This document shows, in pieces, positions 1 to 64,000 of a DNA stretch of 64,000 nucleotides. Source of the DNA: an uncultured Bacteroidia bacterium (lineage in GTDB: Bacteria > Bacteroidota > Bacteroidia > NS11-12g > UBA955); the NCBI GenBank assembly GCA_943788195.1, contig CALSPH010000001.1, positions 59,673 to 123,672 on the forward strand. The letters run 5' to 3'. The notes under the pieces are model-generated. The model was given only the letters and a program-made list of their open reading frames with translations, searched no databases and was not told the DNA's origin. The position numbers and the translations under genes are program-made. Each line of letters starts with the position of its first letter. Position 1 is the first letter of the stretch.

Positions 1-2
1 AT

Positions 3-473
3 GTGACTTTTACTGATTTGTCCATCGGAGCTATTACATGGGATTGGGATTTTGGAGATGGAAGTAACTCAACAGATCAAAACCCAACATATACCTTTAA
101 GGATACAGGTCTATTCACTGTACGACTTGAAATCACGAATGCAAATCAATGTAAAAATGATACCCAATTAATGGTGTTTGTTGAACCAGCATTTTCTGTA
201 ACTATTCCGAATGCGTTTAGCCCCAATGGAGATGGACTTAATGATGTTTGGGGGCCCGTTGGTGTGTTACAAGGAGTTAAAGGATATGAACTGCTTATAT
301 TTAACCGTTGGGGGGAAATACTCTTTCAAACCAAAGATGTAAATGCCACATGGGATGGAACCTATATGGGTGATCTTGTTCCAGAAGGTTTTTATCAGTA
401 CAATATGCGTTATACCGATTATTTTGTGACCAAATGGATCAACAAAAGAGAATCTGTATACCTAATGAGATAA
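3..473 (+). CDS. C-terminal end of a large secreted protein carrying a T9SS type-B (gliding-motility-associated, CHU_C-like) sorting domain. The 5' end is partial and lies outside the window.
   Basis: The motif FSPNGDGLNDVW...FNRWGE...F is typical of TIGR04131-type T9SS C-terminal domains. A PKD-like segment (DFGDGS) precedes it. The ORF runs off the window start. Confidence 0.65.
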   Translation: MTFTDLSIGAITWDWDFGDGSNSTDQNPTYTFKDTGLFTVRLEITNANQCKNDTQLMVFVEPAFSVTIPNAFSPNGDGLNDVWGPVGVLQGVKGYELLIFNRWGEILFQTKDVNATWDGTYMGDLVPEGFYQYNMRYTDYFVTKWINKRESVYLMR

Positions 474-578
474 GGGTTACAGCACTTTGTGTTTTCTTAG
501 TGCAACCATTTTGGTATGGGTTTTGTCATCCCAATAATAGTAATCATTTAACTTAATAAATGCCTGTTAATTGAGCTT

Positions 579-1361
579 TTACTCGCCTAAAAAGGCTTTT
601 AATGCAGTCCAATACTCCGCCTGATCTACTTTATCAGACCATAGTGCTCTAGAACCATGCTCCCCATTTCCATTCGGTATAAATTGAACCTTGTCGCTTG
701 ACGTGATCACATCATATAACTTTTTAGTATCGGCAGATTCAGATTTCGAAGATGTTAAAAATGCTGGTTTGTTTAACCCTTTAATAGAGCTATTTACATT
801 AACTGGACTCAAGTATTCTCCGGGACTAAAAGAAAGTACGGTGTGTACATTATCGTTCTCCTTCGCAACTATTAGTACCAAACTCGAAGAATATGAGCTC
901 CCCCATAAATACACTTTTTTACTATAAGCAGCAGCAGCATAATTTACCGCTGCGATAATATCTTGTTTCGAATCATTGTAAGTGGTGCCTTTACCTGCTG
1001 CCTTGGCTCGTTTTGAGGTTTCATTAGCAACCCCATTAATTGCATTCCCAGAACGTTGATCAATTGCTATGCAATTATATCCCAGGGCATTCAGCTTTGG
1101 GGCAATCTCCTTATATTCACCTCTGCTCCAACCTGCTTGATGACATAAAACCATTACCGAAGAATCCTTGTGGATGTGATAAACGTCTGCAGTTACATCC
1201 AATAAATCGATCGAAGGAAACGCCACTGTAGCAAAATAAGCCGAATCAACCGTCATTTGTGTTTGATCGGATTGGCCCATTTTCGAATCATCCGTTTTCT
1301 TTTTACATGAAATCGTGATGATAGCAAAAATCAAAGTAAGGGGAATTAGCACTTTATTCAT
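579..1361 (-). CDS. alpha/beta-hydrolase fold lipoprotein (dienelactone-hydrolase-like)
   Basis: N-terminal signal peptide with a lipobox-like ITISC. A central hydrolase-like core reads HQAGWSRGEY...LWGSSYSSSL. Assignment is by sequence pattern only. Confidence 0.45.
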   Translation of the reverse strand: MNKVLIPLTLIFAIITISCKKKTDDSKMGQSDQTQMTVDSAYFATVAFPSIDLLDVTADVYHIHKDSSVMVLCHQAGWSRGEYKEIAPKLNALGYNCIAIDQRSGNAINGVANETSKRAKAAGKGTTYNDSKQDIIAAVNYAAAAYSKKVYLWGSSYSSSLVLIVAKENDNVHTVLSFSPGEYLSPVNVNSSIKGLNKPAFLTSSKSESADTKKLYDVITSSDKVQFIPNGNGEHGSRALWSDKVDQAEYWTALKAFLGE

Positions 1362-1426
1362 GCTTGCAATTTAGTGCATTCTTGCAGTGCAATATTTCAC
1401 AGTAATGTAACATTTAGTATGTTAAG

Positions 1427-2470
1427 CTAACCTTCTACTATCGGGTAGTACTTCTTTCGTAGCCAAAATGCAACACGAACCAAAAGTATAAGTGCAGGCA
1501 CCTCAATCAAAGGGCCAATCACTCCAACAAAAGCTTCACCAGAATTTAATCCGAAAACAGCAATTGCCACTGCAATAGCCAACTCAAAATTATTGCCAGC
1601 AGCAGTAAATGCAATGGCGGCATTCCGATCATAGGGTGCACCTGCCGCCTTACTCACAAAAAAGCCAATTAAGAACATGACTATAAAATAAATAATTAAG
1701 GGAACAGCGATTAAGGCAACATCAAAAGGGATCTCAACAATCATTTCACCTTTTAATGAGAACATAAAAACAATGGTGAATAATAATGCGATTAAAGTAA
1801 GCGGAGAAATCCTCGTGATAAAGACATTTTGATACCATTCAATCCCTTTCATTTTAACTAAAATCAAACGACTGAGAATGCCTAGTAAAAACGGAATACC
1901 TAGATAGATCGCAACGCTCTCTGCAACTAAACGAATAGAAACATCGACAATACTCCCTTCGAAACCAAAATATGGGGGTAAAACAGTGATAAATAACCAT
2001 GCATAAAAACTATATGCAAATACCTGGAAAACACTATTTAAGGCCACTAAACCTGCTCCATATTCCGCACTTCCCTCTGCTAAATCATTCCAAACCAAGA
2101 CCATTGCTATACACCGTGCTAGACCAATTAAAATTAAACCGGCCATATAATGAGGATGCCCTTGTAAAAACAGAATAGCCAATACAAACATCAGCACTGG
2201 ACCAATAACCCAATTGAGTACCAGCGAAATGGACAGCACTTTTACATTCTTAAACACCTTTGGTAAAAGTTTATAGTTTACTTTAGCTAATGGAGGGTAC
2301 ATCATTAATATTAAGCCAATTGCCAAAGGTATATTTGTTGTACCGGCATTGTTATTATTTAGAATTTTCGGTAATTCTGGAAAAATATTCCCCAGTAAAA
2401 CTCCAATAATCATGGCAATAAATATCCACCAAGTGAGATGTTTATCTAAAAAATTAAGCTTTTTTTTCAT
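1427..2470 (-). CDS. acr3: arsenite efflux transporter of the ACR3 family
   Basis: A 347-aa polytopic membrane protein whose N-terminus ([27 protein letters not shown]) and overall layout match the ACR3/ArsB-type arsenical resistance permease. It is the last gene of the ars operon. Confidence 0.8.
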
Positions 2471-3098
2471 GGGTTAATAAAGAAAATATATAAAACAATT
2501 CGTTGGCAATTTCCATAGATTTATTAAAATACACTTGGTATTCATCATTCGTACCATCCGAGAATTTTGGATCTTCAAATGTAAGTGAAATTCGTTCTAA
2601 GGCTGAAGGAATAAAAGGGCAATTTTGGTCTGCATCTGAACATGTCATAACCGAGACAAAATTGTTTTTGGGATTCATATTGGAATCATAGCGTTTAGAA
2701 CTAAGTTCCAATAATTGGTCATCCAATTTAACTAAATACGACTTATTTGCCTCTTGCCCCTGTGCTTGAATATCCAATCCAGCTTCTTGCAATGTTGAAA
2801 CTATACTTGGATATACAGCTGTTTGTTCTGTACCACCAGAGTAAACTGAAATATTCAACTTATTATAAAAATATGCAGCAACAAACGCCCAAGTTTCAGC
2901 CAAGATACTTCGTCTGGAATTATGGGTGCAAATGAATACAAGATCAAGTTGCTTATGCTCAACATACCATTTATTTAGACTTTGAATGATTTCATCCAAG
3001 TGCTTTTTGCGCCCTGCTTCAATGCGTTGATCATCCAATGCATTAATATATTGAATTAACGTGGGACTCATATTAGCAGCAACCCGACCCTGGTTCAC
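2454..3098 (-). CDS. arsC: arsenate reductase of the low-molecular-weight phosphatase family (thioredoxin-coupled ArsC type), carrying an N-terminal extension
   Basis: The CX5R P-loop CTHNSRRS matches the LMW-PTP/ArsC catalytic motif. It sits between arsR and ACR3 and overlaps ACR3 by 17 nt. Confidence 0.7.
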
Positions 3099-3543
3099 AA
3101 CATGAAACGGTGGCCTTTTTCAAGTCCCCTAATTTAACTTTCACCTTGTCTGTTATGCCACAGGCATCTGAAGCCAAACAAGCGGTTTGCTTGTTAGACA
3201 AGACAAGTTTACCCTCTTTAAATTGCAAGGCATATTTACCGATGGTATCGGCCTGATATTCAACCTCGATTTCATGATCCCCAATTTGAAGTTTATCTTC
3301 AGTAAGCTGAATGATTTGCAACAATTTATCTGGCTTAAGTCGATGATGAAAATCGATGGATTGCCATAATTGCATACTCACCACTTCTTCACTTCGAATT
3401 GTGCCTCCACAATCGATATAATCCTTTCTAACCTTACCAATTTCGGTAACATGAAAATGAGCGGGTACCGAAGACCCATCGGGTAAATAAAAATTTATCT
3501 GTTCCAAAAAAGGAATTGCTTTTTTTAATTCTGAGAGTTTCAT
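3073..3543 (-). CDS. ars-operon-associated Cys-rich protein of unknown function; the C-terminal CCEPGSGCC cluster may bind metal or arsenic
   Basis: A 156-aa ORF between arsR and arsC. Its C-terminus carries Cys pairs ([10 protein letters not shown]) and internal CGG and C..C motifs. The family cannot be assigned without a search. Confidence 0.4.
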   Translation of the reverse strand: MKLSELKKAIPFLEQINFYLPDGSSVPAHFHVTEIGKVRKDYIDCGGTIRSEEVVSMQLWQSIDFHHRLKPDKLLQIIQLTEDKLQIGDHEIEVEYQADTIGKYALQFKEGKLVLSNKQTACLASDACGITDKVKVKLGDLKKATVSCCEPGSGCC

Positions 3544-3552
3544 AATTCTATT

Positions 3553-3885
3553 TTAACAACAATTTTTTAATCCAATAATATCTTTTTTCATAAAAGAGTT
3601 AATCATTTTGCGTGCACGCTTCCAGTGCATCTTATCAATGCAATAACAAATGCTATTACCGTTTATACTGCCCTTTATTAATCCTGCATTTCTCAATTCT
3701 TTCAAGTGCTGAGAAACCGTAGGTTGCGCAAGGCCAACTTCTTGAGTAATATCTCCACAAATACATGAATCAACATTCATCAAATATTCTAATATGGCAA
3801 CTCTCGCAGGATTACCCAACACTTTAAATAAAATTGAAATTTCATTTTGTGTGTTTGAAAATATTTCAGTTTTAGTAATTCCCAT
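3553..3885 (-). CDS. arsR: ArsR/SmtB-family metalloregulator
   Basis: Winged-HTH sequence NPARVAILEYL...CICGDITQEVGLAQPTVSQHLKELRNAGLI, with a metal-binding CxC just ahead of the recognition helix. The likely ATG is at 3885; the track's longer start at 3900 is a TTG. Confidence 0.85.
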   Translation of the reverse strand: MGITKTEIFSNTQNEISILFKVLGNPARVAILEYLMNVDSCICGDITQEVGLAQPTVSQHLKELRNAGLIKGSINGNSICYCIDKMHWKRARKMINSFMKKDIIGLKNCC

Positions 3886-3909
3886 ATTGTAATATTGCAA
3901 TATTACAAT
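3886..3909. promoter_or_regulatory. A 24-bp perfect palindrome ATTGTAATATTGCAATATTACAAT that abuts the arsR start. It is a candidate ArsR operator in the arsR/PPOX divergent promoter region.
   Basis: The inverted repeat is read directly from the sequence. ArsR/SmtB repressors bind dyad operators that overlap their own promoters. Confidence 0.5.
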
Positions 3910-3968
3910 ATAGTTTTATAAATTTCATCTTTTATAATTAATTAATTTTTCCAACTTAGATTTGAAGC

Positions 3969-4523
3969 ATGGGTGGTAAAAGCGCAATTCTATCAGATCA
4001 TCATATTTCTTTTATAAAAGATCAAAACATTTTTTTTGTTGGAACCGCAGCCACGAAAGGTACCGTTAATGTATCACCTAAAGGCTTAGATACACTCCGT
4101 ATCGTTTCAAATAAAAAAATTATATGGTTAAATTTAACCGGAAGTGGGAATGAAACCGCGGCACATTTAATGCAAAACAACAGAATGACGCTTATGTTCT
4201 GAGCCTTCGAAGGCGCTCCAATGATACTTAGAGCCTATGGAAAAGCCAACATATTTCACCCCCGCGATGCTGAATTTGAAAATTTAATCAGCCAATTTCC
4301 AGAAATTCCGGGCTCAAGGCAGATTATTGAATTGAATATTGAGTTAGTGCAAACCTCATGTGGTTTTGCAGTTCCATTAATGGACTTCAAATCAGAACGT
4401 CAGACACTTCAAGATTGGAGCCTGAAAAAAGGCGCACAAGGAGTTCTTGATTATCAACAAGAAAAAAACACCCTTAGCTTAGATGGATTTGAGACTGGCT
4501 TAAATACAACATCCAACATCTAG
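3969..4523 (+). pseudogene. pyridoxamine 5'-phosphate oxidase (PPOX/general-stress-protein-26-like) family gene, interrupted by an in-frame TGA at 4200-4202
   Basis: ORFs 3969-4202 and 4221-4523 share one reading frame and are separated only by TGA. Together (77+1+100 aa) they equal a normal ~178-aa PPOX-family protein. Confidence 0.55.
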
Positions 4524-4548
4524 GCAACCCAGTACCGACTGCCTTCAA

Positions 4549-5673
4549 TTATTTTACTGAATAAATCCCGATGCGGTCCAGTAGCTGGAAGAAATAGGCC
4601 TTCATCACCTCTCCATCTTCATCATTATCCCGTGGATTCATACTTTTATATTCAATGGATCCATCTGCACTTTTTTTGAATGTGGCATAAAACATAAATG
4701 TTTCGCTTGCCACTTCAGTATCCAATCTCATTCTACCAAACTTAGTGGTATAAAACCGCATGGAGTCTTCACTTAAGGGTTCTACAAAATAATTCCCATC
4801 ACCAAACCATGCCATGGTTTCCAGTGCTTCGCAATCATATCGTTCCATTTGATCCAAATTCCGCGCAAAGCTGATCCAATGTATGGGAATATCATTTCTG
4901 AGATAAGAATACTCCGCCACATGTAATGAATCCTTGTCATAGGCAATACCAGACCATAAGATTGCATTTAAAATGGTAGGTGTGCTATTTAATTCTGTAA
5001 AACTTTTGCCTTGTTCTACCAATGTATTTTTAAATTTTTGATGAACGCCAAACTTTAACCCAAAAGTCAATAGCATGTAAGTTGAACTCAAAATCCAAGC
5101 TATTTTGAACCATTTTTTCCTTTTATCAGATCCGCGTCTGTAACACATCATAAGGATAAGGAGAACCAAGAATGGCAAAGTATATAATGGATCAATTACT
5201 GAAACATTGTTAAATGCCACTTGATATTTCGTAAACGGAAGAAACAAACGCGTGCCATAGGTTGTCCCACAATCCAAAAGCGCATGAGTAAACAATCCTA
5301 AAAACCAGAACAAATACCACTTTTTCCAACCCATATTAGCTCGGTCCATGGTTTGCGTTATGCGCAACCATGGGTATGCATATACCCTTTGTCTAAAATT
5401 TAAACGCTTTAGATATCCTCTATTTTTAGCTACTAAAATACTTAGCCAGGCTAAAGGAAACGCTGCCAAAATATGGGTAAACATACTATGAGAATATGCC
5501 CGATGGATTTGCAGTTGCCTAATTTGATCTGAAGAGCCCCAAGTGGCCAAAACATCCAAATCAGGCAGTGTTCCTGCGATTGCACCTAATAATAATGCCC
5601 AATTCCCTAGTTTTCTTCCCGCAACAGCCTCGCCAACCGCGGCACCCAGAACAATTTGAGTTAATGAATCCAT
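4549..5673 (-). CDS. membrane-bound metal-dependent hydrolase (YdjM/DUF457-like) with a C-terminal extension
   Basis: The N-terminus MDSLTQIVLGAAVGEAVAGRKLG...LPDLDV is typical of the LexA-regulon YdjM-type inner-membrane hydrolase family. The C-terminal ~200 aa has no assigned family. Confidence 0.5.
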   Translation of the reverse strand: MDSLTQIVLGAAVGEAVAGRKLGNWALLLGAIAGTLPDLDVLATWGSSDQIRQLQIHRAYSHSMFTHILAAFPLAWLSILVAKNRGYLKRLNFRQRVYAYPWLRITQTMDRANMGWKKWYLFWFLGLFTHALLDCGTTYGTRLFLPFTKYQVAFNNVSVIDPLYTLPFLVLLILMMCYRRGSDKRKKWFKIAWILSSTYMLLTFGLKFGVHQKFKNTLVEQGKSFTELNSTPTILNAILWSGIAYDKDSLHVAEYSYLRNDIPIHWISFARNLDQMERYDCEALETMAWFGDGNYFVEPLSEDSMRFYTTKFGRMRLDTEVASETFMFYATFKKSADGSIEYKSMNPRDNDEDGEVMKAYFFQLLDRIGIYSVK

Positions 5674-5821
5674 TTAAGGGCGCAAAGTTATCCGCTAAAT
5701 GTAAAAAACATCGCAAATTATCTATATATCGACAAGTCATTTGGAAACCACTATTAACACTCCTCCAAATGCTAAGTAAATAAGAAAATATGAAGCTATA
5801 TTTGCCGCACAATTAATCACA

Positions 5822-6808
5822 ATGAAAGTAGCTGTTGTAGGAGCCACCGGAATGGTTGGCACAAAGATATTGCAAGTACTCGCAGAACGGAATTTTCCAA
5901 TCAGCGAATTGGTGCCGGTTGCCTCGGAAAGATCCATAGGTAAGACGATTAATTATCAGGGCAAAGAATACAAAATTGTATCCATGCAAACGGCCATTGA
6001 CGCCAAATGCGATTTGGCCCTGTTTTCGGCTGGAGGAGAAACAAGTTTAGCTTGGGCGCCTAAATTTGCAGAATCAGGTTGCCGTGTTATTGACAATTCC
6101 TCCGCTTGGCGAATGGACACAAATACTCCATTGGTTGTTCCTGAAATTAACGCTGGATCCATTGGTGCAGATAATTATATTATTGCCAATCCAAATTGCA
6201 GCACCATTCAAATGGTATTAGCTCTTGCCCCATTGCATAAAGAATATCAAGTCAATCGAGTAGTTGTTTCAACGTATCAATCTATCACAGGAACTGGTGT
6301 AGCAGCGGTTACACAAATGGAAAACGAACGAAAGGGTATTGATGGAGAAATGGCCTATCCCCATCGCATTGATATGAACATTCTACCACATATTGATGTT
6401 TTTATGGACAATGGATACACCAAAGAGGAAATGAAAATGACCCTTGAAACCAAGAAAATTTTAGATCCAAATATTAAAGTAACCGCAACTGCTGTTCGAG
6501 TTCCTACTGTTGGCGGACACTCAGAAAGTTGCAATATTACCTTTGAGCGCGATTTTGATCTTGCCCGGGTTAAAACGCTTTTATCTCAAACCGATGGGAT
6601 TGTATTGGAAGATGATATCCAAAACAACGTATACCCCATGCCGATTAACTCGCATGAACGCGATGAAGTATTTGTAGGACGAATACGTAGAGATGAAAGT
6701 GCAGAAAACACACTTAACATGTGGATTGTCTCAGACAACCTCAGAAAAGGAGCCGCAACCAATGCGGTTCAAATCGCAGAATACTTAGTAAAAGAAGAAC
6801 TTGTATAA
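5822..6808 (+). CDS. asd: aspartate-semialdehyde dehydrogenase
   Basis: MKVAVVGATGMVGTKILQVLAERNFP NAD-binding N-terminus, an active-site Cys region (NPNCSTI), and a length of 328 aa. Confidence 0.9.
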   Translation: MKVAVVGATGMVGTKILQVLAERNFPISELVPVASERSIGKTINYQGKEYKIVSMQTAIDAKCDLALFSAGGETSLAWAPKFAESGCRVIDNSSAWRMDTNTPLVVPEINAGSIGADNYIIANPNCSTIQMVLALAPLHKEYQVNRVVVSTYQSITGTGVAAVTQMENERKGIDGEMAYPHRIDMNILPHIDVFMDNGYTKEEMKMTLETKKILDPNIKVTATAVRVPTVGGHSESCNITFERDFDLARVKTLLSQTDGIVLEDDIQNNVYPMPINSHERDEVFVGRIRRDESAENTLNMWIVSDNLRKGAATNAVQIAEYLVKEELV

Positions 6809-6810
6809 TT

Positions 6811-7890
6811 ATGCTTCACAACCTTAAAATTAAAGAAATAAAAAGAGAAACAGCCGATGCGGTTTGTATCTATTTAGAAATACCAGAGCACTTAAAATCC
6901 GATTTTGCTTATATCCCTGGCCAATACTTAACGCTTGAAACCAGCATTAACGGAGAAGACGTTCGTAGAGCATATAGTTTATGCACCTCACCCTACACCG
7001 ATGAGGTACCGGCCGTTGCTATTAAGCAAGTTGAAGGAGGCAGAATGTCAACCTACTTGAATACACAAGCCAAAGTAGGAGATTATATTGACGTTATGGC
7101 TCCCAACGGGAAATTTATTGCTGAGATTAACCCAAGTGCCCAAAAGCACTATGTATTGTTTGGAGGAGGAAGCGGAATAACCCCTTTGCGATCTATTTTA
7201 AAATCTGTTTTAACTCAAGAACCCAATAGCAGGGTCACATTAATTTACGCAAATCGCAACCCGGAATCTGTAATTTTCAATGATGACATCAATGCATGGG
7301 CTGAGAATTATAGCACACGTTTCAAGGTATTTCATAGTTATGACGAAGCTCCAATTGGTTGGTTTGGGTTGAAGGGATATTTAGACAATGACAAAATCAC
7401 CCAAATTCTCAATAATCGAATTGAAGGCTCTTATTTGGATTGTGAATATTTTATTTGCGGCCCATCTCTGATGATGGATGTGGTTAAAAAAGGACTACAA
7501 AAAAATGGGGTCAATACATCACAAATACATACTGAATATTTTACTGCACCAACTTCAGAGAGCGAATCTGTGGAGGTTGCTGTTGCGGATGATTCAGTGG
7601 ACGAAAATTTTACAGGACAAGGAAAAATAACGATTCATGTCTACGGCAAAACACATGAAGTTGAATGTGATGAACACACTACAATTTTGGATGCCGCTAA
7701 TCAAGAAGGATTGCAGGCACCTTACAGCTGCACGATTGGCGTATGCACTACCTGCCGGGCAAAAGTCCTCAAAGGAAAAACTCATATGGATGAACGTGAA
7801 GGACTAAGCGATGCTGAAGTGGACGAGGGATATATACTCACTTGCCAAGCTCATATTCGTAGCAGTGAGGTAGAAGTGATTTACGAATAA
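6811..7890 (+). CDS. ferredoxin-NADP-reductase-like oxidoreductase with a C-terminal plant-type 2Fe-2S ferredoxin domain (PaaE/PaaK-like architecture)
   Basis: An FAD-binding RxYS motif (RRAYSL) and an NAD-binding GGGSGITP lie in the N-terminal part. The C-terminal Cys cluster CTIGVCTTCRAK...C is a 2Fe-2S signature. I set the start at the ATG at 6811; the track's 6721 start overlaps asd. Confidence 0.7.
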   Translation: MLHNLKIKEIKRETADAVCIYLEIPEHLKSDFAYIPGQYLTLETSINGEDVRRAYSLCTSPYTDEVPAVAIKQVEGGRMSTYLNTQAKVGDYIDVMAPNGKFIAEINPSAQKHYVLFGGGSGITPLRSILKSVLTQEPNSRVTLIYANRNPESVIFNDDINAWAENYSTRFKVFHSYDEAPIGWFGLKGYLDNDKITQILNNRIEGSYLDCEYFICGPSLMMDVVKKGLQKNGVNTSQIHTEYFTAPTSESESVEVAVADDSVDENFTGQGKITIHVYGKTHEVECDEHTTILDAANQEGLQAPYSCTIGVCTTCRAKVLKGKTHMDEREGLSDAEVDEGYILTCQAHIRSSEVEVIYE

Positions 7891-7964
7891 ATCTTCATAG
7901 ACATTGCTTATTTGGAGAAAGACAGCTGTTCTATTCGTGCCTATAAATTAGCTAATTAAAGAAT

Positions 7965-8921
7965 ATGAAAGCTCAAGAAAAAGCAAAAGATTTTCAAATC
8001 TTAGGTCACACCATAAAACCGGGTAAAAGTTTACAGGCAAATTTAGATATTGCGAAACTGCATACACGCACCAAGATTGAAGTTCCTATTATTATTGAAC
8101 ATGGCAAATTCAAAGGCCCTGTGATTTTAATTACTGGAGGAATTCATGGAGATGAAATCAATGGGATTGAAATTGTACGTCAATTTATTCGGTACAAATT
8201 CAACAAACCAAGCCATGGCACCATCATATGTATCCCAGTAGTGAATATTTTTGGGTTCTTAAATCTGGAACGACAATTTCCAGATGGAAGAGATTTAAAC
8301 CGAATGTTTCCTGGTAATTTAAGAGGCTCACTCGCAAGTCAATTTGCCTTTCATCTTATGCAAACCATTGTGCCATTTGCTGATTATTGCATAGATTTCC
8401 ATACAGGTGGTGCAGAACGTTTCAATGCACCACAGATTAGAATAAATGCAGATGATAAAGAAACCTTAGAGCTAGCTAAAATATTTAACGCCCCATTTAT
8501 TTTTAAATCTAAAAATAGGGAGAAATCCTTTAGAGATTCTGCCATTAAAATGGGTAAAAAAGTTCTTCTTTTTGAAGGAGGCAAATCCTTGAATATTGAT
8601 GAAGACATTACTCAACAGGGCGTAACGGGTATTTTAAATGTATTGGACCATTTAAATGTTAGAGAACTTAAAGACTCGGTCCAAACATCATCCGTTATAA
8701 TAGAAACTTCTAAATGGGTTAGAGCATCCTGCTCTGGCATGTTTAGAACACAAGCAATATTGGGGAAGTATTACAAAAAAGGAGATGAATTGGGTAGTAT
8801 ATCAGACCCATTTGGCAAATTCGAACGAAAGGTAAAAGCGCCCAATGATGGATACGTATTTTGCGTCAATCAAACCCCTATTGTAAATAAAGGAGACGCA
8901 ATTCTTCATATTACGCTTTAA
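7965..8921 (+). CDS. succinylglutamate desuccinylase/aspartoacylase-family zinc hydrolase
   Basis: ITGGIHGDEINGIEIV and DFHTGG motifs are characteristic of the AstE/AspA family. Confidence 0.65.
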   Translation: MKAQEKAKDFQILGHTIKPGKSLQANLDIAKLHTRTKIEVPIIIEHGKFKGPVILITGGIHGDEINGIEIVRQFIRYKFNKPSHGTIICIPVVNIFGFLNLERQFPDGRDLNRMFPGNLRGSLASQFAFHLMQTIVPFADYCIDFHTGGAERFNAPQIRINADDKETLELAKIFNAPFIFKSKNREKSFRDSAIKMGKKVLLFEGGKSLNIDEDITQQGVTGILNVLDHLNVRELKDSVQTSSVIIETSKWVRASCSGMFRTQAILGKYYKKGDELGSISDPFGKFERKVKAPNDGYVFCVNQTPIVNKGDAILHITL

Positions 8922-8967
8922 TATTTTCAGCAATCACGTTTTTTTCAACCATCAAAAAAGCAAAAAG

Positions 8968-9825
8968 TCACCCTTCATATTCATACCGTAATTCATAATT
9001 ATTGCTGTTTTCTCCTGTGCCAAAAACAGCATCATAATTCCCTACCTTAAGTCCCTTTTCAATCTCTAGTCGCCCTTGATCATTATAAACCCAAACACTC
9101 GCTCTTTGCAGGTTTCCACTTTGATCGCGTTCCTCTAACTGGACCAGGTTTTTATTGGAATCGTAGGCATAATTCACTGTGCTTACAACATCGTTTTTAT
9201 TGTAGTTGCTGTACTCCTCTTTGGTTAAAAGATCGTTCTCAAAGGTGAGTTGTGTTGCACCGTAAAACTCATCATCCGGTCCATATTCCTCAGCCTTCAC
9301 CAATCTGTTTTTCGCATCGAAAAACTCAATCAGTTTTCCATTCATCCCATTCTCCTCATCAAAAACTTCGGTTATGCTTTGGGTTTTGTCTTTATTGAAG
9401 ACTTTAATACTTTTTTGAAGCAGCTTATTTGACCCATCCTTGACCTCAACTATATGACCATTTTCCGTAGTTTCCACCTGCCGATATTCGATTACCTCAC
9501 CATCTTCTAAAATGGTCTGCAAATACCCTTTGTCGTGTTCTTGAAACTTCGTTTCAGAATACAACTCACCTTGAATAAAATGCTGTTCTTCCTTTATTTC
9601 ATCATTGGCTTGATAGGTAAATGTTCTTTTTTCTATCTCCTGATCATCAAGAATCTGCGACTCTGCAACCAACCGATTTTCTAGATCATATTCCATTCGT
9701 TTGTCAGCAACCTCATCACTTTCATGATCTCTAACAAAAATAACATTCCCTTTTTCATCTCTAATTTCTTCTGTTCGAAGCTTTGACGAATCACCAACTA
9801 CACGGTAAATTTTAACTTTTAGCAT
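8968..9825 (-). CDS. acidic, Glu-rich cytoplasmic protein containing YD/RHS-like repeat motifs
   Basis: No signal peptide. Repeated Y(D/N)xxxxL(V) motifs (EYDLENRLV, YDSNKNLV, YNDQGRL) resemble YD repeats. This rests on pattern recognition only. Confidence 0.3.
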   Translation of the reverse strand: MLKVKIYRVVGDSSKLRTEEIRDEKGNVIFVRDHESDEVADKRMEYDLENRLVAESQILDDQEIEKRTFTYQANDEIKEEQHFIQGELYSETKFQEHDKGYLQTILEDGEVIEYRQVETTENGHIVEVKDGSNKLLQKSIKVFNKDKTQSITEVFDEENGMNGKLIEFFDAKNRLVKAEEYGPDDEFYGATQLTFENDLLTKEEYSNYNKNDVVSTVNYAYDSNKNLVQLEERDQSGNLQRASVWVYNDQGRLEIEKGLKVGNYDAVFGTGENSNNYELRYEYEG

Positions 9826-9892
9826 AAACTATTGCGAAAGTAATCATCTCAAGGAATGAGAAAAAGTGTTTTGAAACAAAAATGAAACTGGG

Positions 9893-10111
9893 TTACAAAT
9901 CCCAAACGCGCGTTCTAGCTTCGCGGTGGTATTTTCTAACATTCATCCAAAAAAGCAGTATGAGATAAATAAAAATCGGGCTGCCCAAGGTGAGAAATGA
10001 AGTATAAATGAAATAAAGTCGAATGCGCTGTGAAGAAACATTTAATTTCTCTGCAACTCGCTGGCAAACACCATACAGACTAGAATTCAATATCCATTTA
10101 TTCATTGGCAC
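9893..10111 (-). CDS. small membrane protein with a PspC domain
   Basis: LYGVCQRVAEKLNVSSQRIRLYFIYTSFLTLGSPIFIYLILLF follows the PspC-domain pattern (GVCgGlA...vRl.fv). It is 72 aa. Confidence 0.45.
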   Translation of the reverse strand: MPMNKWILNSSLYGVCQRVAEKLNVSSQRIRLYFIYTSFLTLGSPIFIYLILLFWMNVRKYHREARTRVWDL

Positions 10112-10214
10112 AAAGTTAAAGAATAGATGTTAAAACAAAAAAGCGGAAGTTATTTAACGAAAAAACATTGTTTATGTAGCTTTTGGGTTTCATCTTTGTT
10201 TTGCATAAAACCAC

Positions 10215-12617
10215 ATGATTAAGAAAATCATACAAAAATTTGGCACTGCGCCTGTATTCTTTACAGCGATATCGACTATTCTTGGTGCGGTAATGTTCCT
10301 TCGTTTTGGATATGCCGTGGGTGCAGTTGGCTTACAAGGAACGATTGCCATTATTATTATTGGCCATTTGGTTACCATTCCAACAGCAATGGCCATTGCA
10401 GAAATTTCTACGAATCAAAAGGTTGAAGGAGGAGGAGAGTATTATATCATATCCCGTTCCTTCGGATTGGTAATCGGCTCTACCATTGGCCTTGCACTAT
10501 ATTTATCTCAAGCCATTAGCATCGCTTTTTATGTGATGGCATTTGCAGAGGCTTTCACCCCTTTATTCAGCTGGATAATAGCCAGTTACAACCTCCCCGA
10601 CTGGCTAAAACTTGTATTAGAAACCAAACAAACTGTGGGTATACCTGCATTATTACTTTTAACATTCATTATGTTAAGTAAAGGGGCAGATCTGGGTGTC
10701 AAAACTTTGTATTACGTAGTGGCTATTTTAGGTATTTCACTTATTGCATTTTTCGTAGGTAATGGTGAATATATCACCCACCCGGCAGAAAATGGAAATG
10801 TGGCACAAACTGAATTAATGATTCAGGAATCAGATCAACTTAATTCCATTACCTCCGATACAAGCTTCTTAAAAAATCGTTTGCCTGATTCTATCCCCAT
10901 GCAGATTATTGATAGAAAAAAGCTGAGTAAAGTGGAAGTATCTGAGGCTAAAAACCCCACTCCTACAGCCCCATTAGCCATTGGATTCTTTACCATTTTT
11001 GCAATCATATTTCCAGCTTTTACTGGAATGACTGCTGGGGTTGGTCTTTCGGGTGATCTTAAGGACCCGGGCAAATCAATACCCAACGGAACTCTAATGG
11101 CTACAGTTGGGGGCATGATCATCTATATCTTCTTGGCCATAAAACTATCTGGTTCAGCCTCTCCTGCAGCTTTGGCTGATAAGAGCAACTTAATCATGGC
11201 GGATATAGCATGGCAAGGGTGGTGGCTCATTCCATTAGGTATGGCTGCTGCAACGATTTCATCTGCGTTGGGCTCTATTATGGTTGCCCCAAGAACGCTT
11301 CAAGCCATTGCAAAAGATCGCATATTTCCAGCGCGCCCAATGAATTTCTGGATTGCAAAAGGTACAGGCAAAAACAAGGAGCCATTCAACGCTTCGATTA
11401 TTACTGTTGCGATTGCGGCTGTGTTCATTTTAATGGGTGCGATTGATAGCGTTGCAGAAATTATTTCCATGTTTTTTATGGTAACCTATGGGTCTTTATG
11501 TCTCATTTCATTTTTAAATCATTTTGCAGCGGACCCCGCATATCGACCACGTTTTACGTCAAGATGGTACCTATCCTTGTTTGGAGCTATTGCATGTTTT
11601 GGGTTAATGTTTTTTATGAATCCTGCTTATGCTGCAATGGCCATTGGGCTGATGGTTGGCCTGTATTTCTTTATTAGTTATTACAATAGCGACAAGAAAT
11701 CAATAGCGGCCATATTCCAAGGGGTGATTTTCCAATTCAATAGAGGGTTGCATATTTTCTTGCAGAAGGCAGACAAGGAACAATTGAGAAGTTGGCGCCC
11801 AGCTGCCATAGCAATTTCAGAAGCTACTTTCCAACGATTGGGCCTTTTTGAACTAATTAAATGGACTTCACAGAAGTATGGTTTTGGAACATATATTCAT
11901 CATATCAATGGGTATATCTCAAAAAAATCTACTCAAGAAGCTTCAGAAATAAAGAATAAACTGATTGATATTACTGGAGCCAGTAAAAGTAAAGTATATG
12001 TAGATGCTATTATCAATAGTTCTTTTACAAGCTCCTTAGCTCAAGTTTTACAAATGCCTAGCATCGCAGGTATATCCAACAATTTGATCATGATGGAATA
12101 CGCCAGTAATGACAAGGAAAAACTGGGCCAAATAACTGAGAACTTGAGCCTGATCCGTTCCATGAAACACGATACAGTGATCTTAAAGAATAGTGAACGC
12201 GGTTTCGGGATTAAGCGCGAAATACATATTTGGATCACCGAATCGGATTTTGAAAATGCAAATCTGATGATTCTTCTCAGTTATATTATTTCAGGACATC
12301 GCGATTGGAAAGATTCAGAAATTAAGATTTTTGCCTGTTTCACGGATGATCATGCAGAAGAAGAAACCAATAAGTTGTTTAATTTGATGAAAACAGGCCA
12401 GCTGCCTATTTCACCCAATAATATAAAAGTGGTATCGCTGTCGGATGGACTCGCTCAGTATGAACTGATTCAAAAAGAATCTCGATTTGCTGATTTAAAT
12501 GTTGTTGGAATGCGCTACGAGCAAATCAAACATGAAGGAGCAAGTTTCTTTGAAAACTTCAATGAATTAGGAAACATCATTTTCGTAAATTCACTGGAAG
12601 AAAAATACATCAAGTAA
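10215..12617 (+). CDS. APC-superfamily transporter with a large C-terminal cytoplasmic domain (SLC12 cation-chloride-cotransporter-like, annotated as an amino acid permease)
   Basis: 800 aa in total. There are 12 predicted N-terminal TM helices bearing APC-type motifs, followed by a ~300-aa soluble C-terminal domain. Confidence 0.65.
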   Translation: MIKKIIQKFGTAPVFFTAISTILGAVMFLRFGYAVGAVGLQGTIAIIIIGHLVTIPTAMAIAEISTNQKVEGGGEYYIISRSFGLVIGSTIGLALYLSQAISIAFYVMAFAEAFTPLFSWIIASYNLPDWLKLVLETKQTVGIPALLLLTFIMLSKGADLGVKTLYYVVAILGISLIAFFVGNGEYITHPAENGNVAQTELMIQESDQLNSITSDTSFLKNRLPDSIPMQIIDRKKLSKVEVSEAKNPTPTAPLAIGFFTIFAIIFPAFTGMTAGVGLSGDLKDPGKSIPNGTLMATVGGMIIYIFLAIKLSGSASPAALADKSNLIMADIAWQGWWLIPLGMAAATISSALGSIMVAPRTLQAIAKDRIFPARPMNFWIAKGTGKNKEPFNASIITVAIAAVFILMGAIDSVAEIISMFFMVTYGSLCLISFLNHFAADPAYRPRFTSRWYLSLFGAIACFGLMFFMNPAYAAMAIGLMVGLYFFISYYNSDKKSIAAIFQGVIFQFNRGLHIFLQKADKEQLRSWRPAAIAISEATFQRLGLFELIKWTSQKYGFGTYIHHINGYISKKSTQEASEIKNKLIDITGASKSKVYVDAIINSSFTSSLAQVLQMPSIAGISNNLIMMEYASNDKEKLGQITENLSLIRSMKHDTVILKNSERGFGIKREIHIWITESDFENANLMILLSYIISGHRDWKDSEIKIFACFTDDHAEEETNKLFNLMKTGQLPISPNNIKVVSLSDGLAQYELIQKESRFADLNVVGMRYEQIKHEGASFFENFNELGNIIFVNSLEEKYIK

Positions 12618-13954
12618 TGATTAAACAAATTATTGCACGCCTTAAGGAGGCTTTTGATCTTCGCAGAGACAAAGACTTTCTTCATCGGATTGTAGAGACC
12701 ATCGAATCGGGGATTCAATTTAGAGGGGTTAACCTGTATATCCTCATTTTTGCTATCCTAATTTGTTCTTTGGGACTGGACATAAACTCCACAGCAGTTA
12801 TCATTGGCGCTATGCTTATTTCACCCTTGATGGGGCCAATTATTGGCTTGGGTTTCGCATTGGGAACTACCAATTGGGATCTGCTATTAAATGCGGGTAG
12901 AAATTACCTTATTGCTACCGCTTTAGCATTAACTACATCTACTCTCTATTTCCTCCTTTCACCCCTAGATTTAGAGCAAAGTGAGTTGCTCATGCGCACC
13001 CAACCCAGTATTTATGATGTTTTGATTGCTTTCTTTGGAGGGTTTGCTGGAATTATGGCTACTTCCTCTAAACTAAAAGGCAATGTTATTCCAGGTGTGG
13101 CCATTGCTACTGCACTTATGCCACCCTTGTGCACTGCAGGTTTTGGCCTTGCAGAAATGAATACCACCTATCTTTTTGGGGCATTATATCTGTATATCAT
13201 CAACACCGTTTTTATTGGAATGGCTACATTTCTTGCATGTCGTTTGCTAAGAATTCCTGTGAAACAAACTGAGCCTGAAAACATTAACAAGGCAAAAAAA
13301 ATTGCCGGTACCATAGCGCTTGTGACATTCTTGCCCGCAGTATATTTAGGCTTTAATTTATTGCAAAAAACACGTTTTAACAATAATGCAAAATCATTCA
13401 TTGAGCAAGCTTGTGTCTTAGAAGATAATTATCTCTTTTCCAGTAAGGTAGATTTTGACCACAAAACTATAGAATTGGTTTATGGAGGCGGTGATATTTC
13501 GGACTCAACCGTTCAAATGATTCTATCCAAAAAAGATCAATTCAATCTACAAAAAGCAAATATTCAAATCATAGAATCCTTCTCGAAACCCATTACAGAT
13601 ATCAAAGAAGGACTGCAAAGTGTCTATATGCAAATGGATGAAAAAGACATTCGCATTCAGCAATTAAAACAAGACTTTGATACCTTAAAGTTTCAATTGC
13701 AAGTGCTCCAAACACAAAGCGAACTGACTAACAAGTTTGATCAAATTATAACTGCTACGATTAAGAACAATGCCCAGGACAGTATACATCTGGAACTTAT
13801 CTTAAAACAAACCCTTACCAAAACGCGCAGAGGCAGAAAAATAAGCCCAGGAACACTGAATGGTACAGACAGTAATCTAATCATTCTTTTCGTACAAAAT
13901 AGACTTAACACAAAACATGTTTTGCTCGAAATAAATAATCTTAAAAAGGACTAA
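12617..13954 (+). CDS. DUF389-family membrane protein with a C-terminal coiled-coil
   Basis: The N-terminal hydrophobic domain matches the TIGR00341/DUF389 pattern (ISPLMGPIIGLGFALG). Its start overlaps the upstream stop in an ATGA, which implies translational coupling. Confidence 0.55.
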   Translation: MIKQIIARLKEAFDLRRDKDFLHRIVETIESGIQFRGVNLYILIFAILICSLGLDINSTAVIIGAMLISPLMGPIIGLGFALGTTNWDLLLNAGRNYLIATALALTTSTLYFLLSPLDLEQSELLMRTQPSIYDVLIAFFGGFAGIMATSSKLKGNVIPGVAIATALMPPLCTAGFGLAEMNTTYLFGALYLYIINTVFIGMATFLACRLLRIPVKQTEPENINKAKKIAGTIALVTFLPAVYLGFNLLQKTRFNNNAKSFIEQACVLEDNYLFSSKVDFDHKTIELVYGGGDISDSTVQMILSKKDQFNLQKANIQIIESFSKPITDIKEGLQSVYMQMDEKDIRIQQLKQDFDTLKFQLQVLQTQSELTNKFDQIITATIKNNAQDSIHLELILKQTLTKTRRGRKISPGTLNGTDSNLIILFVQNRLNTKHVLLEINNLKKD

Positions 13955-14042
13955 TCATTATTGAATTTGAATTGTTTATTTATTACTCAAAAAATAGTAG
14001 GTTTGAGCAAGGACAGTAATAAACTATAAATAACTGATAATC

Positions 14043-16922
14043 ATGCAATTAAATATTAATCAGCAAGAAAAATTTGCCAACAGACATCTGGGTTATGGCG
14101 AATCTGACAAAGAAGCAATGCTTCAGGCTTCTGGTTTTAGCTCAATGGACGAGCTAATTGACAAAACTATTCCAAGTTCAATCCGTTTGAAACAACCGAT
14201 GGATTTGAGTACGGCAATACCTGAACAAGAGTTTTTACGCAACCTGAAAAAAATAGCCAGCAAGAATAAAGTATACAAATCGTATATCGGTATGGGCTAT
14301 TTCGATACCTATGTCCCCAATGTTATTTTGAGGAATATTATGGAAAATCCAGGATGGTATACACAATATACGCCTTACCAAGCCGAGATTGCCCAAGGTA
14401 GATTAGAAGCATTGCTCAACTTCCAAACCATGGTCATGGATCTTACCGGGATGGAATTAGCCAATGCAAGTCTTTTGGATGAAGGAACTGCAGCCGCTGA
14501 GGCTATGGGTATGTTTAAAGCACTGAATAAAAAAGGCGATAAACCAAAATTCTTTGTTGATGAAGAAGTGTATCCACAAACCAAAGAAGTAATCGAAACA
14601 AGAGCAGCTCCAATGCAAATTGAGCTGGTATATGGTGTTTTTAATGAAACCACATTAGATGACTCATTCTTTGGTGCTTTGGTGCAATATCCAAATGAAA
14701 AAGGAGCCATATCGGATTATCGTTCATTTACAGAAAGTGCAACTGAGCTAAATATACCTGTATGCGCTGTAGCAGATTTACTTTCCTTAAGCTTAATAAC
14801 CCCTCCAGGAGAATGGGGTGCTTCAACGGTTGTTGGAACCACACAACGTTTTGGTGTTCCTATGGGATACGGTGGACCCCATGCGGCCTATTTTGCAACT
14901 AAAGATGAGTACAAAAGAAATATCCCAGGAAGAATTATTGGGGTAAGTATCGATCGACATGGCAACCGTGCCCTTAGAATGGCCTTACAAACCAGAGAAC
15001 AGCATATTAGAAGACAAAGTGCCACAAGTAATATTTGTACTGCTCAGGTGCTGTTGGCAATTATGGCTGGCATGTATGGTGTTTATCATGGACCAGATGG
15101 GATTAAAGGTATTGCAAGCCGAATTCACAGTCAAGCTTCTGTTTTTGAAACTGCAGTTAAATCGATGGGGTATGAACAACTGAATGAAAGTTATTTTGAC
15201 ACCTTGTACATTAAAGCTCCCAACGCCACTCAACTAAAACAACTTTGTGAAGCAAATGAAGTTAATCTTCGCTTTTTTGACAATGATTGTGTTGGCGTTG
15301 CTTTTGATGAAACTAAAACCGTGGAAGACCTTCAACAATTGGTTGATATTTTTGCAGAAGCTGCAGGCAAATCAACTGTAAAAGTTAAAAGTAGCATGGC
15401 TACTTCTCGCATTTCAAAATCATTGGAACGGAATAGCAACTATATGTTCCATCCTGTATTTAATTCCTATCAATCTGAGCATGAAATGCTCAGGTACATC
15501 AAGCGATTGGAGAGTAAGGATCTTTCCCTTTGTCATAGCATGATTTCATTAGGGAGTTGCACCATGAAATTGAACGCAACCGCAGAAATGATCCCAGTTA
15601 CTTGGCCAGAATTCAATGGTATTCACCCATTTGCTCCTCAAAATCAAGTGGTAGGATATAATGAGATATTATCCGATTTAGAAAACGATTTGGCCGTAAT
15701 TACTGGATTTCATGGTACAAGCCTTCAACCCAATGCTGGTGCACAGGGTGAGTATACTGGTTTGTTAACTATAAAAGCATATTTAGAAGATAAGGGTGAA
15801 GGGCATCGTCACATTGCTTTAATTCCATCATCCGCACACGGAACCAACCCTGCCAGTGCAGTGATGGCTGGAATGAAAGTAGTGGTTACTAAATGTGATG
15901 AGAAAGGAAATATTGATGTTACCGATCTTAAAGAAAAGGCAGAATTGCATAAAGACAATTTAGCTTGCCTTATGGTAACCTATCCGTCAACCCATGGTGT
16001 TTTTGAAACTGCTATTAAAGAGATCACCCAGCTCATTCACGATAATGGAGGACAAGTCTATATGGATGGTGCAAACATGAATGCCCAAGTGGGCTTAACC
16101 AATCCAGGTATGATTGGTGCAGATGTATGTCACTTGAACTTGCACAAAACATTCTGTATACCGCATGGTGGTGGTGGACCAGGAATGGGACCTATCTGCG
16201 TTGCAGAGCATTTAACGCCATTCTTACCGAACCACGGAATCGTTCCTGTTTCGGGAGAGAAGGGAATTACTGCTGTTTCTGCAGCACCATATGGAAGTGC
16301 CAGTATCCTATTGATATCCTATGCATATATTAAAATGATGGGTGTGAATGGACTTACCGATGCCACTAAATATGCCATTCTGAATGCCAACTATATTAAA
16401 TCAAGACTCGAAGGAGAATACGATGTGTTATACACAGGAGAACATGGAAACTGCGCACATGAAATGATTCTGGACACACGTGAGTTTAAAAAGACCGCGC
16501 AGGTTGAAGCCGAAGATATCGCCAAACGTCTGATGGATTACGGATATCATGCTCCCACCCTTTCTTTTCCGGTTGCAGGCACCTTGATGATCGAGCCTAC
16601 GGAAAGTGAGAGCAAAGAAGAATTGGATCGATTTTGTGATACCATGTTGAGTATTCGACAAGAAATTCGTGCGATTGAAAATGGTACCATGAGCCAAGAG
16701 GATAATGTATTGGTAAATGCACCACACACCGCAGCAGAAGTAGTGAATGACGCATGGAGTCATGCCTATGGAAGAGAGGAAGCCGCTTATCCACTTTCTT
16801 GGGTGCATGAACGCAAATTCTGGCCATCGGTAGGCCGTGTGAACAGCACCTATGGAGATCGTAATCTCATCTGTGCCTGCCTTCCTATGGAAGCCTATGA
16901 AGAAGAAGCAGCCACTTCATAG
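14043..16922 (+). CDS. gcvP: glycine dehydrogenase (decarboxylating), the glycine cleavage system P protein
   Basis: 959 aa. Full-length similarity to GcvP, including the PLP-lysine region ([19 protein letters not shown]). Confidence 0.95.
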
Positions 16923-16993
16923 TTTCTTCCTCTAGCCGTCCATCTTCCCATATCATTTAGGGTATGGCTTTATTTTTGCATTTATGAAACCCT

Positions 16994-17992
16994 ATGGTAA
17001 AAAACCTTACTATTCTTGTTCTTTTTGCCCTGTTATCTGCTTGTTCAATCAACAACTATCCCAAAGCCAAGGAGATCACAAAAATCACGGTTAAATTAGA
17101 TTCTACGCAGGGTTGTAATTTTGGAAGTTTAGTACGTGTTAATTTTATCGCGGAAACCACTAATAAAAATGTTTTTGCCGTAAATAATCAAATTGAATTT
17201 AGGGATTCTACCATCTATTACTATCCCAATAGTATCAATCTACATATCAATCTAAATCCATTAACCCATAGTGATTCGGTTATACATGTGGTATATCGGC
17301 ATGTGGATGCTGAAACTTGGGACAGCTTCCCGCTGAAATTAGATTACAACGAAAACATCTATTTCAATCTAAATGGAAAAAATGCTTCAGACAATCCCAA
17401 AACCAAGGAATCCTTTTTGTCTGCATTAGTTAATTTAAGTGCTGGAAGCGATGGTTATAATGGTAAAAAAGGATTAAATGCGCAAAGTGCCAAAATATTT
17501 ATTTGGAAGGATACGGTTTCAGAAGTGTATAGCATATACATAAATTATTTAGATTCGAGCGGATATCGTTTCTATGCAAGTACCGCTCCTATCCCTTTAC
17601 TCATAGAAGCCAATGGTGGAAATGGAGAAGATGGCCAAAATGGGCGCAATGGGAGACGTGGGTCAAGCGGAGGAAGAGATGGTATGGGCAGGGCTGGAGG
17701 CGATGGTGGTGACGGTGGAGATGGCGGTGATGGCGGTGAAGGAGGAACTATTCTGGTATACATTCATCCCAATGCCGGTGCATTCAAAGATAAAATCAAC
17801 GCCTTCTCAAAAGGTGGAGCACCAGGCAAGGCTGGCAGAGCTGGAAGTGGCGGGCTGGGAGGTTCGGGTTCCATCAATGGGGTTGACGGTATTGATGGAA
17901 TGAATGGTTTTGAGGGCTACAAGGGATATGAGGGCCCAGACCCTTACATCGTAATAGATGAATTTGACATCAACTCCATTTTGGGATTTTAA
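16994..17992 (+). CDS. lipoprotein carrying a Gly-rich, collagen-like (GGDGGD)n and GxGxG tract
   Basis: Lipobox LLSAC. The low-complexity stretch GRRGSSGGRDGMGRAGGDGGDGGDGGDGGEGG is encoded by a 9-bp tandem repeat at ~17695-17745. Confidence 0.5.
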   Translation: MVKNLTILVLFALLSACSINNYPKAKEITKITVKLDSTQGCNFGSLVRVNFIAETTNKNVFAVNNQIEFRDSTIYYYPNSINLHINLNPLTHSDSVIHVVYRHVDAETWDSFPLKLDYNENIYFNLNGKNASDNPKTKESFLSALVNLSAGSDGYNGKKGLNAQSAKIFIWKDTVSEVYSIYINYLDSSGYRFYASTAPIPLLIEANGGNGEDGQNGRNGRRGSSGGRDGMGRAGGDGGDGGDGGDGGEGGTILVYIHPNAGAFKDKINAFSKGGAPGKAGRAGSGGLGGSGSINGVDGIDGMNGFEGYKGYEGPDPYIVIDEFDINSILGF

Positions 17993-18034
17993 ATAAATTA
18001 TTGAAAAGTATATCTTTGGATTAAAGTAAACCCC

Positions 18035-18475
18035 ATGAGATTCAACGGAGAAGTGATTATTAATAGGCCTAAAGAGTTAGTAGCAAAGCTTTTTGTAGAC
18101 CCAAAATATATGGGCGAATACCAAGATGGGTTTTTAAGAAAAGAGTTGGAAAGTGGCAAGCCAAATCAAAAAGGAGCCGTATCTAAAATTTACTATCAGT
18201 ATGGAAAAAGAGAAATGGAACTCACCGAGACCATAACTTCCAGTAATCTTCCCGACACAATCGAAGCGTTTTACCATCACATGCATATGGACAATACCAT
18301 GCGTTGTATTTTTACCTCTATTGGTGAGCATAGTACACGATATGAATACGAGTTTGAATATACTGAAGTAAGGGGTTTCATAGCCAAGATGATGATGCGG
18401 TTTGCTCCGGGTATGTTCAAAAAACCAGCTGCAAAATGGATGAATCAATTTAAGGCATTTGTAGAAAAACAATAA
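18035..18475 (+). CDS. small soluble protein, possibly of the SRPBCC/polyketide-cyclase-like fold
   Basis: 146 aa with neither signal peptide nor TM helix. The fold is a weak guess from sequence pattern. Confidence 0.3.
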   Translation: MRFNGEVIINRPKELVAKLFVDPKYMGEYQDGFLRKELESGKPNQKGAVSKIYYQYGKREMELTETITSSNLPDTIEAFYHHMHMDNTMRCIFTSIGEHSTRYEYEFEYTEVRGFIAKMMMRFAPGMFKKPAAKWMNQFKAFVEKQ

Positions 18476-18513
18476 TGGACTTTCAAGAAAAAAACACCAC
18501 GTTATGATGCATC

Positions 18514-18801
18514 GTGGTGCTTTGTCTTGTGATTGAGCGCAAAGGAAAATCAGTGGCCTTTACTTCGGCAAATGGGCATATGTTTTCGCTGTTAAATAAA
18601 GACGGTGAACTTGGGGTTCGATTTTATAAAGAGATTCAAGAAAAGTATTTCGAAACTTATAACACCCTTTATCTCATGTCGCACGGAGCCAAAATGAAGG
18701 GGTATATCTTAATCACGGAGGACATGTTTACCGACATGGACCTGCTGGTGAACTTGCTCAAAGAAGGTCACCACTATGTGATGAGTTTGGATCCTAAGTA
18801 G
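18514..18801 (+). CDS. hypothetical small protein
   Basis: An ORF of 95 aa at most. The start is uncertain and no family could be assigned. Confidence 0.2.
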   Translation: MVLCLVIERKGKSVAFTSANGHMFSLLNKDGELGVRFYKEIQEKYFETYNTLYLMSHGAKMKGYILITEDMFTDMDLLVNLLKEGHHYVMSLDPK

Positions 18802-18847
18802 TTCCTCTTTAAAGTACACATACTTTAGCTCATATATTATTCCTGCC

Positions 18848-20338
18848 ATGGCTAATGCATTAATGGAAAAAATTATGTTTTTTTGCGAAACCATTTTAAT
18901 ATTTGAAATGACCTCAAATAGAGCCAAAAAGCATCAAAGCTATTTCGACAATCTTGCAAAAGGGTTGAGAAAATACCGCAAACCCAGAAATTATTACTGG
19001 AACGACATTGTAAAGTACTGTAACTTCTACATCGCTCCAGAAGATACCCTACTAGAAATTGGCTGTGCCAATGGTGATGCACTATCAAAAATTCATGGCT
19101 CCCGTAAAACTGGGATAGATTTTAGCCAAAAAATGATTGATGAGGCAAAAGCCAATCATCCTGATATGCATTTTCATTGCATGGATGCACATGATTTAAC
19201 CTTAGATCAAACATTTGATGTTATTCTGTTATCCAATGTGGTAGGGCTATTTGACGATGTGCAAGTAGTTTTTGAGCAATTGAAAAAAGTGAGTCATGCT
19301 AAAACAAGAATTATTGTAAACTACTATAGCCACTTATGGGAGCCTTTCTTAAAATTGGGTGAATTCATCGGGATTAAAAAGCGAACTCCACAGCAGAACT
19401 GGCTTAGCAGTAAAGACATCGAAAACCTTTTAGAATTGGCAGGTTTGGAAAGTTTTAGGAGCACCCGTAGAATGTTAATCCCATTTAACATCCCCATTAT
19501 ATCTTGGTTCTTTAATAAATACATTGCAAAACTGCCCCTTATCAATCACTTCTGCATTAATGATTTTGTAAATGCACGTGTGGTTCAAAATGTAAACGAA
19601 GATGTGAGTCAAAAATATTCTACCACTGTAGTTATTCCAGCACGGAATGAAAGTGGCAACATAGAAGATGCCATTCTGCGTTTACCTAAATTTGGGAAAC
19701 ATGTAGAAATCATCTTTGTAGAAGGGAATAGCACCGATGATACTTGGGATAAAATACAGGAGATTCAAGCAAAGTATAAAGACACACACGACATAAAAGT
19801 TTGCCAGCAACCTGGCAAGGGTAAAGGGGATGCGGTGCGCAAAGGATATGGTATTGCAACTGGAGACATATTGATGATTTTGGACGCAGACCTTACCGTT
19901 CCACCTGAAGATATTCCTAAATTTTACGATGCCATTGCCAGTGGTAAAGCTGAATTTATCAATGGAACACGTTTGGTTTACCCCATGGATAAAAAAGCCA
20001 TGCGCTTTTTGAATATGATAGGGAATCACTTCTTTTCGAAAGTATTTAGCTGGTTACTAGAGCAGCGTATTAAAGATACCCTATGTGGAACCAAGGTAAT
20101 GTTTAGAGAAGATTATAATCGCTTAGCGGCCAATCGCCATTTCTTTGGCGAGTTTGATCCTTTTGGTGATTACGATTTGCTTTTTGGAGCATACAAACTC
20201 AATTTAAAAATCTTAGACTTACCCATACGTTACCGTGAAAGAACCTATGGAGACACAAACATCTCGCGATTTAGACATGGACTTTTATTGCTAAGAATGT
20301 GCTCTTTTGCCGCTGGTAAGATTAAGTTTGTGGGATAA
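18848..20338 (+). CDS. bifunctional class-I SAM-dependent methyltransferase and family-2 glycosyltransferase (polyprenyl-phosphate sugar synthase-like, DPM1/ArnC/GtrB type)
   Basis: N-terminal motif I LEIGCANGD of a methyltransferase. The C-terminus carries VVIPARNE...ILDADLTVPPEDI, a GT2 DxD region. Confidence 0.65.
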   Translation: MANALMEKIMFFCETILIFEMTSNRAKKHQSYFDNLAKGLRKYRKPRNYYWNDIVKYCNFYIAPEDTLLEIGCANGDALSKIHGSRKTGIDFSQKMIDEAKANHPDMHFHCMDAHDLTLDQTFDVILLSNVVGLFDDVQVVFEQLKKVSHAKTRIIVNYYSHLWEPFLKLGEFIGIKKRTPQQNWLSSKDIENLLELAGLESFRSTRRMLIPFNIPIISWFFNKYIAKLPLINHFCINDFVNARVVQNVNEDVSQKYSTTVVIPARNESGNIEDAILRLPKFGKHVEIIFVEGNSTDDTWDKIQEIQAKYKDTHDIKVCQQPGKGKGDAVRKGYGIATGDILMILDADLTVPPEDIPKFYDAIASGKAEFINGTRLVYPMDKKAMRFLNMIGNHFFSKVFSWLLEQRIKDTLCGTKVMFREDYNRLAANRHFFGEFDPFGDYDLLFGAYKLNLKILDLPIRYRERTYGDTNISRFRHGLLLLRMCSFAAGKIKFVG

Positions 20339-20347
20339 TTATTCTAG

Positions 20348-21598
20348 ATGCTTCAAAAATTAGGCAATAATAAATTCGCATTTTATGGGTTCTTCTTGCT
20401 GATTTGGGTATTCATTCAACTCATCAGCGGAAATTTATTATGCAGCTTTAACCCTGCCTGTAAAACCGCAGATGCGTTTTCATACACCGAAAGTGCCTAT
20501 GCTATATTGAATGGTGGATACCCTTGGTTTCGAGCAGTGGGATATCCTATGCTCTTGGCCCCTTTCCTATCTTTTCTCAGTGAGAATGCAGTAATCGGCT
20601 TATTTACCTTATTTCAAACGATCTTATGGCTATTGAGTATCCGTTTAATTTATAATACTCTGAAAAACTGGGGAGCGGGCAATCATTTATCTCTTTTGGG
20701 ATCGTTTCTTTTCGGAACTTCTATTAGTGCACTACTAACCACCAATCACCTGCTCACGGAAACCGGTTACAATTTCCTGATGTTGCTCAGTTTGTATTTT
20801 TTATCCCATTGGCTCAAGGATAAAAACTACAAATATGCAGGCTGGATTTTCATCACATTAGTAGTTTCTGCATTGATTCGACCGCTTGGGTTAAACTTCT
20901 TTTATGCATCCATTATCATTTTGGCTATCGGTTTATATCGAGGTAATTTCAAATTAATCCCATATTTCGGCTTAGCACTTATTTTACTAGGAAGCCATCT
21001 GTTCATGATGAAAAAACATCATAACACCACCCAAATTTGCATGAGCAAAAACCATGCATTGTATCACTATCTCAATATGAAAGTGAGCCACTATCCAAAT
21101 ATGAATGCCAGCTCATATGTACATGAATTTTTTGACTTGAGTGCTCAGTTGGATGACTCAATTGGTGAGCAAAAATTCTTTTATTCCTATCGAGATAGCA
21201 TCTATTCCAGAAGGAACAAAGCAATATTTACAACATCCAAGTACGCTACACTCAAAACCATGTATGTGAATTTTAAGGATGAGATCTGGACAGGTTATAG
21301 CAATCACCGACAGGCAAATCTTTGGGTTTACACGGTTACCAAATGGCAGCATTTACTCGTTTTCATTTCCCTGGTGTTTAGTTCTTTCCTATTTGTTATC
21401 AGAATTATACGCAACCAAATGTCTTGGCCCTTGCGCATTTGGCTGGCAATTTCACTATTCATTTGCACATACATCAGTTTAGGAAGCAGCCTTGTTTTTT
21501 GGTATGGTGATCGTTTACACCTTCCTTTGTATCCCTTGGTAATTATGATAACCATACTTTTAATAGCTAACCCGAAAACCAAACAAATTGAGCAATAA
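20348..21598 (+). CDS. polytopic membrane protein, a candidate GT-C-like (ArnT/PMT/GtrC-type) lipid-linked sugar transferase
   Basis: 416 aa with ~10 predicted TM segments. It lies immediately downstream of the GT2 fusion, as in Gtr/Arn modules. This is an inference. Confidence 0.35.
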
Positions 21599-23135
21599 AA
21601 AAACGGTAGCGATAATTGGTGGCGGACCCGCAGGGTTAACTGCAGCGTATGAGTTATTAAAACATACTGATTTTCACCCTATAATTATTGAGAAAAGCGA
21701 TTATCTAGGTGGAATATCACGCACAGTGCAATACAAGGGAAATCGAATTGATATTGGAGGACACCGTTTTTTTTCTAAATCGGATCGGGTAATGAACTGG
21801 TGGCTGGATATTCTGCCTGTTGAAAAAACAGAAGCAAATGAAATAAACATCTCGTATCAAAATAAATCGCGAAAGATAACAACGGGTGGCGCTATTGAAA
21901 ACCCAGACGAAGTAATGCTGGTTCGCAAACGCAAATCACGTATATATTTTAAGCGTAGTTTTTTCGATTATCCCATCACCCTATCGTTGGATACGATTAA
22001 GAAACTTGGTCTATTTCATACCATGAAAATAGGAATTTCTTATGTATGGATTAGTTTATTCCCCATTAAAAAGGAAGAAAATCTAGAGCAGTTTTTTATC
22101 AATCGCTTTGGTAAGGTGTTGTATAAAACCTTCTTTAAATCATATACTGAGAAAGTTTGGGGAGTTAAATGCACCGATATCAGTGCAGACTGGGGTGCAC
22201 AGCGTATCAAAGGGCTTTCAATCACTAAATCCATCGTTCACTTTATCAAAAAAACCTTCGGGAAATCAAAACAGGATATCAGTCAGAAAGGAACAGAAAC
22301 CTCATTGATTGAATACTTCTTGTATCCCAAGTTTGGTCCGGGGCAAATGTGGGAAGTGGTAGGTAGAAAAATCCAAGCGCAAGGTGGTAAAATTCTTATG
22401 CAGTCTGAAGTGGTCCATATCCACAACAATCCAGAAAATCAAATTGAGCACATCAAGTATAAAACCAGTGAGGGTAAACTAGTAGAAATAAGTGTGGATT
22501 ATTTAATCTCCACAATGCCCATTAAAGATTTGATTTCTGATTTACAAATTCCTGCTCCTGAAACGGTTGAGGCGGTAAGCGCTGAGTTAATGTATCGCGA
22601 CTTCATTACTGTGGGTGTTTTATTGAAAAAACTTAAAACCGGTCCTTTGGAAGATAACTGGATTTATGTGCAAGAGCCGGATGTGAAAGTAGGCCGATTG
22701 CAAATTTTCAATAACTGGAGTCCTTATCTAGTAAAAGACCCCAGTAAAACGTGGATTGGAATGGAATATTTCTGTTTTGAGGGAGACGAAATTTGGGAGA
22801 TGACTGAAGAGCAGATGAAACACTTTGCGATTGATGAGTTGGTAAAAATGAACTTAATAGACCCAGAAGATGCGCTGGATTCTGTGGTCATTAAAATGCC
22901 TAAAACCTATCCAGCCTACTTTGGGGTATATGATCAATTTGATACGGTTGAAAGCTACCTGAAGGAAATCAACAATCTTTACCCTGTGGGCCGTAACGGG
23001 ATGCACAAATACAACAATCAGGATCACAGTATGTTAACTGCCATGGCAGCGGTTGAGCATATTACAACCGGCAAAGGAAGCAAAGCGGATATCTGGGATA
23101 TCAATACCGAGCAAGAATATCACGAAGAAAAATAA
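21588..23135 (+). CDS. NAD(P)/FAD-dependent oxidoreductase (amine-oxidase/UDP-galactopyranose-mutase/CrtI-like Rossmann fold)
   Basis: N-terminal dinucleotide-binding [17 protein letters not shown]...[14 protein letters not shown]. Confidence 0.6.
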
Positions 23136-23140
23136 CTTTC

Positions 23141-23866
23141 TTACAACTGATACCGCACCCCTAAAACAGGGTACAGTGCTTTATTTCTAAAGCGATCATT
23201 ATTGAAGGTTAATTTACGATCTGTGGTATACTCTGAAAAAACGAACGACACTCCTGGCCGCAAACTCCACCGATTATTCAAACGATAGTTTAAGGTAAAC
23301 TCTGAATTTAAACTTCCCCAATCATAATCCCCGGTCAATAACAAATTGAGCGGAGTCACTTTGGCGGTTTCAGTTGTTATAGGTTGTCCTTGACTGAACG
23401 CATTAAAACTTCCCGATTGTGCTCCTCCAAAAGTAAAACCGACTGCATCAATATTAAACTCAAGCATAAATTTATGACTAATTTGATAACCCAGATAAAT
23501 TGCCAAATTGATTGAATTGGTATTGCTGTTAGTTAAGAATAAGGTATCTAATTTATCTTCATTCTGTTTCTTGAAAAAATTGCCTTCAGATACTTTCCCT
23601 GGTGCGGTAACAAATGCTTTGTTCTGAGCCCCATTTGAAGTAAAACGCAAACCATACCCCACAAAAAAGTGTTCCGACTTGATAAACTGAACTTGCGCCA
23701 ATTTCTGCCAAGAAAGTGCAACTGCACCAGCCTGTTGAAATGAACTAGCAAAGGCTAAATCCAAACTGGTGCTTTTTTCTTTGGTATGTGTTTTTTTTAA
23801 GTAAGTAGCACTTGCACCTTGCACTATAAGAAGCCCTAAAATAAAGACCAATAGTTTCTTTATCAT
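23141..23866 (-). CDS. outer-membrane beta-barrel protein (porin/OmpA-like barrel family)
   Basis: A signal peptide, an alternating amphipathic beta-strand pattern, and a C-terminal aromatic-x-aromatic tail (RYQL). Confidence 0.45.
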   Translation of the reverse strand: MIKKLLVFILGLLIVQGASATYLKKTHTKEKSTSLDLAFASSFQQAGAVALSWQKLAQVQFIKSEHFFVGYGLRFTSNGAQNKAFVTAPGKVSEGNFFKKQNEDKLDTLFLTNSNTNSINLAIYLGYQISHKFMLEFNIDAVGFTFGGAQSGSFNAFSQGQPITTETAKVTPLNLLLTGDYDWGSLNSEFTLNYRLNNRWSLRPGVSFVFSEYTTDRKLTFNNDRFRNKALYPVLGVRYQL

Positions 23867-23943
23867 TTTTCAAAACTACCGATTTTTTAAGTTCTCTTAC
23901 TAATCGAGCCATAAAACGAAAAAAAATCCGTTGATTTGAAAGA

Positions 23944-24552
23944 GTGAAACTACCCTCCAAAATACTGGAAGATGCCGTTGAGAAACTATCTATTTTTCCG
24001 GGTGTTGGTAAAAGATCGGCATTGCGCATGGTTATTCACCTGCTTCAACAGCCCGATGAAAATGTTTTTGCCATTGGCAATGCCTTAAATCGCTTGAAAG
24101 AGGAAATTACAATGTGTCATAAATGCCACAACATCGCAGAGGCCAAGCTTTGTGACATTTGCCTAAACCCAAGCAGAGATGACACCTTGCTTTGTGTGGT
24201 AGAAAACTTTACTGATATATTAGCCATAGAATCTACAGGGCAATACAAAGGTCTATACCACGTTCTAGGAGGACTAATCTCTCCAATGGACGGCATAACT
24301 GCAGAAGAATTGAATGTACAAAGCCTTTTTGATCGCATGAAAATTGAACCCATACGAGAAATTATTTTTGCATTAAGTGCAACGATGGAAGGAGATACAA
24401 GCGCTTTCTATATCCGAAGAAAAATGTTGGATGCAGAACATGTTGTTTTCAGTCAAATTAGCAGAGGTGTTAGCCTAGGCACAGAACTTGAATATGCAGA
24501 TGAGGCCACTTTAGCCAATAGTATAGTTAACCGGACCCTTTTTAGTAAATAG
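23944..24552 (+). CDS. recR: recombination protein RecR
   Basis: An N-terminal HhH (LPGVGKRSALRM), a C4 zinc finger (CHKCHNIAEAKLCDIC) and a Toprim region. Confidence 0.85.
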   Translation: MKLPSKILEDAVEKLSIFPGVGKRSALRMVIHLLQQPDENVFAIGNALNRLKEEITMCHKCHNIAEAKLCDICLNPSRDDTLLCVVENFTDILAIESTGQYKGLYHVLGGLISPMDGITAEELNVQSLFDRMKIEPIREIIFALSATMEGDTSAFYIRRKMLDAEHVVFSQISRGVSLGTELEYADEATLANSIVNRTLFSK

Positions 24553-24555
24553 ATA

Positions 24556-26514
24556 TTGACTCCGTCCATTGACATATCGATCATAATTGTAAACTACAAT
24601 GTTAAGTACTTTTTAGAGCAATGTTTGGGTTCCATCTATGCAAAAAAAACCGATTTAAAACTCGAAGTTATTGTGGTTGATAATAACTCAGTGGATGGTT
24701 CAGTTCAATTGATAAAATCAAAATTTCCGCAAGTTAAATGCATTGCAAACACTGAAAATGTGGGCTTCTCAAAAGCAAATAACCAAGCCATGGGAATTGC
24801 TTTAGGCAAGTATCAACTCATACTAAACCCAGATACCGTTCTAGAGCAAAACACTTTGCCATTATGCTTTGAATATATGGAGCAAAACCCAACTGCAGGG
24901 GCCTTGGGTGTGCGCATGATTGATGGGAATGGCACATTTTTACCAGAATCTAAACGCGGGTTGCCAACCCCCGCAGTTGCATTCTACAAAATGGCTTTAC
25001 TTAATAAATTATTTCCTAAGTCACAAACATTTGGTCGATACCATGCGGGCTACCTTGCTGAAGACGAAATCAATGAAGTTGATGTCTTGTCTGGAGCTTT
25101 TATGTTTATCCGTACAGCAGTTTTGGACAAAATTGGGTTCTTTGATGAAACCTATTTTATGTATGGAGAAGATATTGATTTGTCTTACCGCATAACCAAA
25201 GCAGGGTACAACAATATCTACTTCCCAAAAAGTACGATCATTCATTATAAGGGAGAAAGCACTAAAAGAAAAACGGTCAATTATGTGCGCACTTTTTATA
25301 ACGCTATGATCATTTTTGCGCAAACCCATTATACCGGGACCAATCAAAAATGGATGGTTTATTTCTTGCAATTTGCCATATGGGCACGTGCAGGGGTTGC
25401 CTTAATACAACGTTTATTAGAAAAGGTTTGGGCTCCCTTGCTTGACATTGTTGTGCTCTATAGTGGGTTCTACTTTCTGGCAAAATATTGGGAAGTCTAC
25501 AATCGGTTTGTGCAGTATTATTCAGATGAGTACTACTTTGGACATTTACCCTTATATGTTATTCTACTTCTAATCATAGTAAAATTGAGCGGAGGTTACA
25601 GTTTCCCGTATAAACTTTATCGCTCTCAAAGAGGAATCATTCTTGGATCATTAATACTAATAGCCATTTATGGACTACTTACAAAGGATATGCAATTTAG
25701 CCGTGCCATTGTATTACTAGGCTCACTATGGAGTTTAATTGGCATTTCGATATCGCGTTATCTGATTAATTATTTCAAAACAGGTGCTTGGGAATTTAAC
25801 CCAGAGAAAAATCAGCGGATTGCGATAATGGCCCAGGAAAGCGAATACAATCGTGTGGTGCAGTTATTTGAAAAAGTAGGCAAAGAGGGCAAGGTGATTG
25901 GAAATATTTCACCCGATCATAATAAAGAAGGCGACTTATTAGGAAGTGCTGAGCAGCTCAAGGACATCATTTCAATCTATCGTATTAATGAATTAATTTT
26001 TTGTGCCAAAGATTTACCCTCCGAAAAAATCATCAAGTGGATGAGTGATCTTTCCAATGAAGACATTAAGTATAAAATAGTTCCTGCAGAAAGTGAATTC
26101 ATCGTAGGAAGTCATTCCAAGAACGCTCAGGGCGAATTGTTTTCAATTGATATTCAAATGCTGATAGGGAAAGAGGAAAATCGCCTTAAGAAACGACTTC
26201 TAGATTTTTTATTTGGCTTATTATTATTGATTCTTTTGCCTTTGAGCTTGATTAAACCTAAAAAAATAGGTACTAAAATAGCCAATGCATTTGCATTAAT
26301 CTGGGGGAGCAAAACCTTAATTTCATATGTGCCCGCACCAGACATTAAGAAACTACCCCCACTGAAACAAGGCCTTCTCTTCCCTGCAAGTAAAGTAAAT
26401 GCTAGTTCAAATAGTGCAACCATTAATCGCGTTAATTTTTTATATGCCAAAGATTATACTCCAGGTATCGATTTGGAACTATTCATCAAGAATCTAAAAA
26501 AACTTACTTACTAA
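24556..26514 (+). CDS. family-2 glycosyltransferase with a C-terminal membrane region
   Basis: IIIVNYN...VDNNSVDGS...LNPDTV motifs mark a GT2_A fold. Hydrophobic segments follow at 270-400 aa and again near the C-terminus. Confidence 0.65.
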   Translation: MTPSIDISIIIVNYNVKYFLEQCLGSIYAKKTDLKLEVIVVDNNSVDGSVQLIKSKFPQVKCIANTENVGFSKANNQAMGIALGKYQLILNPDTVLEQNTLPLCFEYMEQNPTAGALGVRMIDGNGTFLPESKRGLPTPAVAFYKMALLNKLFPKSQTFGRYHAGYLAEDEINEVDVLSGAFMFIRTAVLDKIGFFDETYFMYGEDIDLSYRITKAGYNNIYFPKSTIIHYKGESTKRKTVNYVRTFYNAMIIFAQTHYTGTNQKWMVYFLQFAIWARAGVALIQRLLEKVWAPLLDIVVLYSGFYFLAKYWEVYNRFVQYYSDEYYFGHLPLYVILLLIIVKLSGGYSFPYKLYRSQRGIILGSLILIAIYGLLTKDMQFSRAIVLLGSLWSLIGISISRYLINYFKTGAWEFNPEKNQRIAIMAQESEYNRVVQLFEKVGKEGKVIGNISPDHNKEGDLLGSAEQLKDIISIYRINELIFCAKDLPSEKIIKWMSDLSNEDIKYKIVPAESEFIVGSHSKNAQGELFSIDIQMLIGKEENRLKKRLLDFLFGLLLLILLPLSLIKPKKIGTKIANAFALIWGSKTLISYVPAPDIKKLPPLKQGLLFPASKVNASSNSATINRVNFLYAKDYTPGIDLELFIKNLKKLTY

Positions 26515-26534
26515 TTTTTTCTTATTATTGTCTA

Positions 26535-28423
26535 TGCGTAAAAACCCGTATCCCGTAGAACGGGACTTTAAAAGTTTGCACCATTTTTTTATTAATGCTG
26601 CAACACAAATCCATAATCCAGAGAAAGCCTATATGTGGCGGAAGGTCGATGGGAAATACCAATCAATTAGCTATGGTGAAGTTTTACAATCCATTAACTG
26701 TTTAGCCGCCTGGTTTATTGAAAAAGGATTACAACACGGAGACAAAGTTGCTATATGCTTAGAGAACTGCCCTGAATACATTATGGTAGATCAAGCTTTA
26801 ATTAAAATAGGCTGTGCAAATGCTTCCATTTATCCAACCCTATCGCCCGATGAAACTGCCTATATTATTAATGACTCAGCCAGTAAAATAATTCTACTGG
26901 GAAGTCCATTCCTTTTTAAGAAATTTAAAAAGATTCAAGAGCAATGCAAAGGAATTGAACAGGTGATTTTACGCTTTGATTATCAGGATAATGAACCCAA
27001 TTGTATTAATATTCAAAATGCTATTAAAGAAGGTGAAGCTTTGTTGGATAAGCACATGGCAACCATCGAAGAACGATTTGCCAAAGTGGGCCCGGATGAT
27101 CTAGCAACTTTGATTTATACTTCAGGAACCACTGGCGTTCCTAAGGGGGTTATGCTCACCCATTGGAATTTTGGAAGCAACTGTTTTGATGCATTGGAAT
27201 TGTGTCCAGCCATTAATTCATCGGATCGTTTTTTATCCTTTTTACCCTTGAGTCATGTATACGAGCGAATGGCCACATACTATTTGGGAACCTATATTGG
27301 AGGCGAGGTTGCCTTTGCCGAAAGCATTGAAAAAGTAGCCCAAAATGTAAAAGAAATGCAACCCACCATTTTAGCTTGTGTACCCCGATTACTTGAACGA
27401 ATAGAAGAAAAAGTAAGAAAAACCGCAGCGGGTGGTTCACCAATCAAAGCGAAAATATTCAACTGGGCATTTAAAGTGGGTGAAAAATACCGTATCAAAA
27501 AATCAGCACAAAAGAACATCGGACCATTGTTAAAATTGCAGCATAGCATTGCCCATAAATTGGTTTTTAGTAAAATACATGAAAGCTTAGGTGGAAAAAT
27601 GAGACTATTTGTAAGTGGTGGAGCTGCATTACCAAAGCATGTTGGAGAGTTTTATGGCAATATTGGTTTGCGGGTTCAGGAAGGATATGGACTTACCGAA
27701 ACCAGTCCATTCGTGACAGTAAATGAATATCACCATCAAATATATGGTTCTGCTGGAAGAGTGGGACCAAGACAAACCGTAGCAATTCAAAACGCAGATA
27801 CCAAAGAGTTTATAACGCAACAAACCTATCAAAGCTATGACCCCAATTTTAGCTCAGAAGAAGGTGAAATATTGGTTAAAGGCCCGAACATTATGATTGG
27901 GTACTATAACAAGCCTGAGGCCACCGCAGAGGTTTTTGACGAAGATGATTGGTTCCATACCGGTGATGTAGGTAAATTCCACAGAGGATATCTGCACATT
28001 ACAGACCGTATAAAAAACATGTTCGTGAATTCTTTGGGTAAAAACATTTACCCCACTCCAGTTGAAAATACATATTTGAAAAGCGACCGTATTGAACAAT
28101 TATTTCTAATTGGTGATAAACGCGAATACATTACTGCCATTATCGTTCCCAATGAAGATCAGCTTATAACTGATTTAGAGGTAAGCAAATCCTTTTTTAA
28201 GGAAGAAGCGCTTATGGTTGATGATGAAAATGTGCGCAAATGGATGAATGAAGATGTAAAAAAATACGGTCTGAAATTAGCGAAATTTGAACGTATTAAA
28301 GATTTTGTAATTAAGCGTATACCATTCTCCGTTGAAGAAAATGAGATTACTCCTACCCTAAAACCCAAAAGAAAAAATATTGAAGCTAAGTATGGGGATT
28401 TTATTGAGGGCATGTATAGTTAA
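26535..28423 (+). CDS. long-chain fatty-acid-CoA ligase (AMP-forming acyl-CoA synthetase)
   Basis: AMP-binding signature LIYTSGTTGVPKGVMLTH, GYGLTE, and a C-terminal motif III. The likely ATG is at 26535; the track's start is a TTG. Confidence 0.8.
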
Positions 28424-28491
28424 CACTAACTAGAATAAGGTATTACATATGTTTGTTAAAAAAAACAATGGGCTTACCTTTGCGGTAGCTT

Positions 28492-29556
28492 GTGATAGCC
28501 TATATTAATTACATATACATTGCATTATTTGCAATAGCTAGTTCGTTGATTTATATCAGAATAGCGCGCTGGCTCAATATTACTGATCAACCTATTGGCC
28601 GCAGTAGCCACACGGCAAGTACGATAACCGGTCTGGGTATTATATTTCCTTTATGCGTATTATTTGCAAGTTTAATCGTAAAAACCACCCCCCCCATTGG
28701 CCCATTTTTTCTCATTGGATTATTTGCCTTAGGGATCATTTCTTTTATTGATGACGTCTTATTTGTTAAGCATTCTGTTCGGTTTGTTTTTCAGATTTTT
28801 GCGCTCATCCTCATGATCATTGAATTGCCCATGGGCGACAACTTGGTAAGTTTGATTCCAATTTATGCGGCTACTATAGTATTTGGCATTGGGGTTATCA
28901 ATGCATACAACTTTATGGATGGCATCAATGGAATGCTCGGGTTGAATCTCCTAGCCACTTTAATCTGTCTTTTTATAATTAACGATGTGCTACCGGCCAA
29001 TGGAGAAGATGGATTGCATTTCATTGATTCCCGCATTCTTTTTAGTGTTATTGCCGCAGATGTGGTGTTTTTATTTTATAATTTTCGTAAGAAGGCAAAG
29101 TCCTTTGCAGGTGACGTTGGTGCCATATGCATCGGATTTATTGTCCTTAGCTTAGTGTATCAATTGATTGTAACGACACAGAATTATTCTTATCTACTTC
29201 TATTCATTGTATTCGGCATTGATGCAGGAGTTACTGTATTTTATAAGATTATTTTGAGAGAGAATATATTCGTTCCCCATCGTGATTTTCTCTTTAAGAA
29301 ATTGGTGCATATCGCTAAAATGAAGCATTTGCATGTGAGCTCACTTTATGCTTTGGTTCAACTATTAATTGGCCTTACTACTGTTCTGTTTTTCAGAAAT
29401 ATTCCTAAAACAAGTCAGATTGCTGTTTTGTTTACTGCTATAATAGGACTTATTGCGGTTTATATTTTTTACAGAAATAAACTTACTAAAAAACGGCACG
29501 AAAAGCCCATCAATCGAAATGGTACATTAAAAACTACCTATAAAAAGATTTCTTAA
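28492..29556 (+). CDS. family-4 glycosyltransferase (MraY/WecA/WbpL-like polyprenyl-phosphate N-acetylhexosamine-1-phosphate transferase)
   Basis: The NAYNFMDGINGM motif, a polytopic membrane layout and a GTG start. Confidence 0.7.
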   Translation: MIAYINYIYIALFAIASSLIYIRIARWLNITDQPIGRSSHTASTITGLGIIFPLCVLFASLIVKTTPPIGPFFLIGLFALGIISFIDDVLFVKHSVRFVFQIFALILMIIELPMGDNLVSLIPIYAATIVFGIGVINAYNFMDGINGMLGLNLLATLICLFIINDVLPANGEDGLHFIDSRILFSVIAADVVFLFYNFRKKAKSFAGDVGAICIGFIVLSLVYQLIVTTQNYSYLLLFIVFGIDAGVTVFYKIILRENIFVPHRDFLFKKLVHIAKMKHLHVSSLYALVQLLIGLTTVLFFRNIPKTSQIAVLFTAIIGLIAVYIFYRNKLTKKRHEKPINRNGTLKTTYKKIS

Positions 29557-29693
29557 AAATCGCCTTTTTCAAGCAATATTTGTGGCTGCAATCTATTGTT
29601 ATTGGGTGCATATAATTTGAATTATTAAATAGAATTAAAGCTTGCAAAAAATCACATTCATTTTTGCATTTGATTACGTATTTTTGCCCACCT

Positions 29694-30954
29694 ATGTCAT
29701 ACCTATTTACATCCGAGTCTGTTTCAGAAGGGCACCCAGATAAAGTTTCAGATCAAATAAGTGATGCACTGATTGATCATTTTCTCGCTTTTGATAAAGA
29801 AAGCAAGGTAGCCTGCGAAACGTTAGTGACTACCGGTCAAGTTGTACTAGCTGGTGAAGTAAAGTCTAAAGCGTATTTAGATGTTCAAAATATTGCCAGA
29901 GAAGTAATCAATCGAATTGGTTATACTAAATCTGAGTACATGTTTGAAGGAAATTCTTGTGGGGTTCTTTCTGCTATCCATGAGCAAAGTCCCGATATTA
30001 ATCAAGGCGTTGACAAGAAGAAAAAAGAAGAGCAAGGTGCCGGAGACCAAGGTATGATGTTTGGTTATGCTACCAATGAGACGGAAAATTTTATGCCTTT
30101 GGCGCTTGATCTCTCCCATAGACTGCTAAAAGAACTTGCTGTTCTGCGCAGAGAAGGCAAGAAAATTAAATACCTAAGACCTGATGCGAAAAGTCAGGTA
30201 ACGCTAGAATATGACGATGACAATAATCCAATTCGAATTGATGCAATTGTTATTTCAACTCAACATGATGATTTTGATACTGAGCCAAAAATGTTGGCCA
30301 AAATCAAGAAGGACATGGTTGAAATTCTTATCCCTCGGGTTAAGAAACAATTGCCAAAACGTATCCAAAATTTATTCAATGCGGATATAAAATACCACAT
30401 TAACCCTACCGGCAAATTTGTAATTGGTGGACCGCATGGAGATACTGGACTTACTGGAAGAAAGATCATTGTAGACACATACGGAGGTAAAGGAGCGCAT
30501 GGTGGTGGTGCCTTTAGTGGGAAAGACCCTAGTAAAGTCCGATCGAAGCGCAGCATATGCCACACGCCATATAGCAAAAAACTTAGTCGCAGCTGGTTTG
30601 TGCAAAGAAGTATTGGTTCAGGTGAGTTATGCAATTGGTGTTGCTGAACCTACCAGTATAAATGTAGATACGTACGGCACAGCAAATGTGGATATGACCG
30701 ACGGTGAAATTGGGAAAAAGGTTAAGGAATTATTTGATATGCGTCCGTACTTTATTGAAAAACGCTTAAAGTTAAGAACTCCAATGTACTCTGAAACTGC
30801 GGCTTATGGCCATATGGGACGTGTAAACGAAACGGTAACCAAAGAATTTGAAAGCCCAGAAGGCAAGAAGGTTAAACTTCAAGTTGAACTCTTTACGTGG
30901 GAAAAATTAGACTACGTCATTAAAGTAAAAAAAGCGTTTAAGCTTAAGGGGTAA
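29694..30954 (+). CDS. metK: S-adenosylmethionine synthetase, interrupted in this sequence by an apparent +1 insertion near 30538-30541
   Basis: [24 protein letters not shown]...[38 protein letters not shown] matches MetK. After GKDPSKV the conserved continuation DRSAAYAARHIAKN... appears in the +1 frame (ORF 30499-30954). The GTCC there is consistent with one extra C. Confidence 0.85.
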
Positions 30955-32329
30955 AAACACCCAATTCCCATTTGATGATTTGGAAACTATCTATTTTGCA
31001 ATAGCTCCCACCTTGTATAGTTTTACTAAATAACTTCTGGTTATCATTAAAGTCCAGTTCTGAAACAATAACATGCTTTGAATTTGCTTGCCAATACGCT
31101 CTGTTCTCAAAAAATTCTTTCCATGCTGTATGACTTGGGTTAGTAAGACCAAAGCTTAAACTTGGCCCCCAAGGACCTATTAAATGCATATCAGGGGATA
31201 CATTCAACTTTATGGATTCCCTTGCAGAAATCATATCAAAACTACGTTGATTCAATAGCTGACAATAACTAAATAAAGGAATTAGAATAAAAAGAATCCC
31301 TACCAGTATAGGAAGCCATGATTTAAGCTTTGCCTGTTTCAAAAGCAGGTGAACCCCATATACATGAAACAACATCACCAACCCAAAAAACACGTACAAG
31401 TAGCGCTGAGGTAAATAAATATACAAAAGTTTATGCCCTTCTATGAAGAGCAAGCCTAACAGAACAATTAGTATCCATTTGCTCTTGCGTTCAAATTTTT
31501 TCCAATTCATGCCCATGCCAGCAATCATAAGTATGGTTGTAACACTTAAAAAAACATTAAATGGTGTTTCCCATAAATGCATGCCATTCACCTTCATTCT
31601 AAACATCCAGTGACCCCATTCTTGCATTTTTCCCGATTTGGCAAAAGCAAGGATATAATTATACTCCGCTCTGAAAATCAATCCCAACAAACCCAAAATA
31701 AGCAATGGGGCAGCACTCAACAGCAATCTATACCCCTTTGAATGCTTAATTCCAATCCATGCCAAATAAGGGATTATTAACAAACCCAAATAGACATATT
31801 GAATTTTACATCCTATGGCTAATCCGAGAAAAAATAAGCCCCAATATTGCTGTTTGGTGTTGGTATGAAAAACAAATCGTAAACTGAGGAGTAAGAATCC
31901 AAACACATAACATTCTGCCATTGCCAAATGGCTGTGTCCAAAGAAATTAACTTGAAGCGATATCATCAAGCATAGCAGCATCGGCAGCAGCATATTCTTC
32001 CCAAAATCAGCCAACCAAGTGCTTAAAACTCCTCCTAGAAACAGAACAGTAATTAACCGAATCAACCACAAGCGATTAAAGGCGATAAAGGGTGCCATTA
32101 ATAAATTATAGAAGGGGGTTTTTAAAAACCCATCTGATTCAAAAACTTCAAAACCTGCACCTTTAAACCAGTTGCTTATTTGAAATAAATACAGCCCCTC
32201 GTCTGTAAATGCACCTCTGCTACTATCAAGCATAATGCTAGGGTCCGAGCGTAAAAAAGGAATATGAGCAACTAACCATAATACCAAAAATATAACATGG
32301 TAGCGTGTTTCCTTTCTCTTTAGCGACAT
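30944..32329 (-). CDS. polytopic membrane protein (GT-C/ArnT-like or other envelope glycosyl/lipid transferase)
   Basis: 461 aa with more than 10 TM helices and a hydrophilic C-terminal domain. No specific family was recognised. Confidence 0.35.
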   Translation of the reverse strand: MSLKRKETRYHVIFLVLWLVAHIPFLRSDPSIMLDSSRGAFTDEGLYLFQISNWFKGAGFEVFESDGFLKTPFYNLLMAPFIAFNRLWLIRLITVLFLGGVLSTWLADFGKNMLLPMLLCLMISLQVNFFGHSHLAMAECYVFGFLLLSLRFVFHTNTKQQYWGLFFLGLAIGCKIQYVYLGLLIIPYLAWIGIKHSKGYRLLLSAAPLLILGLLGLIFRAEYNYILAFAKSGKMQEWGHWMFRMKVNGMHLWETPFNVFLSVTTILMIAGMGMNWKKFERKSKWILIVLLGLLFIEGHKLLYIYLPQRYLYVFFGLVMLFHVYGVHLLLKQAKLKSWLPILVGILFILIPLFSYCQLLNQRSFDMISARESIKLNVSPDMHLIGPWGPSLSFGLTNPSHTAWKEFFENRAYWQANSKHVIVSELDFNDNQKLFSKTIQGGSYCKIDSFQIIKWELGVFTP

Positions 32330-32411
32330 CGGTATTGCAAAGTACTCATTTATCCAATTAAGTTGAATAAATAATTCTTACTTTTGTGTTTTAACTTTCA
32401 AACAATAAACT

Positions 32412-34253
32412 ATGTGCGGAATTGTCGCTTACATTGGCCAACAAGAGGCCTACCCAATTATCATCAACGGCCTGAAGAGGTTAGAATATAGAGGATATGA
32501 CAGTGCAGGAATTGCATTGATGAATAACGGGATGAAGGTATATAAAACCAAAGGGAAAGTATCTGACTTGGAAGCCGTTTGCGAAGGACAAGATATTGTC
32601 GCTAATCTGGGAATGGGTCATACACGCTGGGCAACACATGGCGAACCCAATGATAATAACGCGCATCCACACCTTTCTCAATCCGGCAATTTATCAGTAA
32701 TTCACAATGGGATTATTGAAAATTATGCCACCATTAAAGAAGCGCTGGTTAAACGTGGGCATTCCTTCAGCAGTGACACGGATACGGAAGTATTGGTTCA
32801 TTTAATAGAAGACATTCAAGAAAGCGAAAATGTTGCTATCGATGTTGCAGTGCGAATGGCTTTAAGTCAAGTAGTTGGGGCATATGCCATCGTCATATTG
32901 GTTCAAAATGAACCTACAAAAATGATCGGAGCACGTAAAGGCAGTCCTATGGTTGTTGGGATTGGCAAAGACAAAAAAGAATTCTTCATAGCAAGTGATG
33001 CCACCCCATTTTTAGAGTATACCCGCGATGTAATTTACCTTAATGATAATGAAGTGGTGGTATTAAAGGATGATGATTTTGAAATAACCACCATTGATAA
33101 CGTTAAGAAGACGCCTTTCATTGAAAAGTTAGAAATCAATTTAGAGCAAATAGAAAAAGGAGGGTATGAACATTTCATGCTCAAAGAAATCTACGAACAA
33201 CCTAAATCAATTTTTGATTCAATTCGTGGTAGAATGGATATTCCAAGTTCAACATTTCACATGCAAAGCATCCGGGAATATGAAAACAAGCTTAAGAATG
33301 TGAACCGCTTAATTATTATTGGTTGTGGCACAAGTTGGCATGCGGGCTTGGTGGGCGAATACCTTTTCGAAGAATTTGCACGTCTTCCAGTAGAAGTTGA
33401 ATATGCATCCGAGTTTAGATATCGCAATCCAGTTATATACCCGGAAGACTTGGTTCTTGCCATTTCTCAAAGTGGAGAAACTGCAGATACCTTGGCTGCG
33501 ATGGAACTTGCTAAGTCGAAAGGTGCAACTGTATTTGGCCTCTGCAATGTAGTGGGATCATCTATTCCACGTATGAGCGATGCAGGAGCATATACCCATG
33601 CTGGACCAGAAATTGGAGTAGCTTCTACTAAAGCTTTTACAGCCCAAGTATCGGTTCTTACACTGCTTGCATTAGCAGTAGCAGAACTAAGAGGAACCAT
33701 TACCAATGAGCGATTACAAATTTATTTAAGAGAGCTGGAAGCAGTGCCTAAATTGGTGGAAAAAGCACTTAAAGCGAATGATCATATTGTTAAAATTGCT
33801 GAAGAGTTTAAAGATGCACATAATTTCCTTTATTTAGGACGTGGTGTTAGCTTTCCAGTTGCCTTAGAAGGAGCGTTGAAATTAAAAGAAATTTCATACA
33901 TTCATGCAGAAGGTTATCCTGCAGCAGAGATGAAACATGGACCCATTGCCTTGATAGATGAGAATATGCCAGTAGTTGTTATAGCACCGAGAAAAGGAAT
34001 CTATGAAAAAGTGATTAGCAATATCCAAGAGGTTAAAGCGCGAAAAGGAAGAATTATTGCAATTGTCTCAGAAGGTGACACCAAGATCAAAGAAATAGCC
34101 GATTATGTCATAGAAATACCAGAAACAGAAGAAGCCCTGAGCCCTCTAATCTCAACCATACCCTTACAGTTATTGGCTTACCACATTGCTGTAATGCGCG
34201 GCTGCAATGTAGACCAACCAAGAAATTTGGCAAAATCAGTTACAGTGGAGTAA
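32412..34253 (+). CDS. glmS: glutamine-fructose-6-phosphate aminotransferase (isomerizing)
   Basis: An MCGIVAYIG N-terminal nucleophile, two SIS domains, and a length of 613 aa. Confidence 0.95.
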   Translation: MCGIVAYIGQQEAYPIIINGLKRLEYRGYDSAGIALMNNGMKVYKTKGKVSDLEAVCEGQDIVANLGMGHTRWATHGEPNDNNAHPHLSQSGNLSVIHNGIIENYATIKEALVKRGHSFSSDTDTEVLVHLIEDIQESENVAIDVAVRMALSQVVGAYAIVILVQNEPTKMIGARKGSPMVVGIGKDKKEFFIASDATPFLEYTRDVIYLNDNEVVVLKDDDFEITTIDNVKKTPFIEKLEINLEQIEKGGYEHFMLKEIYEQPKSIFDSIRGRMDIPSSTFHMQSIREYENKLKNVNRLIIIGCGTSWHAGLVGEYLFEEFARLPVEVEYASEFRYRNPVIYPEDLVLAISQSGETADTLAAMELAKSKGATVFGLCNVVGSSIPRMSDAGAYTHAGPEIGVASTKAFTAQVSVLTLLALAVAELRGTITNERLQIYLRELEAVPKLVEKALKANDHIVKIAEEFKDAHNFLYLGRGVSFPVALEGALKLKEISYIHAEGYPAAEMKHGPIALIDENMPVVVIAPRKGIYEKVISNIQEVKARKGRIIAIVSEGDTKIKEIADYVIEIPETEEALSPLISTIPLQLLAYHIAVMRGCNVDQPRNLAKSVTVE

Positions 34254-34318
34254 GGTTATGGGATAAGAAATGTAACTCCGGACTCATATTAGTATATTTC
34301 TCTGTATCAATAACTTCT

Positions 34319-34636
34319 ACAAAACTATGGGAATCCAATTATTCGGATTACCAACAGTATTTGTACGACAGAATTAAGGGTTTTATTGAGAATTCTGTAA
34401 CCCCTATTGGTTATCGTCGTATTTCAAAAATCTTCAATGATGAGGGGTTAAAAACACCTCGTGGTACTTCATTCACAAACTCCAAAGTACATTCTATGTA
34501 CAAAAAGGGGTTGATTCGGGAAGAAAGAATGAATCGTGAAGATATAGTTGAGGTATCTCCTGTTACTATTGAATTGATAATACACCCAATTTTAGGTAGG
34601 ATACGTCGTAGTCCCTATGAGAAGAGATTTACCTAA
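34319..34636 (+). pseudogene. remnant of a large serine recombinase/resolvase (internal 'recombinase' domain fragment only)
   Basis: YQQYLYDRIKGFIENSVTPIGYRRISKIFNDEGLKTPRGTSFTNSKVHSMYKKGL matches the ...IA.xLNexGixTPRG..W..stV..IL segment of serine recombinases. There is no catalytic N-terminal domain, and the open frame begins inside the glmS 3' end. Confidence 0.5.
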
Positions 34637-35312
34637 AAACTCTAACCACCTTCAACCACTTCAATACTCGTTTGAACATCTCTCAGAAAATAAATTGAGA
34701 AATACTGTGATATTTTAGTCGTTTAATGTTTCAGAACCATATTTATAGATAACCTAAGTGTTCCAATCATAGGGTTCAAACACTTTTACCCCTTTATCCA
34801 ACAACTCACATCGGGGAGGGAAAGGATTAGGGAGAAGTCGGTTAGTAATCTGTAGGATTGAAATAATATCCGAACATAACGGATGAGGTTTCACCGATAG
34901 GGTTAAAAATGGTTATGGTATAAGATAGATATGGGGGATTCAAACTGACTGGTCTAATCGAAATCTATAACTGAAGAATGAGTTCATTCATTAACAGATA
35001 CTCAAATCTGTAAGGGGTTTGGTGTATCTAATTGATAACAGGTTATTAAATAATAACTGGAATGTTGAGGATTCACACTACGTATGAATCACTCAACGAT
35101 GAGATGATTCTGATGAAATCAGAACCACTCATCATAGGATGTTTAAATACTGAAAGATAAAGGAGTTAATATGAAACAAACACAAGAACAATTACATAAT
35201 GAACTAATGGATAAACTTAGTGAGTTGTATACCGTCAGCAAAAAGTGCACTAATTAGGTTAATTATTTAATATAGAGGTTTTAATAAATTTATAACCTTA
35301 AAAGAAATCTAA

Positions 35313-35660
35313 ATGACGAACAAAAAAAGCACAAGTTCATTAATCAGTGACTTAAAACGAAAGACAAGAAAGAAGTATTCATCAGAAGAAAAGATCCGCA
35401 TTATTATCCAAGGCATTCGGGGAGAGGACTCCATAGCGGAGTTATGCAGAAAAGAAGGCATAAGCCAGACCAACTATTACAAATGGAGTAAGGACTTCAT
35501 GGAAGCAGGAAAACGCAGATTAGCAGGCGATACAATGCGTGAGGCTAATACTTCTGAAGTTCAAGAGCTCAAAGGAGAGAACCATTGCTTGAAGGAGCTT
35601 GTAGCTGAACTCTCCTTAGAGGTGAGAACTTTGAAAAAAAACGTAAATGGAGACGACTAG
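35313..35660 (+). CDS. IS3-family transposase OrfA (HTH/leucine-zipper DNA-binding part)
   Basis: 115 aa and basic, with an HTH (IAELCRKEGISQTNYYKWSKDF) and a coiled-coil tail. Confidence 0.8.
   Translation: MTNKKSTSSLISDLKRKTRKKYSSEEKIRIIIQGIRGEDSIAELCRKEGISQTNYYKWSKDFMEAGKRRLAGDTMREANTSEVQELKGENHCLKELVAELSLEVRTLKKNVNGDD
35636..35642 (+). promoter_or_regulatory. programmed -1 ribosomal frameshift heptamer A_AAA_AAC at the orfA/orfB overlap
   Basis: The heptamer is correctly phased X_XXY_YYZ in the orfA frame. orfB (35675-36649) lies in the -1 frame. Translation after the slip reads ...KKRKWRRLVKKKYMHYSQ into OrfB. Confidence 0.6.
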
Positions 35661-35674
35661 TAAAGAAGAAGTAT

Positions 35675-36649
35675 ATGCATTACAGTCAGCAAGAAAAATA
35701 CGAGTTGATTCAACTTGTAGAACAATCCGATTTAGGGGTTATCCGAACCTTAAGGGAACTCAAAATTAATAAAACTACCTTCTACAACTGGTACAGCGCT
35801 TACAGCAAACAGGGCTATGAAGGTCTTGCGCGCAAGCCCAGTAAAAGACAAGGTTCATGGAACAGGATTAATGAATTAGACCGTGATAAGGTAGTTGAGA
35901 TAGCCTTAGAGAAGCCAGAACTGTCTCCTAGAGAAGTCGCTTGGTACATTACTGATACCTATAGCTATTATATCAGTGAGTCGAGTGTATATCGTATCCT
36001 AAAAAGCAATGGACTTATCTCCGTTCCATCTTTTAGAATAATGAGTGCCTCAGACAGTTTTCATGATAAAACAACACAGGTCAATCAAATGTGGCAGACT
36101 GACTTCACTTACTTCAAAATCTATGGTTGGGGGTGGTATTACCTCTCAACAGTACTGGACGATTACTCTAGGTTTATTGTTAACTGGAAGTTGTGCTCAA
36201 CCATGAAGGCAGAAGATGTTAAGAATACCTTGGATGAGGCAATATTGGCTACCGAAGTACCTGAGAGTAACAGACCTAGGCTTTTATCAGATAACGGATC
36301 TTGTTATATATCCCATGAGCTTGCAGCGTACCTTCAAGTAAAAAAGATGAAACATGTTAGAGGTAGACCCTTGCATCCTCAGACCCAAGGCAAAATAGAG
36401 CGTTATCACAGATCCATGAAAAATGTGGTAAAACTAGACAACTATTTTAGTCCTGAACAACTGGAAAGAAAACTAAAAGAGTTTGTGGAGTATTACAACT
36501 ATAAACGATACCATGAATCCTTACAAAACCTAACGCCTGCTGAGGTCTATTATGGAAAAGGGCAACTCAAACTCAAACAAAGAAATCAAACCAAAATCAA
36601 AACATTAAAAGCTAGAAAAAAACAGTATCATAAATTTAACCTAAATTAG
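35675..36649 (+). CDS. IS3-family transposase OrfB (DDE/RNase-H-like integrase catalytic domain)
   Basis: WQTDFTYF...LSDNGSCYIS...YHESLQNLTPAEVY shows D, D(35)E spacing and the conserved K/R typical of the rve integrase core. Confidence 0.85.
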   Translation: MHYSQQEKYELIQLVEQSDLGVIRTLRELKINKTTFYNWYSAYSKQGYEGLARKPSKRQGSWNRINELDRDKVVEIALEKPELSPREVAWYITDTYSYYISESSVYRILKSNGLISVPSFRIMSASDSFHDKTTQVNQMWQTDFTYFKIYGWGWYYLSTVLDDYSRFIVNWKLCSTMKAEDVKNTLDEAILATEVPESNRPRLLSDNGSCYISHELAAYLQVKKMKHVRGRPLHPQTQGKIERYHRSMKNVVKLDNYFSPEQLERKLKEFVEYYNYKRYHESLQNLTPAEVYYGKGQLKLKQRNQTKIKTLKARKKQYHKFNLN

Positions 36650-36768
36650 CACCAACTCTATCTTACGTTTTTAACTCAAAAGTGCAAATTTCGCTGAAGA
36701 CATACACAGAACCCGAGTTTGAGTTTATAAGTAGAAATTATATATTTACAAAGTTAATTCGAACAAAA

Positions 36769-37246
36769 ATGAAAAACTTAATAATTTTTTCTTTATTCGT
36801 CCTATCAAGTTGTGGCAATAAAATAGATAACAATCAGGCTCAATCGACTGAAGTAAAAAAACTATAGTCAACCACTATTACAGAATGAATACTTAGGAAA
36901 CTATCACGGAATTCAGCCAAGTTACATTATGAAAAATCAATATGGTGACGACATGATAATTGGCGGTCAAAAGGTTTCAGTTCCTTCCATTGATTTTAAG
37001 TTTCTACTAAAAGAGGATGGCATTGCTGGTTTGCAACAAACAAACCTTGATGATATTAGCAGAGTTTATTATAATGGCACTCTAAAAATACTTAATGAAG
37101 ATGTCAATTCAGTATCTGTGGAATGCTCGCTAAGCGATGGTGAATATTCTAAACCTAAATACACTTTAAAAATAAATAAATCAGATAAAACTGCTGTTTG
37201 CAAGGGAGCAAATGAACCTGAATTCAGCATAAAGAAACAACACTAA
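36769..37246 (+). pseudogene. small lipoprotein split by a frameshift inside an A7 homopolymer (36854-36860)
   Basis: The signal and lipobox MKNLIIFSLFVLSSCG ends at a stop at 36865-36867. The ORF 36929-37246 stays open upstream to 36857 in another frame. Removing one A joins them into a single ~159-aa lipoprotein. Confidence 0.45.
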
Positions 37247-37261
37247 AAACTGACGCAAATA

Positions 37262-38633
37262 ATGAAAAAAGTAATATCAAATATAAGTTTCATAATAATT
37301 GTTATAATTTTAGGTGCAACATTAAATGGTTGTAATAATCGAGAGACTAATCATCCTTTTAAATCAAAGGAAAATAAAGACCTTTTAAATCTCCCCAGCA
37401 TCACCTCAGAGCATCCCCTTTTTCAGCTTAGGATTGACTCTCTTATAAATATTAAAAGTGACACGGGTGTAATAAGCTTTAAATCCGAACTTAACTTTTT
37501 CCAAAGTGGATTCCCTCTCTACTCTCTTGACACAACAAATACACTTGAAGGGCTTTCGCGTATATACGTTTATGAGGATAACAGACTTGACTCTATAATC
37601 ATTCATCACAAATCTGGTAAAGTATTTGAAAACGTACTATATGCTTCTCAAAAATTAATAGTTACAACAGTTGGCAGTCCTCAGGGGTATGTTTTTGAAC
37701 CAGAAACCGAAGAGTATTCTTATATTCATTCTGTAGAATTTTGCTTACAACACATTGATAAAAATCTCAATTTGTCAACGGAAATATTTATCACAGATAA
37801 ATATTTTGATGGTGACAGACAAAATCCTTATTCTAACAAAGATTATTTATTTAATAACCTACCTGAATTCAATGATTTAGAGCAATTAACAAATATTGAT
37901 AATTCTAAAATTATTGATTATGCAGCAAATCATGGGGGGGGAATATTTCTATGATAGAGAATCTAATTCATATAAAAAACAACCATATAATATCAGAAAT
38001 CTTGTGCTCGAAAAAGCTACAGACAGTGTTCTCGTATTTAGAACATTAGATTATAATTACCTGACGGGGGAAGATTTCAGGAAAAGAAAAAACATATCGA
38101 TGGAATTTGCATGGAATGCATCTGCACCTGCTTGGATTGAGAGGTTCCCAGAAGATATAAGTACTACAGATATTATATTAGAATATCCTCAAGGGGCCAG
38201 CAATATGGAAGCTTACGAAAATCAACATATAAAAAAAACTGAAACTGAAATAGATTTAACAGTAGATGTAAAAGTTTATCAATCAAGTATTATAGATAGA
38301 TATAAATCTTGGATTAGTTGGAAAGAAAGAGAAAGAGAAAGAGAAAAAAGACGACAAGAAATAAACGATAATAGTAATAACTCAAATAAGTCTTCAACGA
38401 GTAACAACATAGATGGACGGTATTCTTATGAAGACCAGACTTCTACATATAGATTAACAGTTTCAAATGGAAGATGGAGTTACAGTACAGCTATAAAAAT
38501 ATCTGGAGTCGCTCAAACAGATTATTCTTCAGGAACAGAACGAAATGGAGTGTTATACAAGGGAGGAGCAAGTGTAGGAAACGTAAATGGAAATTGCGCT
38601 CAAGTAGGAAGTAGTCCACAGATGTGTAAGTAA
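37262..38633 (+). pseudogene. lipoprotein of ~457 aa split into 230-aa and 245-aa ORFs at a G8 homopolymer (37934-37941)
   Basis: The N-terminal part carries signal and lipobox LGATLNGC. The frames switch exactly at the poly-G run. The C-terminal part contains a KEREREREKRRQE tract encoded by (GAAAGA)n and an Asn/Ser-rich region. Confidence 0.45.
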
Positions 38634-38836
38634 AAAAAACATATCCCCAAGAAGGCATTAGAATTACTCTTAAAACTATCTGAATTTGCTTTACCTAAGC
38701 TCAGAGCTATAGAGGTTAATAATGAGTCAGAGGAGGCTAAGCATACCTCATTAGATATTAATATAATTGATACTGGGGTGCCTTTTGCGAGTTGTGAGGC
38801 GGATGTGGTTGATTAACCTTCCATTTATTAGCATCT

Positions 38837-39920
38837 TTATATTTTAAGCACCCTAAAGTGCTGTTTAAATTCATCTCCGATGCTGATGAAATACATTCCA
38901 TCTGGCAGACCTTTTAGATTTATTTCTGTGTCTTCTCCTTCAATCACATCAGACAATACTTCTACTCCTGCGCTAGTGTATATTGTAATGTTTTGTCGTA
39001 TTAAGTTAGTTGATGCTTTAATACGTATTCTACTTGTAGTAGGATTGGGATAAATCGTAAACTCAATATTAGGATACTTATAAATACTGGCACTATTACT
39101 TGTATCCACCAATGTCGGCATCCAAGTCAAGCCAATACTATCACCCCACAGATATTCAGCTAATTCAGGATGGTCAATAAAAGGATTGCGGTTGTGCTGG
39201 TAAAAGCTATCGATGATGTTATTCCTATTACGTTCCCAGTTGCTAACTGTATCAATCCTATTCCAATGAAGGAGAGTGATTTAAGCGAGCTTGTAAGGGA
39301 CTTTGGTCAGCATTATTAAGTAATGTATTAGTCAACTCTAAATCAGGCTCAGAGCCTTCTCCTTCGTATCTGACAGCCATATAAAATATCATTCTAGCTA
39401 CATCTCCTTTGACTGCGTCAGGTGGTTCAAATGTCCATAAATCAGCATCACGTTTAGACCCTGTATTAAAGCCATTATCTATTACATCTACACAAGTAAT
39501 GCAAGTGTCAAAATTTCTATTATTCCTTGTGGAGTTGACACTAACATCGCAAGGTCTTAGGTGATGTACATCTGTTCCTGCACCATTGCTTGTACCAAAG
39601 TCTCCTCTAGATTTTGCCCAAACGTGTTCCCGACTCCAGCCAGCAGCACTGTTGTATTCTTGTGCAGCATCTACACTTCTCCCTGAATATAGTAGGATTA
39701 CATTATTTGCATTTGCTGTATCTCTATCCGTATGCTTTAGTATGTCCCACACATCTGTCGATGATGAGGTATAAGGGAACTCTGTATGATTTTTGATTAT
39801 TTGGTTCAGTTCATACTTCAATGAATCATCAGACTTTTTATGAGCAGATAGATAGTAAGTACTGTCCTGTGCAGAAAGCAGGTTTGAGATAAGGAGTAAA
39901 GCGAATACAATAAATTTCAA
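38837..39920 (-). pseudogene. secreted endonuclease I-family DNase with a T9SS type-A C-terminal sorting domain, disrupted by a frameshift near 39283-39310
   Basis: The upstream ORF (39258-39920) has a signal peptide and EndA/NucM motifs (EHVWAKSRG, DVHHLRPCDVSVNSTRNNRNFD, MIFYMAVRYEG). The domain continues in another frame (TLLHWNRIDTVSNWERNRNNIIDSFYQHNRNPFIDHPELAEYLWG) and runs into a Por_Secre_tail CTD that ends VLKI. Confidence 0.65.
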
Positions 39921-40015
39921 GATGTAAATATATTATTAAATCTATTCTATTACCAATTGACTAGCTGACTAAACGAATTTAAACCCTAAAAGATTACACT
40001 AATATCCAAAGATGG

Positions 40016-40540
40016 GTGTTTAAATTTTCACCATTTGTGGAATCAAACATGAACAAACGGAAGAATGTAGTTGGTAATAGTTGGAGAATGGACGAGACCT
40101 ACATCAAGGTAGCAGGTAAGGACAGATACTTATATCGAGCTGTAGATAAGCAAGGAAATACGGTTGACTTCCTGCTAACTAAACGGAGAATGAAGGGGTC
40201 AGCACAGAAGTTTCTGAACAAAGCCATAGGCAACAATGGAAAACCAAGACTGATCAATATTGATAAAAGTGGAGCAAATACACAGGCCATACGTATTGTG
40301 AATCAATATAGCTTGACCTTCAAGAAAATCAGAATCAGGCGAGTTAAGTATTTAAACAATATTGTTGAGCAAGACCATCGGACGATTAAACGACGGATAG
40401 CAATAACTACAGGATTCAAGGAGTTCGAATCCGCTCAAAGAACACTAGCAGGAATAGAAATCATAAACATCATTAGAAAGAATCAAATAGTAAATCCGAG
40501 GAGAAGTTGGTTTGCAACCTTTAAGTCTTTGGCTGCTTAA
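40016..40540 (+). pseudogene. IS6-family (IS26-like) transposase remnant; the N-terminal ~60 aa are missing
   Basis: WRMDETYIKVAGKDRYLYRAVDKQGNTVDFLLTKRR...INIDKSGANTQA...EQDHRTIKRR aligns with the IS6/IS26 Tnp DDE core. No IS6 inverted repeats were identified. Confidence 0.65.
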
Positions 40541-40947
40541 TGAAATGATAAATCAGCTACTTTTGGAAACCAATGGGATTAATGCGACAGAACCAAAAAA
40601 CTTTCCTTTGTGTGAAATTAAAATCCATTGCAGACAAGTATCAAACAAAGTTAACTAGACCAGCTTTTTTTAATAAAGACTTTAACTTAAAGTGGTGATG
40701 CGCCAAGTTCCTCGAAATCTTCACGTTTAATCGAATTGATAATGGATAAATCATTTACTTTTAGTAAAACTGACCTAACTCCATTGCCGTTTTTATTGTT
40801 GATGGTAAAATACAATTTGAGTTTAGATTTGGTTTGTTTGATTTTCTCTGGAGGTAATTTTGTATACCGTCAGCAAAAAGTGCACTAATTAGGTTAATTA
40901 TTTAATATAGAGGTTTTAATAAATTTATAACCTTAAAAGAAATCTAA

Positions 40948-41295
40948 ATGACGAACAAAAAAAGCACAAGTTCATTAATCAGTGACTTAAAACGAAAGAC
41001 AAGAAAGAAGTATTCATCAGAAGAAAAGATCCGCATTATTATCCAAGGCATTCGGGGAGAGGACTCCATAGCGGAGTTATGCAGAAAAGAAGGCATAAGC
41101 CAGACCAACTATTACAAATGGAGTAAGGACTTCATGGAAGCAGGAAAACGCAGATTAGCAGGCGATACAATGCGTGAGGCTAATACTTCTGAAGTTCAAG
41201 AGCTCAAAGGAGAGAACCATTGCTTGAAGGAGCTTGTAGCTGAACTCTCCTTAGAGGTGAGAACTTTGAAAAAAAACGTAAATGGAGACGACTAG
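40948..41295 (+). CDS. IS3-family transposase OrfA (copy 2)
   Basis: Identical to the 35313-35660 protein. Confidence 0.8.
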   Translation: MTNKKSTSSLISDLKRKTRKKYSSEEKIRIIIQGIRGEDSIAELCRKEGISQTNYYKWSKDFMEAGKRRLAGDTMREANTSEVQELKGENHCLKELVAELSLEVRTLKKNVNGDD

Positions 41296-41309
41296 TAAAG
41301 AAGAAGTAT

Positions 41310-42284
41310 ATGCATTACAGTCAGCAAGAAAAATACGAGTTGATTCAACTTGTAGAACAATCCGATTTAGGGGTTATCCGAACCTTAAGGGAACTCAAAA
41401 TTAATAAAACTACCTTCTACAACTGGTACAGCGCTTACAGCAAACAGGGCTATGAAGGTCTTGCGCGCAAGCCCAGTAAAAGACAAGGTTCATGGAACAG
41501 GATTAATGAATTAGACCGTGATAAGGTAGTTGAGATAGCCTTAGAGAAGCCAGAACTGTCTCCTAGAGAAGTCGCTTGGTACATTACTGATACCTATAGC
41601 TATTATATCAGTGAGTCGAGTGTATATCGTATCCTAAAAAGCAATGGACTTATCTCCGTTCCATCTTTTAGAATAATGAGTGCCTCAGACAGTTTTCATG
41701 ATAAAACAACACAGGTCAATCAAATGTGGCAGACTGACTTCACTTACTTCAAAATCTATGGTTGGGGGTGGTATTACCTCTCAACAGTACTGGACGATTA
41801 CTCTAGGTTTATTGTTAACTGGAAGTTGTGCTCAACCATGAAGGCAGAAGATGTTAAGAATACCTTGGATGAGGCAATATTGGCTACCGAAGTACCTGAG
41901 AGTAACAGACCTAGGCTTTTATCAGATAACGGATCTTGTTATATATCCCATGAGCTTGCAGCGTACCTTCAAGTAAAAAAGATGAAACATGTTAGAGGTA
42001 GACCCTTGCATCCTCAGACCCAAGGCAAAATAGAGCGTTATCACAGATCCATGAAAAATGTGGTAAAACTAGACAACTATTTTAGTCCTGAACAACTGGA
42101 AAGAAAACTAAAAGAGTTTGTGGAGTATTACAACTATAAACGATACCATGAATCCTTACAAAACCTAACGCCTGCTGAGGTCTATTATGGAAAAGGGCAA
42201 CTCAAACTCAAACAAAGAAATCAAACCAAAATCAAAACATTAAAAGCTAGAAAAAAACAGTATCATAAATTTAACCTAAATTAG
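41310..42284 (+). CDS. IS3-family transposase OrfB (copy 2)
   Basis: Identical to the 35675-36649 protein. Confidence 0.85.
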   Translation: MHYSQQEKYELIQLVEQSDLGVIRTLRELKINKTTFYNWYSAYSKQGYEGLARKPSKRQGSWNRINELDRDKVVEIALEKPELSPREVAWYITDTYSYYISESSVYRILKSNGLISVPSFRIMSASDSFHDKTTQVNQMWQTDFTYFKIYGWGWYYLSTVLDDYSRFIVNWKLCSTMKAEDVKNTLDEAILATEVPESNRPRLLSDNGSCYISHELAAYLQVKKMKHVRGRPLHPQTQGKIERYHRSMKNVVKLDNYFSPEQLERKLKEFVEYYNYKRYHESLQNLTPAEVYYGKGQLKLKQRNQTKIKTLKARKKQYHKFNLN

Positions 42285-42342
42285 CACCAACTCTATCTTA
42301 CGTTTTTAACTCAAAAGTGCAAATTTCGCTGAAGACATACAC

Positions 42343-42819
42343 TCTGGTGATCAAAATGATTATGTTGCTGTTTCCATGGAACACTGGGGGACGAATTTAA
42401 ATCGTTATATCAACAAAAAAACTACCATCGGCTTAGCTATAGAGTCTGTTGAAGACAGTACCAAAATGAACATTAAGGTTTTTGTACGCGGGAATGGGTT
42501 TGACAACTCTAAATCCTATAAATTGACCGTTTATATTATTGAGGACAATATTAGTACAGACAATCAAGTTGGAAAACCAGCAGGTTTCAAACATCAAATG
42601 GTGTTAAGAGGCAGTCTTACCAATGCGATTGGGGACGACATTAAGTTAAAAGAAAATGTGACCTTGGAAAAGGAATACTCGTTTAGTTTAAGCGGTTCCT
42701 TTGTTGTAGACAACCTAAAAATATTGGCCTTTGTAAATACAGTTGGTGGAACAACATCTGATCGATTAATTCATAACGCACAACAAGTAAAGGCAGGTAA
42801 AACAGCTAATTGGGATTAA
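42343..42819 (+). pseudogene. C-terminal portion of an Omp28-related outer-membrane lipoprotein, truncated at its 5' end by IS3 copy 2
   Basis: The reading frame is open right from the IS boundary (SGDQNDYVAVSMEHWG...). LTVYIIEDNI...HQMVLRG resembles the Omp28 family. No signal peptide or start remains. Confidence 0.4.
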
Positions 42820-43469
42820 TTCTTTTCTAGAATCCGATATAACAATTCGGTCATTATTACGCTAAAGATGGTTAAAGCTAGCATGATTAGCCACTCTCTA
42901 GAAACTTGTTGAAATGCCAAACCGTCAATCGCTTTTTTACTGGAAGCTAAACCCACAATTAATATGGGTATTATCACCGGCAAGCTAATTACAGGTATAA
43001 TAAGAAAAGCACTTCCTACACTTTTTACTAAGGCAGACATTAAAGTAAATGTACTCGACAAACCTAAACCAGCAATAACCACTGTAATTAGATAAAGCAC
43101 ACTGCTACCTTCAAATCCATTGATTAACACATTAAAAAATAGCCAAATTAACACAGTAATTAGCACCATTAGGCCAAAATTATAAATCAATCTTGCTCGG
43201 ATAATTACTTGACTTGGTATGAGTTGAGCATAATAATTTTGCAGCCCTGGGGATTCTGAAATAAAGCCTTTTGTAATGGCATTTAAGGATGAGAAAACTA
43301 AAATAATCCAGAACAAACTATTCTGAATAGCCAGGTTCATTGCGGGAATCGCCAGATACACAATAAATGTAGCGGTTAGAATCTGAATCAAGATTCCAGC
43401 GAACGTAAATTTGTTCCGCCATTCCAACGTTAAATCCTTTTTAATTACGGTGATAATTTGTTTCAGCAA
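42816..43469 (-). CDS. ABC-2/CcmB-like six-TM permease (heme-exporter-B-like)
   Basis: 217 aa and very hydrophobic. The N-terminus MLKQIITVIKKDLTLEWRNK resembles CcmB-family permeases. Confidence 0.4.
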   Translation of the reverse strand: MLKQIITVIKKDLTLEWRNKFTFAGILIQILTATFIVYLAIPAMNLAIQNSLFWIILVFSSLNAITKGFISESPGLQNYYAQLIPSQVIIRARLIYNFGLMVLITVLIWLFFNVLINGFEGSSVLYLITVVIAGLGLSSTFTLMSALVKSVGSAFLIIPVISLPVIIPILIVGLASSKKAIDGLAFQQVSREWLIMLALTIFSVIMTELLYRILEKN

Positions 43470-43521
43470 AATGCAATTTAATGTATCTTCGCAAAGGTAT
43501 ATATATTATAAGTGAAAATAC

Positions 43522-43995
43522 ATGTTAGACAATTTAACACAGCTTAATCAAGAAGAAAAAGATTTACTAATTGCTGCTCCAACCTTTGTAGCAGCATTAA
43601 TTGGAGGTGCCGATGGCAATTTCACAGATGATGAAATTGAACGTGCGGCTGAAGTAATTCATATCAAAACATTTTCAGAAAAACATGAACATGTACGGGA
43701 AATTTATGAGTTATTGGACCATTCTCAAACGGAACAAGACTTAGTAAGTTTGATGGTTTCTCTGCCTAAAACTGCGAAAGAGAGAAATCTTTACCTTTCC
43801 ACTGAATTAGAACAGTTAAATGGGATACTGCCTAAGCTCAACTATTCCTTTAGCATAAGATACTACAAAAGCTTGCGTCAAATTGCCCATTTAGTGGCCA
43901 ATGCAGATGGCGGATTTTGGGGTATGGGTGCTATGCATGAAGCCGAACGAGTTTTTGTAAAGCTTCCTATGTTGATTGAACCCAAAAAAGACTAA
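43522..43995 (+). CDS. hypothetical protein with two TerB-like ADG...E.ER half-repeats
   Basis: The internal duplication AALIGGADGNFTDDEIERAAEV / AHLVANADGGFWGMGAMHEAERVF is seen directly in the sequence. Confidence 0.3.
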   Translation: MLDNLTQLNQEEKDLLIAAPTFVAALIGGADGNFTDDEIERAAEVIHIKTFSEKHEHVREIYELLDHSQTEQDLVSLMVSLPKTAKERNLYLSTELEQLNGILPKLNYSFSIRYYKSLRQIAHLVANADGGFWGMGAMHEAERVFVKLPMLIEPKKD

Positions 43996-43998
43996 AGT

Positions 43999-45489
43999 AT
44001 GTTTTCAAAAGTTTTAATAGCCAATCGTGGTGAAATTGCAATACGGGTAATCCGTACCTGCCGTGATATGGGCATTAAAACCGTAGCCATTTTTTCTACT
44101 GCTGACCGCAAAGCACTGCATGTAACTATGGCTGATGAAGCCTATTGCGTTGGTGGACCTGCTTCTGCTGATTCATATTTGCAAATGGACAAAATCATTG
44201 CCCTGTGTAAACAGACAGGCGCTGAGGCTGTGCACCCAGGGTATGGTTTTCTATCGGAAAATGCTGTTTTTGCAAATAAACTCAAAGATCAACAAATTAC
44301 ATTAATAGGCCCTTCTGCAGAAAGCATGCAAGTTATGGGAAGCAAGCTAGCTGCAAAGGATGCGGTAGCTTCTTATAACGTGCCAATGGTTCCTGGTGTC
44401 AATAAAGCAATTGATGATATAGAGCATGCTAAACAGACAGCCATTGATATTGGATTTCCAATACTAATTAAAGCATCAGCTGGTGGCGGTGGCAAAGGAA
44501 TGCGTCTCGTAGAAAAAGTTGAGGAATTTGAGAATGCCATGAAAATGGCCCAAAGTGAAGCAATCTCTAGTTTTGGAGATGGAGCCGTTTTCGTTGAGAA
44601 GTTTGTGACCAAGCCTCGGCATATCGAAATTCAAGTTATGGCAGATAACCATGGCAATGTGGTTCACCTGTTTGAACGGGAATGTAGCATTCAAAGAAGA
44701 CATCAAAAACTGGTGGAGGAAGCACCTAGTGCTGTCCTTACTCCTGAACTCAGAGCACAAATGGGTGCATCTGCGGTGAGTGTAGCCAAGGCATGTAATT
44801 ATAGTGGAGCGGGTACGGTAGAATTTTTACTGGATGCCGATCTGAATTTCTACTTCCTTGAAATGAATACACGTCTGCAGGTAGAACATCCTGTAACAGA
44901 ATTAATCACAGGTGTGGATTTGGTACGCGAACAATTAAATGTTGCCGCAGGGAATCCGCTTTCCTTTAGTCAAGAAGATTTAAAAATTACTGGACATAGC
45001 ATCGAGTTGCGGGTTTGTGCAGAAGATCCCTACAATAATTTCTTACCCGATATTGGTAAACTTACACGATATCAAATACCAAAAGGAAACGGTGTTAGAG
45101 TAGATGATTGTGTTGAAGAAGGAATGGAAATTCCCATCTACTATGACAATATGATTGCCAAATTAGTAGTGCATGGGAAGGATAGAAAAGAGGCCATTGC
45201 TCGTTTGAAAAGAGCTATTTCTGAATACCATATTCAAGGCATCAAAACCACCTTACATTTTGGCACTTTTGTGATGAATCATGAGGCATTCATTTCTGGT
45301 AACTTTGATACGGGTTTTATCGGTAAATATTTTACGGGTTCAGCAGAAGATAAACTAAATAAAAGCGAGCAGATAGCTGCTTCAGTTGCTGCTTTGACCG
45401 CTTTAAAATCCCATAAAGGAGTGAGTAATGTTGATCCAAGTAGCAATTCTGAAGGTCAGAATGCCTGGTTAAAAAACCGCAGGGCATAA
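43999..45489 (+). CDS. accC: acetyl-CoA carboxylase biotin carboxylase subunit
   Basis: MFSKVLIANRGEIAIRVIRTCRDMGIKTVAI plus an ATP-grasp domain, 496 aa. Confidence 0.9.
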   Translation: MFSKVLIANRGEIAIRVIRTCRDMGIKTVAIFSTADRKALHVTMADEAYCVGGPASADSYLQMDKIIALCKQTGAEAVHPGYGFLSENAVFANKLKDQQITLIGPSAESMQVMGSKLAAKDAVASYNVPMVPGVNKAIDDIEHAKQTAIDIGFPILIKASAGGGGKGMRLVEKVEEFENAMKMAQSEAISSFGDGAVFVEKFVTKPRHIEIQVMADNHGNVVHLFERECSIQRRHQKLVEEAPSAVLTPELRAQMGASAVSVAKACNYSGAGTVEFLLDADLNFYFLEMNTRLQVEHPVTELITGVDLVREQLNVAAGNPLSFSQEDLKITGHSIELRVCAEDPYNNFLPDIGKLTRYQIPKGNGVRVDDCVEEGMEIPIYYDNMIAKLVVHGKDRKEAIARLKRAISEYHIQGIKTTLHFGTFVMNHEAFISGNFDTGFIGKYFTGSAEDKLNKSEQIAASVAALTALKSHKGVSNVDPSSNSEGQNAWLKNRRA

Positions 45490-45492
45490 AAA

Positions 45493-45520
45493 AGGTCCCG
45501 GACTTAAAAAGCACCGGGAC
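45493..45520 (+). terminator. GC-rich hairpin GGTCCCGG-N12-CCGGGACC immediately 3' of accC
   Basis: A perfect 8-bp stem is seen in the sequence. It lacks a clear U-tract, so terminator function is inferred. Confidence 0.4.
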
Positions 45521-45629
45521 CAATAACCAAATTAAACAATGAAAAAACTACCTAATTAGATAATCTTTGATACTTAGACGTTTCAAACGCCAAAAAAGTC
45601 TTTAAATTTGTCATATTATTCACATAAAA

Positions 45630-46628
45630 ATGAAAGGGCATTATAATCAACTACTTGCATTCCTGTTTTTTTTAGCAATACTGATTGGCCCAGGATACAA
45701 TACCTATGTGCACTATGATTTTAGTCACACAACCATCGATACCAAAGCTTATTTAAATGTTGCCAATGGCAATTTAAAAGAAGCAACAATTACACATCGC
45801 TATCGGGTGATCGTTCCCTTTATTTCGAAAGTAGTTAGCTATCCCATTGAAAAAATATACCAAAAGCTTTGGCCACATCGAGCAGAAAGTACATGGCCTT
45901 TGCAATTGGCATTTTTCTTGGTGAACTCGCTCATACTCGCTTTGGCCATGTTGTTACTTTATCATTGGCTAAACAATTTGAAATTAGGTCCAAAAAAATG
46001 GATAGCACTACTTGCATGTGTTGCAGTTTTCTCAGGCCGATGGTACAATTATATGGCTGGCTTGCCTTTAACGGACAGTATGTACGTGTTGCTTATTATA
46101 ACCACTTGTATCGCTATTCAGCGGCAATCTTGGGCATGGACTCTCTTTTGCATCTTTCTGGGCCCTTGGGCTAAAGAAAGCTATTTGTTTGTTGCACCCT
46201 TGCTTTTCTTTTTTGGACCCATGAAATGGAAACAAATCCCCTTTTGGATTACCAGTGGACTGCTTGTTTTTGGAGCCCGTTATGCCATTGATCAGCACAT
46301 AGGAATAGAAGCCACCAAAAGTATATCTGAATATTCGGGGCACTTCAATGATATTGTTTATACATTCAAAAAACTGGCTTCGGTAAGAGGCTTGGGTGAA
46401 TTATTCACCGTTTTAGGCATATTTACTTTTATGGTGATTTGGGTTTTCTGGAAAAAAGAAATGCGGAAATTGATACCTGGATATGTACTCTGGTTATTGC
46501 CCATTTTCCTCTTCCATGCTTTTCTAAGTGGCGAGGCTGCCCGCATGTTGGCATTTGCTACTCCGCTTTGGGCCTTGTGTTTGTTTTTAGGTTTTGGTGC
46601 CTTGAGTAAACGGTTGAAGATTTATTAG
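45630..46628 (+). CDS. polytopic membrane protein of unknown function
   Basis: 332 aa with ~9 predicted TM helices and no recognisable motif. Confidence 0.35.
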   Translation: MKGHYNQLLAFLFFLAILIGPGYNTYVHYDFSHTTIDTKAYLNVANGNLKEATITHRYRVIVPFISKVVSYPIEKIYQKLWPHRAESTWPLQLAFFLVNSLILALAMLLLYHWLNNLKLGPKKWIALLACVAVFSGRWYNYMAGLPLTDSMYVLLIITTCIAIQRQSWAWTLFCIFLGPWAKESYLFVAPLLFFFGPMKWKQIPFWITSGLLVFGARYAIDQHIGIEATKSISEYSGHFNDIVYTFKKLASVRGLGELFTVLGIFTFMVIWVFWKKEMRKLIPGYVLWLLPIFLFHAFLSGEAARMLAFATPLWALCLFLGFGALSKRLKIY

Positions 46629-46752
46629 GCTTCGACTCCGCTCAGCCTGACTCTCCTTTTGAACATGACTCACCGCTGGTATTTGAATAGCCCGCAGTAT
46701 AGATTTATTGTTCCAAAATCAAGATGCAGTCATAGTGAGCGGAGTCGAAGCC
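46628..46752. repeat. 17-bp perfect inverted repeat (GGCTTCGACTCCGCTCA / TGAGCGGAGTCGAAGCC) bracketing a 91-bp spacer between convergent genes
   Basis: Read directly from the sequence. It could be a long-stem bidirectional terminator or a MITE/REP-like element. Confidence 0.5.
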
Positions 46753-46772
46753 CGAGTGAGCGAATGTACCCT

Positions 46773-47537
46773 CTAAATCTCCCCCTCAAAAACAAATTCG
46801 GCTGGGCCAATTAATTGAATATCAGTATAACCAACTGATCCAGCATAATTGAACTTCACTTGCAAATCACCTCCAACCGCTTCCACTTCTTTTACAAAGC
46901 TGCCGTCTCCTTCGTTTAATATTTGATGATGACTTATGGCTGCAGCAGTCACTCCAGTTCCACAACTCAAGGTTTCGTCCTCTACCCCACGCTCATAGGT
47001 GCGTATTTTCAACCCTTTATCCTTTAATTCAATGAAATTCACATTAATTCCATCTTGCTTGTACGGTTCATTATATCTTACTTCTTGTGCATCTCCTACC
47101 AAATCTATTTCTTTTATGTCAGAAACTTGTTTTACATAATGCGGTGAACCTGTGTCTAAAACAAAAGCCTCTTGGTCTCTAGCTATATCCATAACTGGAT
47201 TCATTCCTAAACTGACCCTTCCGTCAGGATGAACTCTTGCTTCATGTTCACCATCAATGGCAATAAAGCGTGTGTCAATATCTATAATTCCTAAGTGTTT
47301 GGCAAAGGCAACAATGCATCTACCGCCATTACCACACATGCTGCTGATATTTCCATCGCTATTGTAATAAACCATCTCAAAATCATACCCTGCTTTATTT
47401 TGAAGCAACATTAAACCATCCGCACCTATTCCAAACCTTCGATCACACAATTGTGCTACATTGCCTTGAAAATTCAATGCGCGATTATCAATCAATATGA
47501 AATCATTCCCGGTTCCTTGATATTTAAAAAATTGCAT
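46773..47537 (-). CDS. dapF: diaminopimelate epimerase
   Basis: MQFFKYQGTGNDFILIDNR N-terminus and catalytic Cys regions (CGNGGRC, SCGTG). Confidence 0.9.
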   Translation of the reverse strand: MQFFKYQGTGNDFILIDNRALNFQGNVAQLCDRRFGIGADGLMLLQNKAGYDFEMVYYNSDGNISSMCGNGGRCIVAFAKHLGIIDIDTRFIAIDGEHEARVHPDGRVSLGMNPVMDIARDQEAFVLDTGSPHYVKQVSDIKEIDLVGDAQEVRYNEPYKQDGINVNFIELKDKGLKIRTYERGVEDETLSCGTGVTAAAISHHQILNEGDGSFVKEVEAVGGDLQVKFNYAGSVGYTDIQLIGPAEFVFEGEI

Positions 47538-48676
47538 TATTGGCTTAATGTACTAATTAGATTCTGATCCGTTAATTTATTGAATCGCAAATATTGTGTG
47601 GTTGGAATCATCTTATAATAATCTGTCCCATTTTTTAAGTAAAGCACATTTTGATATTTAAGCAAAGTGCTTTTGGTTTCTTTTAAACCATACACAATGA
47701 TCTTTTTTAAACGCTCGTCATAGTTATACCCCTTATAGTTTAGTGGCGATTTATAATACTCCACTGATATCCTTTCTGCTTTCTCTTGTTTCGAAACTGA
47801 GTCCCTTAATTCAACCCTAAGTTTTTCTTTGTTTGCCTTCACCGCACTATCTACAGGCGCTAAATCAGCTGAGGTGGCAACATTATCTACACTTCGCGAT
47901 TTGGCCCTTACTTTCTTGACTTCAGCTTTGTCTAAACTTACATTGCTCTGTGTACTTATGGGAGCCATTTTCACATAATCCAGTTGCTTGATTTGCACCG
48001 TTTCTTTTGATAGAAGCCGATCTTTAGCTATGGTGACTTCATCTAAATCATCTTCCGCATCAAACCTTCTGTTTTCATCCTCATTCATTTCAGGTTTAGC
48101 AGCATTACTATTTGCATCGCCTGCCGATTCCAAATCATGTTTAAAATCAAATGTTTCTTCCGCATCATCAGCCACCTCCAATGCCTTACTTTCTAATGTC
48201 GGGACTAAACTGTCTGGAGGAATTTCACGGAGTTCGTCATTTGCGTATTCCTTGGTTTTATCCCGTTCCGAATTCAGTTTATTGCGATCCTCAATTTCAG
48301 CTGGTGCGTTATTTTTAGAATCTTCCAACTCACTATCCTGCTTTGCCAATTGATTGGAAGGATTATTCATGCGATACGTTGCCAAAAGAACCACCAGGAA
48401 TCCAAGGGTAACAATTGCTGCACTGGCAATGGTAAATTTCCGCCCCCAGGTATTGTTCCCAATAAAAGTATCTTGCCGTTGCTGTGCTAGTATTGCTCTA
48501 AATCGCGCTTCTTTTTCCGAAGTAATGCCTTCGGTAATCAATTGGTGCAATTCGAACTCACTTGCCAAGGTTTCATCCGTTGCCAAGGCAGATTCAAAAA
48601 GCAATCGCTCTTCTGAATCCATTGTACCCCTAATATAGGCGTCAAACTTCTCTATTTCCTCTCTACTTGCTTTCAT
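47537..48676 (-). CDS. putative anti-sigma factor, a single-pass membrane protein paired with the upstream ECF sigma
   Basis: Its stop overlaps the sigma-factor start. It has one TM helix (IASAAIVTLGFLVVLLATY) at ~80-100 aa and an acidic, low-complexity periplasmic region. Confidence 0.4.
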   Translation of the reverse strand: MKASREEIEKFDAYIRGTMDSEERLLFESALATDETLASEFELHQLITEGITSEKEARFRAILAQQRQDTFIGNNTWGRKFTIASAAIVTLGFLVVLLATYRMNNPSNQLAKQDSELEDSKNNAPAEIEDRNKLNSERDKTKEYANDELREIPPDSLVPTLESKALEVADDAEETFDFKHDLESAGDANSNAAKPEMNEDENRRFDAEDDLDEVTIAKDRLLSKETVQIKQLDYVKMAPISTQSNVSLDKAEVKKVRAKSRSVDNVATSADLAPVDSAVKANKEKLRVELRDSVSKQEKAERISVEYYKSPLNYKGYNYDERLKKIIVYGLKETKSTLLKYQNVLYLKNGTDYYKMIPTTQYLRFNKLTDQNLISTLSQ

Positions 48677-49248
48677 CCCTTAAAGTCTGATTCTGTATAA
48701 CGCTCATAAAAAATGACTTTGAGCTTTTTTAAACATTGGTACTTTTTTGCTTTTACCACATCTGGATTTGAAAAATCCATCCGTTCGGCAATGCTTATAT
48801 TATCCATTTGCTCAAAATAAAATAGTCCCAAAAGTTCTTTGCATGTGTCTCCTATTTCATTCAATAAGTTTCGCACTACATTCAGGTCCATTTGGCGTGA
48901 TGTATTTTGCTCTACACTTGCGCTGGCAAATTGCAATGTTTCATCATCCACCGTATCCACCTTTTTATTCTTCCGTATTTTTTTAAGCCAAAGATTTTTA
49001 ACAATAGCCATAAAGTATGTGGTCAATTTAGACTTGAGTACAAAATCACTTTTGCTCACATTCTTCCAAACAGCAATGACACCATCCTGCAACATATCGT
49101 CCACATCTTGCAATGATCCACTATTATCTATGACATATTTTCGTACCATACTGTAATTTTGTCGGTATAAATATTTCAGGGCTTCTTCATTTCCTTGTCG
49201 TATCAAATCCAGAACTTCTTCGTCTGATTTATTTTGCCAAAGCCACAT
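48673..49248 (-). CDS. ECF-subfamily RNA polymerase sigma-70 factor
   Basis: Region 2 (ALKYLYRQNYSMVRKYV...DGVIAVWKN) and a region-4 HTH (ISIAERMDFSNPDVVKAKKYQCLKKL). Confidence 0.8.
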   Translation of the reverse strand: MWLWQNKSDEEVLDLIRQGNEEALKYLYRQNYSMVRKYVIDNSGSLQDVDDMLQDGVIAVWKNVSKSDFVLKSKLTTYFMAIVKNLWLKKIRKNKKVDTVDDETLQFASASVEQNTSRQMDLNVVRNLLNEIGDTCKELLGLFYFEQMDNISIAERMDFSNPDVVKAKKYQCLKKLKVIFYERYTESDFKG

Positions 49249-49392
49249 TATATTTTACAGATGGTTAATACTACTTAATCGAGAAAGGTAAACGCCACAC
49301 AATCAAAACTACCTAACTTCGTTACAAAGGTATGCATTTTGCATGGCTTAGATAAAAGACAATACAAGAAGAAAATTATATAGATTAAGATT

Positions 49393-50871
49393 ATGAAACA
49401 ATTTAAGAAGTACATCGTATTAGGATTAATAGCTGTAGCAGGAGGATTTGTTGCGCTCACATTAAACAATTGGATGAATGGTAAAAAAGGAGATACGTTT
49501 GAAGCGAAGCAAGCCAGTCATTTTAAATTTGCCAGTAGTGCAGAAAACGGACTTGAAAAACCCATTTTTGATTTTACCAAAGTAGCCGAAGTGGCCAACC
49601 CAGCTGTGGTACATATTCGTGTAAGAATAGAGAATCAGGCAAGCAAGCAACCCATGGAAGGAGCTGATATGTTTGAGTTCTTTAAAGACCATGGATTTAA
49701 CTTTGAAATGCCCAAACAGGGACCACGTGAAGGCTCGGGTAGTGGTGTAATTATTGCCCAAGACGGTTATATTATTACCAACAATCATGTGATTAATGGT
49801 GCTTCCAAAATAGATGTGGTGCTCAATGATAAACGTAGTTATGTTGCAGAACTAATTGGAGCAGATCCAAGCACAGACTTGGCATTACTAAAAATAAATG
49901 AAAACAGTCTCCCTTTTCTTTCATTCGGCAATTCAGATAATGTAAAAGTGGGCGAATGGGTAGTAGCTGTAGGTAACCCTTTTAACTTAACCAGCACAGT
50001 TACAGCGGGAATTGTAAGTGCCAAAGGAAGGAATATCGATTTGCTGCGTAGCAGTGGTAACCAATATGCTATAGAAAATTTTATACAAACCGATGCGGCC
50101 ATTAATCCTGGAAACAGCGGTGGGGCATTAGTGAATGCGCAAGGAGAATTAATCGGAATTAATACCGCAATCGCTTCTCAAACTGGAAGCTATGCAGGTT
50201 ATGGGTTTGCTGTACCTGTAAATATTGCCAAAAAAATCATGGATGATTTACTGAAATACGGACAGGTGCAACGCGCAGTTTTAGGGATTCAAATTCAAGA
50301 AATGACTGCTGCACTTGCAGAAGAAAAAGGATTTAAAGACCTGAAAGGGGTCTATATACCAGGTGTGTTGGAGAAAAGTGCTGCAGGTAAAGCGGGCTTA
50401 AAGAAAGGTGATATTATTCTTAAAATTAATGGAAAAGAGACCAACTCTCCAAGTGTCTTGCAAGAAATGATTGGCAAAATGCATCCTGGTGACAAAGTGA
50501 GCATTACATATCGTAGAGAGGGTTCTGTAAAAAGCACAGAAGCTACCTTATTAAACAAAGAAGGAAACCAAAAAATGGAAATTGCAGATAAAACAAGCTC
50601 TGGATTTTCAGCAGCAGGAATCACCTTTGAATCAGTAAGTCCTGATGTGCTTAAAAAGCTTGGATTGAAATATGGTGCTCAAATTTCCAAAGTAGAGGGT
50701 GCAAACAAAAAAATGCTTTCAGAAGGGTTCATTGTTACCCATATCAATAAACAACCGGTATACTCTGCAAGCAGTGCAAGCAAAATGTTAAAAGCCGCAA
50801 AAGGGGGAGTACTGCTTGAAGGCAAAAATGCAGATGGTTCTGACAATGTGGTTGGGATTAAAGTGAAGTAA
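49393..50871 (+). CDS. htrA: Do/DegP/DegQ-family periplasmic serine endoprotease with two PDZ domains
   Basis: A trypsin-like core (GSGVIIAQDGYIITNNHV, GNSGGALVN) is followed by PDZ regions, 492 aa. Confidence 0.85.
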   Translation: MKQFKKYIVLGLIAVAGGFVALTLNNWMNGKKGDTFEAKQASHFKFASSAENGLEKPIFDFTKVAEVANPAVVHIRVRIENQASKQPMEGADMFEFFKDHGFNFEMPKQGPREGSGSGVIIAQDGYIITNNHVINGASKIDVVLNDKRSYVAELIGADPSTDLALLKINENSLPFLSFGNSDNVKVGEWVVAVGNPFNLTSTVTAGIVSAKGRNIDLLRSSGNQYAIENFIQTDAAINPGNSGGALVNAQGELIGINTAIASQTGSYAGYGFAVPVNIAKKIMDDLLKYGQVQRAVLGIQIQEMTAALAEEKGFKDLKGVYIPGVLEKSAAGKAGLKKGDIILKINGKETNSPSVLQEMIGKMHPGDKVSITYRREGSVKSTEATLLNKEGNQKMEIADKTSSGFSAAGITFESVSPDVLKKLGLKYGAQISKVEGANKKMLSEGFIVTHINKQPVYSASSASKMLKAAKGGVLLEGKNADGSDNVVGIKVK

Positions 50872-50992
50872 TTTATATCAAAGTAAATGACCTCAGGCTT
50901 TCGAGTATTTATGGAAGTGCTGGAGCGCTAGGTATAAAACACCTATTTCACCCTAATTCAGTTACAAACAATTTTCGTAACTTTGTTTCACG

Positions 50993-51430
50993 ATGAATCA
51001 AGAGAGAGGTTTAGACGAGTTTAGCGTTTGTATACTTGAATCAAAAAGTCCAATTCTGGTTGAGGATTGTATCGCCATCAAACTAGACGGAGCATCCATT
51101 TCAACCATTCAAGAATTGCATGACGGACTTAAAGGTCCACTAAAATTTCCAGGTGATTACGCACACAGTTTAGATGCATTGTTTGATGTGCTAATTGATC
51201 TCGCTTGGCTAAACCGAAGACCCGTTCATTTAATAATAAACAATTTTGATTACCTGCTTGAGGCAGAATCTGCAGAACGAAAAATCCAAGGAATACTAAC
51301 CTTAATTGATGCTGGGAGAACATGGCTGCAATTAACCCAACAATCTGAGCTATTTCAAATCTCTGTAAAACAAAGCAATCATATTAAACCGATGCTTGAG
51401 ACCTGCGAAGTGCCGTATGTTACGATTTAG
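50993..51430 (+). CDS. barstar-like ribonuclease-inhibitor (immunity) protein
   Basis: LDGASISTIQELHDGLKGPLKFPGDYAHSLDALFDVLIDLAW follows the barstar pattern (LDG..I.s...lh..L...L.fP.YYG.NLDAL.DcL). No adjacent nuclease gene is present. Confidence 0.5.
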   Translation: MNQERGLDEFSVCILESKSPILVEDCIAIKLDGASISTIQELHDGLKGPLKFPGDYAHSLDALFDVLIDLAWLNRRPVHLIINNFDYLLEAESAERKIQGILTLIDAGRTWLQLTQQSELFQISVKQSNHIKPMLETCEVPYVTI

Positions 51431-53849
51431 AGTCGTCTTCCTCTTCGCCCATATCAATCTTTATTACTGCATCACTTAACTCTTTTCTAGGATTCAAGCC
51501 TTTTTCAAAAGCAATAATCATTGCTGGTAAAACAAATAAGTTAGAGAACATCGCCACCAACAAGGTTAACCCTGTTAACAAACCCAAGGCTACGGTTCCT
51601 TGAAAATTACTAAAGGCAAAGATGATGAAACCAAAAAACAATACAACGGATGTATAAATCATACTTTGCCCCATTTCCTTCAAGCAATCACTGGTAACCT
51701 TGACCACAGAATCGGAGCTCTGCTTAAGCATGTACCTAAACTTGGCCAAAAAATGAATGGTGTCATCCACCGCAATACCAAATGCAATACTAAAGACTAA
51801 AATTGTAGATGGCTTTAAAGGAACCCCAAAATGCCCCATAAAACCAATGGTTAATATCATCGGTATGATATTGGGCACCAATGAAATAAACACCATTTTC
51901 CAAGAGGTAAATAAAGCCCCCATGATAATGGCAATTAAGGTAAAAGCGAGTAGCATACTCTGAATCAGGCTACTCACTAAGTAATCATTCCCCTTTAAGA
52001 ATATCATAGAAGTACCTGTAACATAGGTATCATACTCGCTTTTCGGGAAAATCTCCGTTATAATACTTTGTTGCCCTTTCTTTTGTCGATTTGGAGCCAC
52101 TTCACCGAGCAATTTGTTCATTTCAATACTACCGATATCTTTCATTTGAAAAGAAAGTCGTGCCTTGCTGAAATCTTCATTCACTAAGGAACTGAAATAA
52201 GCAGAGGAGTTCGAATCTTGTGAACCCAGATAATCAGCAATATTGGCGTAATCGAGGTCTTGCACAGGCAATCGATAGTACTTCTTATCCCCATTATTAT
52301 AAGCCTGGTTGGCAAAGCTAACAGCATTTACAATACTTAATCCTTTGGATAGCTCTTCTCTACTTCCCAGTTTCTTTTGAAGTAATCGGAGTTTATTGAG
52401 TGTTTTTGGATCCTTAATCCCATCAGGCTCGTGGGTGTCAACGATTACCTCAAAAGGCATTACTCCTGTCATGTGTTCTTGAAAGAACATCAAATCTTGG
52501 TAAACCTGTTGTTTTTTGGGGATATCATCGACCATATATACTAATGATTTCAGCTTAATGCCACCCCAAGCCGCAAAAACAATAAGCACAAATGTGAAAA
52601 AGAATATTCTTCTTGGATGATTGAATACCGTTCGATGAATTGCATTTACCGACCACTTAACATACTTATTCTCAAGATGTTTAGTATGCTTAACTTTCGG
52701 ATTGGGCAGGTAACTGAATACAATCGGAACAATGGTTAAGGTTAAAATAAACACACACATGATACTCAGAAAAGTCACCAAACCAAATTGACGCAACATT
52801 TCAGTACGCGTAAGTGCAAAAACCCCAAACCCAATAGCAGTGGTAAGGTTCGTTAAAAAGGTTGCAGAACCTACCTTATTCATCACACGGTGCAATGCTA
52901 AGAACTTCTTGCCTGTATGCTTTAATTCTTCATGATATCGATTAATAAAATAAATGCAATTGGGAATTCCGATCACAATCATCAATGGTGGGATTAATGC
53001 TGAGATAATGGACATCTTATAATCCAGCAGTCCCATCCATCCCATGCTCCAAATAACACTTACGACAACCATCAACAATGGAATAATAATATTTGGTGCT
53101 GCTCTAAAGAAGAGCAATAATAATAGGGCGGTAACAATGGCTGCTAGGATAATGAATAGCTTTAACTCATTTTTAACCAAAGTGCTGTATACATGACGCA
53201 CAAAGGGCAAGCCACTATAATGCATCTCAACACCACTCTCCTTGGCATACGCATCATAATACATTTTGACACTATCAATCAGCTCAATTCGCCTGATATT
53301 ATCCAAATAACTCTTATTTATGACCACTGCTGAAATGGCAATGTCCTTATTTTCTAGATAAATCAAATCCTTATAAAAAGGCCGATTTACTATGGTATTT
53401 CTTATCTCTTCCGCTTCTTTATCCGACCCAACTTTACCATCAACAATTGATTTAATTGTGAATCGGCCAATGGAATCATCTTTGATTATATCTATAGCTG
53501 AAGGAATACCAATTATTCCCTGTATGCCTTGTATGGATTTTACCTTATTGGTGGTTTCTATATACCGATTTAAGCCATCCTTAGTAAACAGGTCTTTCTG
53601 TGTAAACCCAACAATTAGTTTATTCCCATCTTCTCCAAATTCATTAAGAAATCGTTCATATCGGATGAAATCAGCATCGTCTTTTGGAACCAGTTTTTGA
53701 TTGTCATAGGCAATGCGTACACCCATCGCTTGCCACAACATGAATATGGTTAATATTCCAATGGTAATAATTACAGTAAGTCGTTGCCGAATAATAAATG
53801 AGGCAATGTTGCTGATAATTGAAGAATGTGGTGTTTTGCCCGCTTTCAT
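51420..53849 (-). CDS. RND-superfamily MMPL/HpnN-like exporter
   Basis: 809 aa. Two six-TM bundles are each preceded by a large periplasmic loop, giving SSD-like topology. Confidence 0.6.
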   Translation of the reverse strand: MKAGKTPHSSIISNIASFIIRQRLTVIITIGILTIFMLWQAMGVRIAYDNQKLVPKDDADFIRYERFLNEFGEDGNKLIVGFTQKDLFTKDGLNRYIETTNKVKSIQGIQGIIGIPSAIDIIKDDSIGRFTIKSIVDGKVGSDKEAEEIRNTIVNRPFYKDLIYLENKDIAISAVVINKSYLDNIRRIELIDSVKMYYDAYAKESGVEMHYSGLPFVRHVYSTLVKNELKLFIILAAIVTALLLLLFFRAAPNIIIPLLMVVVSVIWSMGWMGLLDYKMSIISALIPPLMIVIGIPNCIYFINRYHEELKHTGKKFLALHRVMNKVGSATFLTNLTTAIGFGVFALTRTEMLRQFGLVTFLSIMCVFILTLTIVPIVFSYLPNPKVKHTKHLENKYVKWSVNAIHRTVFNHPRRIFFFTFVLIVFAAWGGIKLKSLVYMVDDIPKKQQVYQDLMFFQEHMTGVMPFEVIVDTHEPDGIKDPKTLNKLRLLQKKLGSREELSKGLSIVNAVSFANQAYNNGDKKYYRLPVQDLDYANIADYLGSQDSNSSAYFSSLVNEDFSKARLSFQMKDIGSIEMNKLLGEVAPNRQKKGQQSIITEIFPKSEYDTYVTGTSMIFLKGNDYLVSSLIQSMLLAFTLIAIIMGALFTSWKMVFISLVPNIIPMILTIGFMGHFGVPLKPSTILVFSIAFGIAVDDTIHFLAKFRYMLKQSSDSVVKVTSDCLKEMGQSMIYTSVVLFFGFIIFAFSNFQGTVALGLLTGLTLLVAMFSNLFVLPAMIIAFEKGLNPRKELSDAVIKIDMGEEEDDSKS

Positions 53850-53855
53850 TTAATT

Positions 53856-56693
53856 TTAGATAACCACATTAATAATTCTCCCTTTCACAAATATAAACTT
53901 ACGCACCGCTTTATCACCAACCCACTCTATTACTTTTTCATTAGCCATTACTTTGGCTTCAACATCTTGTTGATCAGCGTTTAAGTCAAAGGTCATTTTC
54001 GCTCGAACTTTGCCGTTAATACTAATGGGATATTCATAAGCGCTTTCCTTTAAATACTTCTCTTCCATTTTAGGCCATGCTGCATTCGTTATGCTGCTAT
54101 TATTCCCTGAAAGCTGCCACAATTCTTCAGTTATATGAGGAGCATATGGCGATATTAGTATAATTAACTGTTGTAATATTTCCTTGTTGGTGCATTTTAA
54201 GTCGGATAACTCATTTACACAAACCATGAATGCTGATACAGATGTATTGAATGAAAAATGTTCGATATCGGCTGTTGCCTTCTTAATCAATTTATGTAAA
54301 GCCTTCAATTCTTTGTCGGTAGCATCATTATCAGATAGAGAAAAAGTCTCCTCCTCACCTTGATGAAAAAGTCTCCATAATTTACGTAAGAACCGGATAA
54401 CTCCTTCAATTCCCTGCGTATTCCATGGTTTAGGTTCTTCTAATGGCCCTAAAAACATTTCATACAAACGAAGGGTATCCGCACCATATTCCTTGCAAAT
54501 ATCATCCGGATTAACCACATTGTGCCAGCGTTTAGACATTTTCTCCACTTCACAATCGCACATTAAGGATCCGTTTTCCAACACATATTCATTTGATCCA
54601 AATTCCTTTGGTCGCCACTTTTTTAGGCCCTCTATATCCACTTCATTGCCGTTTACTAAGGCAATATCAACGTGCAAAGCCGTTAAATCTTCGTATTTAT
54701 CCTTAAGCCCAGCACTAACAATTTTGTTATCTCCCTTAGTTCGATAAACGATACTTGATGTACCCTGTATCATACCTTGATTAATCAGTTGTTTGGCTGG
54801 CTCGTTATAACTAAGATATCCTAAATCGAATAATACTTTAGTCCAAAAACGACAATACAGCAGATGACCGGTGGCATGTTCACTTCCTCCAAAGTATAAA
54901 TCAACCTGGCCCCAATATTTTAAACTTTCTTCCGAAGCAAATTCAGTCAAATTATTTGGGTCCATATACCGAAAGAAATACCACGATGAACCTGCCCAGC
55001 CAGGCATGGTACTTGTTTCTATAAACCCTCCATTGCCTTTTTCATCATCTTGAGGTTGGCAAATGCCCTTTTCGGGTACATAATACCAAGATGTTGCTCT
55101 GGCCAATGGTGGATCGCCCTTTTCCGTTGGCTTGAATAAATCAATATCAGGTAATACTAAAGGTAGATGTTTTTCTGAAATAGGATAAGCTACTCCATTA
55201 TTATAGTAGATAGGAATAGGCTCACCCCAATATCTTTGCCTACCAAAAGCAGCATCACGTAATCGAAAATTAACCTTCCGTTTACCTACGCTATTTTCTT
55301 CTACCCATTTAATGGCTTCTTTTACACCTTCTTTCACTTCCAGCCCATTCAAAAAATGCGAATTGCAAATTTTCCCAGTTTTCGCCTCAAAGGCTTGTTC
55401 TGAAATGTCTGCACCTTCAATAACCGGTTTAATCTCAATTGAAAAGTGTTTAGCAAAAGCATAATCTCTACTGTCATGCGCAGGTACACTCATTACTGCC
55501 CCGGTTCCATACCCCACTAAAACATAGTCGCCTACCCAAATTGGAATTTCTACATTGGTAACTGGATGAATAACATAGGCCCCTGTAAAGACCCCCGATA
55601 CTTTATCCACTTCTGCCATGCGCTCTCGCTCACTTCTATTTTTGGAAACACGCACATACTCACTAACGTCCTCCTTTTGCTCAGCTGTTGTAATGATATT
55701 CACCAAATCATGCTCCGGTGCTAATGTTAAAAACGTAACGCCAAACAAAGTGTCTGGCCGTGTTGTAAACACTTCTATATGTTGAGATGGTTGACCTTTT
55801 ACCCCAAAGAACACAGAACATCCTTGACTTTTGCCAATCCAGTTTTTCTGACTCTCTTTCAGGCTATCACGCCAATTCAACGTTTCTAAATCTTTTAATA
55901 AACGATTGGAATAGTTTGTGATTCGCATGCTCCATTGTTTCATTCGCTTGCGTTCAACTGGATAACCGCCTCGTTCGGAAAATCCATCCTTCACTTCATC
56001 ATTGGCCAAAACAGTTCCCAGATCTGGGCACCAATTCACAAATGCTTCACCTAAATATGCCAAACGAAAGTTCATCAGCATTTTTAGTCGCTTTTCTTCA
56101 CTGAAATTCTTCCATTGCTCAGCGGAAAATGCGGGCAACTCTTCCTCAATTTCTCCTGTCAGGATATCACAGTCCATCCCACTAAAACCTTCTTTTTGAA
56201 GAATAGCAATTAACTTATCTATGTGTTCAGCCTTATTTGTTCGTGGATTATACCATGAATTAAATAACTTTAGAAAAATCCATTGGGTCCATTTATAGTA
56301 TCCTGGATCGCTTGTTTGTACTTCCCTACTCCAATCAAAAGCAAAGCCAATTCGATTTAATTGTTCTTTATATCTTTTAATATTAATTTCAGTGGTTTGC
56401 TTGGGATGTTGTCCAGTTTGGATAGCATACTGCTCAGCCGGCAATCCAAATGAGTCAAAGCCCATCGGGTGCAGTACATTGAACCCTTTTAATTTTTTAA
56501 ATCGAGCTACAATATCCGAAGCGATATATCCCAATGGATGGCCTACATGCAGACCCGCACCGCTGGGATAAGGAAACATATCCAAGACATAATATTTTGG
56601 TTTATCAGATGGGAATTCTGCTTTATAAACTTCCTTTTCTGCCCAAATCTTTTGCCACTTTTCCTCTATTTCCTGTGCTTGATATTTACTCAT
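53856..56693 (-). CDS. leuS: leucine-tRNA ligase
   Basis: HIGH motif (HVGHPLGY), a CP1 editing domain and KMSKS (EKMSKRWHNV), 945 aa. Confidence 0.95.
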   Translation of the reverse strand: MSKYQAQEIEEKWQKIWAEKEVYKAEFPSDKPKYYVLDMFPYPSGAGLHVGHPLGYIASDIVARFKKLKGFNVLHPMGFDSFGLPAEQYAIQTGQHPKQTTEINIKRYKEQLNRIGFAFDWSREVQTSDPGYYKWTQWIFLKLFNSWYNPRTNKAEHIDKLIAILQKEGFSGMDCDILTGEIEEELPAFSAEQWKNFSEEKRLKMLMNFRLAYLGEAFVNWCPDLGTVLANDEVKDGFSERGGYPVERKRMKQWSMRITNYSNRLLKDLETLNWRDSLKESQKNWIGKSQGCSVFFGVKGQPSQHIEVFTTRPDTLFGVTFLTLAPEHDLVNIITTAEQKEDVSEYVRVSKNRSERERMAEVDKVSGVFTGAYVIHPVTNVEIPIWVGDYVLVGYGTGAVMSVPAHDSRDYAFAKHFSIEIKPVIEGADISEQAFEAKTGKICNSHFLNGLEVKEGVKEAIKWVEENSVGKRKVNFRLRDAAFGRQRYWGEPIPIYYNNGVAYPISEKHLPLVLPDIDLFKPTEKGDPPLARATSWYYVPEKGICQPQDDEKGNGGFIETSTMPGWAGSSWYFFRYMDPNNLTEFASEESLKYWGQVDLYFGGSEHATGHLLYCRFWTKVLFDLGYLSYNEPAKQLINQGMIQGTSSIVYRTKGDNKIVSAGLKDKYEDLTALHVDIALVNGNEVDIEGLKKWRPKEFGSNEYVLENGSLMCDCEVEKMSKRWHNVVNPDDICKEYGADTLRLYEMFLGPLEEPKPWNTQGIEGVIRFLRKLWRLFHQGEEETFSLSDNDATDKELKALHKLIKKATADIEHFSFNTSVSAFMVCVNELSDLKCTNKEILQQLIILISPYAPHITEELWQLSGNNSSITNAAWPKMEEKYLKESAYEYPISINGKVRAKMTFDLNADQQDVEAKVMANEKVIEWVGDKAVRKFIFVKGRIINVVI

Positions 56694-56827
56694 GAATAAG
56701 CTCGCGAAGTTAGTGATATAATGGTTAATTATAAATTTTCAATGATTAATATCCCTTCATACGTTTGGATGAATAATCACCGTTCCTAAATTCCCACTAG
56801 AGATTTTACCTATGTCCATTTACCTTT

Positions 56828-59197
56828 ATGCTCATCATGGTATTAAAACAGCATATGAAGAAAGCTCTTAAAGATTTAAGTCTCGATCCAAGATACTATC
56901 AAATTGGTTTTCAAGGCATTTTCTTGGCGTTTGGAATAGCCATCTTAGGTTGGCAAACTGAATGGCAACGGGTGGGCGTTTACTTAGTGGTATGTCTAGT
57001 GACACAACTGCTCGTAAATATTTATACCAAGCAAAGCTTACACAGTTTAAAAAGTGCATTCATAACTGCTTTGGGCCTTGGACTACTTTTAAATACGTGT
57101 AACTTATGGATTGCAGCGCTTGCCGCTGTCATTGCTATAACTAGTAAATCACTGATACGGTTTAATGGTAAACACATCTTTAATCCTGGCAATTTGGGTA
57201 TCATGGCAGTGGTGCTACTCACCAATCAAGCATGGATTTCTCCAGGACAATGGGGCAGTCATTCACTTTTCCCGATTGGTATCATAGGAGCTGGTCTCAT
57301 TATCTTAAGCAAAGTAAAGCGGGTTGAAACGGGTTTTGTGTTCTATGGTGTTTTAATTGGGCTGGAGCTTATTCGTCAACATTTCTATCTGGGATGGCCG
57401 CTTGATTTTTGGTGGCATCGTGTGAGCAATGGCTCCATATTGGTTTATGCCCTATTTATGATTACTGATCCCAAAACTACACCTAGTCATCGAACTGCAC
57501 GTATGACATGGGCAGCTATTCTTGCCCTCTTTACTTTCATGCTTGGTTGCGGGATGCAATTATATGCTGCCCCCATTTATGCCTTATTATTTATTAGCCC
57601 ATTTACTCCGTTGTTTGATCGTATTTGGAAAGCCAAGAAATACAATTGGACGGTTGGAGACACGATTAACGCAGCAAAAGAAAAAATAAAAACAAAACAT
57701 ATTATGAGAAAAGAAATGATTAAACCTCTGCTATTGCTATTGGCAATGCTGGTTGTAGGCTCGCAAATGAGTGCCTTTTGCGGCTTCTATGTGGCCAAAG
57801 CCAGTGCGAGTATTTTTAACAAAAAAAGTCAAGTGATTTTAGTTCATGATGGGGATCGAACCACCATTACTATGCAAAACAATTTTAAAGGAAGCCTTAA
57901 AGAATTTGCCATGGTGATACCTGTACCGGTTGTACTCAAAAAAGATGATATCACTATTAAGGAGAATTCACTTTTTGCTAACCTTGACGCATATTCAGCA
58001 CCACGCTTAGTCGAATACCACGATCGCAACCCTTGCTATCAACCTGTATACCGGGGCAATCGGATAATGGCGGAAAATGCATCGGTTCAAATGCTCAAAG
58101 GAAAGAACCTCGATTATGTCAAGAAAGTGGAGCGTAAAGTGAAAATTGAAGCCAAGTACAGCATTGATGAATATGATATTATCATTCTCTCTGCTAAGGA
58201 AAGTTGGGCATTGGAAGCATGGCTTAGAATGAATGGATATAGTTTGCCTGAAAATGCAAAGGAAGTTTTAACTCCATATATCAAAGATAAAATGAAATTC
58301 TTCGCAGTAAAGATAAATCTAGAAAAAGCGAAGAACCTTCCCAAAGGAACATTGCGTCCTATTCAAATCAAATTTAAGAGTGATAAGTTTATGTTGCCTA
58401 TCCGGCTTGGAATGGCCAATGCCAATGGTGAAGACCAAGATTTAATCATCTATGCGTTTACACGCACTGGAAGAGTAGAAACTGCCAATTACCGAACGGT
58501 GGAAATGCCTACTGCGCGTAAAATTCCCACATTCATTAAGCAAGATTATGGCAACTTCTATAAAGAAATGTTTGATCGAAAATATCGAAATGAAGGAAGA
58601 AATGCAGTTTTTTTGGAATACGCATGGAATGTTTCACCCACATGGGGTGTCAAATGTGATCCATGTGTAGGTACGCCACCAGTTGTAAAAGATTTATCAG
58701 ATGCAGGTGTTCATTGGGTAGACCCCGATGCCAACTACAGTTTTGGCAGAACGGCAGTGAATGTATTTTTCACACGTATGCATGTAAGATACAGCCGCGA
58801 TCGTTTTCCTAGCGACCTAACCTTTATTGAAACCCCAAATAAAAAACATTATCAAGTAAGGCAAATCATCACTAATCCAGCCAGAGGAACATTTGATTGT
58901 GATCAAGGATTGGCTTACCTAAAGAAATTAAAAAACAGACGAATTGTGGAGCTGCATGAAATGGAGGCCCTTACGGGTCGAAATTCTGAGGAATACCCTT
59001 ACTATGTGGAATTGGGTTCTGGCAAAAAGAAACCCATTGCAAAACAGCAAAACAATCCGATTCAGGAAAATGTCCTACCTGTTGGCATTGGAAATAATGG
59101 GCAACCTCCATTTTGGCTACTCCCCTTTAGCATTATCAGCATCATATTGCTCATGCAATTGATTAAATGGGCTTCACGTAAACACTTAAAAATATGA
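56828..59197 (+). CDS. fusion protein: an N-terminal RnfD/NqrB-like polytopic membrane domain (~290 aa) joined in frame to a secreted Cys/His-rich module of unknown function (paralog A, starting at about 57704)
   Basis: GKHIFNPGNLGIMAVVLL and FMITDPKTTPSHRTARMTWAAILA parallel the RnfD FNPAMIGYVVLL and FFILTDPVT...R motifs. The module then begins with its own signal-like segment MRKEMIKPLLLLLAMLVVGSQMSAFCGFYVAKA and ends in a C-terminal TM anchor. Confidence 0.45.
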   Translation: MLIMVLKQHMKKALKDLSLDPRYYQIGFQGIFLAFGIAILGWQTEWQRVGVYLVVCLVTQLLVNIYTKQSLHSLKSAFITALGLGLLLNTCNLWIAALAAVIAITSKSLIRFNGKHIFNPGNLGIMAVVLLTNQAWISPGQWGSHSLFPIGIIGAGLIILSKVKRVETGFVFYGVLIGLELIRQHFYLGWPLDFWWHRVSNGSILVYALFMITDPKTTPSHRTARMTWAAILALFTFMLGCGMQLYAAPIYALLFISPFTPLFDRIWKAKKYNWTVGDTINAAKEKIKTKHIMRKEMIKPLLLLLAMLVVGSQMSAFCGFYVAKASASIFNKKSQVILVHDGDRTTITMQNNFKGSLKEFAMVIPVPVVLKKDDITIKENSLFANLDAYSAPRLVEYHDRNPCYQPVYRGNRIMAENASVQMLKGKNLDYVKKVERKVKIEAKYSIDEYDIIILSAKESWALEAWLRMNGYSLPENAKEVLTPYIKDKMKFFAVKINLEKAKNLPKGTLRPIQIKFKSDKFMLPIRLGMANANGEDQDLIIYAFTRTGRVETANYRTVEMPTARKIPTFIKQDYGNFYKEMFDRKYRNEGRNAVFLEYAWNVSPTWGVKCDPCVGTPPVVKDLSDAGVHWVDPDANYSFGRTAVNVFFTRMHVRYSRDRFPSDLTFIETPNKKHYQVRQIITNPARGTFDCDQGLAYLKKLKNRRIVELHEMEALTGRNSEEYPYYVELGSGKKKPIAKQQNNPIQENVLPVGIGNNGQPPFWLLPFSIISIILLMQLIKWASRKHLKI

Positions 59198-60693
59198 AAA
59201 ACAAGATCTATAAATTAACCTTAACATGTGTTGGCTTAGTCTATTTAGCCACCCAATCTTTTGCCTTTTGTGGCTTCTATGTCGCAAAAGCCGGGGCTAA
59301 CATTTTCAACAAGAAAAGCCAAGTAATCTTGGTTCATGATGGCGATCGAACAACCATCACCATGCAAAATGATTTTAAGGGCGACTTAAAAGAATTTGCC
59401 ATGGTTATTCCTGTACCCGTGGTGCTCAAAAGAGACGATATAACCATAAAAGAGAATTCCCTCTTCGATAATTTGGATGCGTATTCCTCACCACGGTTGG
59501 TGGAATACCATGATCGAAATCCATGTTATCGACCGCGGTATGATAATTATTCCAGATCAGTAGATAAGGTAATGCTTATGTCCAGCATGGAGGTTGAGGA
59601 TGATATCGCATTTGATGAAGTAAGAAAAAAAGTGAAAATTGAGGCAAAATATAGCATCGATGAATATGATATCATTATACTTTCTGCCAAAGAAAGTTGG
59701 GCTCTTGAGGCTTGGCTAAAGCAAAACGGATACAGTTTACCAGAAAACGCCAAGGAAGTTTTGACGCCTTACATCAAAGATAAAATGAAATTCTTTGCAG
59801 TTAAGATTAACTTAGAAAAAGCGAAGAATCTTGCAAAAGGGAAATTGCGTCCCATTCAGATCAAATTTAAAAGTGATAAGTTTATGTTGCCTATTCGCCT
59901 TGGAATGGCCAATGCTAATGGCGAAGACCAAGATTTAATTATCTATGCGTTTACACGTACCGGTAGAGTAGAAACGGCCAATTACAGAACGGTTGAAATG
60001 CCAACTGCTCGCAAAATTCCCACATTCATTAAGCAAGACTATGGCAATTTCTATAAAGAAATGTTCGATCGAAAATATCGAAACGAAGGTAGAAATGCGG
60101 TGTTCTTGGAATATGCTTGGAACGTTTCACCCACTTGGAATGGCATTAAATGTGACCCATGTGTAGGAACTCCCCCTGTTGTTACCGATTTATCCAATGC
60201 AGGAATTCATTGGGTAGACCCAAATGAGGATTATAGTTTTGGACGCACAAAAGTAGAAGTATTTTTTACCCGATTACACGTGCGTTATAGCAGGAGCCGG
60301 TTCCCCAGTGATTTAACCTTTATTGAGACCCCCAATAAAATGAATTATCAAGTAAGGCAAATCATCACCAACCCTGCAAGTGGAACCTTCGATTGTGATA
60401 AAGGGTTAGCTTATTTAAAGAAACTAAAAAATAGACGCATTGTAGAGCTACATGAAATGGAGGCTCTAACTGGAAGAAATTCTGAAGAATACCCTTACTA
60501 TGTAGAATTGGGTTCTGGCAAGAAGAAACCCATTGTTAGGCAGCAAAATAATTCTAATAATAAGCAAGAAAATGCAATTCCCATCAGTACAATAGGGAAT
60601 CAAAAGCCGCCTCCCTTTTGGATACTACCTCTTTGTGTTTTGGGATTAATACTTGTATTACAGATTCCCAAATGGATTACCTCCAAGAGTTAA
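59194..60693 (+). CDS. paralog B of the secreted, membrane-anchored Cys/His-rich module (unknown function)
   Basis: About 80-85% aa identity to residues ~297-789 of the upstream ORF. Shared motifs are AFCGFYVAKAxANIFNKKSQVILVHDGDRTTITMQN, YHDRNPCY and CDPCVGTPPVV. It has an N-terminal signal and a C-terminal TM, and its ATGA overlaps the upstream stop. Confidence 0.45.
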   Translation: MKNKIYKLTLTCVGLVYLATQSFAFCGFYVAKAGANIFNKKSQVILVHDGDRTTITMQNDFKGDLKEFAMVIPVPVVLKRDDITIKENSLFDNLDAYSSPRLVEYHDRNPCYRPRYDNYSRSVDKVMLMSSMEVEDDIAFDEVRKKVKIEAKYSIDEYDIIILSAKESWALEAWLKQNGYSLPENAKEVLTPYIKDKMKFFAVKINLEKAKNLAKGKLRPIQIKFKSDKFMLPIRLGMANANGEDQDLIIYAFTRTGRVETANYRTVEMPTARKIPTFIKQDYGNFYKEMFDRKYRNEGRNAVFLEYAWNVSPTWNGIKCDPCVGTPPVVTDLSNAGIHWVDPNEDYSFGRTKVEVFFTRLHVRYSRSRFPSDLTFIETPNKMNYQVRQIITNPASGTFDCDKGLAYLKKLKNRRIVELHEMEALTGRNSEEYPYYVELGSGKKKPIVRQQNNSNNKQENAIPISTIGNQKPPPFWILPLCVLGLILVLQIPKWITSKS

Positions 60694-60731
60694 TCAAGTT
60701 ATACAATCCATAAGCTAAGAAGCATTTAATT

Positions 60732-60768
60732 AAAAAACTCCACCCAAATTAATCAGGTGGAGTTTTTT
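60732..60768 (+). terminator. rho-independent terminator (AAAAAACTCCACC-N11-GGTGGAGTTTTTT)
   Basis: A 7-bp GC stem extended by an A/T run, followed by T6, after the tandem paralog pair. Confidence 0.6.
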
Positions 60769-60814
60769 AATGCGAAGGATTTGCAACAGTATGATCGTCT
60801 AAGAAATAAACACT

Positions 60815-61642
60815 ATGAAAACCTACATAAAAGCCGCCTTGCTCAGTTCGCTTATCTTTTTTGTTGCAATCAGTTCATGTAAAAAAGAAGTTGAATCAAA
60901 TGAAGACACAACGAAAAACACAACTGAATTACATGGCGCATTCGATGCTTTCGATTCAGATAACTTCACCATTTATAAGCAGGGCACTGAGTATGTCCTA
61001 GAAACCAAGGGTTTACCAAATCATACTTCTCCATATTGGTCCAATACAACTGCACGATCTTCAACTGGCCCGATGGGAGGTACATTAACAACTCCTGCAG
61101 CGACTCAAAACCATTCTTTGTTTGTAGAACCAACCACCACTTCACACAGTAATATGGCACCTGGCAACATTGACGATTTTAATGGGTCATATACCCTTAG
61201 GGTACCAGTTAGTCCCAGTAAAGCGAGTAGCACAAGTTCCACAGGTCTTGGGGCAATAGGTTTTGCAATAAGCGGATCAGTAATTTACAATGATGAGGAA
61301 GGGCCCAATGTGCCTTTAGACAATGCAATAGGTTCATTGGATTACACCGGAGCACATACGGGTCCACAAAGTTATCATTACCACCTTGAACCAAAAGCAT
61401 GGTCCAATGATGATGAGAAATTAATCGGAATTATATCAGATGGATTCTTCTTATACGGCAGAAAATGCAATTCAACGGGCACCTACCCAACTGACTTAGA
61501 CGCTTCAGGAGGGCACACTTCAACCACACAACATGTAGGTTCAAGCGAATATCATTATCATATACAAAACGACCTATATTTGAACAAATATTACATCCTT
61601 TTTCCAGGAGATTATCAAGGAGCGCCCAATTCAATACAATAG
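60815..61642 (+). CDS. YHYH-motif lipoprotein
   Basis: Lipobox ISSCKKE and two YHYH motifs (SYHYHLEP, EYHYHIQND) of the YHYH-protein family. Confidence 0.5.
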   Translation: MKTYIKAALLSSLIFFVAISSCKKEVESNEDTTKNTTELHGAFDAFDSDNFTIYKQGTEYVLETKGLPNHTSPYWSNTTARSSTGPMGGTLTTPAATQNHSLFVEPTTTSHSNMAPGNIDDFNGSYTLRVPVSPSKASSTSSTGLGAIGFAISGSVIYNDEEGPNVPLDNAIGSLDYTGAHTGPQSYHYHLEPKAWSNDDEKLIGIISDGFFLYGRKCNSTGTYPTDLDASGGHTSTTQHVGSSEYHYHIQNDLYLNKYYILFPGDYQGAPNSIQ

Positions 61643-61650
61643 AGCAGATT

Positions 61651-61932
61651 ATGAAAAACACAACTATTTATATTTTGGGATTAAGCTTAGCCCTAATTTC
61701 ATGTTCGGGCAACGCTCAAAACCCCAAAACAGATCCTCCCAAAAGACCAAGTGTAGAACAGATATTTAAGGACTTAGATACAAACAAGGACGGTAAAATT
61801 TCCAAAACAGAAGCGAAAGGACCATTAAAAGATGATTTCGCCAAAATCGATTTGAATAAGGATGGATATATTACTAAAGCAGAGTTGAAAAAAGCACCTA
61901 AACCGAAAGGACCTAAACCTCCTCATAAATAA
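61651..61932 (+). CDS. secreted EF-hand calcium-binding protein
   Basis: A signal and lipobox (LISCSG) plus two canonical EF-hand loops (DTNKDGKISKTE, DLNKDGYITKAE). Confidence 0.65.
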   Translation: MKNTTIYILGLSLALISCSGNAQNPKTDPPKRPSVEQIFKDLDTNKDGKISKTEAKGPLKDDFAKIDLNKDGYITKAELKKAPKPKGPKPPHK

Positions 61933-62519
61933 TGCGGAGAATACTGTTACTACTTCTGCTATTTTTGTTTGTGGTTGCTAGTTGCAACAACGCTGGCAGC
62001 ACATTGGATATCTCAAGTCAAAATGTAATTCATGATGATTCACTTGTTCTAAATACATCCAATGGAACATTTACTTACCGTGGGGGGTTGTATACAGGCC
62101 AATCGATTTCGCACAATTCCTCGGGTTCCATTTCTCGAACTATCGATTATAAATTCGGTAAAAAGAATGGGTGTTTAACGATGTTTTATCCCAATGGGGC
62201 AATTTCATATCAGGCCAATTATCTCAATGGAAAACTAGATGGGGCTATAGCAAGTTGGTGGAAAAATGGAAATAAACGGTCTGAAAGCTTTTATAGGGAA
62301 GGAAAAGTACACGGTGTTCAAAAGCAATGGTATTCGAGTGGTGAACTATTTAAAGTACTCCGATTTAATGAAGGCATAGAGAATGGATTGCAAACGGCCT
62401 GGAGAAAAAATGGTACGATTTACACCAATTATGAGGCAAAAAACGGCCGCATTTTTGGATTAAAAAAAGCAACACTTTGTTATACCTTAGAAGATGAAGA
62501 AATTCAATTTAGTAATTAG
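61932..62519 (+). CDS. lipoprotein with MORN/YwqK-like repeats
   Basis: Lipobox VVASCNN and a repeated YxNGxxxxxxxYxxGKxxG pattern. Confidence 0.45.
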   Translation: MRRILLLLLLFLFVVASCNNAGSTLDISSQNVIHDDSLVLNTSNGTFTYRGGLYTGQSISHNSSGSISRTIDYKFGKKNGCLTMFYPNGAISYQANYLNGKLDGAIASWWKNGNKRSESFYREGKVHGVQKQWYSSGELFKVLRFNEGIENGLQTAWRKNGTIYTNYEAKNGRIFGLKKATLCYTLEDEEIQFSN

Positions 62520-63156
62520 TATTTGCAGCCTGCTTTTTGCGCATTGCACAACAGACCAACCAAGCAGCAGAGTGGAACAACTCCCCTACTACAAAGATGC
62601 AAGTTTCACACCACATTGGATCAGTGATTTGCCTGATAGTGTTGCCACATTTCATAAAATACCTTCATTTCAACTCGTCAACCAACATGGCCAGAATATA
62701 TCGAATGAAGTAGTTTCAGGGAAAATTTATGTGGCAGACTTTTTCTTCACTACTTGTCCGGGCATTTGCCCAAAAATGACACTCAATATGAAAATATTAC
62801 AAGAAGAGTTCAGACAAGACTCCACTATTTTACTCCTTTCTCATTCCGTTACACCAGAAATTGACTCAGTAGCCCAATTAGCCAAGTACGCAAAAAAGCA
62901 TGGCATCAATTCGCCGAATTGGCATTTACTTACAGGAAATAGAAAAGAAATATACAATTTGGGCAGAAATACTTATTTCATCGAAGAAGACTTAGGTGTG
63001 GAAAAGACAGATGAAGATTTTCTTCATACCGAAAATTTTGTCCTTATCGATCAGCAAGGGCACATTAGAGGCATTTTTAACGGTCTTAACAAGACATCTA
63101 TCGCCCAGCTTATTGCAGATATTTACACCTTAAAAAAGGGCAATTCAGCACAATAA
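62494..63156 (+). CDS. SCO1/SenC-family thioredoxin-like copper chaperone
   Basis: CPGICP motif (FFFTTCPGICPKM) and a downstream conserved His (LSHSVTPEIDS). Confidence 0.75.
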   Translation: MKKFNLVISICSLLFAHCTTDQPSSRVEQLPYYKDASFTPHWISDLPDSVATFHKIPSFQLVNQHGQNISNEVVSGKIYVADFFFTTCPGICPKMTLNMKILQEEFRQDSTILLLSHSVTPEIDSVAQLAKYAKKHGINSPNWHLLTGNRKEIYNLGRNTYFIEEDLGVEKTDEDFLHTENFVLIDQQGHIRGIFNGLNKTSIAQLIADIYTLKKGNSAQ

Positions 63157-63193
63157 AGAAGAAAAAGATACCTTTGACCAAGCATTATAAAAT

Positions 63194-63724
63194 TTGCAAA
63201 AGAAAGAGGAATTTATAACGATCTATGAGAGCCATAAGGATTTAGTCTATAATGTTTGTCTCAACTATTTACAAAATAAAGAAGAGGCTGAGGAGGTCTT
63301 TCAAGATGTTTTTCTGAAAGTACATGCCAAGCTGAATGATTTCAACCAACAATCTTCTTATAAAACATGGATATATCGAATCTGTATTAATAAGTGTATT
63401 GATTACTTACGTGCTAAGAATAGGAAAAAACGTTTCGCATTCTTACAAAGCTTGAGTAATAGCAAATTGGAAATCCACTCTAACTTCAGTCATCCTGGCG
63501 TTTTGATGGAAGACAAAGAATCTATGCGCATTTTGTTTGGCCACATTAACAGTTTACCCGAAAAGCAAAAAACTGCCATAGTTTTAAAGAGTATAGAAGG
63601 ATTAAGTCAAAAAGAAATTGCTCAAATACTGACTACTACAGAAAAAGCCGTTGAATCCCTTTTATCACGGGCAAGGAAAAAACTAAAAGAAAAAATTGAA
63701 TCATCGAAGGATGATAAAGAATAA
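63194..63724 (+). CDS. ECF-subfamily RNA polymerase sigma-70 factor
   Basis: Region 2 (VFQDVFLKVHAKL...YKTWIYRICINKCIDYLR) and region 4 (LSQKEIAQILTTTEKAVESLLSRARKKL). Confidence 0.8.
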   Translation: MQKKEEFITIYESHKDLVYNVCLNYLQNKEEAEEVFQDVFLKVHAKLNDFNQQSSYKTWIYRICINKCIDYLRAKNRKKRFAFLQSLSNSKLEIHSNFSHPGVLMEDKESMRILFGHINSLPEKQKTAIVLKSIEGLSQKEIAQILTTTEKAVESLLSRARKKLKEKIESSKDDKE

Positions 63725-63998
63725 AACGTCTAAGACTATGAACAACGACACATTGGAACCATTAAACAAAATAAAGCGAATCCCTGCACCAGGTTATTTA
63801 TTAACTCGAATCGAAGGAGCATTAGAAGAAGTGCAATTGTTGATCCCTAAACGATTGATTTTTGTATATGCAGCCATCTTTTTTGTTTTCCTTTCTTTAC
63901 AAATTGGTGTGTTTTCTAATTCTCAGAATAACACAGATATTGAATCGTACGCAAATTCATTAGGTATAAATTCTAGTATTACCCTTTATCATGATTAA
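63696..63998 (+). CDS. possible anti-sigma factor (single TM), partial at the window end
   Basis: It overlaps the sigma-factor 3' end and has one hydrophobic helix (LIFVYAAIFFVFLSLQIGVF). The ORF continues beyond the window. Confidence 0.3.
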   Translation: MNHRRMIKNKTSKTMNNDTLEPLNKIKRIPAPGYLLTRIEGALEEVQLLIPKRLIFVYAAIFFVFLSLQIGVFSNSQNNTDIESYANSLGINSSITLYHD

Positions 63999-64000
63999 AA

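What the first reader, a model, noticed from the sequence alone, without database searches (positions are those of the whole stretch)
56828..60693. RnfD/NqrB-like membrane domain fused to a duplicated, secreted Cys/His-rich module: a candidate uncharacterised extracytoplasmic (possibly redox) system
The first ~290 aa of ORF 56828-59197 align motif-for-motif with the Rnf/Nqr D/B subunit TM core (FNPxxxGxxxLL and FxxTDPxT...R). It lacks the periplasmic loop that carries the flavinylated Thr. With no stop codon, it continues into a ~500-aa module that starts with its own signal-like helix (AFCGFYVAKA) and ends with a C-terminal TM anchor. The invariant Cys/His motifs are HDGDRTTITMQN, YHDRNPCY, CDPCVGTPP and FDCDxGLAY. 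A second copy of the module follows with an ATGA overlap, about 80-85% identical in protein and visibly similar in DNA. A good terminator closes the unit. Stand-alone RnfD-like domains without the rest of Rnf or Nqr are unusual, and a fusion to a tandemly duplicated secreted domain is more so. The whole unit is flanked by leuS and unrelated lipoproteins, so it looks like a self-contained two-gene system.
Basis: partly seen in the sequence, partly recalled or inferred. Interest (0 to 1): 0.8.

Follow-up and report, generated by a model that had tools for sequence, protein, structure and literature searches.

The report
RnfD-like membrane protein with p35-fold partners
A flavin-less relative of the RnfD/NqrB respiratory membrane subunit is fused here, and is adjacent in most related Bacteroidota, to one or more secreted, membrane-tethered DUF2330 proteins. 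Their predicted fold unexpectedly resembles the baculovirus caspase trap p35. The pair is a widespread, uncharacterised two-part envelope system whose function is still unknown.

Summary
ORF1 (56828-59197, 789 aa) is one uninterrupted frame, identical in at least four independent assemblies. ORF2 (59194-60693, 499 aa) overlaps it by ATGA, and a strong hairpin terminator follows.

ORF1 has an RnfD/NqrB-fold domain (Pfam PF03116; Foldseek hits to RnfD) with no flavinylation motif. Next come a basic linker, an internal type-I signal peptide and a DUF2330 module ending in a C-terminal membrane anchor. ORF2 is a second DUF2330, 80% identical overall and 93% in the core.

What is new:
- The RnfD-like/DUF2330 pair is conserved across Bacteroidota. 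It is more often two adjacent genes (about 52 loci) than a fusion (about 19), with 1-5 DUF2330 copies.
- The one universally conserved Cys is the second residue after the predicted signal-peptidase cut.
- A 29-36-residue disordered loop keeps its length but not its sequence. In one clade it copies the SusC TonB box.

No redox partner, flavin site or conserved neighbour exists. My best guess, at low confidence, is a periplasmic bait-loop trap or decoy docked on a non-redox RnfD-like channel. The function is untested.

The parts
56828..59197 (+). ORF1: the RnfD-like domain, internal signal peptide, DUF2330 copy A and C-terminal anchor in one frame (789 aa). Gene callers start it at 56855 (780 aa).
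56828..57643 (+). RnfD/NqrB-fold polytopic membrane domain (aa 1-272). It carries the family motifs KHIFNPGNLG and FMITDPKTTPSHRTAR. It lacks the flavinylated-Thr loop, which is replaced by the conserved AWxSPGQWGS.
   Evidence: Pfam PF03116. RnfD 8ahx_D. Foldseek hits to RnfD/NqrB. 0/62 orthologues have a flavinylation motif. NCBIfam scores are far below the cut-offs.
57617..57700 (+). Basic cytoplasmic linker (aa 264-291, 8 Lys/Arg).
   Evidence: pLDDT below 50
57701..57775 (+). Internal type-I signal peptide (aa 292-316, MRKEMIKPLLLLLAMLVVGSQMSA). The predicted signal-peptidase I cut is after Ala316. Met292 and Met296 could also serve as internal start codons.
   Evidence: In 62 fusions the -1 residue is A/S/G/T in 62/62 and the -3 residue is small or aliphatic. 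47/62 have a Met in the n-region.
57776..57793 (+). Invariant mature N-terminus FCGFYV of copy A. Cys318 is the only Cys conserved across the whole DUF2330 family.
57776..59038 (+). DUF2330 copy A, the periplasmic domain with a p35-like fold (aa 317-737).
   Evidence: Pfam PF10092 E 2.6e-72. AF2 model. Foldseek hits to p35 entries 1i3s/1i4e/1i3p.
58037..58138 (+). Variable, low-confidence 34-residue loop of copy A (aa 404-437), lying between the invariant NPC and VKIEA motifs.
58655..58666 (+). CDPC motif of copy A (aa 610-613).
59111..59164 (+). C-terminal membrane anchor of copy A (aa 762-779), followed by a basic tail.
59194..60693 (+). ORF2: stand-alone DUF2330 copy B (499 aa) with its own signal peptide (aa 1-24, predicted cut SFA|FCGFYV) and C-terminal anchor. 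It overlaps ORF1 by ATGA.
59527..59631 (+). Variable loop of copy B (aa 112-146). It is the most divergent stretch between the two copies (dN 0.95, against 0.06 or less in most core windows and up to 0.2 at the edges).
60151..60162 (+). CDPC motif of copy B (aa 320-323).
60616..60669 (+). C-terminal membrane anchor of copy B (aa 475-492).
60729..60771 (+). Intrinsic terminator: a 16-bp stem (60729-60744 paired with 60756-60771), an 11-nt loop and a U tract.

Best explanation
**Shown.** The locus encodes a self-contained inner-membrane module with two kinds of subunit.
- The first is a polytopic RnfD/NqrB-fold protein. It has lost the covalent-FMN loop and has no Rnf or Nqr partner subunits.
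- The second is one or more DUF2330 proteins. Each is exported by a type-I signal peptide and folds into a ~400-aa beta-rich periplasmic domain. A short disordered linker and a C-terminal helix hold it to the membrane.
- In this genome the first DUF2330 is fused behind the RnfD-like domain through an internal signal peptide, and an old duplicate follows.

**Inferred from sequence.** Signal peptidase I, or internal initiation at Met292/296, separates the two parts. The mature DUF2330 then starts at F-C-G-F-Y-V, as it does in the many genomes where the genes are separate.

**Inferred mechanism, low confidence.** DUF2330 acts as a periplasmic bait or pseudosubstrate scaffold, in the manner of baculovirus p35. 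A rigid beta core presents a flexible ~33-residue loop to a partner that binds extended peptide segments, such as a protease. In one clade the loop imitates a SusC TonB box, so there the partner may be TonB. Engagement or cleavage of the loop would free the invariant N-terminal strand and its Cys, which would trap the partner or switch the state of the complex. The RnfD-like subunit would not carry electrons. It would serve as the docking platform, and possibly as an ion or solute channel whose state is coupled to the periplasmic subunits. Extra DUF2330 copies with different loops would widen the range of partners.
For: **Anatomy and conservation**
- The frame is uninterrupted and is found in at least 4 assemblies.
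- An RnfD-like coding region lies directly upstream of DUF2330 in 77/80 Bacteroidota loci. About 19 are fused, about 52 are split and about 10 are unclear.
- One to five tandem DUF2330 genes follow a single RnfD-like gene.
- No other neighbour is conserved.

**Processing**
- All 62 fusions carry a canonical signal peptide immediately before FCGFYV.
- The charge distribution fits a cytoplasm, membrane, periplasm, membrane, cytoplasm path.

**Fold**
- The AF2 models are confident (pLDDT 81-82, pTM 0.76-0.80).
- Foldseek against viral models puts a granulovirus P35 first (probability 0.95).
- Foldseek with the separately modelled ORF1 finds p35 entries (probability 0.98-1.0). They are the only clear hits other than RnfD/NqrB; one urea transporter, which matches the RnfD-like half, follows more weakly.

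**p35-like features**
- The only universally conserved Cys sits one or two residues from the predicted mature N-terminus: AxA|FCG in Bacteroidota and Myxococcota, AxA|CACG in Actinobacteria.
- p35 uses an N-terminal Cys2 together with a cleaved reactive-site loop (PMC7863939, PMC3375223).
- The DUF2330 loop has low model confidence. Its length is held at 29-36 aa in 71/87 diverse members while its sequence is unrelated between them.
- Between the two copies here the loop evolves about 15 times faster than the core.
- In the Chitinophagales clade the loop matches the SusC/RagA TonB-box segment.

**Non-redox RnfD-like domain**
- There is no flavinylation motif, no invariant Cys in the membrane domain and no cytoplasmic domain.
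Against: - The p35 link is fold-level only. TM-scores are 0.31-0.39, and profile comparison finds no sequence signal (probability below 1%).
- I could not inspect residue-level superpositions. It is therefore unproven that the DUF2330 Cys corresponds to p35 Cys2, or that the variable loop corresponds to the reactive-site loop.
- The conserved Cys is the second or third residue, not the first. A p35-type S-to-N acyl shift could not occur as it does in p35.
- No protease gene is consistently nearby.
- The constant loop length could be purely geometric, a connection between distant anchor points.
- Nothing explains why a trap would need an RnfD-like partner. DUF2330 works without one in the Actinobacteria, Deinococcus and Myxococcota loci examined.
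- Signal-peptidase cleavage of the fusion is predicted, not shown.
Confidence: 0.3

Rival explanations
1. Extracytoplasmic redox relay. The RnfD-like domain binds a non-covalent flavin or quinone and moves electrons between the quinone pool and the cysteines of DUF2330 (FCG, CDPC). It would work as a DsbB-, VKOR- or DsbD-like system, or as a trimmed Nqr/Rnf-like complex.
For: - The RnfD/NqrB fold and its core motifs are retained.
- Five invariant Cys, including a CxxC, occur in the Bacteroidota-type module.
- There is a published precedent. Two-subunit Nqr/Rnf-like complexes have an NqrB/RnfD-like subunit that also lacks the flavinylated Thr, and it docks a membrane-anchored extracytoplasmic partner (PMC11334425).
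- The high pTM (0.80) of the fusion model suggests that the two parts dock.
Against: - Neither part has a flavinylation motif.
- There is no NAD-binding or other cytoplasmic donor domain.
- No Cys is conserved in the membrane domain.
- No ApbE, cytochrome or Rnf/Nqr gene co-occurs.
- CDPC is also present in DUF2330 proteins with no RnfD-like neighbour, as in Labilithrix.
- Actinobacterial members have no Cys beyond the N-terminal CAC.
- The DUF2330 fold resembles no known redox domain.
Confidence: 0.15
2. TonB-linked or otherwise force- or ligand-gated channel. The RnfD-like protein is an ion or small-solute channel, since the fold is shared with urea and ammonium channels. DUF2330 is its periplasmic regulatory lid. 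The loop is a docking peptide for TonB or another periplasmic protein, and no proteolysis or covalent chemistry is involved.
For: - Urea transporters and an Rh/Amt-family protein are the next structural neighbours of the membrane domain.
- The loop of the Chitinophagales clade is a near copy of the SusC TonB box. The top PDB hit is SusC aa 108-126, and the only NCBIfam hit is TIGR04056 at positions 75-98.
- Gene pairing and fusion are strict in Bacteroidota.
- In a myxobacterium DUF2330 is fused to a different polytopic membrane domain.
Against: - The TonB-box mimicry is confined to one clade. The window's own loops do not show it.
- No TonB or ExbBD genes are nearby.
- This model does not explain the universally conserved N-terminal Cys.
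- Channel activity is pure inference.
Confidence: 0.15
3. A non-catalytic envelope scaffold or binding protein, for example one that binds peptidoglycan or glycan. The p35 resemblance would be a shared beta-sandwich architecture with no mechanistic meaning, and the loop would be only a connector.
For: - The universally conserved residues are rich in Trp, Tyr, Arg, Asp, Gln and Asn, as in binding sites.
- TM-scores to p35 are modest.
Against: - p35 stands clearly above all other folds with two programs, two models and both experimental and predicted targets.
- An invariant six-residue mature N-terminus containing the only universal Cys is not expected for a passive scaffold.
- Loop length is strictly conserved and, in one clade, so is the loop motif.
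Confidence: 0.2
4. The fusion is an assembly or frameshift artefact, and the genome really has two separate genes.
For: - In most related genomes the genes are separate. In 10 loci they are in the same frame with a single stop codon between them.
- Some assemblies of this species carry broken fragments of the protein.
Against: - The identical 780-aa product is called on at least 4 independent contigs of up to 1.8 Mb.
- Fusion proteins of 760-830 aa are found in thousands of records across several orders.
Confidence: 0.02

Closest known systems
RnfD / NqrB subunits of the Rnf and Na+-NQR complexes (Pfam PF03116; PDB 8ahx_D, 7zc6_D, 7xk3_B)
   Same: The polytopic fold is the same (Foldseek E 6e-8, TM 0.57-0.65 normalised to RnfD). 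The core motifs FNPxxxG and F-x-x-TDP-x-T...R are shared. The C-terminus is cytoplasmic and basic.
   Different: - The loop with the flavinylated Thr is deleted.
- Scores are far below the RnfD and NqrB family cut-offs (28 against 207 bits, 25 against 414 bits).
- None of the other five subunits is encoded nearby.
- It is paired with DUF2330 rather than RnfG/NqrC.
Two-subunit 'Nqr/Rnf-like' flavinylation-associated complexes (Huang et al. 2024, PMC11334425)
   Same: An NqrB/RnfD-like membrane subunit that lacks the flavinylation site works with a single membrane-anchored extracytoplasmic partner that is predicted to dock on it.
   Different: In those complexes the membrane subunit carries a cytosolic NAD-binding domain (PF00175) and the partner is a flavinylated NqrC/RnfG homologue. 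Here there is no NAD-binding domain and no FMN-binding domain or motif. The partner is DUF2330, often in several copies.
Baculovirus P35 caspase inhibitor (MEROPS I50; PDB 1p35, 1i4e, 1i3s, 2fun)
   Same: - Domain sizes are similar: about 290 aa in the minimal actinobacterial DUF2330 against 299 aa in p35.
- Both have a functionally conspicuous Cys at the very N-terminus of the mature chain, inside the first beta strand.
- Both have an exposed flexible loop about 85-120 residues into the chain.
   Different: - There is no detectable sequence similarity.
- DUF2330 is bacterial, secreted and membrane-tethered, whereas p35 is a cytosolic viral protein.
- The Cys is residue 2 or 3, not residue 1.
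- The loop is longer and is predicted to be disordered.
- Bacteroidota members have extra helices and four more Cys.
- No target protease is known and inhibition is untested.
Bacterial alpha-2-macroglobulins (inner-membrane-anchored periplasmic protease traps)
   Same: The concept is the same: a periplasmic, membrane-tethered protein with a variable bait region and a reactive cysteine, thought to guard the envelope.
   Different: The fold is unrelated, DUF2330 has no CxEQ thioester motif, and its gene partner is different. This is a functional analogy, not homology.
SusC/RagA TonB-dependent transporters (TIGR04056), TonB-box segment
   Same: In Chitinophagales DUF2330 proteins the loop reads LxGKxPGLxLNEVVVTGYGxxRKKDLG. 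This is 15/19 identical to aa 108-126 of the SusC homologue 8aa4_A.
   Different: Only a ~25-residue peptide is shared. It sits in a periplasmic inner-membrane protein, not an outer-membrane barrel. The two proteins in this window do not have it.

Membership tests
RnfD / NqrB (bona fide Rnf or Na+-NQR subunit) | Scores above the curated family cut-offs (TIGR01946 rnfD, NF003756 NqrB) | tested here: not met
   The scores are 28.5 bits against a cut-off of 207 and 25.4 bits against 414. Only the broad Pfam PF03116 threshold is passed (54.2 against 27.7).
RnfD / NqrB (bona fide Rnf or Na+-NQR subunit) | Periplasmic loop with the Thr that ApbE flavinylates ([ST]-G-[AS]-[ST] motif) | tested here: not met
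   0/62 orthologues have the motif in the membrane domain. The region between the aligned blocks is 65 aa, against 132 aa in RnfD 8ahx_D.
RnfD / NqrB (bona fide Rnf or Na+-NQR subunit) | Encoded together with the other Rnf (A, B, C, E, G) or Nqr (A, C, D, E, F) subunits | tested here: not met
   There are no such genes in the window locus or in distant relatives. No recurrent neighbour family was found in 83 loci, and the window holds no second PF03116 gene.
RnfD / NqrB (bona fide Rnf or Na+-NQR subunit) | RnfD/NqrB transmembrane fold | tested here: met
   Foldseek gives RnfD chains at E 6e-8 to 5e-6 (TM 0.57-0.65) and NqrB at TM 0.34-0.47.
Nqr/Rnf-like two-subunit complexes (PMC11334425) | NqrB/RnfD-like membrane domain lacking the flavinylation site | tested here: met
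Nqr/Rnf-like two-subunit complexes (PMC11334425) | [quoted passage not shown] | tested here: not met
   Pfam finds only PF03116 and PF10092. The split RnfD-like ORFs are about 290-346 aa.
Nqr/Rnf-like two-subunit complexes (PMC11334425) | Extracytoplasmic partner homologous to NqrC/RnfG, with a flavinylation motif | tested here: not met
   The partner is DUF2330. No FMN_bind hit was found, and no D/N-x-x-[ST]-G-[AS]-[ST] motif occurs in 66 proteins.
Pfam DUF2330 (PF10092) | Match to the family HMM above the gathering score | tested here: met
   E 2.6e-72 for ORF1 aa 315-666 and E 1.3e-73 for ORF2 aa 23-376.
Baculovirus P35 family (MEROPS I50) | P35 fold | tested here: met
   [not shown]
Baculovirus P35 family (MEROPS I50) | Detectable sequence homology to P35/P49 | tested here: not met
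   hhalign probability is 0.1-0.3%. Pfam gives no Baculo_p35 hit.
Baculovirus P35 family (MEROPS I50) | N-terminal Cys in the first strand that is repositioned after loop cleavage | tested here: inconclusive
   An invariant Cys is present at mature position 2 (3 in Actinobacteria). Its structural equivalence to p35 Cys2 and any repositioning could not be examined, because no model coordinates were available.
Baculovirus P35 family (MEROPS I50) | Reactive-site loop cleaved by the target protease, leaving a covalent complex | not testable with these tools
   A low-confidence, hypervariable loop of fixed length exists. Cleavage and trapping need biochemistry.
Alpha-2-macroglobulin / thioester proteins | CxEQ (Cys-Gln) internal thioester motif | tested here: not met
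   The sequence after the conserved Cys is C-G-F-Y in this window's proteins and most Bacteroidota-type members, and C-G-G/A in Actinobacteria, with no Gln at +3. Whether Cys26 lies near the universally conserved Gln246 in the fold could not be checked.

The most novel reading that the evidence does not exclude
DUF2330 would be the first cellular counterpart of the baculovirus p35 fold. It would be a large bacterial family of membrane-tethered periplasmic suicide-substrate traps or decoys. Their hypervariable loops would bait proteases, or TonB, and their invariant N-terminal Cys would capture the partner covalently. In Bacteroidota, firing of the trap would be coupled to a flavin-less RnfD-derived ion or solute channel. 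That would make the pair a new kind of envelope surveillance or defence module built from a repurposed respiratory subunit.
Probability: 0.15. Interest if true: 0.9.

Novelty: categorically new. Interest (0 to 1): 0.7.

Why it matters
- P35 has been regarded as a structural orphan of insect viruses. This is from my own knowledge, and searches for 'p35-like fold' and similar phrases found no paper. A bacterial family of at least 4,682 clusters at 50% identity with the same fold and an analogous N-terminal Cys would give p35 a cellular context. It would also suggest a new class of bacterial envelope protease traps or decoys.
- The locus shows that the RnfD/NqrB fold has been reused outside respiration. 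It has lost its flavin and all partner subunits, and it is strictly coupled to a non-redox periplasmic protein.
- Automatic annotation labels these genes 'RnfD subunit' or 'NqrB'. That would mislead metabolic reconstructions of Bacteroidota genomes assembled from metagenomes.
- The SusC TonB-box copy inside the loop of one clade gives a concrete, testable handle on what the loop binds.

Tried and rejected
- **Literature.** Neither 'DUF2330' nor 'PF10092' appears in any paper of the library. No paper mentions a p35-like fold in bacteria.
- **Sequence link to p35.** hhalign of the Bacteroidota and actinobacterial DUF2330 profiles against p35 gave nothing.
- **Defence and phage libraries.** PADLOC and PHROGs gave no hits. 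No relative was found in IMG/VR viral contigs.
- **Conserved neighbours.** I clustered all flanking ORFs of 83 loci. Only lineage-local synteny appeared: an ECF sigma factor in 15 loci, a Spy/Metal_resist-like protein in 11 and HtrA in 7. There was no protease, TonB/ExbBD, ApbE, cytochrome or Rnf/Nqr gene. I therefore judged the downstream YHYH, EF-hand, MORN, SCO1 and ECF sigma genes of the window to be unrelated to the cassette.
- **Informative domain fusions in long DUF2330 proteins.** Pfam found only one with ankyrin repeats and otherwise nothing.
- **C-terminal sorting signal (exosortase- or sortase-like).** No motif is conserved before the anchor helix, so I rejected it.
- **Lipoprotein processing.** The residue before the Cys is an invariant Phe (Ala in Actinobacteria), and the -3/-1 pattern fits signal peptidase I, so I rejected it.
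- **Ntn-hydrolase-like autoprocessing at the loop.** There is no nucleophile at the end of the loop, so I rejected it.
- **Recent duplication.** dS is saturated, so I rejected it.

Full report
**1. What is in the sequence**

ORF1 (56828-59197, + strand, 789 aa) and ORF2 (59194-60693, + strand, 499 aa) are present with an ATGA overlap, and there is no stop codon near 57700. Gene callers begin ORF1 at Met10, giving 780 aa. That exact protein is found on at least four independent contigs of up to 1.8 Mb, so the read-through is genuine. The organism is an uncultured Bacteroidia bacterium. leuS lies upstream on the opposite strand. The unit ends in a strong hairpin terminator at 60729-60771 (dG -20.4 kcal/mol, z -8.4). 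The consensus scan missed it because the loop is 11 nt.

**2. The membrane domain**

- Residues 1-272 pass the Pfam threshold for NQR2_RnfD_RnfE (E 1.8e-14).
- They align with A. vinelandii RnfD (8ahx_D, E 1e-7).
- In the AF2 model of the whole ORF (pLDDT 81.3, pTM 0.80) they superpose best on RnfD (TM 0.57-0.65), then on NqrB. One urea transporter follows the p35 hits, and further urea transporters and an Rh-family protein come lower.
- The domain is not a true RnfD or NqrB. The NCBIfam scores are 28 bits against a cut-off of 207, and 25 bits against 414.
- None of 62 orthologues has a flavinylation motif.
- The stretch that holds the flavinylated Thr in RnfD is about 67 residues shorter. No Cys is invariant.
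- No Rnf, Nqr or ApbE gene is nearby, here or in relatives.

**3. The junction**

- After a basic linker (aa 264-291, 8 Lys/Arg) comes MRKEMIKPLLLLLAMLVVGSQMSA, followed by FCGFYV.
- In all 62 aligned fusions this stretch is a canonical type-I signal peptide. The -1 residue is A in 53, S in 5, G in 3 and T in 1. The -3 residue is small or aliphatic. The uncharged h-region has a median length of 13. A Met lies in the n-region in 47/62.
- ORF2 has the equivalent ...TQSFA|FCGFYV.
- I infer that the fusion is cut by signal peptidase I, or that DUF2330 is also made from an internal start. Either way the periplasmic product is the same as in genomes where the genes are separate.
- The charge distribution fits this path: cytoplasmic linker, membrane, 438-aa periplasmic part, C-terminal helix, basic tail.

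**4. Fusion against gene pair**

- A scan of one genome per species returned 80 loci, all from Bacteroidota: Flavobacteriales including Crocinitomicaceae, Chitinophagales, Sphingobacteriales, Cytophagales and Saprospirales.
- An RnfD-like coding region lies directly upstream of DUF2330 in 77/80.
- Stop-to-stop ORF analysis shows about 19 fused, about 52 split and about 10 unclear. Ten of the split loci are in the same frame with a single stop codon between the genes.
- Tandem extra DUF2330 genes recur independently: 2 copies in L019, L041, L058, L070 and L073, 4 in L078, and 5 in L024 by tblastn (4 by ORF analysis). Each has its own signal peptide and anchor.
- The relatives of ORF1 at 68% and 45% identity stand alone, with no shared neighbours. 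Clustering all flanking ORFs found no recurrent partner family.
- The conserved unit is therefore one RnfD-like gene with one to five DUF2330 genes. The window shows the fused variant with one extra copy.

**5. The duplicate**

- The two modules are 80% identical, and 93% once the loop is excluded.
- Synonymous sites are saturated (dS about 3) while dN is 0.14. Most core windows have dN of 0.06 or less, with up to 0.2 at the edges. The loop window has dN 0.95.
- The copy is therefore old. Its core is under strong purifying selection and its loop is free to change.
- A central stretch (aa 211-300) has lower dS (0.6-0.8), which may reflect gene conversion.

**6. The DUF2330 family**

- Both modules match Pfam DUF2330 (E about 1e-72). 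No paper in the library mentions it.
- phmmer against 1.84 billion cluster representatives finds 4,682 clusters at E up to 1e-3 and 591 at E up to 1e-30. Most are stand-alone proteins of 430-600 aa.
- Actinobacterial members (Nocardia, Mycobacterium; about 345 aa) have a signal peptide ending AxA|CACGG and a C-terminal helix with an Arg tail. 111 of 120 have no other Cys, and none of the three loci examined has an RnfD-like neighbour.
- A Deinococcus plasmid carries a broken copy on its own.
- A myxobacterial member (Labilithrix) has AxA|FCGFYV and CDPC. It is fused at its C-terminus to a different polytopic membrane region, and no RnfD-like gene was found nearby.
- Residues conserved across the Bacteroidota and actinobacterial branches, in ORF2 numbering: C26, G27, G50, M57, A69, P73, P75, F91, P100, W174, L175, N178, Y180, P192, Y193, F200, P220, P233, R235, A239, Q246, Y251, R258, T359 and D373.
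- C111, C320/C323 (CDPC), C401 and H362 are conserved only in the FCGFYV-type members.

**7. Fold**

- The AF2 model of ORF2 is confident (pLDDT 81.5, pTM 0.76). The exceptions are the signal-peptide junction, residues 116-145 and the linker before the anchor.
- Foldseek against predicted viral structures also puts a P35 first (probability 0.95).
- Foldseek with the independently modelled ORF1 lists p35 entries 1i3s, 1i4e and 1i3p (probability 0.98-1.0). They are the only clear hits other than RnfD/NqrB; one urea transporter, which matches the RnfD-like half, follows more weakly.
- TM-scores are modest (0.31-0.39), and profile comparison finds no sequence signal. The relation is at fold level only.

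**8. Why p35 may be mechanistically relevant (inference)**

- P35 is a suicide substrate. A caspase cleaves its reactive-site loop at Asp87 and stays bound as a thioester. The N-terminus then moves into the active site, where the Cys2 thiol protects or exchanges the thioester. The initiator Met is removed, so Cys2 is the N-terminal residue. P35 also inhibits the bacterial protease gingipain-K (PMC7863939; PMC3375223).
- DUF2330 shares a conspicuous feature. Its only universal Cys lies one or two residues from the predicted mature N-terminus, inside an invariant first strand.
- DUF2330 also has an exposed loop that the models leave at low confidence. In 62 orthologues the loop is 31-36 aa, has unrelated sequence, and is enriched in Met, Ser, Glu, Ala and Lys. 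In 87 diverse cluster representatives it is 29-36 aa in 71.
- I could not obtain residue-level superpositions, so the equivalence of the Cys and of the loop with their p35 counterparts is unproven.

**9. TonB-box mimicry in a related clade**

- In the Chitinophagales clade the loop is conserved as LxGKxPGLxLNEVVVTGYGxxRKKDLG.
- Searching one such 39-aa segment against all PDB sequences gives a SusC homologue as the top hit. The match is at its TonB-box segment (8aa4_A aa 108-126, 15/19 identical, E 0.094), and another SusC homologue is third.
- Against 18,950 NCBIfam models, three of the four such loops tested hit TIGR04056 SusC/RagA at profile positions 75-98 (E 8e-4, 1.7e-3 and 0.33). It was the sole hit for two of them and the best hit for the third, which also gave a weaker hit to a FimV C-terminal model.
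- The window's two loops do not hit it.
- So at least in that clade the loop is a functional peptide that imitates a segment recognised in extended conformation.

**10. Interpretation**

- The descriptive model is well supported. It is a self-contained inner-membrane module made of a flavin-less RnfD-fold subunit and one or more signal-peptidase-released, tail-anchored periplasmic subunits with a p35-like fold.
- The mechanism is not established. I favour a bait-loop trap or decoy docked on a non-redox RnfD-like platform or channel, at about 0.3.
- The rivals are a redox relay (about 0.15), a TonB- or ligand-gated channel without covalent chemistry (about 0.15), and a passive binding scaffold (about 0.2).
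- The redox idea is weakened by several points: no flavin site, no donor domain, no Cys in the membrane domain, CDPC in a lineage without an RnfD-like partner, and actinobacterial members that keep only the N-terminal Cys.
- The closest published precedent for the architecture is the two-subunit Nqr/Rnf-like complex (PMC11334425). Its defining NAD-binding domain and flavinylated NqrC/RnfG-like partner are both absent here.

**11. Novelty**

- The components are catalogued only as a DUF and as a generic 'RnfD/NqrB' label.
- The pairing, the p35-like fold, the N-terminal Cys signature, the fixed-length hypervariable loop and the TonB-box mimicry appear to be undescribed in the searchable literature.
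- The cassette fails the membership tests for Rnf/Nqr, for Nqr/Rnf-like complexes and, at sequence level, for the P35 family.
- I therefore rate it as a new kind of system whose function remains to be shown.

Noticed in passing
Related loci L068:~6391, L071:~6382, L085:~6388; proteins P0043, P0048, P0064, P0085, P0101, P0107, P0109, P0113: In the Chitinophagales clade the DUF2330 variable loop is a near copy of the SusC/RagA TonB-box segment (LNEVVVTGYGxxRKKDLG). It is preceded by an LxGKxPG motif that also resembles a conserved TonB-dependent-receptor plug motif. The window's own loops lack this.
   Followed up: partly
window 60815-63998: Downstream on the same strand lie a YHYH-domain lipoprotein, an EF-hand protein, a MORN-repeat lipoprotein, an SCO1/SenC homologue, an ECF sigma factor and a probable anti-sigma factor. 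This could be a copper- or envelope-related cluster. It is not conserved next to the cassette in relatives.
   Followed up: partly
window 59824-60093 compared with 58334-58603 (ORF2 aa 211-300 and the matching part of ORF1): The central part of the two DUF2330 copies has much lower synonymous divergence (dS 0.6-0.8) than the rest, which is saturated. This suggests partial gene conversion between the paralogues.
   Followed up: no
L014, L019, L020, L028, L030, L037, L054, L070, L073, L085: In ten genomes the RnfD-like and DUF2330 genes are in the same reading frame, separated by a single stop codon. Loss of one stop would create the fusion seen in the window. I did not examine whether read-through occurs.
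   Followed up: no
L092:8001-11099 (Labilithrix sp., Myxococcota): A DUF2330 with the same AxA|FCGFYV start and CDPC motif is fused at its C-terminus to a different multi-pass membrane region and a cytoplasmic domain, neither of which has a Pfam match. DUF2330 thus appears to be linked to polytopic membrane modules in more than one way.
   Followed up: partly
Proteins P0010 (1342 aa), P0012 and P0013 (963-980 aa), P0269 (987 aa): Some Bacteroidota proteins contain two or more DUF2330 modules in one polypeptide and no RnfD-like domain.
   Followed up: no
p35 residues 263-280 compared with ORF2 residues 23-47: The only local sequence resemblance hhalign found between DUF2330 and p35 is between the C-terminal hairpin of p35 (KIFCNGFIYDKKSKVLYV) and the N-terminal hairpin of DUF2330 (AFCGFYV...IFNKKSQVILV). 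It is not significant (E 0.13-0.4). It would be interesting only if the two folds were circular permutants.
   Followed up: no
Cluster members P0246 and P0251, P0252 and P0253: In some assemblies of the same species the fusion protein is split into fragments on a single contig. These are probably frameshift errors in those assemblies.
   Followed up: no
L029:7591-8082, L080:7583-7978, L085:8884-9378, L086:8616-8954 and similar loci: In 11-15 mostly Chitinophagales loci a convergent set of genes lies just downstream of the cassette: an ECF sigma factor, a small membrane protein and a Spy/Metal_resist-like periplasmic protein. This is probably lineage synteny. The window also has an ECF sigma factor about 2.5 kb downstream.
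   Followed up: partly
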